In this document: positions 1-64,000 of the stretch, piece by piece
How the letters are laid out: each line of letters opens with the position of its first letter
How positions within the stretch are numbered: the stretch's first letter is position 1
From: Thermodesulfovibrionales bacterium
Lineage (GTDB): Bacteria > Nitrospirota > Thermodesulfovibrionia > Thermodesulfovibrionales > SM23-35
Reading direction: 5' to 3'
NCBI GenBank assembly: GCA_963715195.1
Contig: CAVQRT010000002.1
Location: 288,001 to 352,000 of the forward strand
DNA: 64,000 bases
Notes under the pieces: generated by a model
Told to the model about the DNA's origin: nothing
The model's database searches: none
What the model saw: only the letters and a program-made list of their open reading frames with translations
Program-made: the position numbers and the translations under genes

Positions 1-218
1 TCTCTTGCAGGCACGGTCAAAGCGCGAAGCGTAACGTTATTTCTGTACAAAATCGACCGCGGTATTTCCAAACATGCCTCAAGACAGACATGTTTGGCAT
101 AGGTGCAACGAACCCCCGATCAAAATATCACGTTCAAACGCAGACCGAGGGAACCTGAAGAAATTCAGGGAAAAGCAAACGGAAATCCGTTATTATATGG
201 GAGAACGCAGAGGGGGAC

Positions 219-1178
219 ATGATCGGAGATCTTAAAAGGATACTTGTTACAGGAGGAGCCGGATTTCTCGGTTCCCATTTGTGTGAGAAACTCCTCGAAA
301 AAGGTCACGAGGTGCTCTGTGCCGATAACTTCTACACAGGCACTAAAAAAAATATTGCCCACCTCCTGACAAATCCCTATTTTGAAGTCATCCGTCATGA
401 CATCTGTTTCCCTCTTTACCTTGAAGTCGATGAAATATACAATCTGGCCTGTCCTGCCTCACCTATCCATTATCAGTTTGATCCTGTTCAGACAACTAAG
501 ACATCTGTTCATGGAAGTATCAACATGCTCGGACTGGCAAAACGCATTAAGGCAAAGATCCTTCTTGCGTCCACCAGTGAGGTTTACGGAGACCCGCAGG
601 TGAGTCCCCAGCCCGAAAGCTACTGGGGGAATGTGAATCCAGTCGGGATCAGGGCCTGTTACGATGAGGGCAAACGGTGTGCCGAGACTCTTTTCTTCGA
701 TTATCATCGCCAGCATCATTTAAGGATCAAGGTAGCAAGAATATTTAATACCTATGGCCCGAGGATGCATCCGAACGACGGCCGGGTTGTGAGCAATTTT
801 ATCGTACAGGCTCTCAGGGGAAAAGACATCACCATCTATGGAGATGGGAACCAAACGAGGAGTTTCTGTTATGTGAACGACATGATAGAGGGACTGATTA
901 AACTGATGAATAGTCCTGATGATTTTACCGGGCCGGTCAATCTCGGCAACCAGTCTGAATTTTCAATTCTCGAACTTGCAAAAATCATCATTCGACTGAC
1001 AGATTCTCTATCGAAGATTGTTTTTCAACCACTGCCACCCGACGACCCAAAGCAACGGCGGCCTGATATCACCCTGGCGAAAGAGCGGCTGGATTGGCAC
1101 CCTTACACTCCTCTGGAAAACGGACTTGTGAAGACCATAGCCTACTTCAGGGGAGTCATTGCGGGGGATGTGCAATGA
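219..1178 (+). CDS. UDP-glucuronic acid decarboxylase (UDP-xylose synthase-like SDR)
   Basis: [11 protein letters not shown] motif, [13 protein letters not shown] (YxxxK), [20 protein letters not shown]. Confidence 0.92.
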
Positions 1179-2170
1179 TCCTCGTTGTTGGCGGTGCGGG
1201 ATACATTGGTTCTCACGTTACCAAGCTTCTGAACAAGCGGGGGTTTAGAACCGTTGTGTTCGATAATCTGGTTCGCGGCCACAAGGAGTTAGTGAGATGG
1301 GGCGAATTTGTTTTTGGCGATCTGGCCGACCGCGATCAGATCAGGATTTGCTTTGAGAAATATCCGGTTGAGGTTGTAATGCATTTCAGCGCCTTCGCAT
1401 ATATAGGCGAATCGGTTATCCATCCCGCCAGGTATTACCTGAATAATGTCGCGTATACCCTGAATCTCCTGGAGGTGATGAAAGAATTTCACGTGAGGCA
1501 TTTTATTTTCTCCTCGACCTGTGCAGTCTATGGCATCCCTGGTGAAATGCCGATTGTCGAGGACCACCCTAAAAATCCTGTCAATCCTTATGGCAGAAGC
1601 AAACTGATGATAGAAGACATCCTCAAAGATTACGATCGGGCGTATGGGATCAAGCATGTCAATTTGCGGTATTTTAATGCAGCAGGCGCTGATCCTGAAT
1701 GTGAAATCGGTGAGTGGCATGAACCGGAAACGCATCTGATCCCGCTGGCGATATACGCTGCACTGGGGATCAATAATCATGTGCAGGTCTTCGGAACCGA
1801 TTATCCGACAAAGGATGGCACCTGTATACGGGATTATATCCATGTTCTGGACCTGGCAGATGCCCACATTCAGGCAATCGGGTATCTCAAGTCGAACGAT
1901 GAAAGTGATTGCTTTAACTTGGGCAACGGTACGGGCCATTCAGTAAAAGAGGTGCTTGACACGGTAAAAATCGTAAGCAAGAGAGATTTCAAGATTATTG
2001 AGTCGGATAGACGCCCGGGAGACCCGCCTGTTCTTGTCAGCAGCTATCAGAAGGCAGCAGATATGTTAGGATGGAAACCACACTATGCAGATATTGATTC
2101 GATTATAGAGACTGCATTCCGGTGGCATTCAAAAAAATCTGTAGACAACTCATCTGTTCTTGCCGGATAA
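1175..2170 (+). CDS. galE: UDP-glucose 4-epimerase
   Basis: [42 protein letters not shown]; start ATG at 1175 overlaps the upstream stop (ATGA). Confidence 0.93.
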
Positions 2171-2908
2171 ATCCCAGATCTGCACATATTTCCAAAATAT
2201 TGCATATGTTGCCCCAACCGCTACAATGAAACCACGGAATCCGTCGAGGAATCCTTTTTTGACAAAATATGTCTCGATGAACTTCCAGAACGCCTTGAGC
2301 GGAATGATATATGGGGCAACCCTTTTGCCCGAAGAGAACAACTCTCTTGCCGATATACTTGAATACATGTTCTGCTTTGCTAAATATTGTGATAGGGATT
2401 TATAGGTATGGTGAATAATAGGGATCTTGAGCGTGGCAACGTTACTGGTTTTAATAATTACCTTGTCATGGGGGTTAATGCCTCCGAAATACCCCCGATC
2501 TTTTCTGAACAACCTCAGGACATGGTCAGGATACCATCCGCCGTGCTTGAGCCAAACTCCGAGGAAATAATTCTGCCGCGTAAAACGATACCCGTCATAC
2601 GCTGGATTTTGAACCTCTTGGAGAATAAAGAGCCGTACTTTCTCTGTTGCCCGTTCATCCGCATCGATGCTGAATATCCAGGTATGTGAAGCCTTTTCAA
2701 CGGCATATTGCTTCTGTTCCTTCATGCCGATCCATGGATTGAAGAAAACCATATCGGTAAATTCCCTGCAAATCTCAACCGTGCGATCAGTGCTTCCGGA
2801 ATCAACAACAATTATCTCATCTGCCCATTGCACACTCTCGAGACAAGCGCGGATATTCTCTTCTTCATTATGGGTAATGATCGTAACCGATATTTTGCTG
2901 CGCTCCAA
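2150..2908 (-). CDS. GT2 glycosyltransferase, LPS core beta-glucosyltransferase (WaaE/KdtX-like)
   Basis: IITHNEE, VDSGSTD, IDADE, GGWYPDHVLRLF; GGAGG RBS before TTG. Confidence 0.88.
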   Translation of the reverse strand: MERSKISVTIITHNEEENIRACLESVQWADEIIVVDSGSTDRTVEICREFTDMVFFNPWIGMKEQKQYAVEKASHTWIFSIDADERATEKVRLFILQEVQNPAYDGYRFTRQNYFLGVWLKHGGWYPDHVLRLFRKDRGYFGGINPHDKVIIKTSNVATLKIPIIHHTYKSLSQYLAKQNMYSSISARELFSSGKRVAPYIIPLKAFWKFIETYFVKKGFLDGFRGFIVAVGATYAIFWKYVQIWDLSGKNR

Positions 2909-2946
2909 CAGTAACCTCCGATCACTGTGCTTTCATCAAAAACATC

Positions 2947-4656
2947 TTATGAAAATACCTGATAGAGTTCCCGGTATATAACATTCCGGGCAATGAGTTC
3001 TTCGTGAGTGCCTATATCCATGATCCTTCCTTTCTCGATTATGAGGATCCTGTCGGCATGCTCTATCGTCGAAAGCCTGTGTGCAATGACAATGGTTGTT
3101 CTGCCTTTCATCAGGGTATCAAGCGCCTTCTGAACGAGCGCTTCAGAGACGGAATCGAGGGATGACGTCGCCTCATCAAGAATCATGATGGGAGGATTCT
3201 TCAGGATAGCCCTTGCTATGGCTATCCTCTGGCGCTGACCGCCTGACAGCTTCAGCCCTCTGTCTCCTATGACCGTGTCATATTGTTCAGGCAATTGCCG
3301 GATAAATTCATCGGCATATGCCAGCTTTGCCGCCTGAACGATTTCCTCCCTGGAAGCATCCGGGTTGCCGAAGGCGATATTTTCTCTGACGGTATCATGA
3401 AACAGAATGATATCCTGACTCACGATACCTACCTGCTTCCTCAGGGATCGTATTTCGATCTCATTGATATTAATCCCGTCAATGGTCAAAATACCGCTCG
3501 AAGGCGTATGGAATTTCGGTATCAGATCGGCAAGCGTTGACTTGCCCACTCCGCTGCGTCCGACGATTGCAACAACTTCTCCGGAGCGGATTTCCAGATT
3601 GACATCTGAGAGCACCGGGATGCTGCTTCCGGGAAATGTAAAAGAGACATGCTCGAACCGTATCGATTCGCTAAACCGCTCAATCCTGAGTCGGCCTTTT
3701 TCTTCCTGTTCCGCATTCAGTAATGTGTCGATTCTTTCAAGATGTGCACGGGACTCCTGGAGACCACTGTATGCCTCCCCGATTTTCTTCACCGGTGAGA
3801 ACATCATGTAAATAGCTACGAGCACGGATGCGAAAACCCCGGCAGTGATGGTCCCTTGAATAACCAGGGTTCCTCCGTACCAGAGAACAACAGCGATTCC
3901 GAGACCAGTTATTGCATCTATGACAAGTTTGGTGAACTCTTTGAGGCGGATCACCCGCATGAATTCGCGATAATATCTCTGGTTGTCCTCCTGAAACTTT
4001 TTTTCCATAGCCTTTTCACTGCTGAATATCTTGATTATTCGCGCTCCGAAAACTGTTTCTCCGATTCTCTGTGTAAGAAATGACAGGTTCTTCTGGGTTT
4101 CCTTGCGCTTCTTCTTGATTCCCTTCCCGAATTTTCTTGTGCTGTAAGCGATAAAGGGAAGCAGCATGAGGCTCATAAGCGTCAGGTCCCACCTCCTGTA
4201 AAGCGCTACACCGAGCAGAAAACATATTGTGGGAACTTCGACAACAAATGCCCGGAGGTAATCAGAAACCATTGCATTGAGTATATCCACATCATTCAAT
4301 ACTTTCGATATGATGACGCCTGAGGATTCCTTATTGAAATATCCGACCGGCATACGGAGGATATGATGATAGAGCCTGTTCCGGGTTTCCCGGACTAATT
4401 TCAGGCCCGAAGATCTTAACAGGTATGCCTGAAAGAAACTGAGCAGTCCCTTTGCAGAAAAAAGAAGGAAAATGATAACCGGAAGCCACGCAAGATACTC
4501 ATATTTTTTTCCGACAAGAACTTCATCGAGCGCTGGCTTTACCGCCCATGCTATAGCACCTGTGATGCCGGATACCATAACGCCCAGGATAATGCCGGCG
4601 AATATTCTGGGCCAGTAGGGTTTTGTAAGCTGAATAATTTTATGAACTGTCCTCAT
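2947..4656 (-). CDS. msbA: Lipid A-core flippase ABC transporter (MsbA-like)
   Basis: N-terminal TM domain plus NBD with GRSGVGKS, LSGGQRQR, ILDEATS; LPS gene context. Confidence 0.82.
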   Translation of the reverse strand: MRTVHKIIQLTKPYWPRIFAGIILGVMVSGITGAIAWAVKPALDEVLVGKKYEYLAWLPVIIFLLFSAKGLLSFFQAYLLRSSGLKLVRETRNRLYHHILRMPVGYFNKESSGVIISKVLNDVDILNAMVSDYLRAFVVEVPTICFLLGVALYRRWDLTLMSLMLLPFIAYSTRKFGKGIKKKRKETQKNLSFLTQRIGETVFGARIIKIFSSEKAMEKKFQEDNQRYYREFMRVIRLKEFTKLVIDAITGLGIAVVLWYGGTLVIQGTITAGVFASVLVAIYMMFSPVKKIGEAYSGLQESRAHLERIDTLLNAEQEEKGRLRIERFSESIRFEHVSFTFPGSSIPVLSDVNLEIRSGEVVAIVGRSGVGKSTLADLIPKFHTPSSGILTIDGININEIEIRSLRKQVGIVSQDIILFHDTVRENIAFGNPDASREEIVQAAKLAYADEFIRQLPEQYDTVIGDRGLKLSGGQRQRIAIARAILKNPPIMILDEATSSLDSVSEALVQKALDTLMKGRTTIVIAHRLSTIEHADRILIIEKGRIMDIGTHEELIARNVIYRELYQVFS

Positions 4657-4718
4657 GATCGCTCATAGTATATACAATTGAATTGCATGAACAAAATGGA
4701 AGGGTTCATTAATATCTT

Positions 4719-5537
4719 TTAGTAGAGGCCCTTAACAAGGGTTGCTGTGATGGAACCGATCGCCACCTTCGTCTGCATCTTTACCGGGATATGTTTCTCA
4801 TCATCGGTAAGCCATACGAATATTTCACCCTTACGGTAGAATATCCCCTCCGACTTCATCAAAGGTTTAACGAGTACGGTATTAACCGCACCCGCTGGAA
4901 GGGTTATTTTTTCTTTCCTCAACACCTGCACCTCGACATTCCAGACTTTTTTACTGTCAAAGATCGTGATATAGACCGGTTGCCCAACGGAGAGTTCCAG
5001 TGACCTGAGATAGTAAAAACCTGACAATGGGTCAAAGACCGGTAGGGTAATTTCAATGTGCTTTCTTTCATTCTTGAGGTGATCAATATATATCGCCATA
5101 TTCTTGTCATGATCAAAGAGAATCTCTTTATCCCTCCTGTGTCTCCCCTCCCTGATTTTGAGTTTGTATTGAGATGGCTGCAAATCCATTTCCGGGGACT
5201 TTCTTACCAGCGTGCTTTCTGCCCGATCTTCGACAGTATAAAAAACTGAAACCCATGATGCCGATTGTGCAGTTGAAAGAATTTTCACCTGATCTCCATC
5301 ATTTTTCAACTCAAGGGAGGCTTTACCAGCCTTTATGCCGGTCCATCTCAGGTCATAGATAAATTTTTCAGGCACCGCAGCAGAAGCGGCATACGTGCTC
5401 AGGGGAAAACAGATCTGCAATATAGCGACAAAAGCAATCCCAATAAAAAACGCCCTCCATATCCTGTCATCTGATACCCTTATTGCTTGACCTGCCGATG
5501 AGCTCCCTTGTTTACCTGTGTAAAAGTTCATAAGCAC
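4719..5537 (-). CDS. DUF3108-like exported beta-sheet protein
   Basis: Signal peptide, YDLRWTGIKAG, DPLSGFYYLR, VWLTDD..HIPVK; true start probably downstream of 5537. Confidence 0.72.
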   Translation of the reverse strand: MLMNFYTGKQGSSSAGQAIRVSDDRIWRAFFIGIAFVAILQICFPLSTYAASAAVPEKFIYDLRWTGIKAGKASLELKNDGDQVKILSTAQSASWVSVFYTVEDRAESTLVRKSPEMDLQPSQYKLKIREGRHRRDKEILFDHDKNMAIYIDHLKNERKHIEITLPVFDPLSGFYYLRSLELSVGQPVYITIFDSKKVWNVEVQVLRKEKITLPAGAVNTVLVKPLMKSEGIFYRKGEIFVWLTDDEKHIPVKMQTKVAIGSITATLVKGLY

Positions 5538-5564
5538 TCGTTTTTATTTATGGTATATTAATCA

Positions 5565-6293
5565 ATGCTCGTTATTCCAGCAATAGATTTAAAGGAAGGC
5601 AGTTGTGTGCGGCTCGTTCAGGGGAAAAGAGAGGCCGTTACTGTTTATTCACATGACCCTGCAATGACCGCGAAACGGTGGGAATCCTGCGGAGCAAAAC
5701 TCCTTCACATTGTTGATCTTGACGGCGCCTTTTCAGGGAACCAGAAAAATATGGGTGCCATCCTGAAGATCAGGAAATCGGTCAAAATGGCGCTTCAGCT
5801 TGGCGGGGGGATACGGAATATCGGGAATCTGATAAATCTTTTCTCAGCGGGTATTGACCGGCTCATTGTGGGGACAGCGGCCATAGAAGATCCCGAATTT
5901 CTCGTGCAGGCATGCAAACAATATCCGGGCCGGGTTCTGGCCGGCATCGACGCCAACGATGGGATGGTTGCAATTAAGGGGTGGGAAGAAGTCACCTCAA
6001 TTCATGCATACGATTTGGCAAAGCGCCTGGAGATGGTCGGCATAGCAGGTATTATTTATACCGATATCAAACGGGACGGGATGCTCTCCGGCCCTAACAT
6101 AGAAGCAGTCCGTGAAATGGTGAACCACGTCATGATTCCTGTTATTGCTTCCGGTGGCATTGCGAGCATGGAAGATGTCAGGAACCTGGCACAGATCAAA
6201 AAACTCTGGGGGATGATAACGGGAAAAGCAATCTACTCAGGTGCTCTCAATCTCAAGGAAGCCATTCAATTTGTGAACATTCAAGCATGTTAG
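5565..6293 (+). CDS. hisA: ProFAR isomerase
   Basis: [43 protein letters not shown]. Confidence 0.96.
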
Positions 6294-7201
6294 CAAAACG
6301 AATCGTACCTTGTCTGGATGTTAAAGACGGACGGGTAGTAAAGGGTGTCAGTTTTTTAAACCTGCGCGATGCCGGGGACCCCGTCGAGAATGCGAAATTT
6401 TACGATGAACAGGGGGCGGATGAGCTTGTTTTCCTCGATATAACTGCCTCCCATGAAAAGAGAAAAATCATACTTGACGTGGTTATGAAAACCGCGGAGG
6501 ATGTTTTCATGCCGCTTACGGTAGGCGGAGGCATTAAGAACCTCCATGATATCAGGGACCTTCTGAATGCCGGATGCGACAAAGTATCCATCAACACAAC
6601 TGCGGTGAAAGACCCTTATTTCATCAGCAAGGCAGCGGAGCGCTTCGGCAGTCAGTGCATCGTCATCGCCATCGATGCAAAGAAAGTAAACACAGATATG
6701 TCGAAGGCAACCGGAGAACCGTGGTTTAATGAGCCATATTTAAAAAATGTTTGTCTTCAACCTGGGGATATAGCCCTCCCTATCCACCTTTCACCAAAAA
6801 GGAATGACTCAAAAAAATTCCCCCCTTTTTTAAAGGAGGGCAAGGTGGGATTAAGATGGGCAATATCGACTCACGGGGGAAGACAGATGAAACGCATCGA
6901 TGCCGTTCAATGGGCAAAGAAAATGGAGGAACTTGGGGCAGGCGAGATCATGCTCACCAGTATGGATATGGACGGCTCAAAAGATGGCTATGATATTGAA
7001 CTGACCCGTGCAATATCAGAAGCTGTAAGCATCCCGGTAATCGCTTCAGGTGGTGCCGGAACCCTCGCTCATCTGTACGAGGCTTTCGCTCATGGCAAGG
7101 CGGATGCTGCCCTGGCAGCATCAATATTCCATTACAGGGAATACACCATAAGAGAAGCAAAGGAATATCTGAAGGCCAGAGGAATACCCGTCAGGCTATA
7201 G
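6287..7201 (+). CDS. hisF: Imidazole glycerol phosphate synthase cyclase subunit, with ~50-aa internal insertion
   Basis: [40 protein letters not shown]; long insertion after AIDAKK. Confidence 0.95.
6771..6852. repeat. Degenerate palindromic repeat embedded in-frame in hisF
   Basis: TTCCCCCCTTTTTTAAAGGAGGGCAAGGTGGGATT (encodes [12 protein letters not shown]) plus a degenerate left arm CCCTCCCTATCCACCTT. Confidence 0.6.
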
Positions 7202-8237
7202 CCTGAACGCTTGTTTTATTCTTTTCTATCCTTATCGCATCAATCATCTCATCACTTGCAGGGAACGCGTTGATGATAAATGTTTTGCGGTTTCGGACAC
7301 CTTTGACCAAAACTTTATCGAGATGCTGCACATCTGAATATCGTGCGCAGATGCCGGCAGCAAGCCTCAGAGACTCATCGGTAATCTCACCCGTGACAAG
7401 TGTCGTCGGGCTTCCATAACACTCTACCCGCAGCAGACAGTCATTTTCCTGAGCCAGGGACTCAATGATTTCGTTTTCAGATTTGTTCCTGCCGACAATA
7501 ATCTTACACCGGGGTAAAAATCTGAATTGCCTCCCAGTTTTCAAGAGATCAATATCCCTCATTCCAGGATTAGGGTCATGAACTAATAAGTCTTTGAGCC
7601 TCAGAGCGAAATTCGGTTCAGTCAGGAGACAGCCCCCCGCAGGGGCAGGATACTCGTTCAGGCCGAATTCCCGGGCAAGAGCCATCTGCGCTTTTCTCGA
7701 CCTGCCGCTGAAGGCATAGAGCACCTCCCTGTCAACGATTCCGTTTTGTTCAGGAATTGTCATTCTGAGCAGCTTCGCACTGAGAGGCCTGAGAACAATA
7801 TCTGTAACGCCGGCCTCTTTGTCAATATGATAGAGCATATCTCTTCTCTGACTCATCGGTCTCTGCCCGAGCACCTCACCGGTCACCAGAAAATCTGCAT
7901 CAATCATATCCATGAACTGTTTAGCCTCTTTCAGCATGAGGATTCTGCAGTCGATGCAGGGGTTCATATTTTTTCCGTGGCCATGCTTCGGGGTTTTTAC
8001 AATATCGAGCATTTTATGCCTGATAGAGCGAACTGTAATATCAAAGCCCCATTTTTGTCCCAATGTTTCATACTGTGCGGCAATGGACAGACGATCAGCA
8101 TTGTCTGTGTCAAATGGGGTCGAGAACCGTATTGCACTCACTCGTATCCCCTGCCTGAGCATGGTAAGTACCGCCAGCAGACTGTCAAGACCGCCTGATA
8201 GAAGCACTACAGCTTTATGTGACGCAGATTTTGTCAT
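7191..8237 (-). CDS. PP-loop tRNA thiolation enzyme (ThiI/MnmA-like) with C-terminal DUF814/NFACT-R-like domain
   Basis: [41 protein letters not shown]. Confidence 0.8.
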
Positions 8238-8305
8238 AGGAGATTTGTAATGAAAACTTTTTTTCTTCCGAAAAAAAGTTCAAAAAAACGTTTTTATGAA
8301 TAAAA

Positions 8306-8401
8306 TGTCATTCCGGCTTGGCCGGAATCTTTCTTCTTTGTCTGGCCATATATCCTATTATTCAGAAGGATTCCCGACGCACTTCGCTTGCGGGAATGAC
8401 A
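8306..8401. repeat. REP/MITE-like palindromic element, copy 1
   Basis: TGTCATTCCGGCTTGGCCGGAATC...GGATTCCCG..CGGGAATGACA; terminal inverted repeat TGTCATTCC/GGAATGACA. Confidence 0.8.
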
Positions 8402-8429
8402 ATCATTTCAACAGAAACAGCATCCATAG

Positions 8430-9428
8430 TCAGGGTTTGTGGGATGCCGTAATTCTTACTGCACGATTTTTACTCAATGACTTACGCAGTTGCTCAGGTA
8501 TCACTATAGCCGTTCCGACTTCACCAACGACGATCCCCGCAGCGTGATTCGCAATAACAGCAGCCTCCTCCATTTTTGCACCTGCTGCGCGGGCAAGAGT
8601 GAATGCAGCGATAACCGTGTCACCCGCTCCGGTGACATCATAGACATTTTTTGCTGCTGTGGGGATATGCACAACCGTGTCTTTACGGAACAAACTCATG
8701 CCCTGCTCTCCCCGCGTAATGAGTACCGCATCGCACGACAACTTCCTTAAAAGCAACCGCCCTGCTTCCAGGAGAGATTTCTCATCTTTTATGTCAATTC
8801 CTGATGCTATGGATGCCTCATGGACATTTGGGGTAATAAGGGAAACGTGCCGATAGCAATGGAAGTGGCCAACCTTCGGATCAACGGAAAGAAATATCTT
8901 CTTCGGTCTTGTCTTTTTCAGAATTGCTTTCACCAGTTCGCAGGATATAACTCCTTTTTTATAGTCGGATAAGACGATGGCGTCGTGCCCGGACAGCACA
9001 TCTTCCACATATTCGAGAATTCTCCCGAGCATTCTCCCGTCCACCCTGGTCTTGTCCTCGCGGTCAAACCGCACTACTTGTTGATTATGGGCGATAACCC
9101 GCGTCTTTACGGTTGTTGCCCTTGATCCCCAGAAAATACCATCGCAATGAATACCCTTCTCCTCCATCATCGTTTTCATGATGTCGCCACCTCTGTCTTT
9201 TCCGGTAATACCGACAATTGTGGCGTGTCCTCCAAGCGAGACAATATTGTGTGCGACATTTGCAGCGCCTCCGAGGAGAAAGTTTTCATGCGAGACCTCA
9301 ACAACAGGCACAGGGGCTTCTGGCGATATTCTATTCACCTTGCCCCATATATACCGGTCGAGAATCAGGTCTCCGATAACAAGAACCTTCCTTTTCTTGA
9401 ATACCTGAAGGATCTTACTGTATGTCAT
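8430..9428 (-). CDS. rfaE1: D-glycero-D-manno-heptose-7-phosphate kinase (stand-alone PfkB-family domain)
   Basis: GDLILD, RISPEAPVPVV, GGAANVA, DVTGAGDT. Confidence 0.92.
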   Translation of the reverse strand: MTYSKILQVFKKRKVLVIGDLILDRYIWGKVNRISPEAPVPVVEVSHENFLLGGAANVAHNIVSLGGHATIVGITGKDRGGDIMKTMMEEKGIHCDGIFWGSRATTVKTRVIAHNQQVVRFDREDKTRVDGRMLGRILEYVEDVLSGHDAIVLSDYKKGVISCELVKAILKKTRPKKIFLSVDPKVGHFHCYRHVSLITPNVHEASIASGIDIKDEKSLLEAGRLLLRKLSCDAVLITRGEQGMSLFRKDTVVHIPTAAKNVYDVTGAGDTVIAAFTLARAAGAKMEEAAVIANHAAGIVVGEVGTAIVIPEQLRKSLSKNRAVRITASHKP

Positions 9429-9467
9429 GACTCAGTTGTCAATTAGAATCTCTATAGAATTATATTG

Positions 9468-9544
9468 TGTCGTTGTCCGGATTGACCGGACAATCCAGAA
9501 AATATTCAAAACACTGGATTCTCCGATCAAGTCGGGGAATGATA
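9468..9544. repeat. REP/MITE-like palindromic element, copy 2 (divergent)
   Basis: TGTCGTTGTCCGGATTGACCGGACAATCCAG...CTGGATTCTCCGATCAAGTCGGGGAATGATA. Confidence 0.72.
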
Positions 9545-9614
9545 GCTTTTAAAAGATTTAGTCAATAAACGAACACCAAATAAAGTTTATCAAAAAGAAG
9601 CTCTCGATAACAAT

Positions 9615-9643
9615 AAAAAGGGCGGTTCTATCGAACCGCCCTC
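9615..9643 (-). terminator. Rho-independent terminator after the porin-like gene
   Basis: Minus strand AGGGCGGTTC-GATA-GAACCGCCCT followed by TTTT. Confidence 0.82.
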
Positions 9644-9669
9644 AAGGTTATTTTTTTCAGATATTTTTC

Positions 9670-11129
9670 TTAGAATGTGAGCGCGAGACCGTGGACAATC
9701 TGGGCAACTCCCTTATCCTCGCCGCCCAGAAGTACGTTGGTGTCCTTATAAAAATCGCCTGCGTCAAACCAGCCTGCTTCAACAAAGTACGACAGGTTCT
9801 TCGTAATTGTGTAATTGAGCTTCGCATCAACTTCCCATCCGAGGCTGATCGTCCACGCTCTGTCTGTCTCCTGTTTCATCTTCGATTACTCGTTCCCAGC
9901 CCTTCGTCTCTGAAGCATACAGAAGGAATCCGTCGAGAGAGAGGCTCAGGTCTTTCATCGGGGTCACATCCACGCCTAAGTTATAATATGTGGTGTTTGC
10001 GATACCAGTATTCGTGGTGTTGCCACCAGGTGTTGTAGTAAGTTTCGCAAGCAAGGACGCTGTTCTGACCGTCCGCTCATAAATCTGCGTATAGTGGACG
10101 AGCCGTGCAGTTGCACCGTAGTCAGGCCCCTGCTGGGTCTGGAATTCTTCACAATCTTTATCAAAGAGATCATCATCACCGCTGCCATATGCAAAGGATG
10201 CCCTGATGTTTACAGGATCAATCATATAGCCCAGTTTCGCAAATACAGCCCATCCTTTCGGCTTGATGTCACTGTCTTCCAATTCATAGTTCTTAATTTT
10301 TCCGAACTGCATATCACCCTCTGCCGCATAGCTCAGACCGGAAATCATGCCTTTGGCATGGACACCGACATTTTGGAAATTGAGCTCGTCAACGTTGTTC
10401 TGCAAATAAGCAGGCACCGGCTCAAAGTCTTCATCTACTTCACCAGTAGTCAGTGGACGGACAGTTGCCGTCGCTGTGTACCCAAACATAATTAACACCT
10501 ATCATGTTGTCCTTGTCCCACTGGTATGTGGCAAGAGCAACATAACCGTCGAGGTCATCGGTGTGATTTAATACATCGCCCTCATTTAACTTTACGGTAC
10601 CTACAGCGATATGAAGTTCCTTCATCGGATCGGTCCAGAGGAGCAGTGCATCATCGCCGAATCTCTCATTGTTGAGGTATATCTTCTCGCCGAGGCTGAT
10701 AGGCATATGGCCGATCTTTATACCGGCTGGTACACCCATCAGCCCTGTCCCAGCATACTGAATCCATGCCTGCCTGATGAGGATATCTGCATTCGGTTTG
10801 GAATCATAACCACGTGCCTTATCACCCCAGTACCAGAGTCCGCTATTGGCGCTTCCGCCGCTTGCAGTCTCTAATTCAATCATCCCGCGAAGGCTATCGG
10901 AGACTTTTGCATCGACTGTGAGATAAACATTTTCATGCCAGAATGCATGGGAATTTGTATCCGCAGGGACTTCATTCTGTCCAGATAATCCGGATACATC
11001 CTGGACCCACCAGCCTTTAACCAGAATCTTACCGCCCAGTGTAATTTCCGGTTTGTCTTCTGCAAAGGCAGAAAACGCAAAACTTAATACCAGAAATACA
11101 CCTAACAATACTGCCAGATATTTCTTCAC
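9670..11129 (-). CDS. Outer-membrane beta-barrel/porin-like protein (~485 aa) interrupted by two +1 frameshifts (sequence artefact or pseudogene)
   Basis: GTG start with GAAGGAGG RBS, signal peptide (..SAFA), IRQAWIQY, GWEVDAKLNY, C-terminal LALTF; three ORFs join if one base is removed at ~10454-10457 and one at ~9847-9850. Confidence 0.78.
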
Positions 11130-11337
11130 GTGTTAACCCTCCTTCTTTATCTAATGGTTCTATTCCTCTCAATTCCCTGAGCCGCAAACAGCGGCTATAC
11201 TGCTTTCTATATGCTTTTTGTTAACTTCTCTGTATCACCTCCTCCTCATAAAGATTTCAGCCTTCAATGAAGGCCCCCTTTCCTTTACATGCTCTAACGC
11301 AATCTTTCTTATTTCACTTTTCAAAAAAAACTGCGAT

Positions 11338-11367
11338 TTTATATCATGCATCATACAATCTTGTCAA
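11338..11367 (-). promoter_or_regulatory. Putative sigma-70 promoter for the porin-like gene
   Basis: TTGACA-N18-TATAAA with TGn extension on the minus strand. Confidence 0.5.
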
Positions 11368-11656
11368 GAAAAACGACCCATCGCATGAGCGCAATTATCA
11401 CATTTCAGACTCCTGATTGCAAAAATAAGACCAGGAGCAGAAAAGAAGCTCGTGTGCGTGCAATATACTATAGAACTGCTTGAAAACACTATAAAAAAAT
11501 GTGTTGCCAGAGATTCCTACCAATATTCAGAGGGGAAATATATCGTGATGCGTTGAGATGATTTCTGTATCCTTTTTACAACATGCATGTAGTTCTTATG
11601 AGTCAAAAAGAGCTCTGCTTTTTCACTGTGCCTTCAGTATTGTGATAGAATGGTAA

Positions 11657-12847
11657 ATGCCCGACCTGGTAAAGGTATCCGTCGTCTTTGCGCTGATTCT
11701 TGTCCTGCTGAGGAAAAAACTGAATATCGGCATCGTGATGTCGATTGCTGCCTTTACTCTGTTCCTTCTCTACCAGATGTCACCCTCTTCAATCTTCCAA
11801 ACGTTCAGGGGTGCTGTATTGAATGATGTAACACTCAAACTTGTCTTTGCACTATCGTTTATCCGCATGTTTGAGCTCATACTCAGGGAACATAATGTCC
11901 TCACAGAGATGATGGGTGCGGTAAAGGCTCTGCTGAAAAACAGAAAACTGGTTACGATCTCGATGCCGCTCCTGATTGGTATGATACCGTCAGTCGGCGG
12001 CGCATATTTCTCTGCCCCCATGGTTGCAGAAGCAACCGGTGACATAAGCATGAGCCCCGAGGAGAAAGGATTCGTGAACTACTGGTTCAGGCATCCCTGG
12101 GAATATATCCTGCCGCTCTACCCGGGCATTCTCCTTGCAGCAGCCATTTCAGGAGTTGAACTCCATAATCTCATTACCGCAAATCTCTCTTATGCAATTC
12201 TTGTTCTCATAACAGGCTTTATCTTCGGAATGAACAGCCTGAAGGGGTCAGCAAGCTCAGAGAAAAGACTCTCGAAGAAGGGATTGTGGAGTTTTGCCCC
12301 GATTTTTATGGTCGTTGTGTTCGTTCTCTTCTTTCATATCGAATTACAGTATGCCCTGATTGCTCTCGTCGTCTTCTTATTCCTATTTTACCGTTACGAT
12401 GTGAAATCAGTATATGCAGCATTCAGGCATGGCTTTGCCCTTGATGTTATTATCCTCATTCTTGGGGTTATGTTCTTCAAGGAGGCAATGGAGAGTTCAG
12501 GAGCGGTAAAAAACCTGAGTACATTTTTTATCGAGCAGGGAATCCCCGCGTCACCCGTTCTTTTTCTCCTGCCTTTCGTAACCGGTTTGATCACCGGTAT
12601 CACCCTGGGTTTTGTAGGAAGCACGTTTCCGCTCATTATCCATATAGCAGGGAGTGCTTCCATTGCAGCCATATCGTTCGCTTTCGCCGCAGGATTCCTG
12701 GGCGTTCTTCTTTCCCCTGTTCACGTCTGTCTTGTCCTGACAAGGGAATACTTCAAAGCTGATCTCTGGGGAATGTATAAGATGATGCTGCCGGCCTGCA
12801 TCATCATTTTTGCAGCAGCAGTAATACAGTATATGCTATTGAGTTAG
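11657..12847 (+). CDS. DUF401-like multi-pass membrane protein (ion-transporter superfamily)
   Basis: Many TM segments; GGAYFSAPMV, NYWFRHPWEY, SPVHVCLVLT. Confidence 0.75.
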   Translation: MPDLVKVSVVFALILVLLRKKLNIGIVMSIAAFTLFLLYQMSPSSIFQTFRGAVLNDVTLKLVFALSFIRMFELILREHNVLTEMMGAVKALLKNRKLVTISMPLLIGMIPSVGGAYFSAPMVAEATGDISMSPEEKGFVNYWFRHPWEYILPLYPGILLAAAISGVELHNLITANLSYAILVLITGFIFGMNSLKGSASSEKRLSKKGLWSFAPIFMVVVFVLFFHIELQYALIALVVFLFLFYRYDVKSVYAAFRHGFALDVIILILGVMFFKEAMESSGAVKNLSTFFIEQGIPASPVLFLLPFVTGLITGITLGFVGSTFPLIIHIAGSASIAAISFAFAAGFLGVLLSPVHVCLVLTREYFKADLWGMYKMMLPACIIIFAAAVIQYMLLS

Positions 12848-12877
12848 TGACTCATAGCAAACGCTATTCTATATGGT

Positions 12878-12943
12878 TGTCATTCCCGCCTGCCGGGAAT
12901 CATTCCGAAAGCCAAGAAAGATTCTGGCCGAGCAGGAATGACG
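12878..12943. repeat. REP/MITE-like palindromic element, copy 3, between convergent genes
   Basis: TGTCATTCCCGCCTGCCGGGAATC...AGATTCTGGCCGAGCAGGAATGAC. Confidence 0.75.
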
Positions 12944-12964
12944 GACTTGGAGACTTGGGTTATA

Positions 12965-14410
12965 TCAGCCTTTTATCACTCCCATCGGCCTCAACCGCGC
13001 AACCTTCCGTGAAATCCCCGCTTTATGAACCACATCGACAACATTGGTAATGTCTTTATACGCTTCTGACATTTCTTCCGCAAGTGTTTCACGCCCTGCA
13101 GACCTGACAATAATCCCTCTGTCCTCCAACTCTCTCCAGATCGCACGTCCCTTTGCCTTTTTGATCGCCTGATGCCTCGACATCACCCTGCCTGCGCCAT
13201 GACAGGTCGATCCAAAGGTCTCCTTCATCGCTCTTTCAGTTCCCAGGAGGACAAATGATGCCCTGCCCATGTCACCCGGAATCAGCACCGGCTGTCCGAG
13301 CGGTCTGTAAATCCCGGGCAATTCGGGGTGATTCGGGGGAAAAGCCCTTGTAGCGCCCTTCCGGTGAACTATCAGTTTCAGTCTTCTACCGTTCACCTCA
13401 TGCTCTTCAATTTTGGCAATATTATGAGCAACATCGTATATGAGACTCATGCCGAGTTGCCCCGGTGACATTCCAAATACGCTGATAAACGTCTCCCGCG
13501 CCCAGTGCATAATGCATTGTCTGTTTGCCCATGCATAATTAGCAGCCGCCCGCATTGCAGCGAGATAATCCAGGGCCTCGGGGCTTCCGACAGGTGCACA
13601 GGCAAGTTCCTTGTCCGGGAGGTCGATCTTATATTTCCTTACCGCCCGTTCCATAACCTCAAGGAAGTCGGTGCATACCTGATGACCAAACCCCCTCGAA
13701 CCGGTATGGATCATGACCGTGACCTGATCCCTGAAAAAGCCTAAACCGTTTGCTGCCGCCTCATCGTAAATCTCGTCGACGTACTGCACCTCAAGAAAAT
13801 GATTGCCTGATCCGAGAGTCCCCTGTTGAGCCCTGCCGCGTTCAAATGCTTTTGCACTAATGAGAGAGGGGTCTGCACCGTCTATGCATCCGCCCGACTC
13901 TGTTTTTTCAAGGTCTTCGGCATATCCAAACCCCTGCTCCACAGCCCAGCGCGCTCCTTTGAGGAGGAGTTTTCTTTCGGCTTCAGCATCGAGGCGTATT
14001 TTACCCTTTGAGCCGATACCCGATGGTATTTGATTCTGAAGGACCCCTACGAGGTCTTTGATCCTCGGGGCAACCTCAGCCCTTGTGAGGTTGCTCCTGA
14101 GGAGACGAACCCCTCAGTTTATGTCATAACCAACGCCGCCAGGCGAGATGATGCCGTCCTGCATATCAAAGGCTGCCACCCCTCCAATAGCAAAACCGTA
14201 GCCCGTATGGATATCAGGCATCGCCAGCGATGATTTCACGATGCCCGGGAGCATTGCGACATTCGCTACCTGATCGATTGCTTGCATTTCAAGCTCCTGT
14301 TCCAGAATATCATCGACATAAATGACACCGTTCACCCTCATCCCCGGCTTGAAATCAACAGGGATTTCTATCTTAGTACCATCAATTCTCCTCAGTTTCT
14401 CTATTGCCAT
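12965..14410 (-). CDS. rtcB: RNA ligase RtcB (481 aa), predicted selenoprotein with Sec99 at the catalytic Cys position
   Basis: Single frame: [21 protein letters not shown]-[TGA 14116..14114]-[47 protein letters not shown]-terminal VIKG; no other internal stop. Confidence 0.9.
14062..14103 (-). promoter_or_regulatory. Candidate bacterial SECIS hairpin inside the rtcB CDS
   Basis: Starts 11 nt after the UGA: UCCUC-A-GG-A-GCAACCUCA[CAAGGGC]UGAGGUUGC-C-CC-GAGGA (16 bp, including a perfect 9-bp upper stem). Confidence 0.62.
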
Positions 14411-14631
14411 ATTGACCTCCGGTTCAGGTTATCACAAAAAATACATCCAAAAGTGCGGATGTTGTGAGAAAAATTATTTTTCGATACCGTAGTGTACACT
14501 GAACCGATGGTTAAGTGCATATTTTTACCCAGAGAGCGATGAAAGATATTTCAATCAAATCATCGGGTTAAATAATTTTTTGTCCGCCTCGGCGGATTCG
14601 CAGAGGCAAAAGGGATGTCTGAACTTTTGGG

Positions 14632-15096
14632 TTATATATCAAAAATAATCTCAGTCTCCCATATACGATCTTTTTTTTCTATTTTCAGACGGTGATAGGT
14701 GGCAGCCTTAATGAGCAGCTTTCCTTCATGGCGCTCCGAATCGAACTCCTCGCCATATACGATTGCCGTGATTCTGAAAGCCTCACCCACGAGCAGACCT
14801 CCTCCTCGAGTGGGGAGGGTAATGGAGGTGGTGAATTCAGTGATAGTAATTTTTTTGCCGATAAATCCGTAGGTGTCAAAATGAAAAATCAGCTCATTCA
14901 GCCACGAAACAAGGAGGCCATCGAGCGAATGACTTTCGACCGAAACTGTTATCGATTTTTGATCGGTGAGCAGATCGGTATTCGTAATGAGGCTGTACAT
15001 TCCCAGCGCAGCATGAACGAAGAGATCCTGTCTGCTCTTTCCGAAAGCCCTTATCCCGGCATCACCCGCAACGTCAAGGATTTCAAACTTTTCCAT
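14632..15096 (-). CDS. Archease (RtcB activating cofactor)
   Basis: FEILDVAGDAGIRAFG, LLVSWLNELIF, GEEFD, IKAATYH, C-terminal IFDI; directly upstream of rtcB. Confidence 0.9.
   Translation of the reverse strand: MEKFEILDVAGDAGIRAFGKSRQDLFVHAALGMYSLITNTDLLTDQKSITVSVESHSLDGLLVSWLNELIFHFDTYGFIGKKITITEFTTSITLPTRGGGLLVGEAFRITAIVYGEEFDSERHEGKLLIKAATYHRLKIEKKDRIWETEIIFDI
14783..14834. repeat. Palindromic repeat embedded in-frame in archease
   Basis: TCACC...CCTCCTCCTCGAGTGGGGAGG...GGTGA; encodes TTSITLPTRGGGLLVGE. Confidence 0.62.
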
Positions 15097-15124
15097 AAAA
15101 CCATTTGATTACAATGAAACCCCC

Positions 15125-16048
15125 TTACTTCTTTTCCGGTGCTTCTCCCTTATTGCCTTCGGGTTCGCCATTTGACTCTTCTTTCTTCTCTCCAGTTGCT
15201 GAGAGTTGTGAGACCGCCTCCTGGTTTATCTGCACGGTGTAGGTTTTTTTCAGGTCCTCGATGTACGAGTCAAAGAATTCTTTCTGTCTCTCTGCTGAAA
15301 CACGCTGGAAGAGCATACTCTTGATTTTTTCAAATTCAACAGGCTTCCCCTTCTTTTTGTCGGTAACCTTGATGATATGGTATCCGAATTTTGTCTTGAT
15401 CGGTACACTGCTGACTTCACCGGTCTTGAGTTTTTCAGCAGCAGCTTCGAATTCGGGGACCATCTGGCCGGGGGAGAAGTACCCGAGGTCTCCGCCGTTC
15501 CGGGCAGAACCAGTATCAATCGAACTCTTTTTTGCAATCGCTGCAAAATCTTCACCCTTCTTCAGTCTCTCCAGGATGTTCTTCGCCTCTTTCTCTGTTT
15601 TGACCAAAATATGGCTGGCTCTTATCTGGCTTACAGCGGAAAGCTCGTCCTTATGCTTGTCATAATAGTCTTTCACATCCTGCTCGGTGACCTTTGCCTT
15701 AAGCTCTATCTCCTTTTCAAGGAGCTGTCCGATAAGGGTAAGTTTCTTGAATTCTTCAAGTTTCTGCAAATATTCAGGGTCCTTTTGGAGTCCTTTTTTC
15801 ATGGCCTCCTGATACAGCAGCTCCTTCTTGATCATTTCATCGAGAAACTTCTCCTTTCCGGCAGTCCCCTCGAAAAGCTTCTGGGCAAACTCGGGCAGGT
15901 TCCTGAGGTCTCTTTCAAGATCATTTAGGGTTATTGTCTGGGAGCCGACTTTTGCAAGATACGGCCCTTTCTGCTCTCCTTTCCTGGCACAAGATACCGA
16001 TGCACAGAGGACAGCAAAGAAGAGTATCAAAACGAAAACATTTTTCAT
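15125..16048 (-). CDS. PpiC/parvulin-type peptidyl-prolyl isomerase lipoprotein (PrsA/SurA-like)
   Basis: Lipobox [39 protein letters not shown] 16048 preceded by AGGAGG. Confidence 0.9.
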
Positions 16049-16150
16049 GGAATCCTCCTGAGGTTGAATTTTACTTTTATAGCATAAGATGCATTCTTTT
16101 TGACACACAAAATTTATTGTGATAGATTACAAGAATCTGCTGAGGCGCTT

Positions 16151-17437
16151 GTGGAACGGCAAAAATCAAATCACCTTTACAAGATTGCGTCCGAACTCAT
16201 TCCGGGCGGAGTCAACAGCCCTGTGCGCGCCTTCCGCGCAGTCGGAGGGAATCCGGTATTTATTGAGCGGGCCCGGGGGTCAAAGATTTATGACGTTGAC
16301 GGGAATGTTTACATCGATTATGTCCTTTCGTGGGGTCCTTTGATACTCGGCCATGCCTGTCCGAAAGTCATCAATGCCCTTAAAAAAGCAGCGGAGAAAG
16401 GCACCAGTTACGGAGCTCCAACATCACTCGAGATTGAACTTGCGCAGCTTGTCCTGAAGGCTTACCCGTCTATGGATAAAGTCCGGATGGTCAACTCCGG
16501 TACTGAAGCAACAATGAGTGCAATCCGTGTTGCACGGGGTTTCACCGGACGGGACAAGATAATCAAGTTCGAGGGCTGCTATCACGGTCATGCAGACGAA
16601 ATGCTCGTTAAGGCCGGTTCAGGAGCCACAACCTTCGGAGTGCCGGACAGTCCTGGAGTGCCGAAGTCCTCTGCAAAAAACACCATTACGATTCCCTACA
16701 ATGACAGTGCTGCATTGAAAACAGCAATTACGAAAGAGTGGAAATCCATTGCGTGCGTAATCATTGAGCCAGTCGTGGGAAACATTGGCTGTGTATTGCC
16801 GAAACCCGGTTTTCTCGAAACAGTAAGAAAACTGACAGAACGCAATAATATCGTGCTCATTTTCGATGAGGTAATGACAGGGTTCAGGGTAGCCCGTGGC
16901 GGTGCACAGGCACACTATGGTATCAGACCTGACATGACGTGTCTCGGAAAGGTTATCGGTGGCGGTTTGCCTGTTGGCGCTTACGGGGGGAAGAAAGAAA
17001 TCATGTCCATGGTCTCCCCTGAGGGCCCTGTTTATCAGGCAGGCACCCTCTCAGGAAATCCGCTCGCAATGACAGCTGGGATAACAACCCTGAAGATACT
17101 CTCGAAAGATGGCATATATGACAAGCTCGAGCAGAAAGCATCCCTGCTCGAGAAAGGGCTTCGCGAAGCATCCCGTAAGGCGGGAATCAAGACTCGCTTC
17201 TACCGCGCCGGAACCATGTTCTGCAGCTATTTCACCGATACCGACGTTGTTGATTACAAAACAGCGAAGACTGCTGATACGGAAAAATTCGCCCGATTTT
17301 TTAAGGCGATGCTGAAAAGAGGTATCTATATCGCACCTTCCCAGTTCGAGGCTGGATTCCTCTCATTAGCACATGCAGACAACGACATCGAAAAGACTGT
17401 CAGGGCTGTATACGAATCACTGAAAGAAATCAAATAG
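16151..17437 (+). CDS. hemL: Glutamate-1-semialdehyde 2,1-aminomutase
   Basis: [53 protein letters not shown]; start uncertain (16100 or 16151). Confidence 0.96.
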
Positions 17438-17451
17438 ATTCTCCGAACTGT

Positions 17452-17697
17452 ATGGCTGAGAAATCATTCTTCAGAAATCTCCTCGAGGCAAGTACGGTCG
17501 GCCTGAATCTCGTAATCGCTACCTTTATCGGTCTCGCAATGGGATACGGGCTTGACTATGCTATGGATAAGTGGTTTGGCTGGCATACCAAGCCATGGCT
17601 GACAATCATCTTCCTTTTCCTGGGAATCGTCTCAGGGTTCAGAGAACTGTTGAGGATGGCAAAAAAGGCAAGCAATGAATCTCAAAAGAATCTATAA
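17452..17697 (+). CDS. AtpZ/AtpI-family (ATP synthase gene 1) membrane protein
   Basis: GLAMGYGLD..W..TKPWLTIIFLFLGIVSGF. Confidence 0.82.
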   Translation: MAEKSFFRNLLEASTVGLNLVIATFIGLAMGYGLDYAMDKWFGWHTKPWLTIIFLFLGIVSGFRELLRMAKKASNESQKNL

Positions 17698-18079
17698 GCA
17701 GGGAACGATCATTCTTCTCTGCCTTTCGGCTGCTTCTGTTTTTTTCGACTGGAATAAGTTCCCTTTAAGTATTCTCATCGGGGGCCTGCTCGGGCTGGCC
17801 AATCTCAAGGGTCTTGCCTGGGGTTTGCGTGATTTTGCTGCATCCAGACCGACCGGACGGGTTATTTTCTGGAGCATGGTCAGGTTTTTCCTGCTCGGCC
17901 TGATCCTTTTCATCCTAGCATTGCTAAAATTGATCAATTTTATCGGCATTCTCATTGGATTCACGGTTGTTTTTATCCTGATTTTAAAAGAGGGGCTACA
18001 GACTGCAAAGGAATATTCTGAGACAGGGAAAGGCGATCAAACAAAACAGTCAATCAATTCCGCGGACGCGCAGAAATAA
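17675..18079 (+). CDS. atpI: ATP synthase subunit I-like membrane protein
   Basis: 4 TM segments, SILIGGLLGLAN, follows the AtpZ-like gene. Confidence 0.7.
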   Translation: MNLKRIYKQGTIILLCLSAASVFFDWNKFPLSILIGGLLGLANLKGLAWGLRDFAASRPTGRVIFWSMVRFFLLGLILFILALLKLINFIGILIGFTVVFILILKEGLQTAKEYSETGKGDQTKQSINSADAQK

Positions 18080-18134
18080 CTCTCTTCCACAAGGGATAGA
18101 GCTTCTGCATAATTTCGGGAGGAGGAAAATATCA

Positions 18135-18695
18135 ATGGACACTCAGGAACTTTTAAGACAAGCGCAGTTACTTTTTGCTGAAGGAAAAGATACGGAAAGC
18201 ATTGAAGCCTTCACGAAAGCGCTGGAGGCAGGGGCAGATCCCTACATTGCCCATTTGAGCCGCGGTGTTGGATATGTGAAGATTCAGGATATTGATAATG
18301 CACTTGCTGATTTCGGCAAAGCAATCAACCTGAACAAGCAGAGTGCGCGGGCGCACTTCTTCCGCGGCATGGCTTACATGATGAAAAACGAATTCGAGAA
18401 TGCAGTTTCAGACTTTACCCATGCACTGGAATATAAGAAGGATTACGGCATGGCCAAGTTCTGCCGCGCTGTTTCGAACGCCCGTTTGGGCAATTTCGAG
18501 GACTCCTCAAAAGATATGCTTGCTGTTCTGCCCCAGATGGAGGAGAATCTCCAGAGTTTTGCCGATACGTATGGCATTGTGAGAACCGAAATGTGGAAAG
18601 TAATGGCTCAATTATCAGGGGAGGCAAAAACCCCTACCATCGAATTACCAGAAAAAGATATCAGCACGCTGAAGAAATGGCTTGAACAGGAATAG
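18135..18695 (+). CDS. Tetratricopeptide repeat protein
   Basis: Repeated AH..RG..Y..A..DF..A TPR pattern; GGAGG RBS. Confidence 0.85.
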   Translation: MDTQELLRQAQLLFAEGKDTESIEAFTKALEAGADPYIAHLSRGVGYVKIQDIDNALADFGKAINLNKQSARAHFFRGMAYMMKNEFENAVSDFTHALEYKKDYGMAKFCRAVSNARLGNFEDSSKDMLAVLPQMEENLQSFADTYGIVRTEMWKVMAQLSGEAKTPTIELPEKDISTLKKWLEQE

Positions 18696-18712
18696 CGTTC
18701 ATCGGGGGCGAA

Positions 18713-20140
18713 TCAAGAAACCAAATGAAGCTGCCTGAGCATCCTAAGCCGGTAAGGATGCTTGAGTTTTCTCATCGCTTTCACCTCGATTTGCCGGACT
18801 CTTTCCCGCGTGATGGAGAGTTGCTTGCCTATTTCATCGAGGGTATGGTCCCTGTCAACACCGATGCCAAATCTCATGCGTATGACCATCTCCTCTCTGG
18901 GGTTCAGCGTTGTCTTGAGGATTTGCAATAAGACTTCCGTTGTCTTGTTCTTTTCTGTATCGTCATAGGGAGAAAAACTGCTGTCGCCGATGAAATCTTC
19001 CAGTGTCGCCTCATCATCTCCGATCGGGGTTTGCAAAGTCACCGGATCCTGAACAGCTCTCAGAACGGCTTCTACCTTCCGGACGGGCATGCCGATTTTT
19101 TGTGCAATCTCCTCGGTACCCGGTTCCCGCCCGAATTGTTGCGTCAGTTCCTTCGAGGCATTGTTTATCTTGTTATTCAACTCCATCATGTGAACCGGCA
19201 CCCGTATGGTCTTTGTCTGTTCCACCAGAGCCCTGGTAATCGCCTGCTTTATCCACCAGGTAGCGTAGGTGCTGAACTTGAATCCCATGGTATAGTCAAA
19301 CCGTTCTATAGCTTTCATCAGCCCGATATTTCCCTCCTGAATGAGATCAAGCAGGGAAAGACCCCTCCCGATATAATGCTTTGCAATATTGATGACGAGC
19401 CGCAGGTTATGAATAATGAGTTCATTTTTTGCTTTGGACACAACTTCACGTGCGAGCGCAACCTGATGGTATTCCTGCTTCAGTTCATCTATCGCAATGC
19501 CGACCTCAGATTCAACCCGTTTCTGCTCTGCTTCCAGTGCTTCCGGAAACCGGCGAAGCTTCGCCGGTTTCTGCCCTCTTTTCTTCCTTTGCGGCACCCC
19601 TGTTTTGCATTTCCGAAGGTTTTCGCAATGGAAGTATTTTCGCTCGGTCACAGCAATTTCTTCCATAAGATCGTCAAGTCTTGCCAGGCTCTTTCTCAAT
19701 GCTTGCTCTGCCATATCATCTTCGGAGCCATCATATTCCTCGAGTTCCCGCGAATCAAGCAGATCAAGGATATTCTTGTATAAGGGAAGAACGGTAATGG
19801 TTTTCTTAATAACCTCGTTACCCACCTCTATTCTCAGTGCAAGTCCCGTTTCTTCATCCCTTGAAAGGATAGAGATATCACCCATGGAGTGGAAATACGC
19901 CTGAATGAGATCATCACTCTTTTCGTGTGATTCCTTTTCCTCAGGAATGTCTTCTTCGCCCTGGGCACCCTCGGTATTTACCACCTTTACGCCCATATCC
20001 TGGAGAAGAGTCATAAAATCCTCCAGTTCCTCCTCGGCAATAAAATCCTGCGGGAGAGCATGCTGAATTTCATCGTGGGTAAGAAACCCGCGCCTCTTCC
20101 CCAGATCAATGACCTCTTCAAAAATATCCCACTCTTTCAT
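18713..20140 (-). CDS. RpoD-like sigma-70 factor paralog
   Basis: Region 1.1 (GKRRGFLTHDEI), region 2 (DLIQEGNIGLMKA..FSTYATWWIKQ), region 4 (TLDEIG..TRERVRQIE); not next to dnaG. Confidence 0.9.
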   Translation of the reverse strand: MKEWDIFEEVIDLGKRRGFLTHDEIQHALPQDFIAEEELEDFMTLLQDMGVKVVNTEGAQGEEDIPEEKESHEKSDDLIQAYFHSMGDISILSRDEETGLALRIEVGNEVIKKTITVLPLYKNILDLLDSRELEEYDGSEDDMAEQALRKSLARLDDLMEEIAVTERKYFHCENLRKCKTGVPQRKKRGQKPAKLRRFPEALEAEQKRVESEVGIAIDELKQEYHQVALAREVVSKAKNELIIHNLRLVINIAKHYIGRGLSLLDLIQEGNIGLMKAIERFDYTMGFKFSTYATWWIKQAITRALVEQTKTIRVPVHMMELNNKINNASKELTQQFGREPGTEEIAQKIGMPVRKVEAVLRAVQDPVTLQTPIGDDEATLEDFIGDSSFSPYDDTEKNKTTEVLLQILKTTLNPREEMVIRMRFGIGVDRDHTLDEIGKQLSITRERVRQIEVKAMRKLKHPYRLRMLRQLHLVS

Positions 20141-20191
20141 GCCGTTGCCTTCATATGACTGATCTTTACCCTAAGATCGCATGGTTGCGGT

Positions 20192-20365
20192 TCAGGACTT
20201 GCGATTCTTCTGTCTATGCTCTTCCTGGGACAGGAGAGAAGAAGCTTCATACCCTATTTCGTCGATGGTAAACGAATTATTTCTCGTTATCCCTTCCTCC
20301 GGTTTGGAGTCAGGTTTGAGTCTTATGCCCTTCAGTTTCCTGAAAATTCGCTCTATGCGGAACAT
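20192..20365 (-). CDS. Small hypothetical protein (57 aa) upstream of the sigma gene
   Basis: ATG 20365, downstream of a sigma-54 motif; no recognisable domain. Confidence 0.4.
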   Translation of the reverse strand: MFRIERIFRKLKGIRLKPDSKPEEGITRNNSFTIDEIGYEASSLLSQEEHRQKNRKS

Positions 20366-20416
20366 ATTCTCTGAGTGTTTCTCCTTGAATGTTATCAACA
20401 AATATATTGATAATTA

Positions 20417-20432
20417 AGCAATATATATGCCA
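20417..20432 (-). promoter_or_regulatory. Sigma-54 (-24/-12) promoter
   Basis: Minus strand TGGCATATATATTGCT, with exact GG-N10-GC spacing. Confidence 0.68.
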
Positions 20433-20480
20433 TTATTCCCGTAATGGAGATGAAAAAACTGGGGGCTGATCAGGAACTGA

Positions 20481-21407
20481 TTACTCTTTGAACAAATCAG
20501 TGCTCAGGTAACGCTCTCCGGTACTCGGCAGGATGACAACGATCTGTTTCTCTCTGTTTTCAGGCCGCTTGGCAACTGTAAGTGCTGCCCATACAGCAGC
20601 ACCTGAGGAGATTCCGCACAGGATCCCTTCCGTTTTCGCGAGAGACCGGGCCGTTTCAAAAGCATCTTCATCCCTCACGGTAACAATTTCATCAAGAATT
20701 GATGTATTGAGTACCTGCGGGATAAAACCGGCTCCGATTCCCTGGATTTTGTGAACTCCGGGATTCCCTCCCGAGAGGACCGGAGATCCGGTAGGTTCAA
20801 CGGCAACGGCTTTCACCCCGGTTTTTCTCTCTTTGATAACCTCTGCAATCCCGGTAATAGTCCCCCCGGTTCCAACACCGGATACCAGGATATCAACCCC
20901 ACCTGCAGAATCCCGCCAGATCTCCTCAGCAGTCGTTCTCCGGTGAATTTCAGGATTTGCCGGATTACTGAACTGATCAGGCATGAATGCTCCCTGTGTC
21001 TGTGAAACTATTTCTTTTGCTTTGCGAATAGCGCCGATTATTCCCTCACCTCCCGGTGTAAGAACTATTTTCGCCCCGAGGTGTTTGAGGAGCTTCCTTC
21101 GTTCGATACTCATCGTCTCCGGCATTGTCAGAATCAAACGGTATCCCCGGACAGCGCAGACGAACGCAAGGGCTATTCCTGTGTTGCCGCTTGTGGGCTC
21201 AATGACTACGGTATTCCTGTGAAGAAGTCCCTGAGCTTCCGCAGCCCTTATCATGGCAAGTCCGACGCGGTCTTTTACGCTTCCAAGGGGATTTTTTGAT
21301 TCGAGCTTGCCGAGAATCGTTGCATTGATTCCTCGGCTGACATGGTTGAATCGCACCAGAGGAGTATATCCTACAGTTTCAGTAATGTCGCGGAAGATTT
21401 TTGCCAC
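20481..21407 (-). CDS. cysK: Cysteine synthase A
   Basis: NPLGSVKDR (PLP Lys), [31 protein letters not shown]. Confidence 0.95.
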
Positions 21408-21409
21408 TC

Positions 21410-22357
21410 TTACGGTTTAAAAACCAGTTCAGGTTTTTTCAGAAAGACTTTCGTATCTGGGGGCACCGACTCCGTAATCCAGACATTCCCGCCAACTACA
21501 GACCGGGCACCGATCACAGCCTCTCCTCCTAATATCGTAACTCCGGCATAGATGATAACATCATTTTCGATGGTCGGATGGCGCTTTTGGCTCCTGAGCT
21601 TCTCAACAGTGTCTTTCGGCAGGGACAGAGCACCAAGAGTAACGCCCTGATAGATCCTCACCCGGTTGCCGATCTCTGTTGTCTCCCCGATAACAACACC
21701 GGTACCGTGATCAATAAAAAAACTCTCCCCGATGCTGGCACCGGGATGGATGTCAATTCCTGTCATGTTATGGGCATATTCTGTCATAATGCGGGGAATG
21801 AGTGAAACGCCTTGTTTGTAAAGTTCATGGGCAATCCGGTAAACCGTGATCGCAAAAAGACCGGGGTAACTGAAAATGATTTCGTCAAACCCCTTTGCTG
21901 CCGGATCGCCTTCATACGCGGCGCGTATATCTTTTGCGAGGAGCCTTCTAAGACGCGGGAGTTCCCGCATAAAATGAATCGCTATCTTCTGGCCCCGACC
22001 CTCACAGTCTATGCATACCATGTGGTGACGACGGCACTCATGCCGGATTGCAAGGGTAACCTGTTCTGAAAGTGCCTCAAACAGGTGCGTCACCTCCTGC
22101 CCGTAATAATAGAGCAAATTCACCGTGTCGATGCGGGTGCGGGAAAAGTATCCCGGGTAGAGTACCCGGCACGCCAGGTGGATGATTCCGATTATAGCCT
22201 CTTTGGAAGGCAGCGGTTCGATGTCGACATGATCGAAACAGTCTCCTGTTGTACAGGATTTAACCAGATCATCCACGATGCCCGGTATCTCTTCACGAAA
22301 CTCTTTGGTATCTTCCTTTTTAACCTTACATTGCTCAAGTTTAGATTCGTCCATCAC
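21410..22357 (-). CDS. cysE: Serine O-acetyltransferase (EpsC/CysE type)
   Basis: [40 protein letters not shown]. Confidence 0.93.
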
Positions 22358-22526
22358 AAGTCTTACCTCACTGAGGGTCTTTCACCATGAATGGTGTTTC
22401 CGGCATGAGACACGCCGTTTCAGCTATTGTAGCGCATCCCTGCCACCGCGACAAGAGGACTGTCCAGAACAGGCGGTTTCCGTGGTATACTTTTCATCGG
22501 ATAAAAGATATAATGTGTTGTTTTGA

Positions 22527-22823
22527 ATGGAGAATTTGAGCGGGATGTTTATTCTGAATGATTTCGAAGGAACAGCGGTCGGCATCGATTTTTGCGACGG
22601 AGATTTGCAAACCGTACTCTCACTTTTAGCGGATGCAGCCCGTTTTGACGGATTTCTTATCATTGTGGACAGACAGATTAAAGGCAAAATCCAGATAAAA
22701 ATGGATGAACCATGGAACCTCATCCTTGTTGAGATATTGGCAGGTGTCAACTTCGCAACAACCGTCGTGAAAAACAGCATTATCATCTCATACGATCTTT
22801 CATGCAGCAGTCAGCCCAACTGA
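22527..22823 (+). CDS. Small protein resembling a secretin (PilQ) N-terminal STN/N0 domain
   Basis: IDFCDGDLQTVLSLLAD..IIVDRQIKGKI..PWNLILVEIL. Confidence 0.55.
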   Translation: MENLSGMFILNDFEGTAVGIDFCDGDLQTVLSLLADAARFDGFLIIVDRQIKGKIQIKMDEPWNLILVEILAGVNFATTVVKNSIIISYDLSCSSQPN

Positions 22824-23016
22824 TCAGCTCCGGACAATGAATAACTTTCACGGTTTTTTCATATTTTCTTCATCATTTCTTCATAAGTTTCAGATACTAT
22901 AAAACCAAGTAAGGTGCAAAACAGCATACCATTTGTGCTATTCTGATTGATGCACCAACCCTCCTGGCAGCCAGATTCCCCCTCTGGCTGCCTTTACTTC
23001 ATTTCCTGTAAGTATG

Positions 23017-23613
23017 CTATTGAAGCAGGGTGTTGCTCTGCAGTTCAGCAATTATTACCGGCACAAACGAACGGATAACCACTTCAGCAGAACCTTCAAA
23101 AATTGTTTCCGTAACCGCTGACCATATCAGCCTGTCCTTTTTTGCATCAAAAATCCTTGTCTCGATCACTACATTGCGCCCGATTGAAACGATCTGGCAG
23201 CATTGGAGATAATAACCATAAGATCCGCTTCCCTGTCCGGTTACTGCCGGATAAGTCTCATATATCCCCGTATCAGCAACATCTTTCAGTGTCGCGATAA
23301 GGAGAGCATCTGCCTGCAATTCGCTCACTTTCGATGCAAAAATCCGCTTGTCAAGCATTTCCTCTTCCGTAAAAATGCGATAGCTCCGAATCGCCTCTGC
23401 TCCACCTGCATTGAGCTGTTCACCAAATTCGTCCTCCAAAAGCTTCCTCACGGCATCACTCCGGTCGACACCGACAATGAGGATCTTTTGCAGATGGCCT
23501 CCGCGATACGCATCATCCTTCCATACCTGTTTCAGTGTTGTCGGAGCGCACGCAGTAAGCACCGGCAGCAGTATAAAAATAAAAAGCTTGATACAGGATC
23601 CTTTCCATGCCAT
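23017..23613 (-). CDS. Hypothetical lipoprotein
   Basis: Hydrophobic signal peptide with lipobox LTAC; IETRIFD..LIWSA. Confidence 0.7.
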   Translation of the reverse strand: MAWKGSCIKLFIFILLPVLTACAPTTLKQVWKDDAYRGGHLQKILIVGVDRSDAVRKLLEDEFGEQLNAGGAEAIRSYRIFTEEEMLDKRIFASKVSELQADALLIATLKDVADTGIYETYPAVTGQGSGSYGYYLQCCQIVSIGRNVVIETRIFDAKKDRLIWSAVTETIFEGSAEVVIRSFVPVIIAELQSNTLLQ

Positions 23614-23763
23614 TTCCTTACCCTCCCCACTATGCTTTGTTTTCCTATAATACCCGAATCCTGTGAGAACCAACCGGTTCGGCACACACAATGCTCTTTC
23701 ATTATAATTTTTTTTGCTCCATACTAATTGACTTTGTGAGGTGCATCCGGTAAAGTTTTATCG

Positions 23764-25069
23764 ATGTCCAAACAGGTTAAATCGGCCAAGCCTCCGATCA
23801 TCGAAGAAATTCGGGCCAAATTGCGCCTCCTGAATCTTAGTAGCGGCCTTTGTCATCTTTACCCTTCTCGCCGTTATCCTCAGATATCTTTTCAAACCAT
23901 TGAACGAGGTGCTCGATTTCCTCCCGGATATTTCCATTACGCTCATAATCGTCATCATCCTGATCCTTACCATCGCCGGGTTTATCGTGTGGCGTTCAGT
24001 CTCAAAAAAAATTATACAGAGCATAGAAAAATACCGGGCGAGGCTGGACACAATTTTCGCCGTGACGAAGGACATGCGTGAAGAGCTTTATGGTGACATC
24101 CTGCTGGACAAAATAATATCCCATGGCATTTCCCTTACTCAGTCTGAAGCAGGGTTTGTTCTGCTGAAACAGGATGGCAATTTCGTCTTCAGGATCGTTA
24201 AAGGTCCGGCACGGGATATCCTGATGGGAACGCCGCTGCCGAACGGCAGAGGAATTGCCGGATGGGTGCTGAAAACTGGCAAATCTCTGAATATATCAAA
24301 CGTGATGACCGATAAACGGTTTGATGCTGCAGTTGATGCCCTTTCCGGTGATCAGACGGCATCCGTTCTCTCGATGCCTTTATCAACAAAGAACGGCATT
24401 ATCGGCGTCATAGAACTGAGCCGTCGGGGAGGTGCTTATGATGACAAAGATGCTGAGTTGATCGGCTACCTGGGGGACCAGGCAGCAAGCTCCCTTGTAC
24501 AGGCACAGTTCCATGAAGACCAGAAAAACTATGAAATCCATATCACGGATATTCTCCTGAAGGCCATTGATGCGCACATCCCGGAGAAACGGGGGCATTC
24601 GCACAGAGTGGCGAAGTACAGCAACATAATCGCAAAGGCCATCAATATGCCCGAGGAACAGAAAAAACATCTATATCTGGCAAGCCTGCTCCACGATCTT
24701 GGGTTTCTCCGTATAAAGGCTGAGGAAATGCTCACCCGTGAAGACTGTATCAAGCATTCTGTCATCGGGTACGAAATGATACGGCCGATCAACTTTTATG
24801 CGGATATCGCGCCCTTCATCCTCCACCATCATGAACGTTATGATGGTGGAGGATATCCGGCAAAACTTCAGGGAACGGCAATTCCTCTTGAATCAAGAAT
24901 AATAAGCATTGCCGAAGCATTTGATGCCATGACAAGCGGATCCTACTACAAGACGCCCATCAAAGCGGAAGAGGCGGTCAGGGAACTGGAGGAAAATGCC
25001 GGGACGCAGTTTGACCCCGCACTTGTTCAGACCTTCGTCAAAAATATCCGCATAGATCATCCTCAGTAG
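23764..25069 (+). CDS. Membrane-anchored GAF + HD-GYP phosphodiesterase; N-terminus frameshifted at ~23833
   Basis: GIAGWV GAF domain, GHSHRVA, LLHDLG, HHHERYDGGGYP; the frame upstream of 23900 continues as TM helix ILVAAFVIFTLLAVIL. Confidence 0.85.
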
Positions 25070-25105
25070 TATCCCGGCAATCCTTTCCTGACAGAGGCGG
25101 CCGGA

Positions 25106-25729
25106 TCAGATGAGGCCCAGCATGACCAGACCATTCTTAACAAACAGAACCGCAAAGATTGCCAGAATGACCCCGGTTGCTCTGATGACATACAGGTATG
25201 TCCTGCTTTTCAGAAATTTCTTTGATCTGTTGACAAGAAGCGCAATCAGAATTTTCGAACCAATAAGGAGAATATAGAATCCGGCTATGAATGACAGGGC
25301 GGAAAACTTGCCGGTCCGGCAGGCTTTCAGGATGATGGGAGAACCAATTGTTAACCAGAAGAGGTAAGGATGGGGACTCAGGAAATTTGTTATCACCCCT
25401 TTGCGGAGAGACTGCGGCTTCACGGAACGAAGACGAGGATGCACGTCCCGTATCATGATGTTCCGGTAGGCAAGAGAGGCGAGGAATGATGATCCCGCAA
25501 GGGAGATGAGCCCCAGAAGAAAATCAGAGTGCGAGATTCCTGAGAGGATGAACACACTTGCCCCAATGATCGGCACATCAGTCAGTACCGGCGCAACCGA
25601 TACCAGAACTCCTTCCTTCCTGCTGTGTATGAGGGTTTCTGATATGACAAGGGCAAGAAGAGGCCCGGGGGAAATCCCCGCAGCGAATCCCAGCAGAATA
25701 CCCGAAACAAAATAGTGCATTGATTCCAT
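25106..25729 (-). CDS. LysE-family translocator
   Basis: GISPGP, GVITNFLSPHPYLFW, ~6 TM. Confidence 0.85.
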   Translation of the reverse strand: MESMHYFVSGILLGFAAGISPGPLLALVISETLIHSRKEGVLVSVAPVLTDVPIIGASVFILSGISHSDFLLGLISLAGSSFLASLAYRNIMIRDVHPRLRSVKPQSLRKGVITNFLSPHPYLFWLTIGSPIILKACRTGKFSALSFIAGFYILLIGSKILIALLVNRSKKFLKSRTYLYVIRATGVILAIFAVLFVKNGLVMLGLI

Positions 25730-25742
25730 CAGGCCCAGATTC

Positions 25743-25772
25743 TTGACACCCGAAAACGCAAAAGTGTAAAGT
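25743..25772 (+). promoter_or_regulatory. Putative sigma-70 promoter of tRNA-Phe
   Basis: TTGACA-N18-TAAAGT, 9 nt before the tRNA. Confidence 0.6.
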
Positions 25773-25781
25773 TAAGTTTGT

Positions 25782-25857
25782 GGGCAGTTAGCTCAGTCGG
25801 TAGAGCAGAGGCCTGAAAAGCCTCGTGTCCGCAGTTCGATTCTGCGACTGCCCACCA
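25782..25857 (+). tRNA. tRNA-Phe (GAA)
   Basis: Cloverleaf: GGGCAGT/ACTGCCC acceptor, GCTC/GAGC D-stem, GAGGC-CTGAAAA-GCCTC anticodon arm, TTCGA T-loop, encoded CCA. Confidence 0.97.
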
Positions 25858-26069
25858 TCCCGTTGTCAACATCCGCTCACCATGTCTTGCCATTCCGGAT
25901 ATTATCTGCCCAGATACCGGATAAACGTTTATCGTATGTGAAGAAAATAATGACACAGTTGGAAGAGAAATCATTCTACAATCAGTTTTTATTCAATAGG
26001 AAGACATCGTGTTCATAATTATAATAAATTCACTTTTTTCTTGACAAAACAATTAAATTTCGCCGAAAA

Positions 26070-27341
26070 TTGACAGGTATGATCAGGCACATACCGTACA
26101 TTATACACATACTCATACTCGTCTCTTCCTTCCCTCTTTATGCATCTGAAGTCATTCCCAAAGCACAAATCTCTCAGCCTGCAGTTTCCGATTTTACCCA
26201 AGATGAAATCAGGAGTAGTCCGGAAATTGTCGAAGAATATCTTGGCAATCAACTCGCTGCCGCTGCTGTCAGCAAGCAGATAACCCTTTATACAGTAAAA
26301 ATCCGCGAGAAATTCTCTCTGTGGCTCAGCAGGTCGGGTAAATATCTTGAACTGATGAAAGGGATATTGAAAGAAAGGGATATCCCGGAAGATATGGTCT
26401 TCCTGCCTCTGATCGAGAGCGGATTCAATCCGAATGCATACTCGCCTGCAAAGGCAGCGGGATACTGGCAGTTTATCGCGTCGACGGCAAAGCGGTACGG
26501 ACTTCAAATCAACTGGTGGCGCGATGAACGGAGAGACCCGGTTAAATCTACAGTGGCTGCAGCAAACTATCTCAAAGACCTCTACGAAATCTTCGGATCG
26601 TGGAATCTGGCCATGGCTGCGTATAACGCGGGGGAAGGCAAGATAATAAGGGCTCTGAAAAGGACAAAGGCTGATGATTACTGGTCATTGTTGCCGACCA
26701 ACCAGATCAAAAGAGAAACAAAGGACTATGTTCCGAAGTTTATAGCTGCGAGTCTGATCGCGTACAGTCCGGAAGATTATGGGTTTGATAATCTTGAATT
26801 CCATCCGCCGCTTAGTTATGAGACTGCGACCTTGAATTTCCCTGTCGATCTTGACGTTGCCGCAGACTGTGCGGAAACATCCCTTGATATAATCAGGGGA
26901 TTGAATCCGGAACTGAAGAGATGGTGTACACCTCCCGACCTTAGGGAATATCCCCTCAGGATCCCGGAAGGGAAAAAGGAAATCTTTTTCGAAAACCTCT
27001 CCCGGGTTCCCGAAAATGAGCGTTTTACCGTTGATGTATATACTGCGAAGAAAAGGGATACCTTTAAAAGCATTTCGAAGAAGACCGGCGTTCCTGTGGC
27101 AGTTATTCTTGATTTGAATGACATGGAGAAGATCATGCCCCTTTCGGCCGGAACGAAAATCTATCTCCCGCCAAAGGGAAAATTTGTTCAGGACAGGCAG
27201 GAACGTGCAATCGTCAAAAAAGTATCTCTGAAAAAGAAGAAATCTGGCGTGAGGGGCAAACGCGCCAAATCGAAGAAGCCCGTTGCGAAGACATCATATA
27301 AGCAGAAACGGGCACCGAAGACCAGCCTGAAAAAGATTTAG
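26070..27341 (+). CDS. MltD-like lytic transglycosylase with LysM domain and basic tail
   Basis: LIESGFNP, AAGYWQFI, AAYNAGEG, ETKDYVPK; LysM DTFKSISKKTGV. Confidence 0.88.
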   Translation: MTGMIRHIPYIIHILILVSSFPLYASEVIPKAQISQPAVSDFTQDEIRSSPEIVEEYLGNQLAAAAVSKQITLYTVKIREKFSLWLSRSGKYLELMKGILKERDIPEDMVFLPLIESGFNPNAYSPAKAAGYWQFIASTAKRYGLQINWWRDERRDPVKSTVAAANYLKDLYEIFGSWNLAMAAYNAGEGKIIRALKRTKADDYWSLLPTNQIKRETKDYVPKFIAASLIAYSPEDYGFDNLEFHPPLSYETATLNFPVDLDVAADCAETSLDIIRGLNPELKRWCTPPDLREYPLRIPEGKKEIFFENLSRVPENERFTVDVYTAKKRDTFKSISKKTGVPVAVILDLNDMEKIMPLSAGTKIYLPPKGKFVQDRQERAIVKKVSLKKKKSGVRGKRAKSKKPVAKTSYKQKRAPKTSLKKI

Positions 27342-28039
27342 CCTTCTTTTTTCTCTGACACTTTCAACTGCGCCTCATCTTTGAAAGGAGAGGTGGGAAA
27401 TCTTGTGATCAGTTCCTCATATTTTTTTCTGGCTTCATCAGACTTTCCTTCCTCTTCCAGAAGTTTGCCATATTCCATGAGAGCAAAATCTTTGTAAATA
27501 TCACCTTTCAAATTGTAGAGGGCATCGAGCGTCTTTTTTGCCTCGCCCGTATCGCCTTTCCGCATGTAAATCGTCGCCATTTTCCGGTAAGCGAGCGGCA
27601 GGAATTGTTCTTCGCCTGAATACTTCCGGGAAAAATCTTTCAGGGTTTTCAGTGCCTCGTCATATTTGCCGAGTTCATAGGAGCAGGCAGCAATATAATA
27701 GAGCGAAATGGGTGATTTTTTCGTTTCATACGCTTTCTTGAATACATCCAGGGCTTTTCTGTATTGATCTTCCCTGGTATCCGTCTGTTGAGAGCCTCTG
27801 CTGTAGTAAATCCTGTAGGCTTCGTACTCGAGCTTCTTTGCCCTGGACTCAGCAGTATACGAATAAACCAGCAAACTTATGACAACCGCAATGAGAACCA
27901 CGATACCAATACCGATTTTCAGAGCAAGACCCTGCCGCTGCTGAAAGGCGTCCTTCAGGGTCGAAAGTTTTTCCTGTACTTCTTCCTCAGGTGTATCACT
28001 TTTTTTCGGTATTCTTTTTTTGATTGCCTTGGGCATCAA
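27338..28039 (-). CDS. Membrane-anchored TPR protein (YfgM-like)
   Basis: Single N-terminal TM followed by TPR helices. Confidence 0.75.
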   Translation of the reverse strand: MMPKAIKKRIPKKSDTPEEEVQEKLSTLKDAFQQRQGLALKIGIGIVVLIAVVISLLVYSYTAESRAKKLEYEAYRIYYSRGSQQTDTREDQYRKALDVFKKAYETKKSPISLYYIAACSYELGKYDEALKTLKDFSRKYSGEEQFLPLAYRKMATIYMRKGDTGEAKKTLDALYNLKGDIYKDFALMEYGKLLEEEGKSDEARKKYEELITRFPTSPFKDEAQLKVSEKKEG

Positions 28040-28692
28040 TTCCTCCCGTGAATTTTTTCTGTGAGCGCCTGTGCATGATTAAATATGGTTTCGATGCGGT
28101 TCGGTTCTATTCCTGCAGCAAGGAGTATTTTTCTTGCCAGGTCCCGCGTGATCAAATCTGACGGGCTGTGTGCATCAGTATTTATGCAGAGCGGAACACC
28201 AAATCGTATTGCTTCTTTTGCCACATAGCCGTTCGATAATGAATGCCCCTTGCGGGCTGTTATCTCGAGCGTCACTCCTTTCTCCTTTGCAAAGAGAAGA
28301 TCATGCTCTGAGATCAGGCCCGGATGTGCAAGGATATCGGCCTCCGCTTCAATAGCTGCCCTGTTCGTTCCGGGTGCAACCGGCTCGACGATCGTCTCCC
28401 CGTGCACGATAACAATTTTAGCGCCTAAGTACCGTGCCTCTTTCACGATGTCGGGGATCATCTGCGGCGGGACGTGGGTTATCTCAGCGCCGGGGATAGC
28501 ATCGATTGAAATATAGTTCTTCATTTTTTCGACCGCCTTGGCAACCCGCGGAACCACAAAATCAATATTCGACGAATCCACGTGGTCCGTAATCGCGATC
28601 GCCTTATAGCCGATTGCCATAGCCCGCCTGATTAGCTCCGAAGGCACAAGCTCACCGTCGCTGAAAAAGCTGTGTGTGTGAAGATCAATCAT
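28036..28692 (-). CDS. PHP-domain phosphoesterase (histidinol-phosphatase-like)
   Basis: DLHTHS..SDG, ITDH, LAHPG, NTDAH. Confidence 0.85.
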   Translation of the reverse strand: MIDLHTHSFFSDGELVPSELIRRAMAIGYKAIAITDHVDSSNIDFVVPRVAKAVEKMKNYISIDAIPGAEITHVPPQMIPDIVKEARYLGAKIVIVHGETIVEPVAPGTNRAAIEAEADILAHPGLISEHDLLFAKEKGVTLEITARKGHSLSNGYVAKEAIRFGVPLCINTDAHSPSDLITRDLARKILLAAGIEPNRIETIFNHAQALTEKIHGRN

Positions 28693-28750
28693 GGTTCTGA
28701 GTGGATTATTGTATCAGAATAATTATTCTTTTTGCACGACCACCGGCTCT

Positions 28751-29482
28751 TCACAGCAATGGTGCCCGGGCGAGGGCGAGCACGGCAACGTCTTTTGCAC
28801 CTGCCTTCATGAGCATTTTCGAACACTCTCGCACAGTTGCCCCGGTAGTAATTACATCATCAATGAGCAGGAAACTAAGCTTCCTGATATCGCCGCGGAC
28901 CTGGAATGCATTCCTGAGATTAACGAGGCGCTCCCTGGCAGATAGTCCTATCTGGGGAGGCGTGTCTTTTGTTTTGACGAGAGCATCAAGGGACAGGTGC
29001 ATTCCTGTATGCTTTGCAATGACCTGTGCAATTAAGAGGGACTGATTGAACCCTCTCTTGATCAGGCCTTTCTTGCTCAACGGAACAGGAACAATCACCT
29101 CTGCACGGGGGATGTCAAGGCGGAGCAGCAAAGTAGCCAGCGGTTTGGAGAGTCGTCTCACTCCATGAAATTTGAACAGATGAATTGCCTCTGCGAGAAC
29201 TCCTTCATACAAACCGTATGGGGTGATCCGAGAGAATGGGGGTGGTTTTTGCATGCATTGCCCGCATATCCTCGTGTACTCTGAAGAAACCGGCAGCGCG
29301 CATGTTGCGCAGGACGGACCTGAGTACCTCTGGATATGGGACCAGCAGGCGCTGCATATCGGAGAATGAGCCCATTGATCAGATGGATCTGAACAAACAG
29401 GGCACCGCGAAGGATAGAGAATATTCAGCAGTCTGGAGATTAAGGCATGTCTGTGATAAGCAGTGTTCCGCATCTGCCGCAC
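28751..29482 (-). CDS. ComF-family phosphoribosyltransferase-like protein (start uncertain)
   Basis: N-terminal CxxC double zinc ribbon, RGFNQS, LIDDVITTGAT. Confidence 0.88.
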   Translation of the reverse strand: MRQMRNTAYHRHALISRLLNILYPSRCPVCSDPSDQWAHSPICSACWSHIQRYSGPSCATCALPVSSEYTRICGQCMQKPPPFSRITPYGLYEGVLAEAIHLFKFHGVRRLSKPLATLLLRLDIPRAEVIVPVPLSKKGLIKRGFNQSLLIAQVIAKHTGMHLSLDALVKTKDTPPQIGLSARERLVNLRNAFQVRGDIRKLSFLLIDDVITTGATVRECSKMLMKAGAKDVAVLALARAPLL

Positions 29483-29927
29483 TTGGGCTCCCGGGAGAGC
29501 TTTTCAGAAGATACTTTATTTTTTGTTCCGCACCCGGCGCAGGCGATAATCTGAAAATCTTGCATGGCCTCTGCGGCAGGCAGTTCTTTCGTGTCGATTC
29601 CCTGCTCATGGAGAACTGTCTTGACGAACTGTATATACGTCTCATCCCATTCAGTCAGCTCAATACCCATGCCGTTTTTCGCGGGCGTTACCGGCGCCTT
29701 TACAGTTCTTCTCACAATCCCCCTGAGAGATGATATTTTATTCCCGGGCATCATAACTTGAACATTTACAGCGGTGCCTGGAGCGAACCCGCGATTTGTC
29801 CTGATAAACAAACCATTCGCTGACAGGTTGCTTAAAATACCCTTATAACTCAAACCTCCTGAACTGAACGTTATCTCAAGCCTCCTGGTGAATCTCGGAT
29901 GCCTTTGATATCCTCTTGTGCGCGCCA

Positions 29928-29928
<1 letters not shown>
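29440..29928 (-). CDS. PilZ domain protein with C-terminal zinc ribbon
   Basis: QRHPRF (RxxxR), NLSANG (D/NxSxxG), C-terminal CAGC...CGRC. Confidence 0.8.
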
Positions 29929-32805
<2,877 letters not shown>

Positions 32806-32814
32806 TGTGCCTCC

Positions 32815-33954
32815 CTAATCCATGAGCAGTTCCTGTGCAACAGCTACTCCTGTTCCGAGTTTCACTGGGTACCCCATCCCCTTGAGCACCATCTCAATCC
32901 CTGCAATCGCCGTTATGACATCGAATCTGTCCGCATAGCCAAGATGTGCAATCCTGAAGATCTTGCCTCTTGCCCTGTCCTGTCCGCCGGCTGCGGTGAT
33001 CCCGTACTTCTCCCGGAGGTTTTTATATACTGCCTGTCCGTCTATGCGGGCAGGTGCCATGATAGCCGTTACCGAATTGGAAGGAGACTCTTTCGGATAG
33101 AGATCCAATCCAAGGGCCTGCACGGCCATTCTCGTTGCATGGGCAAGCCGGCCATGTCGTTTGAAAACATTCTCTAGGCCTTCTGTCTGCAACATCTTCA
33201 AGCCTGTATTGAGTCCGATAATGAGGGTTACCGGGGACGTAAAATTCGTCTGGTTCTTCGCGAGATTTTCCCGTTCCTTCCTGAAGTTAAAGTAGAATTT
33301 CGGCATCTTTGAGGTTTCCGCTTTCTTCCACGCCTTCTCACTCACACTGACAAAAGCGATTCCCGGCGGAAGCATGACACCTTTCTGAGAGCCTCCCACC
33401 ATGACGTCTATTCCCCATTCGTCGGTTCTGAGATCATGTGCAACAAGGGCACTGATGGCATCGACGATAAAGAGCACATCATGATATTTCCTGACAACCG
33501 AGGAAAGCGCTTGAATATCATGATAAACGCCTGTCGAGGTTTCAGATGCCTGGACAAAAACTCCCCTGATATTGGGGTTCTTATTGAGCCGTTCCTCTAC
33601 CTCTTCAGGCTTGACCGCATACCCCCATTCAATGAGGATCTCATCAACCTTCAGCCCGTAAGCCTCACAAATCTGCGTCCATCGTTCCCCGAATTTACCG
33701 CCGTTTATAACGAGGACCTCATCTCCCTGATTGAAAAAGTTATTCACGGCACCTACCATGCCACCGGTACCCGTCGAGCTCAGAATAAGCACATCATTTT
33801 TTGTCTGGTAAAGCCACTGGAGACCTTTCTTTGCAGAGTCGAGCACGGGAAGAAAATCCGGGGAACGGTGATGGATGATCGGTGCAGCCATCGACAGTAA
33901 TATTTCCGCCGGCACCGGCGTCGGACCAGGTGCCAGGAGATAGCGTTTCAGCAT
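32815..33954 (-). CDS. Class V PLP aminotransferase (serine-pyruvate/alanine-glyoxylate type; likely SerC function)
   Basis: PGPTPV, ETSTGV, VDAIS, GSQKG, FRIAHLG; upstream of serA. Confidence 0.88.
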   Translation of the reverse strand: MLKRYLLAPGPTPVPAEILLSMAAPIIHHRSPDFLPVLDSAKKGLQWLYQTKNDVLILSSTGTGGMVGAVNNFFNQGDEVLVINGGKFGERWTQICEAYGLKVDEILIEWGYAVKPEEVEERLNKNPNIRGVFVQASETSTGVYHDIQALSSVVRKYHDVLFIVDAISALVAHDLRTDEWGIDVMVGGSQKGVMLPPGIAFVSVSEKAWKKAETSKMPKFYFNFRKERENLAKNQTNFTSPVTLIIGLNTGLKMLQTEGLENVFKRHGRLAHATRMAVQALGLDLYPKESPSNSVTAIMAPARIDGQAVYKNLREKYGITAAGGQDRARGKIFRIAHLGYADRFDVITAIAGIEMVLKGMGYPVKLGTGVAVAQELLMD

Positions 33955-34091
33955 GGAATATCCTCCCTGAAGAGTATTTGTTTTTTACATTATAAAGATA
34001 AGCCGGACTTTGGAAATTAGCACAATGCAGGGTATTTGGTCAAGGCCGGCCACTTTACAAGTCATTAATATCGTTATTATAATGAGTTATT

Positions 34092-35558
34092 ATGAAACGA
34101 AAAATTGCTATTGGGTCAGTGATCCTCATCCTGGTATTTCTCCTCGGGGGACTGACGTTCTTTACCCTTGGCAAAATTACCGGGCAGGGCAGATATATGT
34201 CATCTCATGTCACTCCTAATGTGCCCCGCCAGATTATGGAGACCGGAAGGGCATTCTCAGATATTGTCAATACGGTTTCACCGTCTATCGTAAACATTTC
34301 AACCACAAAGCTTGTCCGAAAAGACACCGGACCGTTTTTCAATGATCCGTTTTTTGACTTCTTCAGTCCATTTCACGATTTCGGGGCGCCAAAAAAATGG
34401 AAGGAGCGGAGTCTCGGCTCCGGTGTCATTGTGTCACCCGACGGATATATCGTCACAAACAATCATGTTGTCGAAAAGTCCGATGAAATAAAGGTGACGC
34501 TTTTTGACAGAAGGGTATTGAAGGGGCGCATCGTGGGTGCAGATCCGAAAACAGATATCGCCATTATCCGTATTGATGCAGGCAATCTGCCGGTCCTCGC
34601 CTGGGGCGATTCCGACAAGCTGCAAGTTGGTGAATTTGTACTCGCGATAGGCAGTCCCTATGGCTTGAGCAATACGGTCACGATGGGCATCATCAGTGCC
34701 GTTGGAAGGGCAAATGTCGGCATTGCTGATTATGAAGACTTTATTCAGACCGATGCAGCGATCAATCCCGGTAATTCCGGTGGGCCGCTCGTTAATATTA
34801 CCGGCGAGCTAATCGGGATCAATACCGCAATATTCTCCAGGACAGGTGGATATCAGGGAATCGGGTTTGCGGTGCCGAGCAATATGGTTCGTCTGGTCAT
34901 GGACCAGCTCATCCAGGAGGGAAAGGTTACGAGGGGGTGGATTGGTGTGACCATACAGGAACTGACACCGGAACTGGCTCAGCAGTTTGGACTGAAACAA
35001 TCAAAAGGGGCCCTTGTCAGTGATATCGTAAAGGGCAGTCCAGCGGCAAAGGCTGGTATTGCGCGCGGTGATATCATCGTTGGATTCAACGGTAAGGAGG
35101 TAAAAGATGTAAGCAGCCTGCGGAACCTCGTTTCCCAGAGCAAAGCCGGCAGTAGTATTACCCTGAAGATACTCCGCGCCGGTAAAGAACTCACGGCAGA
35201 GGTCAACATCGTAGAGTTGCCGAGAGAGGTCGCTGAGGTCGTTCCCGAGCCCGTTCCGGAGGAAGTAGAAACGAAAGTACTGACAGGTCTTGCGGTCATG
35301 GATCTTTCCAAAGAGATCATAAGACAGCTCGGGTTCAACAGGGAAGAGAAAGGCGTCGTGGTGGTGAGGGTAGAGCCGGGAAGTGCGGCGGACGATGCTG
35401 AAATAAAAAAAGGGGATATCATTAAAGAGATCAATAGAAGGGAGATAGATAATCTCTCTACCTACAACAGGGTTCTCACAAGTCTGAAGAGGAATGAATC
35501 CCTGCTTCTCTTTATTAACAGAGGCGGGAAACGGTTTTATGTCATCCTCAAGACATAG
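34092..35558 (+). CDS. degP: HtrA/DegP (Do) serine protease with two PDZ domains
   Basis: GSGVI, TNNHVV, TDAAINPGNSGG. Confidence 0.9.
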   Translation: MKRKIAIGSVILILVFLLGGLTFFTLGKITGQGRYMSSHVTPNVPRQIMETGRAFSDIVNTVSPSIVNISTTKLVRKDTGPFFNDPFFDFFSPFHDFGAPKKWKERSLGSGVIVSPDGYIVTNNHVVEKSDEIKVTLFDRRVLKGRIVGADPKTDIAIIRIDAGNLPVLAWGDSDKLQVGEFVLAIGSPYGLSNTVTMGIISAVGRANVGIADYEDFIQTDAAINPGNSGGPLVNITGELIGINTAIFSRTGGYQGIGFAVPSNMVRLVMDQLIQEGKVTRGWIGVTIQELTPELAQQFGLKQSKGALVSDIVKGSPAAKAGIARGDIIVGFNGKEVKDVSSLRNLVSQSKAGSSITLKILRAGKELTAEVNIVELPREVAEVVPEPVPEEVETKVLTGLAVMDLSKEIIRQLGFNREEKGVVVVRVEPGSAADDAEIKKGDIIKEINRREIDNLSTYNRVLTSLKRNESLLLFINRGGKRFYVILKT

Positions 35559-35566
35559 GGAAGGAG

Positions 35567-36583
35567 GTGAAACCAGTGTTTCTTATTTCACGCATTATAA
35601 TTTTTTTACTGTTTGTTTTTTCAGGATATATCATTGGTCTTAAATATCATTTTGAATTGTATGGTATTTTGGCAGGGCTTTTTCTGGGACTCCTTGCAAT
35701 TACGGCCGAGATAAAATTCAAGAAAATCGAACTCGGCTCCATTATTGCAGGGTTATTTGGTATTTCGTGCGGACTCCTCTTTGCTTACCTCGTTATGCTT
35801 CCCCTCCAACTATTCCTCGGAGACGAGATAAAGACTATTTCTGTTGGATTAATGGTCGTATTCGGATACGGAGGTCTGCTGATCGGATTGAGCAGGGGAA
35901 AGACACTCTCTCTATCAAGCATTTTCAGGCTCTTCCGGGGGCAGGGACTCGAAGAGAACCTCAAAATCCTGGACACAAGTGTCATAATCGACGGACGTAT
36001 TGCAGATATCTGCGAAACAGGCTTCCTTGAAGGGAGTTTCATCGTTCCTCAATTTATTCTGCAGGAATTACAGCATATTGCCGATTCGGCCGACTCCATG
36101 AAGCGGGCTCGGGGACGGCGGGGGCTCGACATACTCCACAGAATTCAGCAGCTCTCCCGAATAACCGTAAAGATCGTCGAAGAAGATTTCCCCAAAATCA
36201 AAGAGGTTGACGCAAAACTCGTTGCATTGGCAAAGGTGTTGAATGCAAAAGTCATTACCAACGATTTCAACCTCAATAAAGTTGCAGAGCTGCAGGGGGT
36301 ATCAGTCCTGAACATTAACGAACTGGCCAATTCATTGAAACCGGTTGTGCTCCCCGGTGAGGCAATGAAGGTATTCATTCTTAAGGAAGGCAAGGAATAC
36401 AACCAGGGAGTTGCTTATCTTGACGACGGGACCATGGTCGTTGTGGAGAACGCACGGAGACTGATCGGGAAAAATACAGAGGTTACGGTAACCAGTGTGC
36501 TTCAGACAACAGCCGGAAGGATGATATTCTCCAAGCTCAAGGAAGATTATGAACGGGAGGAACTGAAAGTTATGACACGGTAG
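35567..36583 (+). CDS. PIN/TRAM domain membrane protein (YacL-like)
   Basis: LDTSVIIDGRI, RGRRGLDIL, TNDFNL, YLDDGTMVVVE; conserved position before ispD. Confidence 0.9.
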   Translation: MKPVFLISRIIIFLLFVFSGYIIGLKYHFELYGILAGLFLGLLAITAEIKFKKIELGSIIAGLFGISCGLLFAYLVMLPLQLFLGDEIKTISVGLMVVFGYGGLLIGLSRGKTLSLSSIFRLFRGQGLEENLKILDTSVIIDGRIADICETGFLEGSFIVPQFILQELQHIADSADSMKRARGRRGLDILHRIQQLSRITVKIVEEDFPKIKEVDAKLVALAKVLNAKVITNDFNLNKVAELQGVSVLNINELANSLKPVVLPGEAMKVFILKEGKEYNQGVAYLDDGTMVVVENARRLIGKNTEVTVTSVLQTTAGRMIFSKLKEDYEREELKVMTR

Positions 36584-36663
36584 TACATTGATATAGGCAT
36601 GATATGGCATTGAAAAACAACAATGCCATATCATGCCTGCTCCTCTCATATAAAACCCCTTCA

Positions 36664-37383
36664 ATGAAAACAATTCAGCAGTGTAAGGTCTCTGCAATTA
36701 TACCGGCTGCCGGACTGGGCAAGCGGTTTGGCCCCGGAAAAGATAAACCGTTCCGGACACTTGGCGGTAAACCACTCATTCTCTGGCCCCTCGAAGCCTT
36801 ACAGTCTATTCCGGGGATTTCAGAGATCATCCCTGTTCTCAGGTTAGAGGACACGGAGAGCGGGCGGGAACTCTTTGAACGATATGGCATCACAAAAATA
36901 AAGCGGATAGCACCGGGAGGAAAAGAACGTCAGCATTCTGTATATAATGGTCTCAAACTCATTGACGATAAATATGGAATTGTTGTTATTCACGACGGAG
37001 CCAGACCCCTTGTAAAGAAAGAGTTTATTGAAGAAATGTTAACTGAGATGGTGGGAAGCAAAGATGCCTTTGACGGAATTATTCCGGGAGTTCCGGTAAA
37101 AGACACCATAAAAGAAGCGGAAAATGGCATGGTAAGAACAACTCTGAAGCGGGATAATCTCTGGGCTGTCCAGACGCCGCAGATTTTCCGGCACGAAAAA
37201 ATCCTTCAGGCATATGAACAGGCGATGAAAAAGCGTTATTACGCAACTGATGACGCTGCGCTTGTGGAGAAATACGGCGGGAAAATAAGAATTATTATGG
37301 GGTCATACCGGAATATCAAAATTACGACCCAGGAGGATCTCATCATCGCAGAAGCGCTGCTGAGAGAAAATTGGAAATCCTAA
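36664..37383 (+). CDS. ispD: 2-C-methyl-D-erythritol 4-phosphate cytidylyltransferase
   Basis: PAAGLGKRF, GGKERQHSV, IHDGARP, VQTPQ, TDDA, NIKIT; start uncertain. Confidence 0.94.
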   Translation: MKTIQQCKVSAIIPAAGLGKRFGPGKDKPFRTLGGKPLILWPLEALQSIPGISEIIPVLRLEDTESGRELFERYGITKIKRIAPGGKERQHSVYNGLKLIDDKYGIVVIHDGARPLVKKEFIEEMLTEMVGSKDAFDGIIPGVPVKDTIKEAENGMVRTTLKRDNLWAVQTPQIFRHEKILQAYEQAMKKRYYATDDAALVEKYGGKIRIIMGSYRNIKITTQEDLIIAEALLRENWKS

Positions 37384-37633
37384 ACTCTGAATTCCAAACA
37401 AAGACAAATATTCAAAATCCGAGATTCAAAAGATTTTGCTTCACTCGTATAAATTTTGAAAATACTAAAAAACAACAGATATACTGTCATTCCGGCCTGG
37501 GCGGAATCTTTCCTCGTATCTTGGCTGCATTCACCTGCAATTGGAAGGACTCCCGACAAGCAGGAATTACAAACAGATTGAAATTTCTTACGCATTTAGA
37601 ATTTGGATATTTGAATTTGGGATTTGGATTTTT
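37375..37633. repeat. Composite intergenic element: inverted heptamer-repeat arms around REP-like copy 4 (37485-37571)
   Basis: Left arm AAATCCT-AAACTCT-GAATTCC..; right arm ..AGAATTT-GGATATT-TGAATTT-GGGATTT-GGATTT; core TGTCATTCCGGCCTGGGCGGAATC..CAGGAATTACA. Confidence 0.68.
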
Positions 37634-37636
37634 AAT

Positions 37637-38110
37637 ATGCGTATCGGCATAGGATACGACTCTCACAGACTTGTTGAGGGGAGAAAATTGATTCTTGGCG
37701 GAGTCGAGATCCCCTTTGAGAAGGGTCTTCTCGGCCATTCTGATGCCGATGTACTCTGCCATGCCATCATGGATTCACTGATCGGAGCACTCGGCCTCGG
37801 TGACATCGGGAAACATTTCCCGGACGATGACCCGCAATGGAAAGGTGTATCAAGCACGCAGTTGCTCGGGCATGTTGCTGAACTAATGCGTTTCAACGGC
37901 TATGAAGTCTCGTGGGTAGACTCGGTAATCATTGCGGAAATACCCCGGTTGTCACCATATATAAACGATATGAAACAGGTACTCTCGGAATCCGGCATTC
38001 CATCCGGGGCGATCAATATCAAGGCCAAGACCAACGAAGGTATGGGGTTCCTTGGAAGAGGCGAAGGTATAGCGGCGTATGCTATCTGCTTACTCAGGAG
38101 CATCGAATAA
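37637..38110 (+). CDS. ispF: MECDP synthase
   Basis: MRIGIGYDSH, GHSDADV, GDIGKHFP, KAKTNEGMGFLGRGEG. Confidence 0.96.
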   Translation: MRIGIGYDSHRLVEGRKLILGGVEIPFEKGLLGHSDADVLCHAIMDSLIGALGLGDIGKHFPDDDPQWKGVSSTQLLGHVAELMRFNGYEVSWVDSVIIAEIPRLSPYINDMKQVLSESGIPSGAINIKAKTNEGMGFLGRGEGIAAYAICLLRSIE

Positions 38111-38121
38111 ATGGGTAAAAA

Positions 38122-39999
38122 TTATTTCAGCAGCAGTTTTCTGATATCGCCGACTCTGAGGGTGATCTTGTGCGAGTCGAGATATTCCAGGAGCGGAAGG
38201 GCATACTTCCGGGAGGTGTTGAGGATATCCCGGAATTCAGCAACAGTCATATCAGGTTTCTTTTTGAAAAAATTCTTTAGATTTGCGATCATCTCCTGAT
38301 GAACCGAAGAAGGCACATACATCGAATCGCTGATTCTCACCAGACTTCCGTCTTTCGCAAGAAGGTTCAGGATATCAGTGAGGCGTTTCATATCGAGTTT
38401 AAAGGTCTGAGAAAGTTCTTCCTTTAGGGGCGGCTGGAAACCGCTTTTTTCGAGGAGTACCAAAATGCTTGTCTTTACAGACTCATCGATCTGCGACAGG
38501 GAAGCTTTAAAAGTAGCAAGACGAACGAGTTCCTTGTCGATCACAATCTCTTTCACAGAATTCGCCAGATTACCGAAAAGCCGCGGTTCGATGGCAGTGC
38601 GGGCGCGGAGCTCCTCCTTGAGCATACCTGGCTTGAGCGGGTTTTTCCTGTGAAAATCTTCCATGATCTTGCGTATTGTCTCTCTGAAGGAATCGAGAGC
38701 ATTCTTATGAATCAGGATATCTTCGAACTGCATCAGGATTCCTTTTTCCCGCAATTCTTTCATGGCGTCCCGGATCGACGGAATCTCTGCCTTGATCCAG
38801 CCTTCAATCAGGAAAGAGCTGATACCATAGATGCCAGACCGTTTCACCTTTATAGCAATTTTATCGGATAACGTGCCTGTTTCAAAAGTTTGCAGATCAT
38901 CAAGACCCTCTTTATAACTCCTGCGGAACGAGAGCGGGTCCAGAACCTCACCGCCGCCAATCGTATCGACGGGAGAGAATCTCCTGATGATATACCGGTC
39001 AGCTGACATGGCGATGACCGGATCGCGAAGCCTGAACTGGCAGTAACAGGATTCATTCGCCTTCAGCTCATTCTGCCCGAAGAGGATAACCCGCGCAATA
39101 GTCTCTGATGTTCCCAGGTGAAAATGAACAAGGCTCTTGCTCTTCAGGACTGGAGCATCCATGAGCAGTTCCACCTTTGCATCGATCTTCCTTGTCGGAG
39201 TTAGACGCCCAGGTATCACAACCGTATCCCCCCTCTGGAGAGCTTCCTTGTCAACCCCCTGCAGATTGATCGCAACCCGCTGACCCGCATATGCTGTCTG
39301 AATGGATTTTCCATGACTGTGGAGACCGCGCACCTTGCTGTGGATTGCGCTTGGCAGGATATCGACATCCTGATCGACCGAGATGCTCCCTGAAACAGCA
39401 GTTCCGGTAACCACTGTCCCGAATCCCTTCAGGGTAAAAACCCTGTCTATGGGGAGTCTGAAGAGCCCCCTCGTCGGTTTTGGTTCAACCTGCAGGGCAA
39501 TCTCCTGTATCTTTTCTTTCAGGGCATCGAGGTTTAACATGGTTTTTGATGAGACAGGCAATACGGGTGTTCCATCGAGAAATGTCCCTCTTATAAAGTC
39601 TCTCACTTCATCCTCAACCAGTTCCAACCAGTCTTTTTCAACAAGGTCCGCCTTCGTGACTGCGACTAGTCCGGACTTTATCTTCAGGAGGTTGCAGATA
39701 TGGAGATGTTCCCGGCTCTGCGGCATGATCCCCTCGTCCGCAGCGATGACCAGAAGAACGAGGTCTATACCGCCTGCACCGGCAAGCATATTCTTTACGA
39801 GTCTTTCATGACCGGGGACATCGACAATCCCGACCGTCAGCCCGTCGGGATAGGAGAGGTCCGCAAATCCCAGGTCAATAGTAATTCCCCGTTCCTTCTC
39901 TTCTTTCAGCCTGTCCGGGTCGACGCCAGTCAAAGCCTTTACAAGAGAGCTCTTGCCGTGATCAATATGTCCGGCTGTGCCAAGAATTACATATCGCAT
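38122..39999 (-). CDS. selB: Selenocysteine-specific elongation factor
   Basis: [27 protein letters not shown]-terminal winged helices with [13 protein letters not shown]. Confidence 0.96.
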
Positions 40000-40071
40000 A
40001 TGCATTAATTATACCTTAACAGGAGTTTCAGGCAGGGAGTAGTATTTTTGCTTATTCGTGTCAGCAGCGTT

Positions 40072-41199
40072 TTAATACACGAATTGCCCGGCATTCAGAA
40101 TATCTTTTTTGCTTCCGTCCCTACGAACCAATGTTACCGTCGGCCTGAAAAAAACAAAATCCTGGTGAAATGGCGTCTTCACCTTCCCGCCGAAAGAACT
40201 GTTGTCACCCAGTGCGATATGTATGGTGCCGAAAATTTTTTCCGATTCAAGGATATTATCGGGTCTCCTGGCGGCTCTGTTTGTTCCGATACCAAGTTCA
40301 GCGATATTTGCATTTTCTTTTCTTTCATATAACTTTGCACGAAGATATGCAACATAGTCGTTTGTTCCTGCTACGTCTGTTACATAGCCGTCCTGAATTG
40401 TGAGCACAACCGGTGGTGACAACTGTCTGGTAGGGCCCCATTCAAGGACGAGTTTCCCCCGGGCTGAACCCTCCACCGGCGCCAGGAAAACCTCGCCCGC
40501 CGGCAGGTTACCGAAAGCCCCCTTCTTCGTAAGGATCCCTGTATCTGATATCGCTCTTCTCGCTTTCGTTGAAATGGCCAGAGAAGATCCGTTCGGCGTC
40601 TTGATCCTGACAGAATCGGCCGTATTCATCACCTTTGCCAGTTCACGGGTTGTTTTGGTGAGAGCTTTCCAGTCCACATTCATTGCACCTTCGAGCATCG
40701 AGACATCGAAAAGGGGCATACTGGCATATCTGCAGCCGCAGACCCTTGTCAAGAAATCCCTGAAACGGGTATGACTTGTTGAATAATTTGAGAGCGCGAT
40801 GACACAGTGTACTGCACTGGTTCTGTAACTCCTGATGATATCCTCAGCTTTGGCGATATCATGCTCCCGGGCTTTTTTCCGGAGCAGGAGTGAAAAGAGA
40901 CGTGCTTTTTTTAGTGCCTTGATTGCCTCATTTCCGAATGCAAGCATCCAGAGCTCTCCGGGAGGCTCTTCACCGTGGGTACCGGTAGCAGGATATTCAA
41001 AATGGGTTAAGGAAGCGCAGAGCTTCTTTCCGGTTTCGGCAGCAAGCAGGGCGAGAGATCTGAGCTTGTTTCTTCGCTCTTTATCGGATTCCGACGGTTC
41101 TTCGTCCTCCGCAATTCTATCATTGAACAGGAGGACCCGTTCGTATCTTTTCACGCCGAGGTTAATCCGGTAAATGTCTCGCAGGGCAGAGGTTATCAC
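40072..41199 (-). CDS. M29-family (thermophilic) metallo-aminopeptidase
   Basis: GNLPAGEVF, IAELGIGTN, ESEKIFGTIHIALGDN, HQD. Confidence 0.82.
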   Translation of the reverse strand: MITSALRDIYRINLGVKRYERVLLFNDRIAEDEEPSESDKERRNKLRSLALLAAETGKKLCASLTHFEYPATGTHGEEPPGELWMLAFGNEAIKALKKARLFSLLLRKKAREHDIAKAEDIIRSYRTSAVHCVIALSNYSTSHTRFRDFLTRVCGCRYASMPLFDVSMLEGAMNVDWKALTKTTRELAKVMNTADSVRIKTPNGSSLAISTKARRAISDTGILTKKGAFGNLPAGEVFLAPVEGSARGKLVLEWGPTRQLSPPVVLTIQDGYVTDVAGTNDYVAYLRAKLYERKENANIAELGIGTNRAARRPDNILESEKIFGTIHIALGDNSSFGGKVKTPFHQDFVFFRPTVTLVRRDGSKKDILNAGQFVY

Positions 41200-41213
41200 T
41201 GTCTGCAGTGTTA

Positions 41214-42614
41214 TTACCTGAAAAGGAATTCCATTTGTTTGAGGTGTTCACCCGGGAAGCTGATAGGATAATCACAATCAAAACAGGCCGTGCAGTAATT
41301 ATGGGAGCTCGGCACAATTTTCTTGAGTCCCCCGAGACTGAGATACGAGAGTGACTCAGCCGTCACATACTTCCGGATCTCATCAAGCAGATGTGTGGAA
41401 GCAATGAGCTCCCTTCTTGTCGGGGTATCGATGCCATAAAAACAGGGGCCAATCGTTGGAGGAGAACTGATCTTCACATGAACCTCTTTGGCCCCTCCGC
41501 CTTCCCGCAGCATCTTGACGATTTTCTTGCTTGTCGTACCGCGTACGATCGAATCATCAATCACGATCAGCCTCTTGCCCTCGAGGAGTCTTCTCACCGG
41601 ATTTAGTTTGATCTTCACCCCGAAATGCCGGATGTTATTCTTCGGCTCTATGAAGGTCCTGCCGACATAATGGTTTCGTATCAGGCCGAAATCAAAGGGG
41701 ATCTTACTTTCTTCAGAGAATCCGATAGCTGCCGGCACACCGGAATCAGGAACCGGTATGACAAGATCAGCCTCTGTGCTGGACTCACGGGCAAGTTGTC
41801 TCCCGAATTCCTTCCTCATTTCATTCACATTCAGTCCGCCGAAGATATTGCTGTCGGGCCTCGAAAAATAAATAAATTCGAACACACAGAATGCCTTTCT
41901 CGGACTGCTGAATATCTTCATGGATTCCAGCCCCTGCTCATTGATGATCAGTATTTCACCGGGCTCAACATCCCGGATATAGGTTGCACCGATCAGGTCG
42001 AAGGCACACGTCTCTGATGCGATGACATACGCACCATTCTTCATTCCGAGACTAAGCGGCCTGACGCCGTAAGGATCACGGATTGCAATGAGTTCTTTTT
42101 CCCTAAGGATGAGGAGGCTGAAGGATCCGTTTATCTGTGAAATCGCATGGGCTACCCGTTCATAAAACTCGTTTCCCTTTGAATGCGCTATGAGATGAAC
42201 AATAACTTCACTGTCTGATGAAGACTGAAAGATCGCGCCTTCTTCCTCAAGGGATGTTCTGAGGTCTGCTGCACTCACCAGATTGCCGTTATGTGCTATG
42301 GCAAGGGTTCCGAGGGAGAAATTTGCTACGATAGGCTGGACATTCTTCAGCACGCTGCTGCCGGCTGTAGAGTATCTGTTATGGCCTATTGCCATATGAC
42401 CGGGGATCCTCCTCAGGCGTTTTTCACTGAAGACGTCGGCAACGAGTCCCATTGATTTCTCGAGAAAGAGTTGCCTGCCGTCGGAAGAACAGATCCCGGC
42501 GCCTTCCTGTCCCCTGTGCTGAAGTGCATACAAACCGAGATAGGTGAGATTGGCCGCTTCAGGATGCCCGTATATCCCGAATACCCCGCACTCTTCGTGG
42601 ATGTCGTGGAACAT
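41214..42614 (-). CDS. purF: Amidophosphoribosyltransferase
   Basis: [33 protein letters not shown]. Confidence 0.96.
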
Positions 42615-42695
42615 ACTTGAATATTTTACCATAATGTCGGCGAGCAATTTGAGAAATTCCATTGACCTTATTTGTATTCTATGGTAGAAAATTAC

Positions 42696-44087
42696 ATGAA
42701 TGAGAAACAGCAGCTCCTCTCCATGCTCCCTTCCGTTGATGAAATTTTAAAGAGCTCACCTGGGTCAGCATTGCTGCATACCTATCCGAGAAAATTTGTC
42801 GTCCAGGGCATACGGCAAGGGATTGACCAAAAGAGAAGGGAAATCCTCTCGGGCAGTTCCACTGACCTATCAGGGGAAATTCTTGTAGCGGATATCGAAA
42901 ATATCATCGCACGCCTCTCCGCATTGAGCCTGAAACCGCTTATCAATGCGACCGGCGTCGTCATTCATACAAACCTTGGCCGGTCTACACTCTCTGACCG
43001 GGCACTTGAGAACATCAGGCGGGTTTCGGAGAGTTATTCCAACCTTGAATATGATATCGAACAGGGGAAAAGGGGGAAACGGTATACCCATATCAAACGG
43101 ATCCTCCGCGAGATTACCGGAGCAGAAGATGCGCTTGTCGTAAACAACAATGCGGCTGCGGTGCTTCTCTGTCTCAACACCTTTTCGAAGGGGAGAGAAG
43201 TTATTGTTTCAAGAGGTGAACTGGTCGAGATCGGCGGCTCCTTCCGAATGCCCGACGTCATGGCGTCCAGCGGCGCCATACTTCGTGAAGTCGGCACGAC
43301 AAATAAGACCCATCTGCATGACTATGAAAATGCGATCACCGAACATACGTCGCTCATTTTGAAAATCCATCGTTCCAATTTCCGGATTGTGGGATTTACC
43401 GATGAGGTCTCTGTAGAAGATCTCGTGTCTCTCGGCAGAAAGCATAAGATTCCTGTGATGTTCGACCTCGGCAGCGGATGTCTCATCGATTTACGACAGT
43501 ATGGCTTTTATGATGAACCTGCTGTGCAGGAGGTCGTAAAAACAGGCGTTGATTTGACTACGTTCAGCGGGGATAAACTTCTCGGCGGCCCGCAGGGTGG
43601 TATCATCGTGGGGAAAAAAGAACATATAGAACAAATACAGAAAAACCCAGTAACCAGGGCTGTCAGGATAGACAAACTGACCCTTGCTGGGTTTGAAGCT
43701 ACGCTTATGGAATACCTTGATGAAGAAAAGGCAGTTGCCGCAATTCCAACACTCAGAATGCTCCTGCAGAAACCTGAGGAGATACGGGCGCGGGCGAACA
43801 AGATAGCCAGGAGATTAAAGAAAGCAATTAGCAACGCACACATCCGGGTAATGCCAGATTCATCGAGAGCCGGCGGCGGCGCATTACCGGAGAGGGATCT
43901 GCCAACGTTTGTGACAGCGGTAAGGACAGACAACATGCATGTAAACGAACTCGAAGAAAAACTGAGAAAGGGGACCCCCGCAGTCATAACGCGGATAAAG
44001 GAAGATACCCTCATCCTGGACGCAAGGACCGTGAGAGACCATGATATTCCTGTCATTATACAAAGAATAAAGTCGGCCCTGTCCTAG
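42696..44087 (+). CDS. selA: L-seryl-tRNA(Sec) selenium transferase
   Basis: [46 protein letters not shown]. Confidence 0.96.
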
Positions 44088-44129
44088 CAGTTATCTAAAG
44101 TAATTTTTATAATCCCAAAAACCTGAAGG

Positions 44130-45200
44130 ATGCAGAAGATTTCCCCGGAGACCATAATCGTAGTTGATGATGAGACCGAGTCTATGTCCGGGATGCGGGA
44201 TTTTTTGACAGAACTGGGTTACCGGGTTCTGGGATTCGTTTCAGGCGGGGAAGCTCTGAATGCTCTCAGGGAGCATAGGTGCGACTTGATTATAACCGAT
44301 CTCATGATGCCTGAAATGGATGGCATGACCTTTATGAAAAGAGCGAAAGAGATTGATCCTCTTATGATCTGCATGATGGTAACGGGACACGCGACCATTC
44401 AGACTGCTGTGGACGCCATGAAAGAGGGGGCGTTCGATTACATAACAAAGCCTTTCGACTGGAAAATACTGAGACTGGTCATTTCCCGCGCCCTTGAGGT
44501 CCGGAGATTGATGCACTCAGAAGAACAATTGAGGATATCGCGAGATCAATTGAGGGCTTTTGCCAGGCGCCTGGCCGAGGCCCAGGAACGGGAGCGCCTG
44601 AGAATAAAACAGGAACTGCATGATGGGGTTGGGCAAGACCTGATTGCACTCGGTATGAATCTGGATTCCCTGCACGACCCGCTGACAGACAAACATACCG
44701 GCCTGACAGATCAGAGATTAACGGATTCACGCAACATCCTGTCTGAATTAAAACAAACTATACGGCATCTTATTGCTGACATCCGCCCTGCTGTTTTAGA
44801 TGACTTTGGAGTGCTCGCAGCAATACAATCCTTTAGTGATACGTTCTCAAAGCGCACCGGATTGCGCATCTTGGTTCAGGGGGATGAAGATATGCCGCGG
44901 CTGCCCGGGTTAACAGAAATTTCCCTCTACCGTATTGTCCAGGAGGCACTGACAAATGTGGCAAAGCACGCACGGGCAGAAAACGTTTCGATATGCCTGC
45001 ATCAATTAGGTACCACCGTTCTCCTCGAAGTTGTGGACGACGGGGTCGGATTCGATCCGTCCCTGTCCCGTCAGGCAAATCAGACAGAGGCATGGGGCAT
45101 ACTCAATATGCGCGAACGATCTGAGGCAATCGGCGGAACACTGCGATTGGAATCTGAAAAGGGGAAAGGCACAAGGGTTATTGTTGAAATAAGGATATAA
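44130..45200 (+). CDS. Hybrid REC + HisKA_3/HATPase sensor kinase
   Basis: VVDDE, TDLMMPEMDG, YITKP; ELHDGVGQ, QEALTNVAKHA, DDGVGF. Confidence 0.88.
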   Translation: MQKISPETIIVVDDETESMSGMRDFLTELGYRVLGFVSGGEALNALREHRCDLIITDLMMPEMDGMTFMKRAKEIDPLMICMMVTGHATIQTAVDAMKEGAFDYITKPFDWKILRLVISRALEVRRLMHSEEQLRISRDQLRAFARRLAEAQERERLRIKQELHDGVGQDLIALGMNLDSLHDPLTDKHTGLTDQRLTDSRNILSELKQTIRHLIADIRPAVLDDFGVLAAIQSFSDTFSKRTGLRILVQGDEDMPRLPGLTEISLYRIVQEALTNVAKHARAENVSICLHQLGTTVLLEVVDDGVGFDPSLSRQANQTEAWGILNMRERSEAIGGTLRLESEKGKGTRVIVEIRI

Positions 45201-45207
45201 TTATCTG

Positions 45208-45912
45208 ATGTCAGCGAAAAAGTGTATCCTCCTGTTTATAAAGTCACCGGAAACTGGTATGGTCAAATCGCGTCTTGCAAGGGATGTGAATGAATCCATG
45301 GCACTTTCCCTGTACAAGCATTTTGTTCTTGATATTCTGCAAACCATGCAAACAAGCAGGTATCCCCTGAAAATCTGTTACTATCCGCCTGATGCTTTGG
45401 AGAAAGTATCTGCATGGCTTGGGAAGGGGTATTCATACACCCCCCAGAACGGCAAAGACCTGGGTGAGAGGATGAAGAATGCTTTTCTTGAAGCATTTTC
45501 CGGAGGATTTACCCCTGTAGTGCTTGTCGGGAGTGATATCCCGGATTTGACCGGCTCCATCGCAGACAAAGCCCTCGACCTCAATCCTTACGATGCAGTC
45601 ATTGGTCCTTCCCATGATGGAGGTTATTATTTGATAGGTTTTAAGCAGGACACATTCATTCCCGCAATATTCGAAAAAATGCCCTGGGGCACGGACAAGG
45701 TCTTCCGGAAAACCATGACATTCTTTCGCAAGAAAAACTATACGGTTCATATCCTGCCCGAAAGGCGGGATATTGACCGGATTGAAGACCTTATGGCATT
45801 TGCAGAGCGCAAAAGAAATACCGGCTTCGCAGACTCAGGAACCATGCTGTTTATCAGGAATAATTGCGAAGCCCTCTTCGGGAAGATAAAAAACCCGAAG
45901 AAAATACGATGA
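45208..45912 (+). CDS. DUF2064/TIGR04282-like nucleotidyl/glycosyltransferase (GT-A fold)
   Basis: FIKSPETGMVKSRL, Q.GKDLGERM, VGSDIP, GPSHDGGYYLIG, PWGT, DIDRIEDL. Confidence 0.85.
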   Translation: MSAKKCILLFIKSPETGMVKSRLARDVNESMALSLYKHFVLDILQTMQTSRYPLKICYYPPDALEKVSAWLGKGYSYTPQNGKDLGERMKNAFLEAFSGGFTPVVLVGSDIPDLTGSIADKALDLNPYDAVIGPSHDGGYYLIGFKQDTFIPAIFEKMPWGTDKVFRKTMTFFRKKNYTVHILPERRDIDRIEDLMAFAERKRNTGFADSGTMLFIRNNCEALFGKIKNPKKIR

Positions 45913-45959
45913 TAGAAGATTTCTGGATGTGGCTTTTAGCTGACCTCCCTTCCTCGTAA

Positions 45960-46193
45960 TTACTCGGGCAAAAGGGAATGTTCTTTCAGAGTCTTGACCA
46001 TATGGTCAAAATCACCCCGGTATTGAGCTGCAAGCTTGATAACGGCATCATAAATTTCCATCGTTCCAACCTTATCGACCTTTGTGAGAAAATTTTCGAA
46101 CAGATCTTCGAAAATTTTCCTTTTTTCCTTGTCAAGATAGGAATCTTCGTAGGAATGAAAGATCCCCATAGCAATTTTTTTAATGTCTTCCAT
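45960..46193 (-). CDS. Small hypothetical protein (77 aa)
   Basis: AAAGGAG RBS before ATG 46193; helical-looking sequence. Confidence 0.65.
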   Translation of the reverse strand: MEDIKKIAMGIFHSYEDSYLDKEKRKIFEDLFENFLTKVDKVGTMEIYDAVIKLAAQYRGDFDHMVKTLKEHSLLPE

Positions 46194-46203
46194 ATACGCT
46201 CCT

Positions 46204-47661
46204 TTATTTTCTCCCGCTTCCCAGTATCGAACCGAGCACTCCCCTGATGATCTGGCGGCCGATCTGGCTCCCGATCGCATGTGCAGCACTTTTTGCCACT
46301 GCTTCGAAGAGCGTTTTCTTCTGGGTTTTTGGTTCACCCTTGGGGCCGGCTGCTGGCATGTCCTGCTGCACCTTCGCCTGCCCGGCTCTCTCCTTCAATA
46401 TTTCATAAGCAGATTCCCTATCAACGCTTCTCTCATAATGCCCCGCAAGAAGCGATTGCTGCAAAATGCGGGAGCGCTCCTGCTGGTCGAGCGGGAGGAG
46501 GCGGCTCTTCGGGGGCAAGATAAATGCCCTCTCCACAACAGACGGTGAACCTTTTCTGTCAAGAAATGATACCAGTGCTTCGCCAACACCAAGTTCCGTG
46601 ATAACCCGGACAACGTCAAGTCCGGGATTCGGACGAAAGGTCTCTGCGGCAGCCTTGACAGCCTTCTGATCTTTCGCGGTAAAAGCCCGGAGGGCATGCT
46701 GAACCCTGTTGCCGAGTTGTCCAAGTATTGTTTCAGGAAGATCCAGAGGGTTCTGCGTGACAAAATACACTCCGACCCCTTTTGACCGAATGAGACGGAC
46801 AACCTGTTCTATTTTTTCAACGAGCACCTTCGGTGTATCATCGAAAAGCAAATGCGCCTCATCGAAGAAAAAGACGAATTTCGGTTTTGGGGGATCCCCC
46901 ACTTCCGGAAGCTGTTCGAACAGTTCCGAGAGCATCCAGAGGAGGAGTGTCGCATAAACCCTGGGAGACTGTATCAGTTTGTCTGCGGCCATGATATTGA
47001 TCATGCCTTTTCCGCTGCTGTCCGTCTGCATAACATCAAAGAGGTTCAGCACAGGTTCACCGAATAAGCTGTCACCTCCCTGATCCTCAAGTGCAAGGAG
47101 ATTGCGCTGAATAGCTCCGATGCTTGCGGTAGAGATATTGCCGTACCCGGTTGTGAACCGTGAAGCATTGTCTCCGGCGAATTGCACGATTGCCCGCAGG
47201 TCCTTGAGATCGAGCAGAAGGAGGCCGTTGTCATCAGCGATTCTGAAAATGAGACTGAGCACCCCACTCTGGATATCGTTGAGATTCAGGATGCGGCTCA
47301 GGAGAAGCGGCCCCATCTCGGATATTGTTGTGCGGACAGGGTGTCCGAGCTGTCCGAAAACGTCCCAAAAGATCACCGGGAACCCCTTAAAGACAAAATC
47401 ATCAAGACCTAACTGCAAGACACGCTCCTTCACCTTGCTGCTGTCACCTCCGGGGGAAGCGATACCCGAGAGATCACCTTTGACATCGGCCATGAAAACG
47501 GGGACTCCGATTTCGCTGAAATGTTCGGCCATAACCCGGAGAGAAACTGTTTTGCCGGTCCCGGTAGCCCCGGCAATCAAACCATGACGGTTGGCCATGT
47601 GAGAGAGAACCGGCAAGAAATCTTTCGCTTTTGCAAGAATCAGTTCTTCTGAATTATTCAT
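46204..47661 (-). CDS. DUF853/YjgR HerA-like P-loop ATPase
   Basis: [45 protein letters not shown]. Confidence 0.9.
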
Positions 47662-47742
47662 GGCATACTCTCTGTATTAGGATTTTTGAAGATGCTTTCC
47701 GGTGCTGTGTATTATACTAATCCTTCTGAAGATATGACACCT

Positions 47743-48507
47743 CTAAATCTCTACGATCTCCAGATCATCGACTGAAGTAATGAGCGGCTTTTCCAGATCC
47801 ACGATGGCAACATGACGTTCAAAGGTGTAGTAGAAAGAGGTCATTAAGGTAAGACATCGCTTGTGAAAAATGACGGGGTTGATATTCGGCTGGTGTGATC
47901 TGATGAGCACCTGCAATCCAAGCTTCTTCATCGTGCGCATGAAATAGTCCTCTCCATATACAGGCCTGCCCCCCCGGTCGCCAAGGAACTCACCGGGCTG
48001 CTCGATAAAATCCCCCCACATAAGCTGCAGCCAGTGCTCGCTGCAGAGCTGAACCGTATTGATTTCCTCCAGACTTTCAAGATCAGGCGTCGCGCCATGG
48101 ACAGCGCAAAGCCCGTTTCTCGTGACTGCAGCAAAAGAGAACAATTTGCATATTTCTGAAAAGTATTCATACTCTCGCGGAGAAAGGCTTTCCCAGAAAT
48201 CGGCAGGGCTGAACGGTACCGAACAGTAGCCCTCGTGGTTTCCGGCAAGAAGAAAGATCCGGTCAGGAGCTTCTGCTTTCCTTTTCAGAAGAAATTCTAT
48301 ATTTTCGAGGGAATTATCTCCCCGGTCGACATAATCGCCGAGGAAAACAAGAGTATATCCGGGCCTGAAGTAGAGGCGGAAAATGGTCTCCGTGGCATCA
48401 AAATCACCGTGCGTATCCCCGATAAAGACGGCCTTCCCTGTTTCCGGAAGACGGACGAGCCGGCTTTCACGGGAGAGGATTTCCTGTATAGACGCAGATT
48501 TGTCCAT
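47743..48507 (-). CDS. PPP-type (calcineurin-like) Ser/Thr protein phosphatase
   Basis: GDTHG, GDYVDRG, GNHE, VHG, RSHQ. Confidence 0.88.
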   Translation of the reverse strand: MDKSASIQEILSRESRLVRLPETGKAVFIGDTHGDFDATETIFRLYFRPGYTLVFLGDYVDRGDNSLENIEFLLKRKAEAPDRIFLLAGNHEGYCSVPFSPADFWESLSPREYEYFSEICKLFSFAAVTRNGLCAVHGATPDLESLEEINTVQLCSEHWLQLMWGDFIEQPGEFLGDRGGRPVYGEDYFMRTMKKLGLQVLIRSHQPNINPVIFHKRCLTLMTSFYYTFERHVAIVDLEKPLITSVDDLEIVEI

Positions 48508-48519
48508 GCAGGCCTCTTG

Positions 48520-50019
48520 TCAGTCTTCGAACTGCGTAATTTTCAGCACAGCACCTGCTTCGCTGACATTCCTGTTAAATTCTTCAATCAGCCGCTTGAG
48601 CATGAGCTGCTGCTGCTCCTGATATACGAGGAACATGCCGATCGTCTTCTGCTGAGCGCAAAAATCGGACTCGACCCGAACCCCCAATTTTTCTGAAAGC
48701 GGCTTGAGCAGACCGATCACTTCAGAAAGATTGCTGAACCGTACAGCAGGGTCTTTCCTGATCGATCTCATGAAAAACGTATGCAGTTCCTCCGGAAGAT
48801 CGGGTAATATGCCGTGCGTGTCAAGGACCTCCTCGTTCATATGCCAGTTGATCAGGACCTTCATGTCATCTCCTGAAACCGGCAACCCGCCAGTCAACAT
48901 CTCATATACGGTAATCCCGAGGGAATAAATATCCGTGCGTTCATCAACAGGGTCCCCCTTGATCTGTTCAGGGGAAATATAATAGATCGTGCCCGGGAAG
49001 AGGAAATTTGTATCAATGCTGCCCGTCCGGCAAGCTAATCCGAAATCAATAATCTTCACGCTCCCATCGGGCTGCACAAAGATATTTTTTGGATTGATAT
49101 CCTGATGAATAATTCCATGGCTGTGCGCATACTCCAGACCATAACAAACCTGAAGAACGATGTCGAGGGTTTTTGCAGGCGACAATTTTTTGGTGTTGTC
49201 CAACATCTGCCTGAGAGGAATGCCTTCAAGATACTCCATGACGATAAACACCGTGCGGTACAGTTCCTCAATATCGTATACCCGCATGATCTGCGGGTGG
49301 TTCAGTTGTGCTATAATCTTCGCTTCATTCGAAAATATATTGATAAAATCGGGGTCCATGGCTATTTCATGCTTTAACATTTTGATTGCAACCGGCAATT
49401 TAAGTATGCTGTGGAATCCTTTATAAATTATACTGGACCCTCCGTCGCCTATTTTTTCGGTTATAATGTACTTGCCTATCTTTTTCTCGACCGTTATTTT
49501 CGATGTGCTCAGCCTGTGCGTGACTATTTCGGACAAATACCCCCTGAATTCAGGATATTGCTGTGATAGTATTTCAAATTGCTCCTTGCTCATGCTCAGC
49601 ACATCCATATCTGTTTCAGCCTCGACACTGGCACCACGTTTTTCACCGGTAAAAACTGCCATCTCTCCGACTAAATCCCCCGGACTAAGCTGTGCTATGG
49701 TAAAGAGCACATCGTCTTTTTTTAGACGAACAGTACAGGTACCTTTCAGAATAAGATAGAACCTGTCCGCTTCTTCGCCCTGCCGCAAGAACTGCTCCCC
49801 TTTTGGAATTCTTTGAAACTCCATCTGACTCAGGAGCGCCTGGGTCGTCTCCCGTGACAGGGCATTCGTCAGTTCTGAACACAACGTAATCTCAAGACCG
49901 TACGGCACCTGATGGTCTGCACCGGCGGGGTCCTGCCGGGGCAGATCTATCTCAAGAAAATAGCAGGCAGATTGGGAACCGGAAGGGGAGATCTTCTTTA
50001 CTGTTCCATTCGGCGTCAT
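48520..50019 (-). CDS. cNMP-binding domain + Hanks-type Ser/Thr kinase
   Basis: cNMP domain QGEEAD..GEMA..RGASV; kinase IGDGG, VAIK, HQDINPKN, DFG, YISPEQ, DIYSLG. Confidence 0.88.
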   Translation of the reverse strand: MTPNGTVKKISPSGSQSACYFLEIDLPRQDPAGADHQVPYGLEITLCSELTNALSRETTQALLSQMEFQRIPKGEQFLRQGEEADRFYLILKGTCTVRLKKDDVLFTIAQLSPGDLVGEMAVFTGEKRGASVEAETDMDVLSMSKEQFEILSQQYPEFRGYLSEIVTHRLSTSKITVEKKIGKYIITEKIGDGGSSIIYKGFHSILKLPVAIKMLKHEIAMDPDFINIFSNEAKIIAQLNHPQIMRVYDIEELYRTVFIVMEYLEGIPLRQMLDNTKKLSPAKTLDIVLQVCYGLEYAHSHGIIHQDINPKNIFVQPDGSVKIIDFGLACRTGSIDTNFLFPGTIYYISPEQIKGDPVDERTDIYSLGITVYEMLTGGLPVSGDDMKVLINWHMNEEVLDTHGILPDLPEELHTFFMRSIRKDPAVRFSNLSEVIGLLKPLSEKLGVRVESDFCAQQKTIGMFLVYQEQQQLMLKRLIEEFNRNVSEAGAVLKITQFED

Positions 50020-50453
50020 TTTTTAATTTCTGAAAGGCGAACCCGAGTCATTCAGCAATGCATGAATAATGCGACCTTTTCTTATTATACACAACGATAG
50101 CAATTTTAGACGTTGTCGAAGAGGCACTTTATGGGAAACGCACGGAAAGCCTGTAGCAAGAAATGACATATACCTGTACCCTCGTATCCTACGCCCGGGC
50201 ATAAAGATCCACTTATACTTCAATGTCGAAAATGTATCGTAACTTTTTCAAGCAGCCCGGCGAGACATAAACCCGCAAACCCTGCAAACGGGTGTTTGAC
50301 GTACAATCTTGCGGGAGAGGACCCGAAGAATGCATTGGTCAGTGCTCAGCAAAAAACAAGCAAAAAATTATAGACTATGGTTAGATATGAACTATAAGTT
50401 CGTGCTCTGTGCACCAGGGCAATCTCACAGAACAATAGAGAAGGAGACAATAT

Positions 50454-50633
50454 ATGAGTATTCTCCCTGAAGGTGAACAACTCAGAAGAGCCGTCAAGTG
50501 GATATCGGATGAACGTCTTGACAATCCGAACGTCAGCCTGTCAAAACTGATCGGCGATGCCTGTCTGAAATTTGACCTGCCTCCCAAGGATGCAGAATTT
50601 CTCAGTCATTTCTTTACGGAAAAAGATCAATAA
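50454..50633 (+). CDS. Conserved-looking small protein (59 aa) absent from the ORF track
   Basis: AAGGAG RBS; MSILPEGEQLRRAVKWISDERLDNPNVSLSKLIGDACLKFDLPPKDAEFLSHFFTEKDQ. Confidence 0.72.
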   Translation: MSILPEGEQLRRAVKWISDERLDNPNVSLSKLIGDACLKFDLPPKDAEFLSHFFTEKDQ

Positions 50634-50815
50634 AAAGCAGCCCTGTGAATTTTGCGGGATAGCGCCTGGACGGAAACGAGGGATTTTCATTTCTCAATTA
50701 TTTACATAAGAAATCCGCATCATTTTCAAGAATATTCGAAAAAGCCTTGTTAAAGATTATTCCCCGGGGATACCTATTTGCGAGCTGTCTTGAATCCGCT
50801 GTTAGCTTAGCGTTT

Positions 50816-51433
50816 CTATTTCATTGGTCCGCCGCCCATCCAGGGCACAATAGGCATGTCCATCTTTTTGTATCCTGTGGGTACCTCGAATACTGAATCA
50901 GCAACGCTACCTTTCTTAATGTTCTTCCAGACGGTCGTCATCTTCTTATCTTCAGACTCATATTTCACCGGAAAGTTGCCCAGATCAGTTGCCTCCCAGA
51001 TATATCCTGATTTTTCTTTTTTGCCGTTTGAAGTTATCGTCAGATGATATTTCTTTGCCGGGTGCTTATCAACAACTTCATTAGCAATGAACTCCTTGTC
51101 CGTCTTACTATTCGGATCATGGATCTTTGACTGTATATCCTGCTTGCTCATATCAAGCGGAATCTCCATATAGGTCTTGCTGTCAACCATCAGCATCCAC
51201 ATGACCTTCCTGTCAGGCCTAATGATATTAATAGACTTGTACCCCTGAGTGTTGCTCTCCATCCTCATTTTCCCGTCTTTAAAGAACATCTTAGAGGTAA
51301 AAGAACCTTGCGCTGTTGTGGTCTCCATATCAGCAGAATAGTTTTCGAAGGTGCCCGGATTAGCTCCAAACGCCGTAACGGCAAATAAAGACAACGCAAA
51401 GATACGCGCCACTTGGACCAGTGCTTTTTTCAT
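50816..51433 (-). CDS. DUF4412-like exported protein
   Basis: AAAGGAG RBS, signal peptide, KMRME, IIRPDRKVMW..KTYME, FEVPTGYKKM. Confidence 0.72.
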   Translation of the reverse strand: MKKALVQVARIFALSLFAVTAFGANPGTFENYSADMETTTAQGSFTSKMFFKDGKMRMESNTQGYKSINIIRPDRKVMWMLMVDSKTYMEIPLDMSKQDIQSKIHDPNSKTDKEFIANEVVDKHPAKKYHLTITSNGKKEKSGYIWEATDLGNFPVKYESEDKKMTTVWKNIKKGSVADSVFEVPTGYKKMDMPIVPWMGGGPMK

Positions 51434-51771
51434 GAGACAGTCTCCTTTCAAAATTTCCCAGAATGAACATACTGGGCTATCATGTTTATTTATCGCCCAC
51501 ATTTTTTTAGGATTATTTTCGCTCTCCATACGAATCTTGCTATAAATTAGATAAAGCAATAACACTTGTCAATAGGTGACGTTGACGGTCCTTAGCAAAA
51601 AAGAGAGCAAACTGAATATCTTGTGTTACTTCCTGGAATTGATGCCTTGTCAGCTCTCTACAGAGAAAACAGTTCATGTGGTAAGTAATAAGCACCAACA
51701 AATATTTTAAATGCTATCTATCTCCCGTACAAATGTGCAAGACCACCTGGTTCCGTAAGTTCTCTCCCTAA

Positions 51772-52257
51772 CTATTTTTTGAATCTATCATCTGCCTTAT
51801 GTTGATGTGCGTTTTTAACTTTTTGAGACAGCCATCCAATTTTTTCCGCCTGAATACCATCAAATTCCGGGACATACGGTTTAATATCCAATAAAGGTGT
51901 TCCATCAACAATATCAACATTCTCTATGGAAAGAATGTTTCCCTCAATTTTCAACAATCTGACTATTGATATTCCCAGGGGGTTTGGACGTTTTGGAGCA
52001 CGAGTGGCAAAAACTCCATGAAGCGCATCATCCAAAAATGGTTTCACTATTAACGAGTATCCAGTGGACAAATGAAAGTGATATATCAGAATGATGTGAG
52101 AAAATCCATCCAGATTTTTGAGACCTTCAACATATTCTTTCTGCATTACAATTGTTCCTGTAATCCCCTTGGCACCTGATGGCTGTATCGGCATACCCTT
52201 CGTATCTTTAAAAGGAGAATGAATTATACCTATTGGATTAAATGCTATTTCACGCAT
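51772..52257 (-). CDS. trmO: tRNA m6t6A37 methyltransferase TrmO/TsaA family
   Basis: PIGIIHSPF, GFSHI, GVFATRAPKRPNPLG, DGTPLLDIKPY. Confidence 0.9.
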   Translation of the reverse strand: MREIAFNPIGIIHSPFKDTKGMPIQPSGAKGITGTIVMQKEYVEGLKNLDGFSHIILIYHFHLSTGYSLIVKPFLDDALHGVFATRAPKRPNPLGISIVRLLKIEGNILSIENVDIVDGTPLLDIKPYVPEFDGIQAEKIGWLSQKVKNAHQHKADDRFKK

Positions 52258-52531
52258 ACATAATTCTACAATATTCCTCAATTAAGATTGGCTTCCTCTA
52301 TGAGAAAAATGCTGGGTTCCCTTTGGGGCAAAAAATGCACAGGCATTCCAGAGTTTATGAAAGACAACCGTTCTTCCTGTAGTCCTCCCCGTTGGAACCT
52401 GATATAATGGTGGATAGTTTCACTGGTAAAGAATAGGGAATAGAGAGAACCTTCCGAGAAAGGAAGAACCAATCATGAAACGCTCTTCGGACAGAAGAGA
52501 GAGAAGGATTCAATGGTTGGATTAAGGTATT

Positions 52532-53428
52532 ATGGGAACGCTATTCCGTAGGAATTTATCTAAGCTAACTTTCTGCATGCTCCTCATCTGTATTCTGCTC
52601 TTTGACGGAACAGCAGAGGCATCTTACCGGGAGTTTGAGCTCTTTGACCATGCCTATTATTCTTATCTGTCGTATCGGCCGGAAAAGGCAGTCGAAGAAT
52701 TCAGGATATTTCTTGAAGAGTTCCCTGACAGTTCTGCTAAAGATGCAGCGCTGTTCTGGCTTGCAAAATCACTCCTCCAGATAAAATCCATAGAAGAGGC
52801 AAAGAAGACCTTTGCATATGTAAGAGAACAGTTTCCGGAAAGTCCGTTCATCCGTTGCATTGCAAAAGAATTGGAAACGATAGGTAATGCATCGGAAGAG
52901 CACAGTTCTGTGAAGGTTACGGTAGATGGGGAAGCAGGACAAAAGCCTACCGTGGCAGCAATACCTGTGGTACCAGCTGTAAGCACTGATCGAAAAACAC
53001 TTTATGTTGCGGATATTCGAAACGAAACAGACGGATCACAGATATTATTGGTTGAGGAGGGGGCAAAAACAGATATTTTGCTAAGGAGAGTGAAGGAACT
53101 CGAACAGAGAGCTGCCTCATCAGAGAAAGGCTCTGATAGAGAGAAAAGAGCACAGGACATCCCTTCATCATCCGAGATGAAACACAATGAAAAGGCTACC
53201 GCTTATGCACTGCAGGTTGGCGCATTCAAGACGAAGGAGTCTGCTGTGACATTGAGAAAAAACCTGCAGAAAAAAATTTCAACTAAGAAGATTACCATCT
53301 GCCAGCAGGGGCACTTTTTCAAGGTCCGCATTACAGGATTTGATAATATTGAGGAAGTCAAATCGATGCTGAATTCAGGCATTGATGGCCTTTTGATTAA
53401 GACCGGCGAAAAAGCCTGCGGGATATAG
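52532..53428 (+). CDS. Exported TPR (CpoB/BamD-like) + SPOR domain protein
   Basis: Signal peptide, FLEEFPDS..ALFWLAK, C-terminal YALQVGAFK..FKVRI. Confidence 0.75.
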   Translation: MGTLFRRNLSKLTFCMLLICILLFDGTAEASYREFELFDHAYYSYLSYRPEKAVEEFRIFLEEFPDSSAKDAALFWLAKSLLQIKSIEEAKKTFAYVREQFPESPFIRCIAKELETIGNASEEHSSVKVTVDGEAGQKPTVAAIPVVPAVSTDRKTLYVADIRNETDGSQILLVEEGAKTDILLRRVKELEQRAASSEKGSDREKRAQDIPSSSEMKHNEKATAYALQVGAFKTKESAVTLRKNLQKKISTKKITICQQGHFFKVRITGFDNIEEVKSMLNSGIDGLLIKTGEKACGI

Positions 53429-53755
53429 AAAGTCAGTCCTTTGCACTTTTTAAATGCATTTTTTTGTTAATAATAGCACTTGGATATTAAACGGAGAATC
53501 CTGATTACTGAAGTGAAGTGCATATCAAGATAATCGGCTACTTCTGGTTGCCGGTATACATATCGCTATACTGCCTCGTGAATCTTTTTATTTCGCTTGC
53601 CGATATCCTAAATGATATCAGGTCGAAAGATGCACGATACCTCGTTGATAGTATATGGGGGAGCCGTTTCTTCCTTGTTGTTGATAACTTTCAAAAAATT
53701 TAAAAATGATGTAGGTTATACCCAGTAATCTCTATTGAGGATATCGGAGAGATTT

Positions 53756-54569
53756 ATGATTGATTTTTTTCAAAACCTCCATCCTGTGTTACAGGCTCTT
53801 ATTGCAACTTGTTTCACCTGGGGTTTGACTGCCCTTGGTGCAGCAGGCGTGTTTATAGCTAAGGAAATAAGCAAAAAAATACTTGATGCGATGCTTGGGT
53901 TTGCTGCGGGAGTTATGATTGCTGCAAGTTTTTGGTCACTTCTTGCTCCTGCCATTGTGATGTCAGAGGGAAAGGAAATTCCCGTTTGGGTGCCAGCTGC
54001 TGCCGGGCTTCCTTTTAGGGGGTATATTCTTAAGAGTGATAGATAAAATACTTCCTCATCTACACCTTGGATTCCCGATAGGAGAAGCTGAGGGAATTAA
54101 AACAAGTTGGCAGCGGAGCACTCTGCTTATCCTTGCCATCACATTGCATAATATTCCGGAAGGGCTTGCGGTAGGAGTCGCTTTTGGGGCAGTTGCTTCA
54201 GGTCTTCCCTCTGCTACCTTAGCAGGAGCTGTTGCATTAGCAATTGGTATCGGAATTCAGAATTTTCCAGAGGGCCTTGCGGTATCTCTGCCTCTGCGCC
54301 GTGAGGGGATGTCGCGCTTGAAAAGCTTCTGGTATGGGCAATTGTCTGCAGTAGTAGAGCCCATTGCAGGTGTTATTGGAGCGGCAGTCGTTATTATTGC
54401 AGAGCCCATTCTCCCGTATGCGTTGTCTTTTGCAGCTGGCGCCATGATATTTGTAGTAATTGAGGAACTCGTTCCAGAGTCACAGCGCGGAGGAAATACT
54501 GATTTAGCAACTGGAGGGGCAATGGTTGGGTTTGCGATAATGATGATACTTGATGTGGCTTTTGGTTGA
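53756..54569 (+). CDS. ZIP-family (GufA/ZupT) metal transporter with a +1 frameshift at ~54005-54008
   Basis: [39 protein letters not shown]; removing one base gives 270 aa. Confidence 0.88.
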
Positions 54570-54938
54570 ATATGTTATTTGTTGGGAATGTCTTAACCAA
54601 TAAAATCAAGAAAAGTGGTTGCTACCTTCGGGGTGAAAGACTCATAGGAATCTCAAGATATCAGAAACACACCTAATTCCTGAAACAGAGATTGATACTG
54701 TCAACTATTTTTTGGATTCCTGATAACTACAGTTTTTATTATTTCTTCAGACGTATTATTGGAAGCAGGTGCCGTTGAGAAAAATGCCGTGTTACCTGCG
54801 GGGCGAAAGATGAACGGTATCCCGAAGATCCTTAAGATGCAACCCCATTTTCTGAAATCTTTATTTAACTATTTATTATAATGGGGACAGACTTCATACA
54901 ATCAATAATAAACAGATATTATTCCTCAAGGATACTAA

Positions 54939-55142
54939 TTGGGTACTCTTAATAATATTTTCAGCCTTGTTTTTGGAATTAACCTTATTGTGGTTGGGTT
55001 GGTTGCACTCATAGTAGGCATTGTATCCTTGACAAAGCGAGATAAGTCCTTCAAGAAACTGACTTCAATCGTTTATATTATTGCTGGAGCTGCAGCTGTT
55101 TACTTTGGTATTGTTTTATCAAGAAGCTCTTTCAGCATGTGA
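54939..55142 (+). CDS. Small two-TM membrane protein
   Basis: Two hydrophobic helices; AAGGA before TTG. Confidence 0.5.
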   Translation: MGTLNNIFSLVFGINLIVVGLVALIVGIVSLTKRDKSFKKLTSIVYIIAGAAAVYFGIVLSRSSFSM

Positions 55143-55843
55143 CGATCCCCTCAAGATAATCTCGGTGCTGTTTTTCGGATTCCAATGTATAATCAAACAT
55201 TTGAAGGGCTTCCTTATGGTTCTCCGACTTTATCTGATCAATAAACAGTGGGCATGTCACATTAATATCTTTAATTTCCCTATCGGCAGCATTCCAGAGC
55301 GTCATGATAAGCAATTCCCCCCTCCTGTAATGCTGATTTAAAAATCTTGCCCCATAATGCGATATTTCGATTGGAAAACCTTAAATTGTAATTAAGGAAG
55401 TTATGAACTCATATCTATTGATTCTGTAAGAAAAATTCTGATACATAATGAAGCCAAACTCTTACAAAAAAATCAGAATTATACTGATACTTTACAGGTT
55501 TCGTGAGGTATATAGTTGATACAGAACGAAGGTGAATAAAAAAGCAAGTGAGCATTTCTCAATAATTCCTAACGTAGTGCATTAAATCAGCGAGCAAAAA
55601 AGTGTCTTTTGTGTTCTCAAGAAAATTGGGCAGAGATGAAGTCCTAAGATGAAACATCGCCCTGATTTGAAAGCTTATCCATTTTTATGAGGAGGTGGTG
55701 TCCTATGATTGTTCGGACAAGACTTCGGCGTTTGAGAGACGATCTTCAAATGATCTCTTTTGCTAAATGTTGTCATATAACCAGTAATGAAAGGTGTGCA
55801 ATTCCTGATATAAGATGATCAAAAACAGAAGGAGGAGGTTAAA

Positions 55844-56227
55844 ATGAAAAGGAACGTTTCAAAGCATTTTCCCCTATTGTTTTCGGTGGGTCTGGTGATT
55901 GCCTTTATGCTCGTCTTTTGTGGCGTGACAGGGGCTCAGCAATTTCCTGGCATTCCCAAACTTCCAGGTGGGCTCAATATCCCTAGTTTATCGGGCGCGA
56001 AAGCAGGGTTTGCCGGCTTGGACGCATTGAATACCGCGAAGGAATTATATGGGCAGAAGGACAAGGCAAGCTATCCGACTCCAAACATTGCGGTGAGTGG
56101 TAACCATATAGTCATTGCTTGGCCAAATGGGGTAGTAACAATAGAGACTATTGCTGATGACGGGACTCTAAAACGCACTGTTTTAGGACCCCCGTCTGAA
56201 AATAATATCCCCCCCGATAAAAAGTAA
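55844..56227 (+). CDS. Exported hypothetical protein
   Basis: Strong GGAGGAGG RBS and signal peptide. Confidence 0.7.
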   Translation: MKRNVSKHFPLLFSVGLVIAFMLVFCGVTGAQQFPGIPKLPGGLNIPSLSGAKAGFAGLDALNTAKELYGQKDKASYPTPNIAVSGNHIVIAWPNGVVTIETIADDGTLKRTVLGPPSENNIPPDKK

Positions 56228-56531
56228 TCGTTACTCACTCCTGGGGATAAGGTATGCGTAACACAATACGGCAGGTTTCTTATGCGGAGATAGTTCAGTA
56301 AGTGAAAGGAAGCATTTAGAAGACTGAAATAGTCATAAACACCACCTTTTCATCTGTAATTGCTGGAGGCAATGAGGGGAAGAAAAGGCTAATGTTATTA
56401 GTCCAACGGCCTTTGATACATAGAGTAAGAATAAAAGACCCTTGGTTATACGGGTATTTTTCGGGAAGAGAGAAATTGATATGCTCTATTTCACTTTTTA
56501 ATTTTTCAACAATATAAGACGGAGGATTACC

Positions 56532-56981
56532 ATGTTTAAAGAATTCAAGGAATTTGCAATGAAAGGGAATATGGTCGACATGGCTGTCGGAATCATTATC
56601 GGTGCAGCTTTCGGTACTATTATCAGTTCACTCGTGGCAGATATCATCATGCCACCTATCGGCCTCCTCTTAGGAAATGTCGATTTTGCTAACCTTTTTA
56701 TCCTTCTCAAGGAAGGAACCCTTCCCGGTCCGTATAGCTCTCCCGTTATTGCCAAGACCGCCGGTGCGGTAACACTTAACTATGGTGTTTTTATCAATAC
56801 CATCGTCAGTTTCCTTATTGTTGCCTTTGCCATATTCATTCTTGTGAAGAACGTAAACAAAATGAAAAAGCAACAGGAAGCACCCCCCGCGGAGCCGACG
56901 ACCAAGGAGTGCCCCTTCTGTTTCTCCGTGATACCGATCAAAGCAGTAAGGTGTGGGTATTGCACATCGGAACTCAAATAG
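56532..56981 (+). CDS. mscL: Large-conductance mechanosensitive channel with C-terminal zinc ribbon
   Basis: [31 protein letters not shown]; tail CPFC..CGYC. Confidence 0.95.
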
Positions 56982-57430
56982 CAAAGTCTCGCTTTTTGCA
57001 GAGGAATTGCAAAAGAGGAGAGTACTCATCCTAAATCATAAGGACTTATGGGAATCAGAGAGCGTACTAAGATTTTGAATGGCAATATTATAATTACAGG
57101 TGTTCATGGGAAAAATACCTCAGTGACTGTGGAGATACCAGTTCATGAGAAAAAGAAGAAAGAGAGCTATTTATTAAATAATACTCCATAAATACTGCTT
57201 CTTCATGGAAAAACACAGTCCTAAGAAATTCTACCTCGCAACAATTACTAATAGGCTTCCTTCCACAACTGGCGTGGCGGAATAACGCTGATTTGAAAGA
57301 CACGCGATGCCGCGTTATTGGTTCGGAGACAACCCCCCTTCCTCCTACCGCAAATTTAACAGTTCTTGGAATACTGCACATTATACCTGTTAAATCACAT
57401 TCCCAAATGAGTATTATCTGAGTTTCCGGC

Positions 57431-58030
57431 TCACATCATCACCAATATGCTCATCATGGCTATTGACCATATGATATCTACCGGGAGATGGATATCGCAT
57501 GTGGAATCCAGCAACAGGTCCGTCCGTGGAGGAAACTCATCGTCTTTTTGCCAGAGTATAAACTCTACAGGTATTCTCGGCATTGGAAAAAGCCTTAATG
57601 AAGCATCACCGTGAGTCAATACCTCTGCACAGAGATCTTTCCCCCTCCGGAGAAATGCGTCTCTATCATCCCCGTATCGCTTCGCAAGACTGTCCAGCGG
57701 AAGTGTATGGCTTCCTCTGAAAAACATCTCGCCGCCTTTTACGTTCACAGGTTTGACGAGCCTGTTGGAGAGAGGTATGTCCTTTGCATGAATCAGATAC
57801 CAAAGGCAGGAGTGGATGAAGAAATAACCGTATCTCTCTATCAGGTGCTTTGTCGAAGAGTTAACGCCTTTGACCGTTTTTTGGGCAGGACATACCCTAA
57901 AATCATGGCAGAATACTCTGACTATATAGGAAACGACATTTTCATCAAACAGCACCGATGCATTTCTGCAAACACCTGAAGGTTCAAGGCTGCTCAATAT
58001 TTCCCAGGCTCTCTCTTCTCCCGAGGACAT
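57431..58030 (-). CDS. DUF3786-like protein
   Basis: KGGEMFFRG, GDAS..PMPRIP, WQKDDEFP..LLLD. Confidence 0.75.
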   Translation of the reverse strand: MSSGEERAWEILSSLEPSGVCRNASVLFDENVVSYIVRVFCHDFRVCPAQKTVKGVNSSTKHLIERYGYFFIHSCLWYLIHAKDIPLSNRLVKPVNVKGGEMFFRGSHTLPLDSLAKRYGDDRDAFLRRGKDLCAEVLTHGDASLRLFPMPRIPVEFILWQKDDEFPPRTDLLLDSTCDIHLPVDIIWSIAMMSILVMM

Positions 58031-58193
58031 TACATGCATGATAACACATCACGAAAACCGAGCCTGGAAGGCAGGCTAAGACCCGTGGCCAATGGAATCC
58101 GATCCTCCGCTCGATCATTTTTCACCCTTTGCTCTTAGTGTAGATTGCAAGAAGGAGAAATGGGTTGTCAACTAAGGTTCATTCGGGAACACG

Positions 58194-58433
58194 ATGTCAT
58201 ACGTGAGTATCAAGGTCTTAGCTTATTCAGGTCATCGAGGCAACGAAAGACCTACGAGTGTAGAAATCTTGGACAAGTGGATTGAAGAAGATTTTTCTGA
58301 CAGGGTGAGAAAGAGATTCTTTATCGTTAGAACCGATAATGACCAGAACTATAAAATCTACATTGATGAAACGAGATTTTGGGGTCAGACTTGTTTATCG
58401 GAATTTCTGCTTCGTTTATGCAAAGGCAAATGA
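58194..58433 (+). CDS. Small hypothetical protein, possibly internally truncated
   Basis: AYSGHRGNERP, EILDKW, FFIVRTD..Y pattern; no firm family. Confidence 0.4.
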   Translation: MSYVSIKVLAYSGHRGNERPTSVEILDKWIEEDFSDRVRKRFFIVRTDNDQNYKIYIDETRFWGQTCLSEFLLRLCKGK

Positions 58434-58515
58434 GGTTCATAAGCCTCGGCTATTCGAAGGTTCAGAAAAATTTTGCAGACACCTATAGAAAATCTGGGCG
58501 CTCCCTGATGAGAAG

Positions 58516-61269
58516 TTAGCGAAAACTTTCGCGCAGATATCTCCCGGTATATGATTCTTTCACATGGATGATATCTTCCGGCCGGCCGGAGAATATTATT
58601 TTCCCGCCCTTATCTCCTCCTTCAGGACCCAGGTCTATGATCCAGTCAGAGGCCTTTATCACATCAAGGTTATGCTCGATGACGACAACGGTATTGCCTG
58701 CATCCACAAGTCTCTGCAGTATGGCAAGCAATGCTCCTACGTCTCTGAAATGCAGCCCGATCGTTGGCTCATCGAGTATATAAAGAAAACCCTTCCGTTT
58801 TGTATCATGCCCGACCGTGTCCGATGCATCCGGCATATTCATCACCTCGGCACATATCTTGAGTCTCTGGGCCTCACCCCCTGAAAGCGCTGTTGCAGGC
58901 TGCCCGAGCCTGATATACCCGAGACCGATATCTTTCATAAACTGAATTTTATTTCTCACCCGAAGGATATCTTGAAAAACATCCAACGCCTCATCAACAG
59001 TCATTTTCAGAATATCATGGATTGTTTTCCCCCGGAAGGTTACACGGAGTGCTTCCGGCTTGTATCTCCTGCCGTTACAGACTTCACACTTCACATAGAG
59101 ATCTTCAAAAAAATACATTTCCATTTTCTGATACCCGGCACCTTTGCATGCCTCACATCTGCCGCCTGTAACATTGAAAGAAAAATATCCGGGACTGTAA
59201 GCATGGGCTCTCGCCTCCGGTTGCTCGGAAAAGAGAGTTCTGATAAGATCAAATATTTTCAGGTACGTCACCGGATTTGACCGTGGACTGCGTCCTATCG
59301 GGGTTTGTGAAATAAGCTTGACCCCTTCGAGATACTCCATTCCCTCAATCTTTTTATAGGGAAGGGGGACGTCCTGTGCTGTCTTAGATTCTTTCGACAA
59401 AATTCTATGAAGCGTTTGCACGATGAGACTGCTTTTGCCTGATCCCGATACCCCGGTCACGGTTGTCAAAGTCATCAGGGGAATCTCCAGGTCAACGGAT
59501 TTCAGATTGTTCCCTGAGGCACCTGCAAGGCAGACCTTTCTCCCGTTGCCGCTTCGCCGTTTATAGGGGGAAAGCATTATCTTCTCAGTCTTTTTTATAT
59601 ACCGTGATGTAAGGGTATCCGCCTCGAGAAATTCTTCTTTCGAACCGGAGAATACGACTTTACCTCCCTGGTCCCCGCCACCCGGGCCCAATTCAACAAC
59701 CCAGTCAGCAGATTCAATGATCCCCCTGTCATGCTCAACAACCAGAATGGTGTTGCCAAGCTTTGAGAGCTCGGACATGATGCCCGCAACTACATCAGTA
59801 TCCCTCGCGTGAAGCCCAACTGTCGGTTCGTCGAGGACATACAGGGTGCCTGTGAGAAAAGACGCTATTTGGTTCGACAGGTTCACCCTTTGATACTCCC
59901 CCCCTGAAAGGGTCCTCCCCTCACGGCTCAGGCTCAGATACTCGAGCCCGACCCTCTTGAGAAAACCGGCCTTGAGGTCTATCTGCCTCAGGATCTCTTT
60001 CGCCATATCTTTCTGAAATGGAGAAATATCCGGATCTCTGAAGAATTGAAAGAGGTCCGACACGGGCATCATCGAGAGATCGGCAATATCAAGCCCTGCT
60101 ATTTTATAGGCAAGCGCATCCCGCTGCAGTCTCTTCCCCTTGCAGAGCAAACAGGTAACAGGCCGCCGGTATCTGCTCAGAAAAACCCGCACATGGAGCT
60201 TGTACCGTTTGCTCTCCATTGCCTCAAAAAAGTCGTCGATTCCGTAAAAATTGCTGCCTCCTTTAAAGAGGACCGCTTTGTCTTTATCCGAAAACTCTGC
60301 AAAAGGCTTATTGATATCAAGTCTTTCTTTCGCTGCATGCTTCAGCATCTGTTTCCCCCACCACCGGTATGCCAGTTTGTTCCAGGGGTCGACAGCGCCC
60401 TGCGCAAGCGAAAGGTTCTTATCCGGGATTATAAGATCCTCATCGTAGTTCAGGATATTCCCGAATCCTTTGCACTCAGGGCATGCTCCGACGGGGTGGT
60501 TGAATGAGAAGAGCAAAGGATACGGGGGAAGAATCTCAACATCACAGGTATCACAGGCGTTCCTTGATGAAAAAACACGGGTGGTCAGTCCCTTTTCACC
60601 AACAATGATTACCTTTATGTTCCCGTGCCCTTCTCTCCACGCCATTTCGACCGAGTCTGAAAGCCGCGGCCCGTCTCTGATGACAAGTCTGTCGAGGACT
60701 ATATCAAATCCTCCCTCCTGCGGTTCAGACAAAGCCACAACTTCACCATCGCGCCACACTCTGTAGAATCCCCGTTTCCTGAGTTCTTCCATGTTCTCTT
60801 CAGCCCTGAATACAACAACGGCCTTTGCTCCGGTATGCTGCTCAAGAAGCTCAGCAATAACCTGCGAGGGATCCCACATGCGTATCTCCCTGCTGCAGAT
60901 CGGACAGAACGGGGTTGCAATCTTGGCATAGAGGAGCCGAAAAAGATCATAAAGCTCTGTCAGCGTCCCGACAGTAGACCGCGAACCCCGGACAGGATTC
61001 TTCTGCTCAAGGGCTATGGCGGGTCTTATATTATGGATTTCGTCGACATCCGGTCTGTCCAGCTTCTCGAGGAAAAGCCTTGCATACGTTGATAACGATT
61101 CGATGAATCGCCACTGTCCTTCGGCAAAGACCGTATCAAAAGCAAGGGAAGATTTTCCCGAACCCGAGACGCCGGTGACTGCTATCACCCGGTTATGGGG
61201 AAGTTCAAGATCGATGTTTTTAAGGTTGTTCTGCCGGGCTCCTCTGATAATGAGATTTTTTTCAGACAT
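58516..61269 (-). CDS. uvrA: Excinuclease ABC subunit A family
   Basis: GARQNNLK, two [19 protein letters not shown], two LSGGE, two LDEPT. Confidence 0.93.
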
Positions 61270-61314
61270 CCAAATATTGTAACACTAAACCCGCTGCACC
61301 TTGTCCCCGACAAA

Positions 61315-61343
61315 TTGACAAAACGAGATGCTTGTGGTTAACT
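61315..61343 (+). promoter_or_regulatory. Sigma-70 promoter of the pyr operon
   Basis: TTGACA-N17-TTAACT with TGn extension. Confidence 0.6.
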
Positions 61344-61349
61344 ATTGTT

Positions 61350-61387
61350 ACCTTTAAAAATGGCCCCGTGAGGCTAAAAAGGGAAGG
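61350..61387 (+). promoter_or_regulatory. PyrR-binding RNA stem-loop (anti-antiterminator)
   Basis: CCTTTAA..GGCCCCGTGAGGCT..AAAGG resembles the CCNGNGAGGYU PyrR loop consensus. Confidence 0.75.
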
Positions 61388-61420
61388 AGGCAGCATATGC
61401 TGCAAAATTGCACAATTATC

Positions 61421-61450
61421 AACCTTCCGCGTATCAGGGAAGGTTTTTTT
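61421..61450 (+). terminator. Attenuator terminator upstream of pyrR
   Basis: AACCTTCC-loop-GGAAGGTT followed by a T-run. Confidence 0.82.
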
Positions 61451-61500
61451 CTGTCTGCACATTTCTCATCATTCATCCATAACATATCTGAGGTTTCAAT

Positions 61501-62058
61501 ATGTCCAAAGAATTAATGAACAAACAAGATCTCGACCGGGCTTTGACACGTATGGCCCATGAAATCATCGAGAAGAATAAAGGGATTTCAAGGCTCTGCC
61601 TGATAGGCATCCAACGCGGCGGAGTTTATCTTGCCCATCGGCTTGCAGCAAGAATTCAGTTCATCGAGAAAAGAGAAATCCCTGTTGGTTCCCTTGATAT
61701 TGCGTTCTACAGGGATGACCTGAACATACGGAAGCAGCAACCTGTTGTCAGGAGAACGGAAGTTTCCTTTGAAGTAAATGATTTAAAAATTGTACTCGTT
61801 GATGATGTACTTTTTACCGGCAGATCAATCAGGTCTGCCATGGATGCTTTAATGGATATCGGGAGACCTGCATCGATCCAGCTAGCGGTCCTAGTTGACA
61901 GGGGACACCGCGAACTACCAATTAAGGCAGATTATGTTGGGAAAAATATCCCTACGGCATTGAGCGAATTGGTCGAGGTGCAGATGGAAGAAGAAGGTTT
62001 TGAGGACAGGGTAATCATCAGGAAATCCGAACCCCCGGAAGGCAGAGATGCTGAATAA
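61501..62058 (+). CDS. pyrR: Pyrimidine operon attenuation protein / UPRTase
   Basis: [37 protein letters not shown]. Confidence 0.96.
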
Positions 62059-62968
62059 CAAAGACCTTCTCGGGATCAAGGAACTCTCGGTCAAAGAGAT
62101 CAGCCTGATCATCGAGACTGCAGCTGGGTTCAAGGATATCCTCGGAAGGGATATCAAAAAAGTGCCCGCTTTACGGGGCAAAACCACCGTAAACCTCTTC
62201 TTTGAACCCTCAACCCGCACGAGGACCTCTTTTGAACTCGCAGCAAAAAGACTGAGCACCGATGTGATCAACTTCTCGGTCCCGACGAGCAGCGTCGTGA
62301 AAGGCGAGAGCTTGATTGATACGGCATTGACAGTCCAGGCCCTCGGAGCAGATTTTATCATCATACGGCACGCTTCATCAGGGGTGCCTCACCTTCTTTC
62401 GAAACATCTCAACGCTTCGGTCATCAATGCCGGAGATGGAACGAATGAGCATCCGACACAGGCTCTCCTTGACGCATTTACGATTCAGGAAAAGAAGGGA
62501 AAGATTGAAGGCCTGACGATTGCCATAGTGGGAGACATAATGCACAGCAGGGTTGCAAAATCCGATATATACTGTCTGAAAGCACTCGGAGCAGATGTTC
62601 GATTGATCGGACCTCCAACCCTGATCCCCGAAAACCTCAAAACGATAGGAGTCTCAATTTTTCATAACATGGAAGACGGGCTGAAGGGTGTTGATGTGCT
62701 TATTATGCTCAGAATCCAGATGGAACGGCAGGGGAAGGGTTTCTTCCCATCAACAGAGGAATATGCAAAAAACTGGGGACTGACCCCTGAACGCCTCTCA
62801 TGTGCAAAGGAAGACGTTATTGTGATGCACCCTGGCCCCATGAACAGGGGTATAGAAATTGCGTCTGAGATAGCAGACGGCCCGAAGTCGGTCATCCTTG
62901 AGCAGGTGACGAATGGGATAGCGGTGAGAATGTCAGTGATGTATCTGCTGTCGGGAGTAAAACGGTGA
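62048..62968 (+). CDS. pyrB: Aspartate carbamoyltransferase
   Basis: [32 protein letters not shown]. Confidence 0.97.
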
Positions 62969-64000
62969 AAATTTATATTGAGAACGGACGAATCATAGAC
63001 CCCTCACAGGACCTTGATACCGTTGGGAATATCGTTATAGATGACGGAAAAATAGCAGCAGTTATCACTCAAAAACCAAAGCAAAAATCGCACCTTAAAA
63101 ATAAGGAGCTGATAAATCCTGAAACAAGTATTTTGAATCAAGCATCCAAGGATTGCCGAAGAATCGACGCAAGCCGGATGATCGTCATCCCCGGCCTGAT
63201 TGATATGCATGTTCATCTCAGGGAACCCGGCTTTGAACACAAGGAAACGATCAGGACCGGGACAATGGCTGCGGTCAAAGGTGGGATCACGAGCGTCTGC
63301 TGCATGCCGAATACCTTTCCGGTGAATGACAACGCCAGTGTTACGGAGTTCATAAAGAGAAAGGCTTCGCAGGAAGGATGTTGTACGGTTCTCCCGATCG
63401 GTGCCATTACAAAAGGGCAGAAAGGCAGCGAGCTTGCAGAGATTGGCACCATGTGGAAGGAGGGGTGCATTGCCTTCTCGGACGATGGGCAACCGGTAAT
63501 GAACAGTCTTATTATGAGAAGGGCTCTCGAATATTCACAGGCATTCGATGTCCCCATAATCTCCCATTCTGAAGACCTGTCCCTTTCTGAAGGTGGTGTG
63601 ATGAACGAGGGCCTGCTGTCTATAACACTTGGCCTCAGGGGTATCCCTGCTGAATCAGAGCAGATTATGATCTTCCGGGATATCGTGCTTGCAGAACTGA
63701 CCGGAGGCAAATTGCACATAGCCCATGTATCCACAAAAGGCTCGGTTGATCTGATAAGGAACGCAAAAAGGAGTGGTGTCTCCATCACCGCGGAGACCTG
63801 CCCGCACTATTTCAGTATCACCGAAGATGCGATAAAAGGATACGATACTGATGCAAAGGTCAATCCCCCCTTAAGGACGGCAGAGGATGTTGAGGCTATT
63901 CAAGAAGGGCTGCGGGACGGTACAATCGATGTGATTGCATCTGACCATGCACCGCACCACCGGGATGAAAAGCTCAGGGAATTTGACATTTCGCCTTCCG
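62965..64000 (+). CDS. pyrC: Dihydroorotase (runs off the window end; absent from the ORF track)
   Basis: GTG 62965 overlaps the pyrB stop; [44 protein letters not shown]. Confidence 0.94.

Follow-up and report, generated by a model that had tools for sequence, protein, structure and literature searches.

The rtcB gene carried by the 64,000-nucleotide stretch of Thermodesulfovibrionales DNA that was analysed here (the window) is probably a genuine selenoprotein gene, in which SelB would insert selenocysteine (Sec) at an in-frame UGA as a metal ligand of a non-redox RNA ligase. We assign this reading a probability of roughly 0.88. It had been put forward in an original prediction made from the DNA letters, and it is now supported by the recurrence of the TGA among orthologues, by dN/dS ratios, by a covarying hairpin downstream of the TGA, and by the presence of selC and selD in the genome. 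At the level of the sequence, the gene has all the features expected of a bacterial selenoprotein gene, namely (i) a UGA/Cys pair with both flanks conserved, (ii) a stem-loop after the UGA that, by its fold and its covariation, is a predicted SECIS, and (iii) a genome in which selA, selB, selC and selD are all present. RtcB is the universal 3'-phosphate RNA ligase, with functions in tRNA splicing and RNA repair and, in animals, in XBP1 splicing.

Results

The rtcB frame and its active site

Direct translation of the minus strand gives one rtcB frame of 481 codons that starts at an ATG (14408..14410) and whose only internal TGA is codon 99 (Table 1). Under translation table 11 this frame appears as two open reading frames, 14114..14410 (98 aa) and 12965..13942 (325 aa, from an internal GTG start), which lie in the identical frame and are separated by 57 codons without a stop. 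The claims of the original prediction that the two pieces are joined in frame by a stop-free stretch, and that the read-through product has 481 residues with UGA as codon 99, were thus both confirmed by translation. In public gene calls, the same sequence is represented by two fragments of 98 aa and 325 aa. TGA is also the stop codon of 14 of the 51 Pfam-supported ORFs in the window, rtcB included, and a global recoding of UGA, which the original prediction had already argued against, can therefore be dismissed.

Table 1. Features of the window that bear on the proposed selenoprotein gene
Feature	Position	Strand	Evidence and remarks
rtcB CDS	12965..14410	-	481 codons plus TGA stop at 12965..12967; translation; PF01139, 590 bits; P. 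horikoshii RtcB, 624 bits
In-frame TGA, codon 99, proposed selenocysteine codon	14114..14116	-	Column of the metal-bridging Cys (Cys98 in P. horikoshii)
Ribosome-binding site GGAGG	14416..14420	-	5 nt upstream of the ATG; read from the sequence
SECIS-like stem-loop core	14062..14103	-	Starts 10 nt after the UGA; 16 base pairs, with unpaired A residues; apical loop 14079..14085
Extended stem-loop	14051..14113	-	Outer 6-bp helix, 14108..14113 with 14051..14056
Archease (RtcB activator)	14632..15096	-	PF01951, 122.7 bits; directly upstream of rtcB
selB, Sec-specific elongation factor	38122..40005	-	GTP_EFTU, Beta-barrel_SelB, SelB-wing_2 and SelB-wing_3; C-terminal winged-helix domains
selA, selenocysteine synthase	42672..44087	+	Pfam SelA, 530.6 bits; Se-cys_synth_N

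The read-through product is a full-length match to Pfam RtcB (PF01139; 590.1 bits against a cut-off of 27, residues 47-481 on profile positions 1-426 of 426), and its alignment with the solved P. horikoshii RtcB (4dwr/1uc2; 624 bits) places codon 99 on Cys98. The active-site residues D96, H204, H235, H329 and H404 are present, their P. horikoshii equivalents being Asp95, His203, His234, His329 and His404. Four of them (D96, H204, H235 and H329) are kept in 56 of the 56 aligned orthologues, and H404 is kept in 55 of the 56. The original statement that the other active-site motifs are intact therefore holds as regards the residues themselves, while their numbering had to be corrected to the one used here.

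According to an RtcB review (PMC10630183), Cys98, His234 and His329 hold one Mn2+ of the P. horikoshii enzyme, and Asp95, Cys98 and His203 hold the other, in agreement with the bridging role that had been attributed to Cys98; RtcB in which this type of cysteine is replaced is ligase-dead. In the same review and in PMC12263435, the cysteine that ligates both metal ions is described as invariant. In the window gene the codon at this position is TGA, and neither TGC nor TGT, and the gene would lack the Cys98-type ligand of its family unless the TGA is decoded as Sec, a chemical analogue of Cys.

The best NCBIfam match of the product is the model for intein-containing RtcB (NF038162), with 778 bits. 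We rejected this assignment: the score lies below the 1150-bit cut-off, the two matched stretches flank the intein region, and the 481 residues are collinear with the extein and contain no intein. It should be noted that the intein junction of P. horikoshii RtcB is Cys98, the same residue as the codon-99 column, as stated in PMC4150793. No Sec-specific RtcB model was found among the NCBIfam matches.

Recurrence of the TGA among orthologues

With stops translated through, the protein was searched against 61 genomes, its own and those of 60 relatives, and 58 of them gave a match at E <= 1e-50. We examined 57 of the 62 matched rows, leaving out the partial or split matches in G046, G020 contig 32 (two rows), G032 contig 82 and G015. 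At the codon-99 column, whose flanks are conserved on both sides, these 57 orthologous loci of the order have TGA in 15 cases and a cysteine codon in 42 (25 TGC and 17 TGT), it being understood that related genomes are not independent samples in these counts. In one TGA locus (L056), which was treated apart from the rest, a stretch of 25 N lies immediately upstream. Of the thirteen families represented, eight include TGA forms. Within the genus of the window genome, one relative has TGA (G003, 89% identical) and two have TGC (G001 and G002), and the Sec and Cys forms of RtcB are 83-89% identical to one another. In a quick IQ-TREE tree (SH-aLRT), for which the Sec/Cys column was masked, parsimony requires nine changes between TGA and Cys codons, at least three of which are forced by strongly supported branches; since the tree is only a quick one, these counts of Sec/Cys switches are rough.

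The same codon is found far outside the order. The pattern G-[YF]-D-I-N-TGA-G-V-R gave at least 120 matches in a collection of species genomes, and all 80 of the loci examined among these matches (wide loci), a few of which come from genomes that were also in the search of relatives, are rtcB genes with 52-83% identity and TGA at the same column. By record label, they comprise 19 loci from Nitrospirota, 39 from Desulfobacterota/'Deltaproteobacteria', 14 from Acidobacteriota, two from Binatia, two that are unclassified, and one each from Eisenbacteria, Gemmatimonadales, Pseudomonadota and Polyangiaceae. After the TGA, 378-383 codons are open in 71 of the 80 loci; six others reach the contig end and three (L114, L141 and L143) stop early. 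A TGA at the same column in 15 of the 57 loci of the order and in 80 of the 80 wide loci is therefore not a chance event.

Selenocysteine machinery and gene neighbourhood

The original prediction had placed selA and selB in the window, and Pfam matches bear this out (Table 1). The two remaining genes of the pathway are also present in the genome: the gene for tRNA-Sec (selC) is on contig 15 (73.4 bits; called tRNA-SeC(tca) by ARAGORN, with an 8-bp acceptor stem and a G before the CCA end), and selD is of the Sec type (369 bits) and has an internal TGA of its own. In addition, two molybdopterin oxidoreductases of the genome have TGA at the formate-dehydrogenase Sec site. A tRNA-Sec was found in 55 of the 61 genomes of the order, and co-occurrence of tRNA-Sec with the TGA form of rtcB is for that reason uninformative. 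In G003, a TGA genome in 680 contigs, no tRNA-Sec scored above the cut-off, which counts against the reading as Sec.

No second rtcB was found in the genome, which is estimated to be 97.8% complete. The adjoining archease gene is a recurrent neighbour, being next to rtcB in 69 of the 80 wide Sec loci and in 20 of 30 loci of relatives, some of which are cut by contig ends. A scan of the window for ORFs lengthened by TGA read-through gave no other convincing selenoprotein gene; its hits were rejected as antisense shadows or as neighbouring genes that share one frame.

The machinery bears on the possibility that UGA is recoded to cysteine or another residue, through a Cys-charged Sec-like tRNA or through SelA using thiophosphate, in which case the product would be an ordinary Cys-RtcB. 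Sec-like tRNAs that recode to Cys exist, several relatives have second tRNA-Sec-like matches of 55-67 bits, and all other orthologues have Cys at this column. However, the window genome has a single match above the tRNA-Sec cut-off, which in addition to the acceptor stem and the G before CCA has a UCA anticodon, and it contains selA, a Sec-type selD and genes for classical selenoenzymes. Moreover, so costly a system for a residue that can be obtained by one base change is not parsimonious. We therefore regard recoding to Cys or another residue as very unlikely.

A covarying hairpin after the TGA

In the window gene, the 66 nt from the TGA onwards form a hairpin of -31.4 kcal/mol (RNAfold), and a long interrupted stem-loop is present over the same 66 nt in 15 of the 15 TGA forms of the order. 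The MFE averages -30.7 kcal/mol among the TGA forms (n = 15) and -14.1 kcal/mol among the Cys forms (n = 42; Mann-Whitney p = 7e-8), and the GC content of this stretch is 58% in the former versus 46% in the latter. An MFE of -24.8 kcal/mol or lower is found in all 15 TGA forms versus three of the 42 Cys forms. In the tree, one of these three (L024) is sister to a TGA form, another (L069) is in a small clade with two TGA forms, and the last (L025) stands beside a TGA pair at a fork without resolution.

The pairing itself is conserved among the TGA forms. In their alignment, 84.5% of the cells pair and seven pairs have changed on both sides, a number reached by none of 500 shuffles; when the partners are shifted by one to three columns, pairing falls to 45-60%. 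The same structure laid on the Cys alignment is paired in 66.6% of cells, and its count of two-sided changes is reached by 269 of 500 shuffles. The former value implies that some pairing potential is inherent in the amino-acid coding. The outer helix (helix 1) of the extended stem-loop is paired in 85.6% of cells and shows no two-sided change, so that its support is weaker than that of the core. None of the residues of the RtcB orthologues was diagnostic of the Sec as opposed to the Cys form; the best of them, V123, R116 and R118, are encoded within the hairpin's 3' arm and are therefore probably constrained at the RNA level.

The hairpin appears to exist in two designs. In the lineage of the window, the apical loop is 7-9 nt long and purine-rich and is not of the GGUC type, a point that counts against the reading as Sec. 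Outside Nitrospirota, every one of the 60 TGA forms carries another, shorter hairpin of 6 bp or more at +12..+41, embedded in 39 distinct peptide contexts, and GGUC is the commonest apical loop (21 of the 60). A GGUC-type hairpin is also found downstream of the TGA of the fdhA-like gene in the window's own genome, and GGUC is also the loop of the E. coli fdhF SECIS. Dinucleotide-shuffle z-scores, obtained for the 79 of the 80 wide loci that are long enough, have a mean of -1.19 versus +0.03 for a control stretch (p = 6e-5); the signal is modest because the hairpins outside Nitrospirota are short.

Selection on both sides of the TGA and support in sequence data

A relaxed dN/dS was looked for on either flank of the TGA, and values of about 0.1 were obtained on both. 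The comparison of the window genome (G000) with G003 gave 0.108 before the TGA (codons 1-98) and 0.091 after it (codons 100-481), at a dS of about 0.65. A second Sec-Sec pair gave 0.123 upstream and 0.061 downstream of the TGA, and a Cys-Cys pair gave 0.079 upstream and 0.100 downstream of the column. Left out of these comparisons were L046/L047, whose rows are one codon out of register, and L017/L034, which are not collinear; pairs with saturated dS gave no ratio. The part of the gene after the TGA is thus as constrained as the part before it.

These ratios bear directly on the alternative that UGA mostly terminates, in which case rtcB would be a switch gated by selenium, or the source of an N-terminal product of 98 residues, and full-length RtcB would seldom or never be made. 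Insertion of Sec always competes with release factor 2, and the UGA comes early in rtcB. Yet the 382 codons downstream are under the same purifying selection as the 98 upstream, and the 98-residue fragment lacks four of the five other active-site residues that were checked (H204, H235, H329 and the guanylylated H404). Nor is a separate C-terminal product evident, since no in-frame start occurs until a GTG 57 codons beyond the TGA. Because this alternative still needs read-through in order to explain the conservation, it modifies the explanation by Sec insertion and does not replace it; as an account in its own right we consider it highly improbable.

The letters themselves were checked in assembled contigs rather than in raw reads. 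Contigs of two runs, each from a different study (2015 and 2025), span 14114..14116 with the same TGA and no variant letter, one of the two runs possibly being the source sample. No contig of run X6 covers the TGA. RNA run X20 contributed only two 151-nt contigs in rtcB (13243-13393 and 13576-13726); these do not suffice as evidence of transcription and may stem from carried-over DNA.

The least probable explanation, and one that is largely refuted, is that rtcB was inactivated by a nonsense mutation from TGC or TGT to TGA or appears to be so through a sequencing or assembly error. In its favour, TGA is one base away from either cysteine codon, public gene calls split the gene, and the downstream frame is truncated in three of the 80 wide loci. 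Against it, 15 of 57 orthologues and at least 120 other species genomes share the TGA, dN/dS stays near 0.1 on either flank at a dS of 0.65, and the catalytic residues are all intact. Moreover, only the TGA forms have the covarying hairpin, the contigs of the two studies give the same letters, and the gene is the only rtcB of its genome and adjoins an intact archease gene.

Discussion

A probable selenocysteine ligand in an RNA ligase

Under the favoured explanation, insertion of Sec, the mRNA of archease and rtcB would be translated up to UGA99, where the stem-loop beginning about 10 nt further on would recruit SelB with GTP and Sec-tRNA(Sec). UGA99 would then be decoded as selenocysteine instead of stop, giving the full RtcB of 481 residues. 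In this protein, Sec99 would stand in for the cysteine to which both metal ions are bound in the GTP-dependent 3'-phosphate/5'-OH RNA ligase. Its selenolate would then coordinate metal in an enzyme that is not a redox enzyme and that acts together with the adjacent archease. We infer both the actual insertion of Sec and its role for the enzyme.

Our leading guess as to what the enzyme would gain from Sec is that an oxidation-sensitive ligand is spared irreversible inactivation, that the metal preference is changed, or both. The metal-bridging cysteine of RtcB is a known weak point under oxidation, and in animals this oxidation-sensitive active-site residue is protected by a dedicated oxidoreductase, PYROXD1, as reported in PMC12263435 and PMC10630183. 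Since oxidation inactivates the cysteine enzyme and PYROXD1 guards it in animals, Sec may be a bacterial alternative. It should be noted that the P. horikoshii enzyme, when engineered to contain Sec98, was reported to undergo spontaneous self-cleavage at a nearby peptide bond (PMC4150793). This counts against an easy accommodation of Sec by RtcB at this position.

Taking the wide loci into account, we give about even odds to a broader view in which Sec-RtcB is a widespread, so far uncatalogued selenoprotein family, present at least in Nitrospirota, Desulfobacterota and Acidobacteriota. In this family of GTP-dependent, non-redox RNA ligases, the ligand that the two metals of the active site have in common would be selenium instead of sulfur, and Sec may resist irreversible oxidation or shift the metal preference; Sec and Cys would have been switched repeatedly, and two SECIS designs would serve one codon in different phyla.

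If Sec insertion is verified, a non-redox nucleic-acid enzyme will join a selenoproteome that is dominated by oxidoreductases. The Sec and Cys forms that are 83-89% identical would then constitute a natural experiment on the substitution of selenium for sulfur at a metal site and permit a direct comparison. A natural Sec-RtcB would also expose an annotation blind spot, as public calls hold this rtcB as fragments of 98 aa and 325 aa and such genomes therefore seem to be without an intact RtcB. Finally, the two hairpin designs at one codon provide material for improving models of the bacterial SECIS.

Comparison with known RtcB enzymes and selenoproteins

Our searches of the full-text literature and catalogues, as far as these are searchable, found no natural Sec-RtcB and, besides unrelated papers, only the paper on the engineered U98 enzyme. 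BSepDB comprises 111 bacterial selenoprotein families and subfamilies (PMC13326102), and neither RtcB nor the word 'ligase' occurs in the main text of that paper or in the supplement examined. Both are likewise absent from the main text of a 2026 review of the prokaryotic selenoproteome (PMC13188914), from the deep-Sep paper and its supplements, from the supplements of a 2016 ISME J survey, and from the main text of a 2022 review.

Three groups of known systems are informative for comparison. The first consists of the RtcB enzymes themselves. Cys-type RtcB, represented by P. horikoshii PH1602 (1uc2/4dwq/4dwr), T. thermophilus TTHA1785 (2epg) and human RTCB (7p3b/8odo), shares with the window gene its family, length and fold-defining sequence, the Asp/His residues for metal binding and guanylylation, and the archease partner. 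It differs in having a cysteine where the window gene has a UGA followed by a SECIS-like hairpin. The engineered P. horikoshii U98 enzyme belongs to the same family and has Sec at the same position, but, according to PMC4150793, it was made in E. coli with an artificial, EF-Tu-dependent UAG system that uses no SECIS, whereas the proposed Sec codon of the window gene is natural, linked to a putative SECIS, and conserved across many lineages.

The second group comprises the catalogued bacterial selenoproteins of BSepDB, with which the window gene has in common the UGA/Cys pair, the hairpin directly downstream and the selABCD genes. Most of the catalogued families are redox proteins, whereas RtcB is an RNA ligase that acts by nucleotidyl transfer.

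The third group comprises selenoenzymes in which Sec binds a metal. Sec is a ligand of the catalytic metal in formate dehydrogenase (Mo/W-Se) and in [NiFeSe] hydrogenase, where selenium ligates the metal directly, as we propose for the RtcB of the window. These two enzymes are redox enzymes, while the metals of RtcB activate GTP and phosphate chemistry, and the putative Sec ligand would bridge two ions of the Mn2+ type.

Selenocysteine machinery and other TGA-containing genes

The selD gene of the genome to which the window belongs is itself of the Sec type, with the TGA lying within ...RTCG-TGA-AAKIGP, and in two molybdopterin oxidoreductases of the same genome the formate-dehydrogenase motif contains a TGA (ARY-TGA-HSS in one, ARI-TGA-HSA in the other). 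A hairpin follows each TGA. A single tRNA-Sec match over the cut-off is present in this genome. Many relatives have, in addition to the main match of ~70-77 bits, a second or third tRNA-Sec-like match of 50-67 bits, and these extra matches could be additional selC copies or unusual long-arm tRNAs.

Repeat and ORF-poor stretch in the window

The intergenic region between archease and rtcB contains a repeat of which 19 further partial copies (25-50 nt, 87-100% identity) are distributed over ten contigs of the genome. The contigs of three metagenome runs reach a summed depth at the repeat that is ~5-11 times that of its flanks, and many of them break off there in unlike sequence. A REP-like element is one candidate identity for the repeat; a promoter or terminator common to the copies is another. 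Elsewhere in the window there is a 2.9-kb stretch whose ORFs are all small, at most 149 aa; it lacks repeats of ≥20 nt, and an Rfam search of it gave no match.

Coordinates of the features discussed (G000, genome of the window; other G numbers, relatives of the same order; C, contig)
Feature	Location	Remarks
rtcB codons 116, 118 and 123	window about 14042-14065	residues with strongest enrichment in TGA forms
Dispersed repeat, ~48 nt	window 14449-14497	archease-rtcB intergenic region; blastn-short on own genome
ORF-poor stretch	window 54570-57430	
Sec-type selD	G000:C7:136569-137492	own genome
Two molybdopterin oxidoreductases	G000:C7:304895-306238, G000:C3:45068-46477	own genome
Extra tRNA-Sec-like matches	G038:C2:51094-51184, G001:C6:288-382, G053:C36:66663-66753	examples
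rtcB match of G046	G046:C1:359341-360537	

Unusual rtcB loci in relatives

Two rtcB genes, one TGA-type and one TGC-type, are present in G055 (L053 on contig 80 and L068 on contig 45). The Cys-type copy has a long branch placed among the sequences of another family in the tree. This placement suggests that the copy was acquired horizontally or that the bin is mixed. The rtcB match of G046 lies in a 971-residue open frame and, since the top NCBIfam match of the window's RtcB protein is an intein-containing RtcB model, an intein is probably present in the G046 gene, at the same Cys position. The L056 gene (G041:C41) is broken, and its apparent frame shifted, by 25 consecutive Ns that come shortly before the GYDIN-TGA motif. 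These Ns stand either for a gap in the scaffold or for masked sequence.

The stem-loop and its counterparts

Around codons 116-123 the RtcB protein sequence seems to be under constraint from the RNA structure, because the codons of R116 (13/14 TGA forms versus 19/42 Cys forms) and R118 (7/14 versus 2/42) belong to the 3' arm of the stem-loop, with V123 (13/14 versus 14/42) encoded immediately downstream of its outer helix. Three Cys-type genes have a stem-loop that equals those of TGA forms in stability, with folding energies, over 66 nt from the TGT/TGC codon, of -31.6 (L025, G048), -27.6 (L024, G016) and -26.8 kcal/mol (L069, G050). The sister of L024 in the tree is a TGA form, L069 belongs to a small clade that includes two TGA forms, and L025 branches next to a pair of TGA forms where the fork is unresolved. 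These three genes may be recent Sec-to-Cys conversions that retain a fossil SECIS.

Among the non-Nitrospirota loci of the wide scan (within L076-L155, 80 of at least 120 matches), the Sec-type rtcB genes of Desulfobacterota, Acidobacteriota and others have a shorter hairpin at +12..+41 after the TGA, with a loop that is mainly GGUC or GGUU and with covariation over 39 distinct peptide contexts. This hairpin is unlike that of the window's lineage, and hence two SECIS designs exist at one codon.
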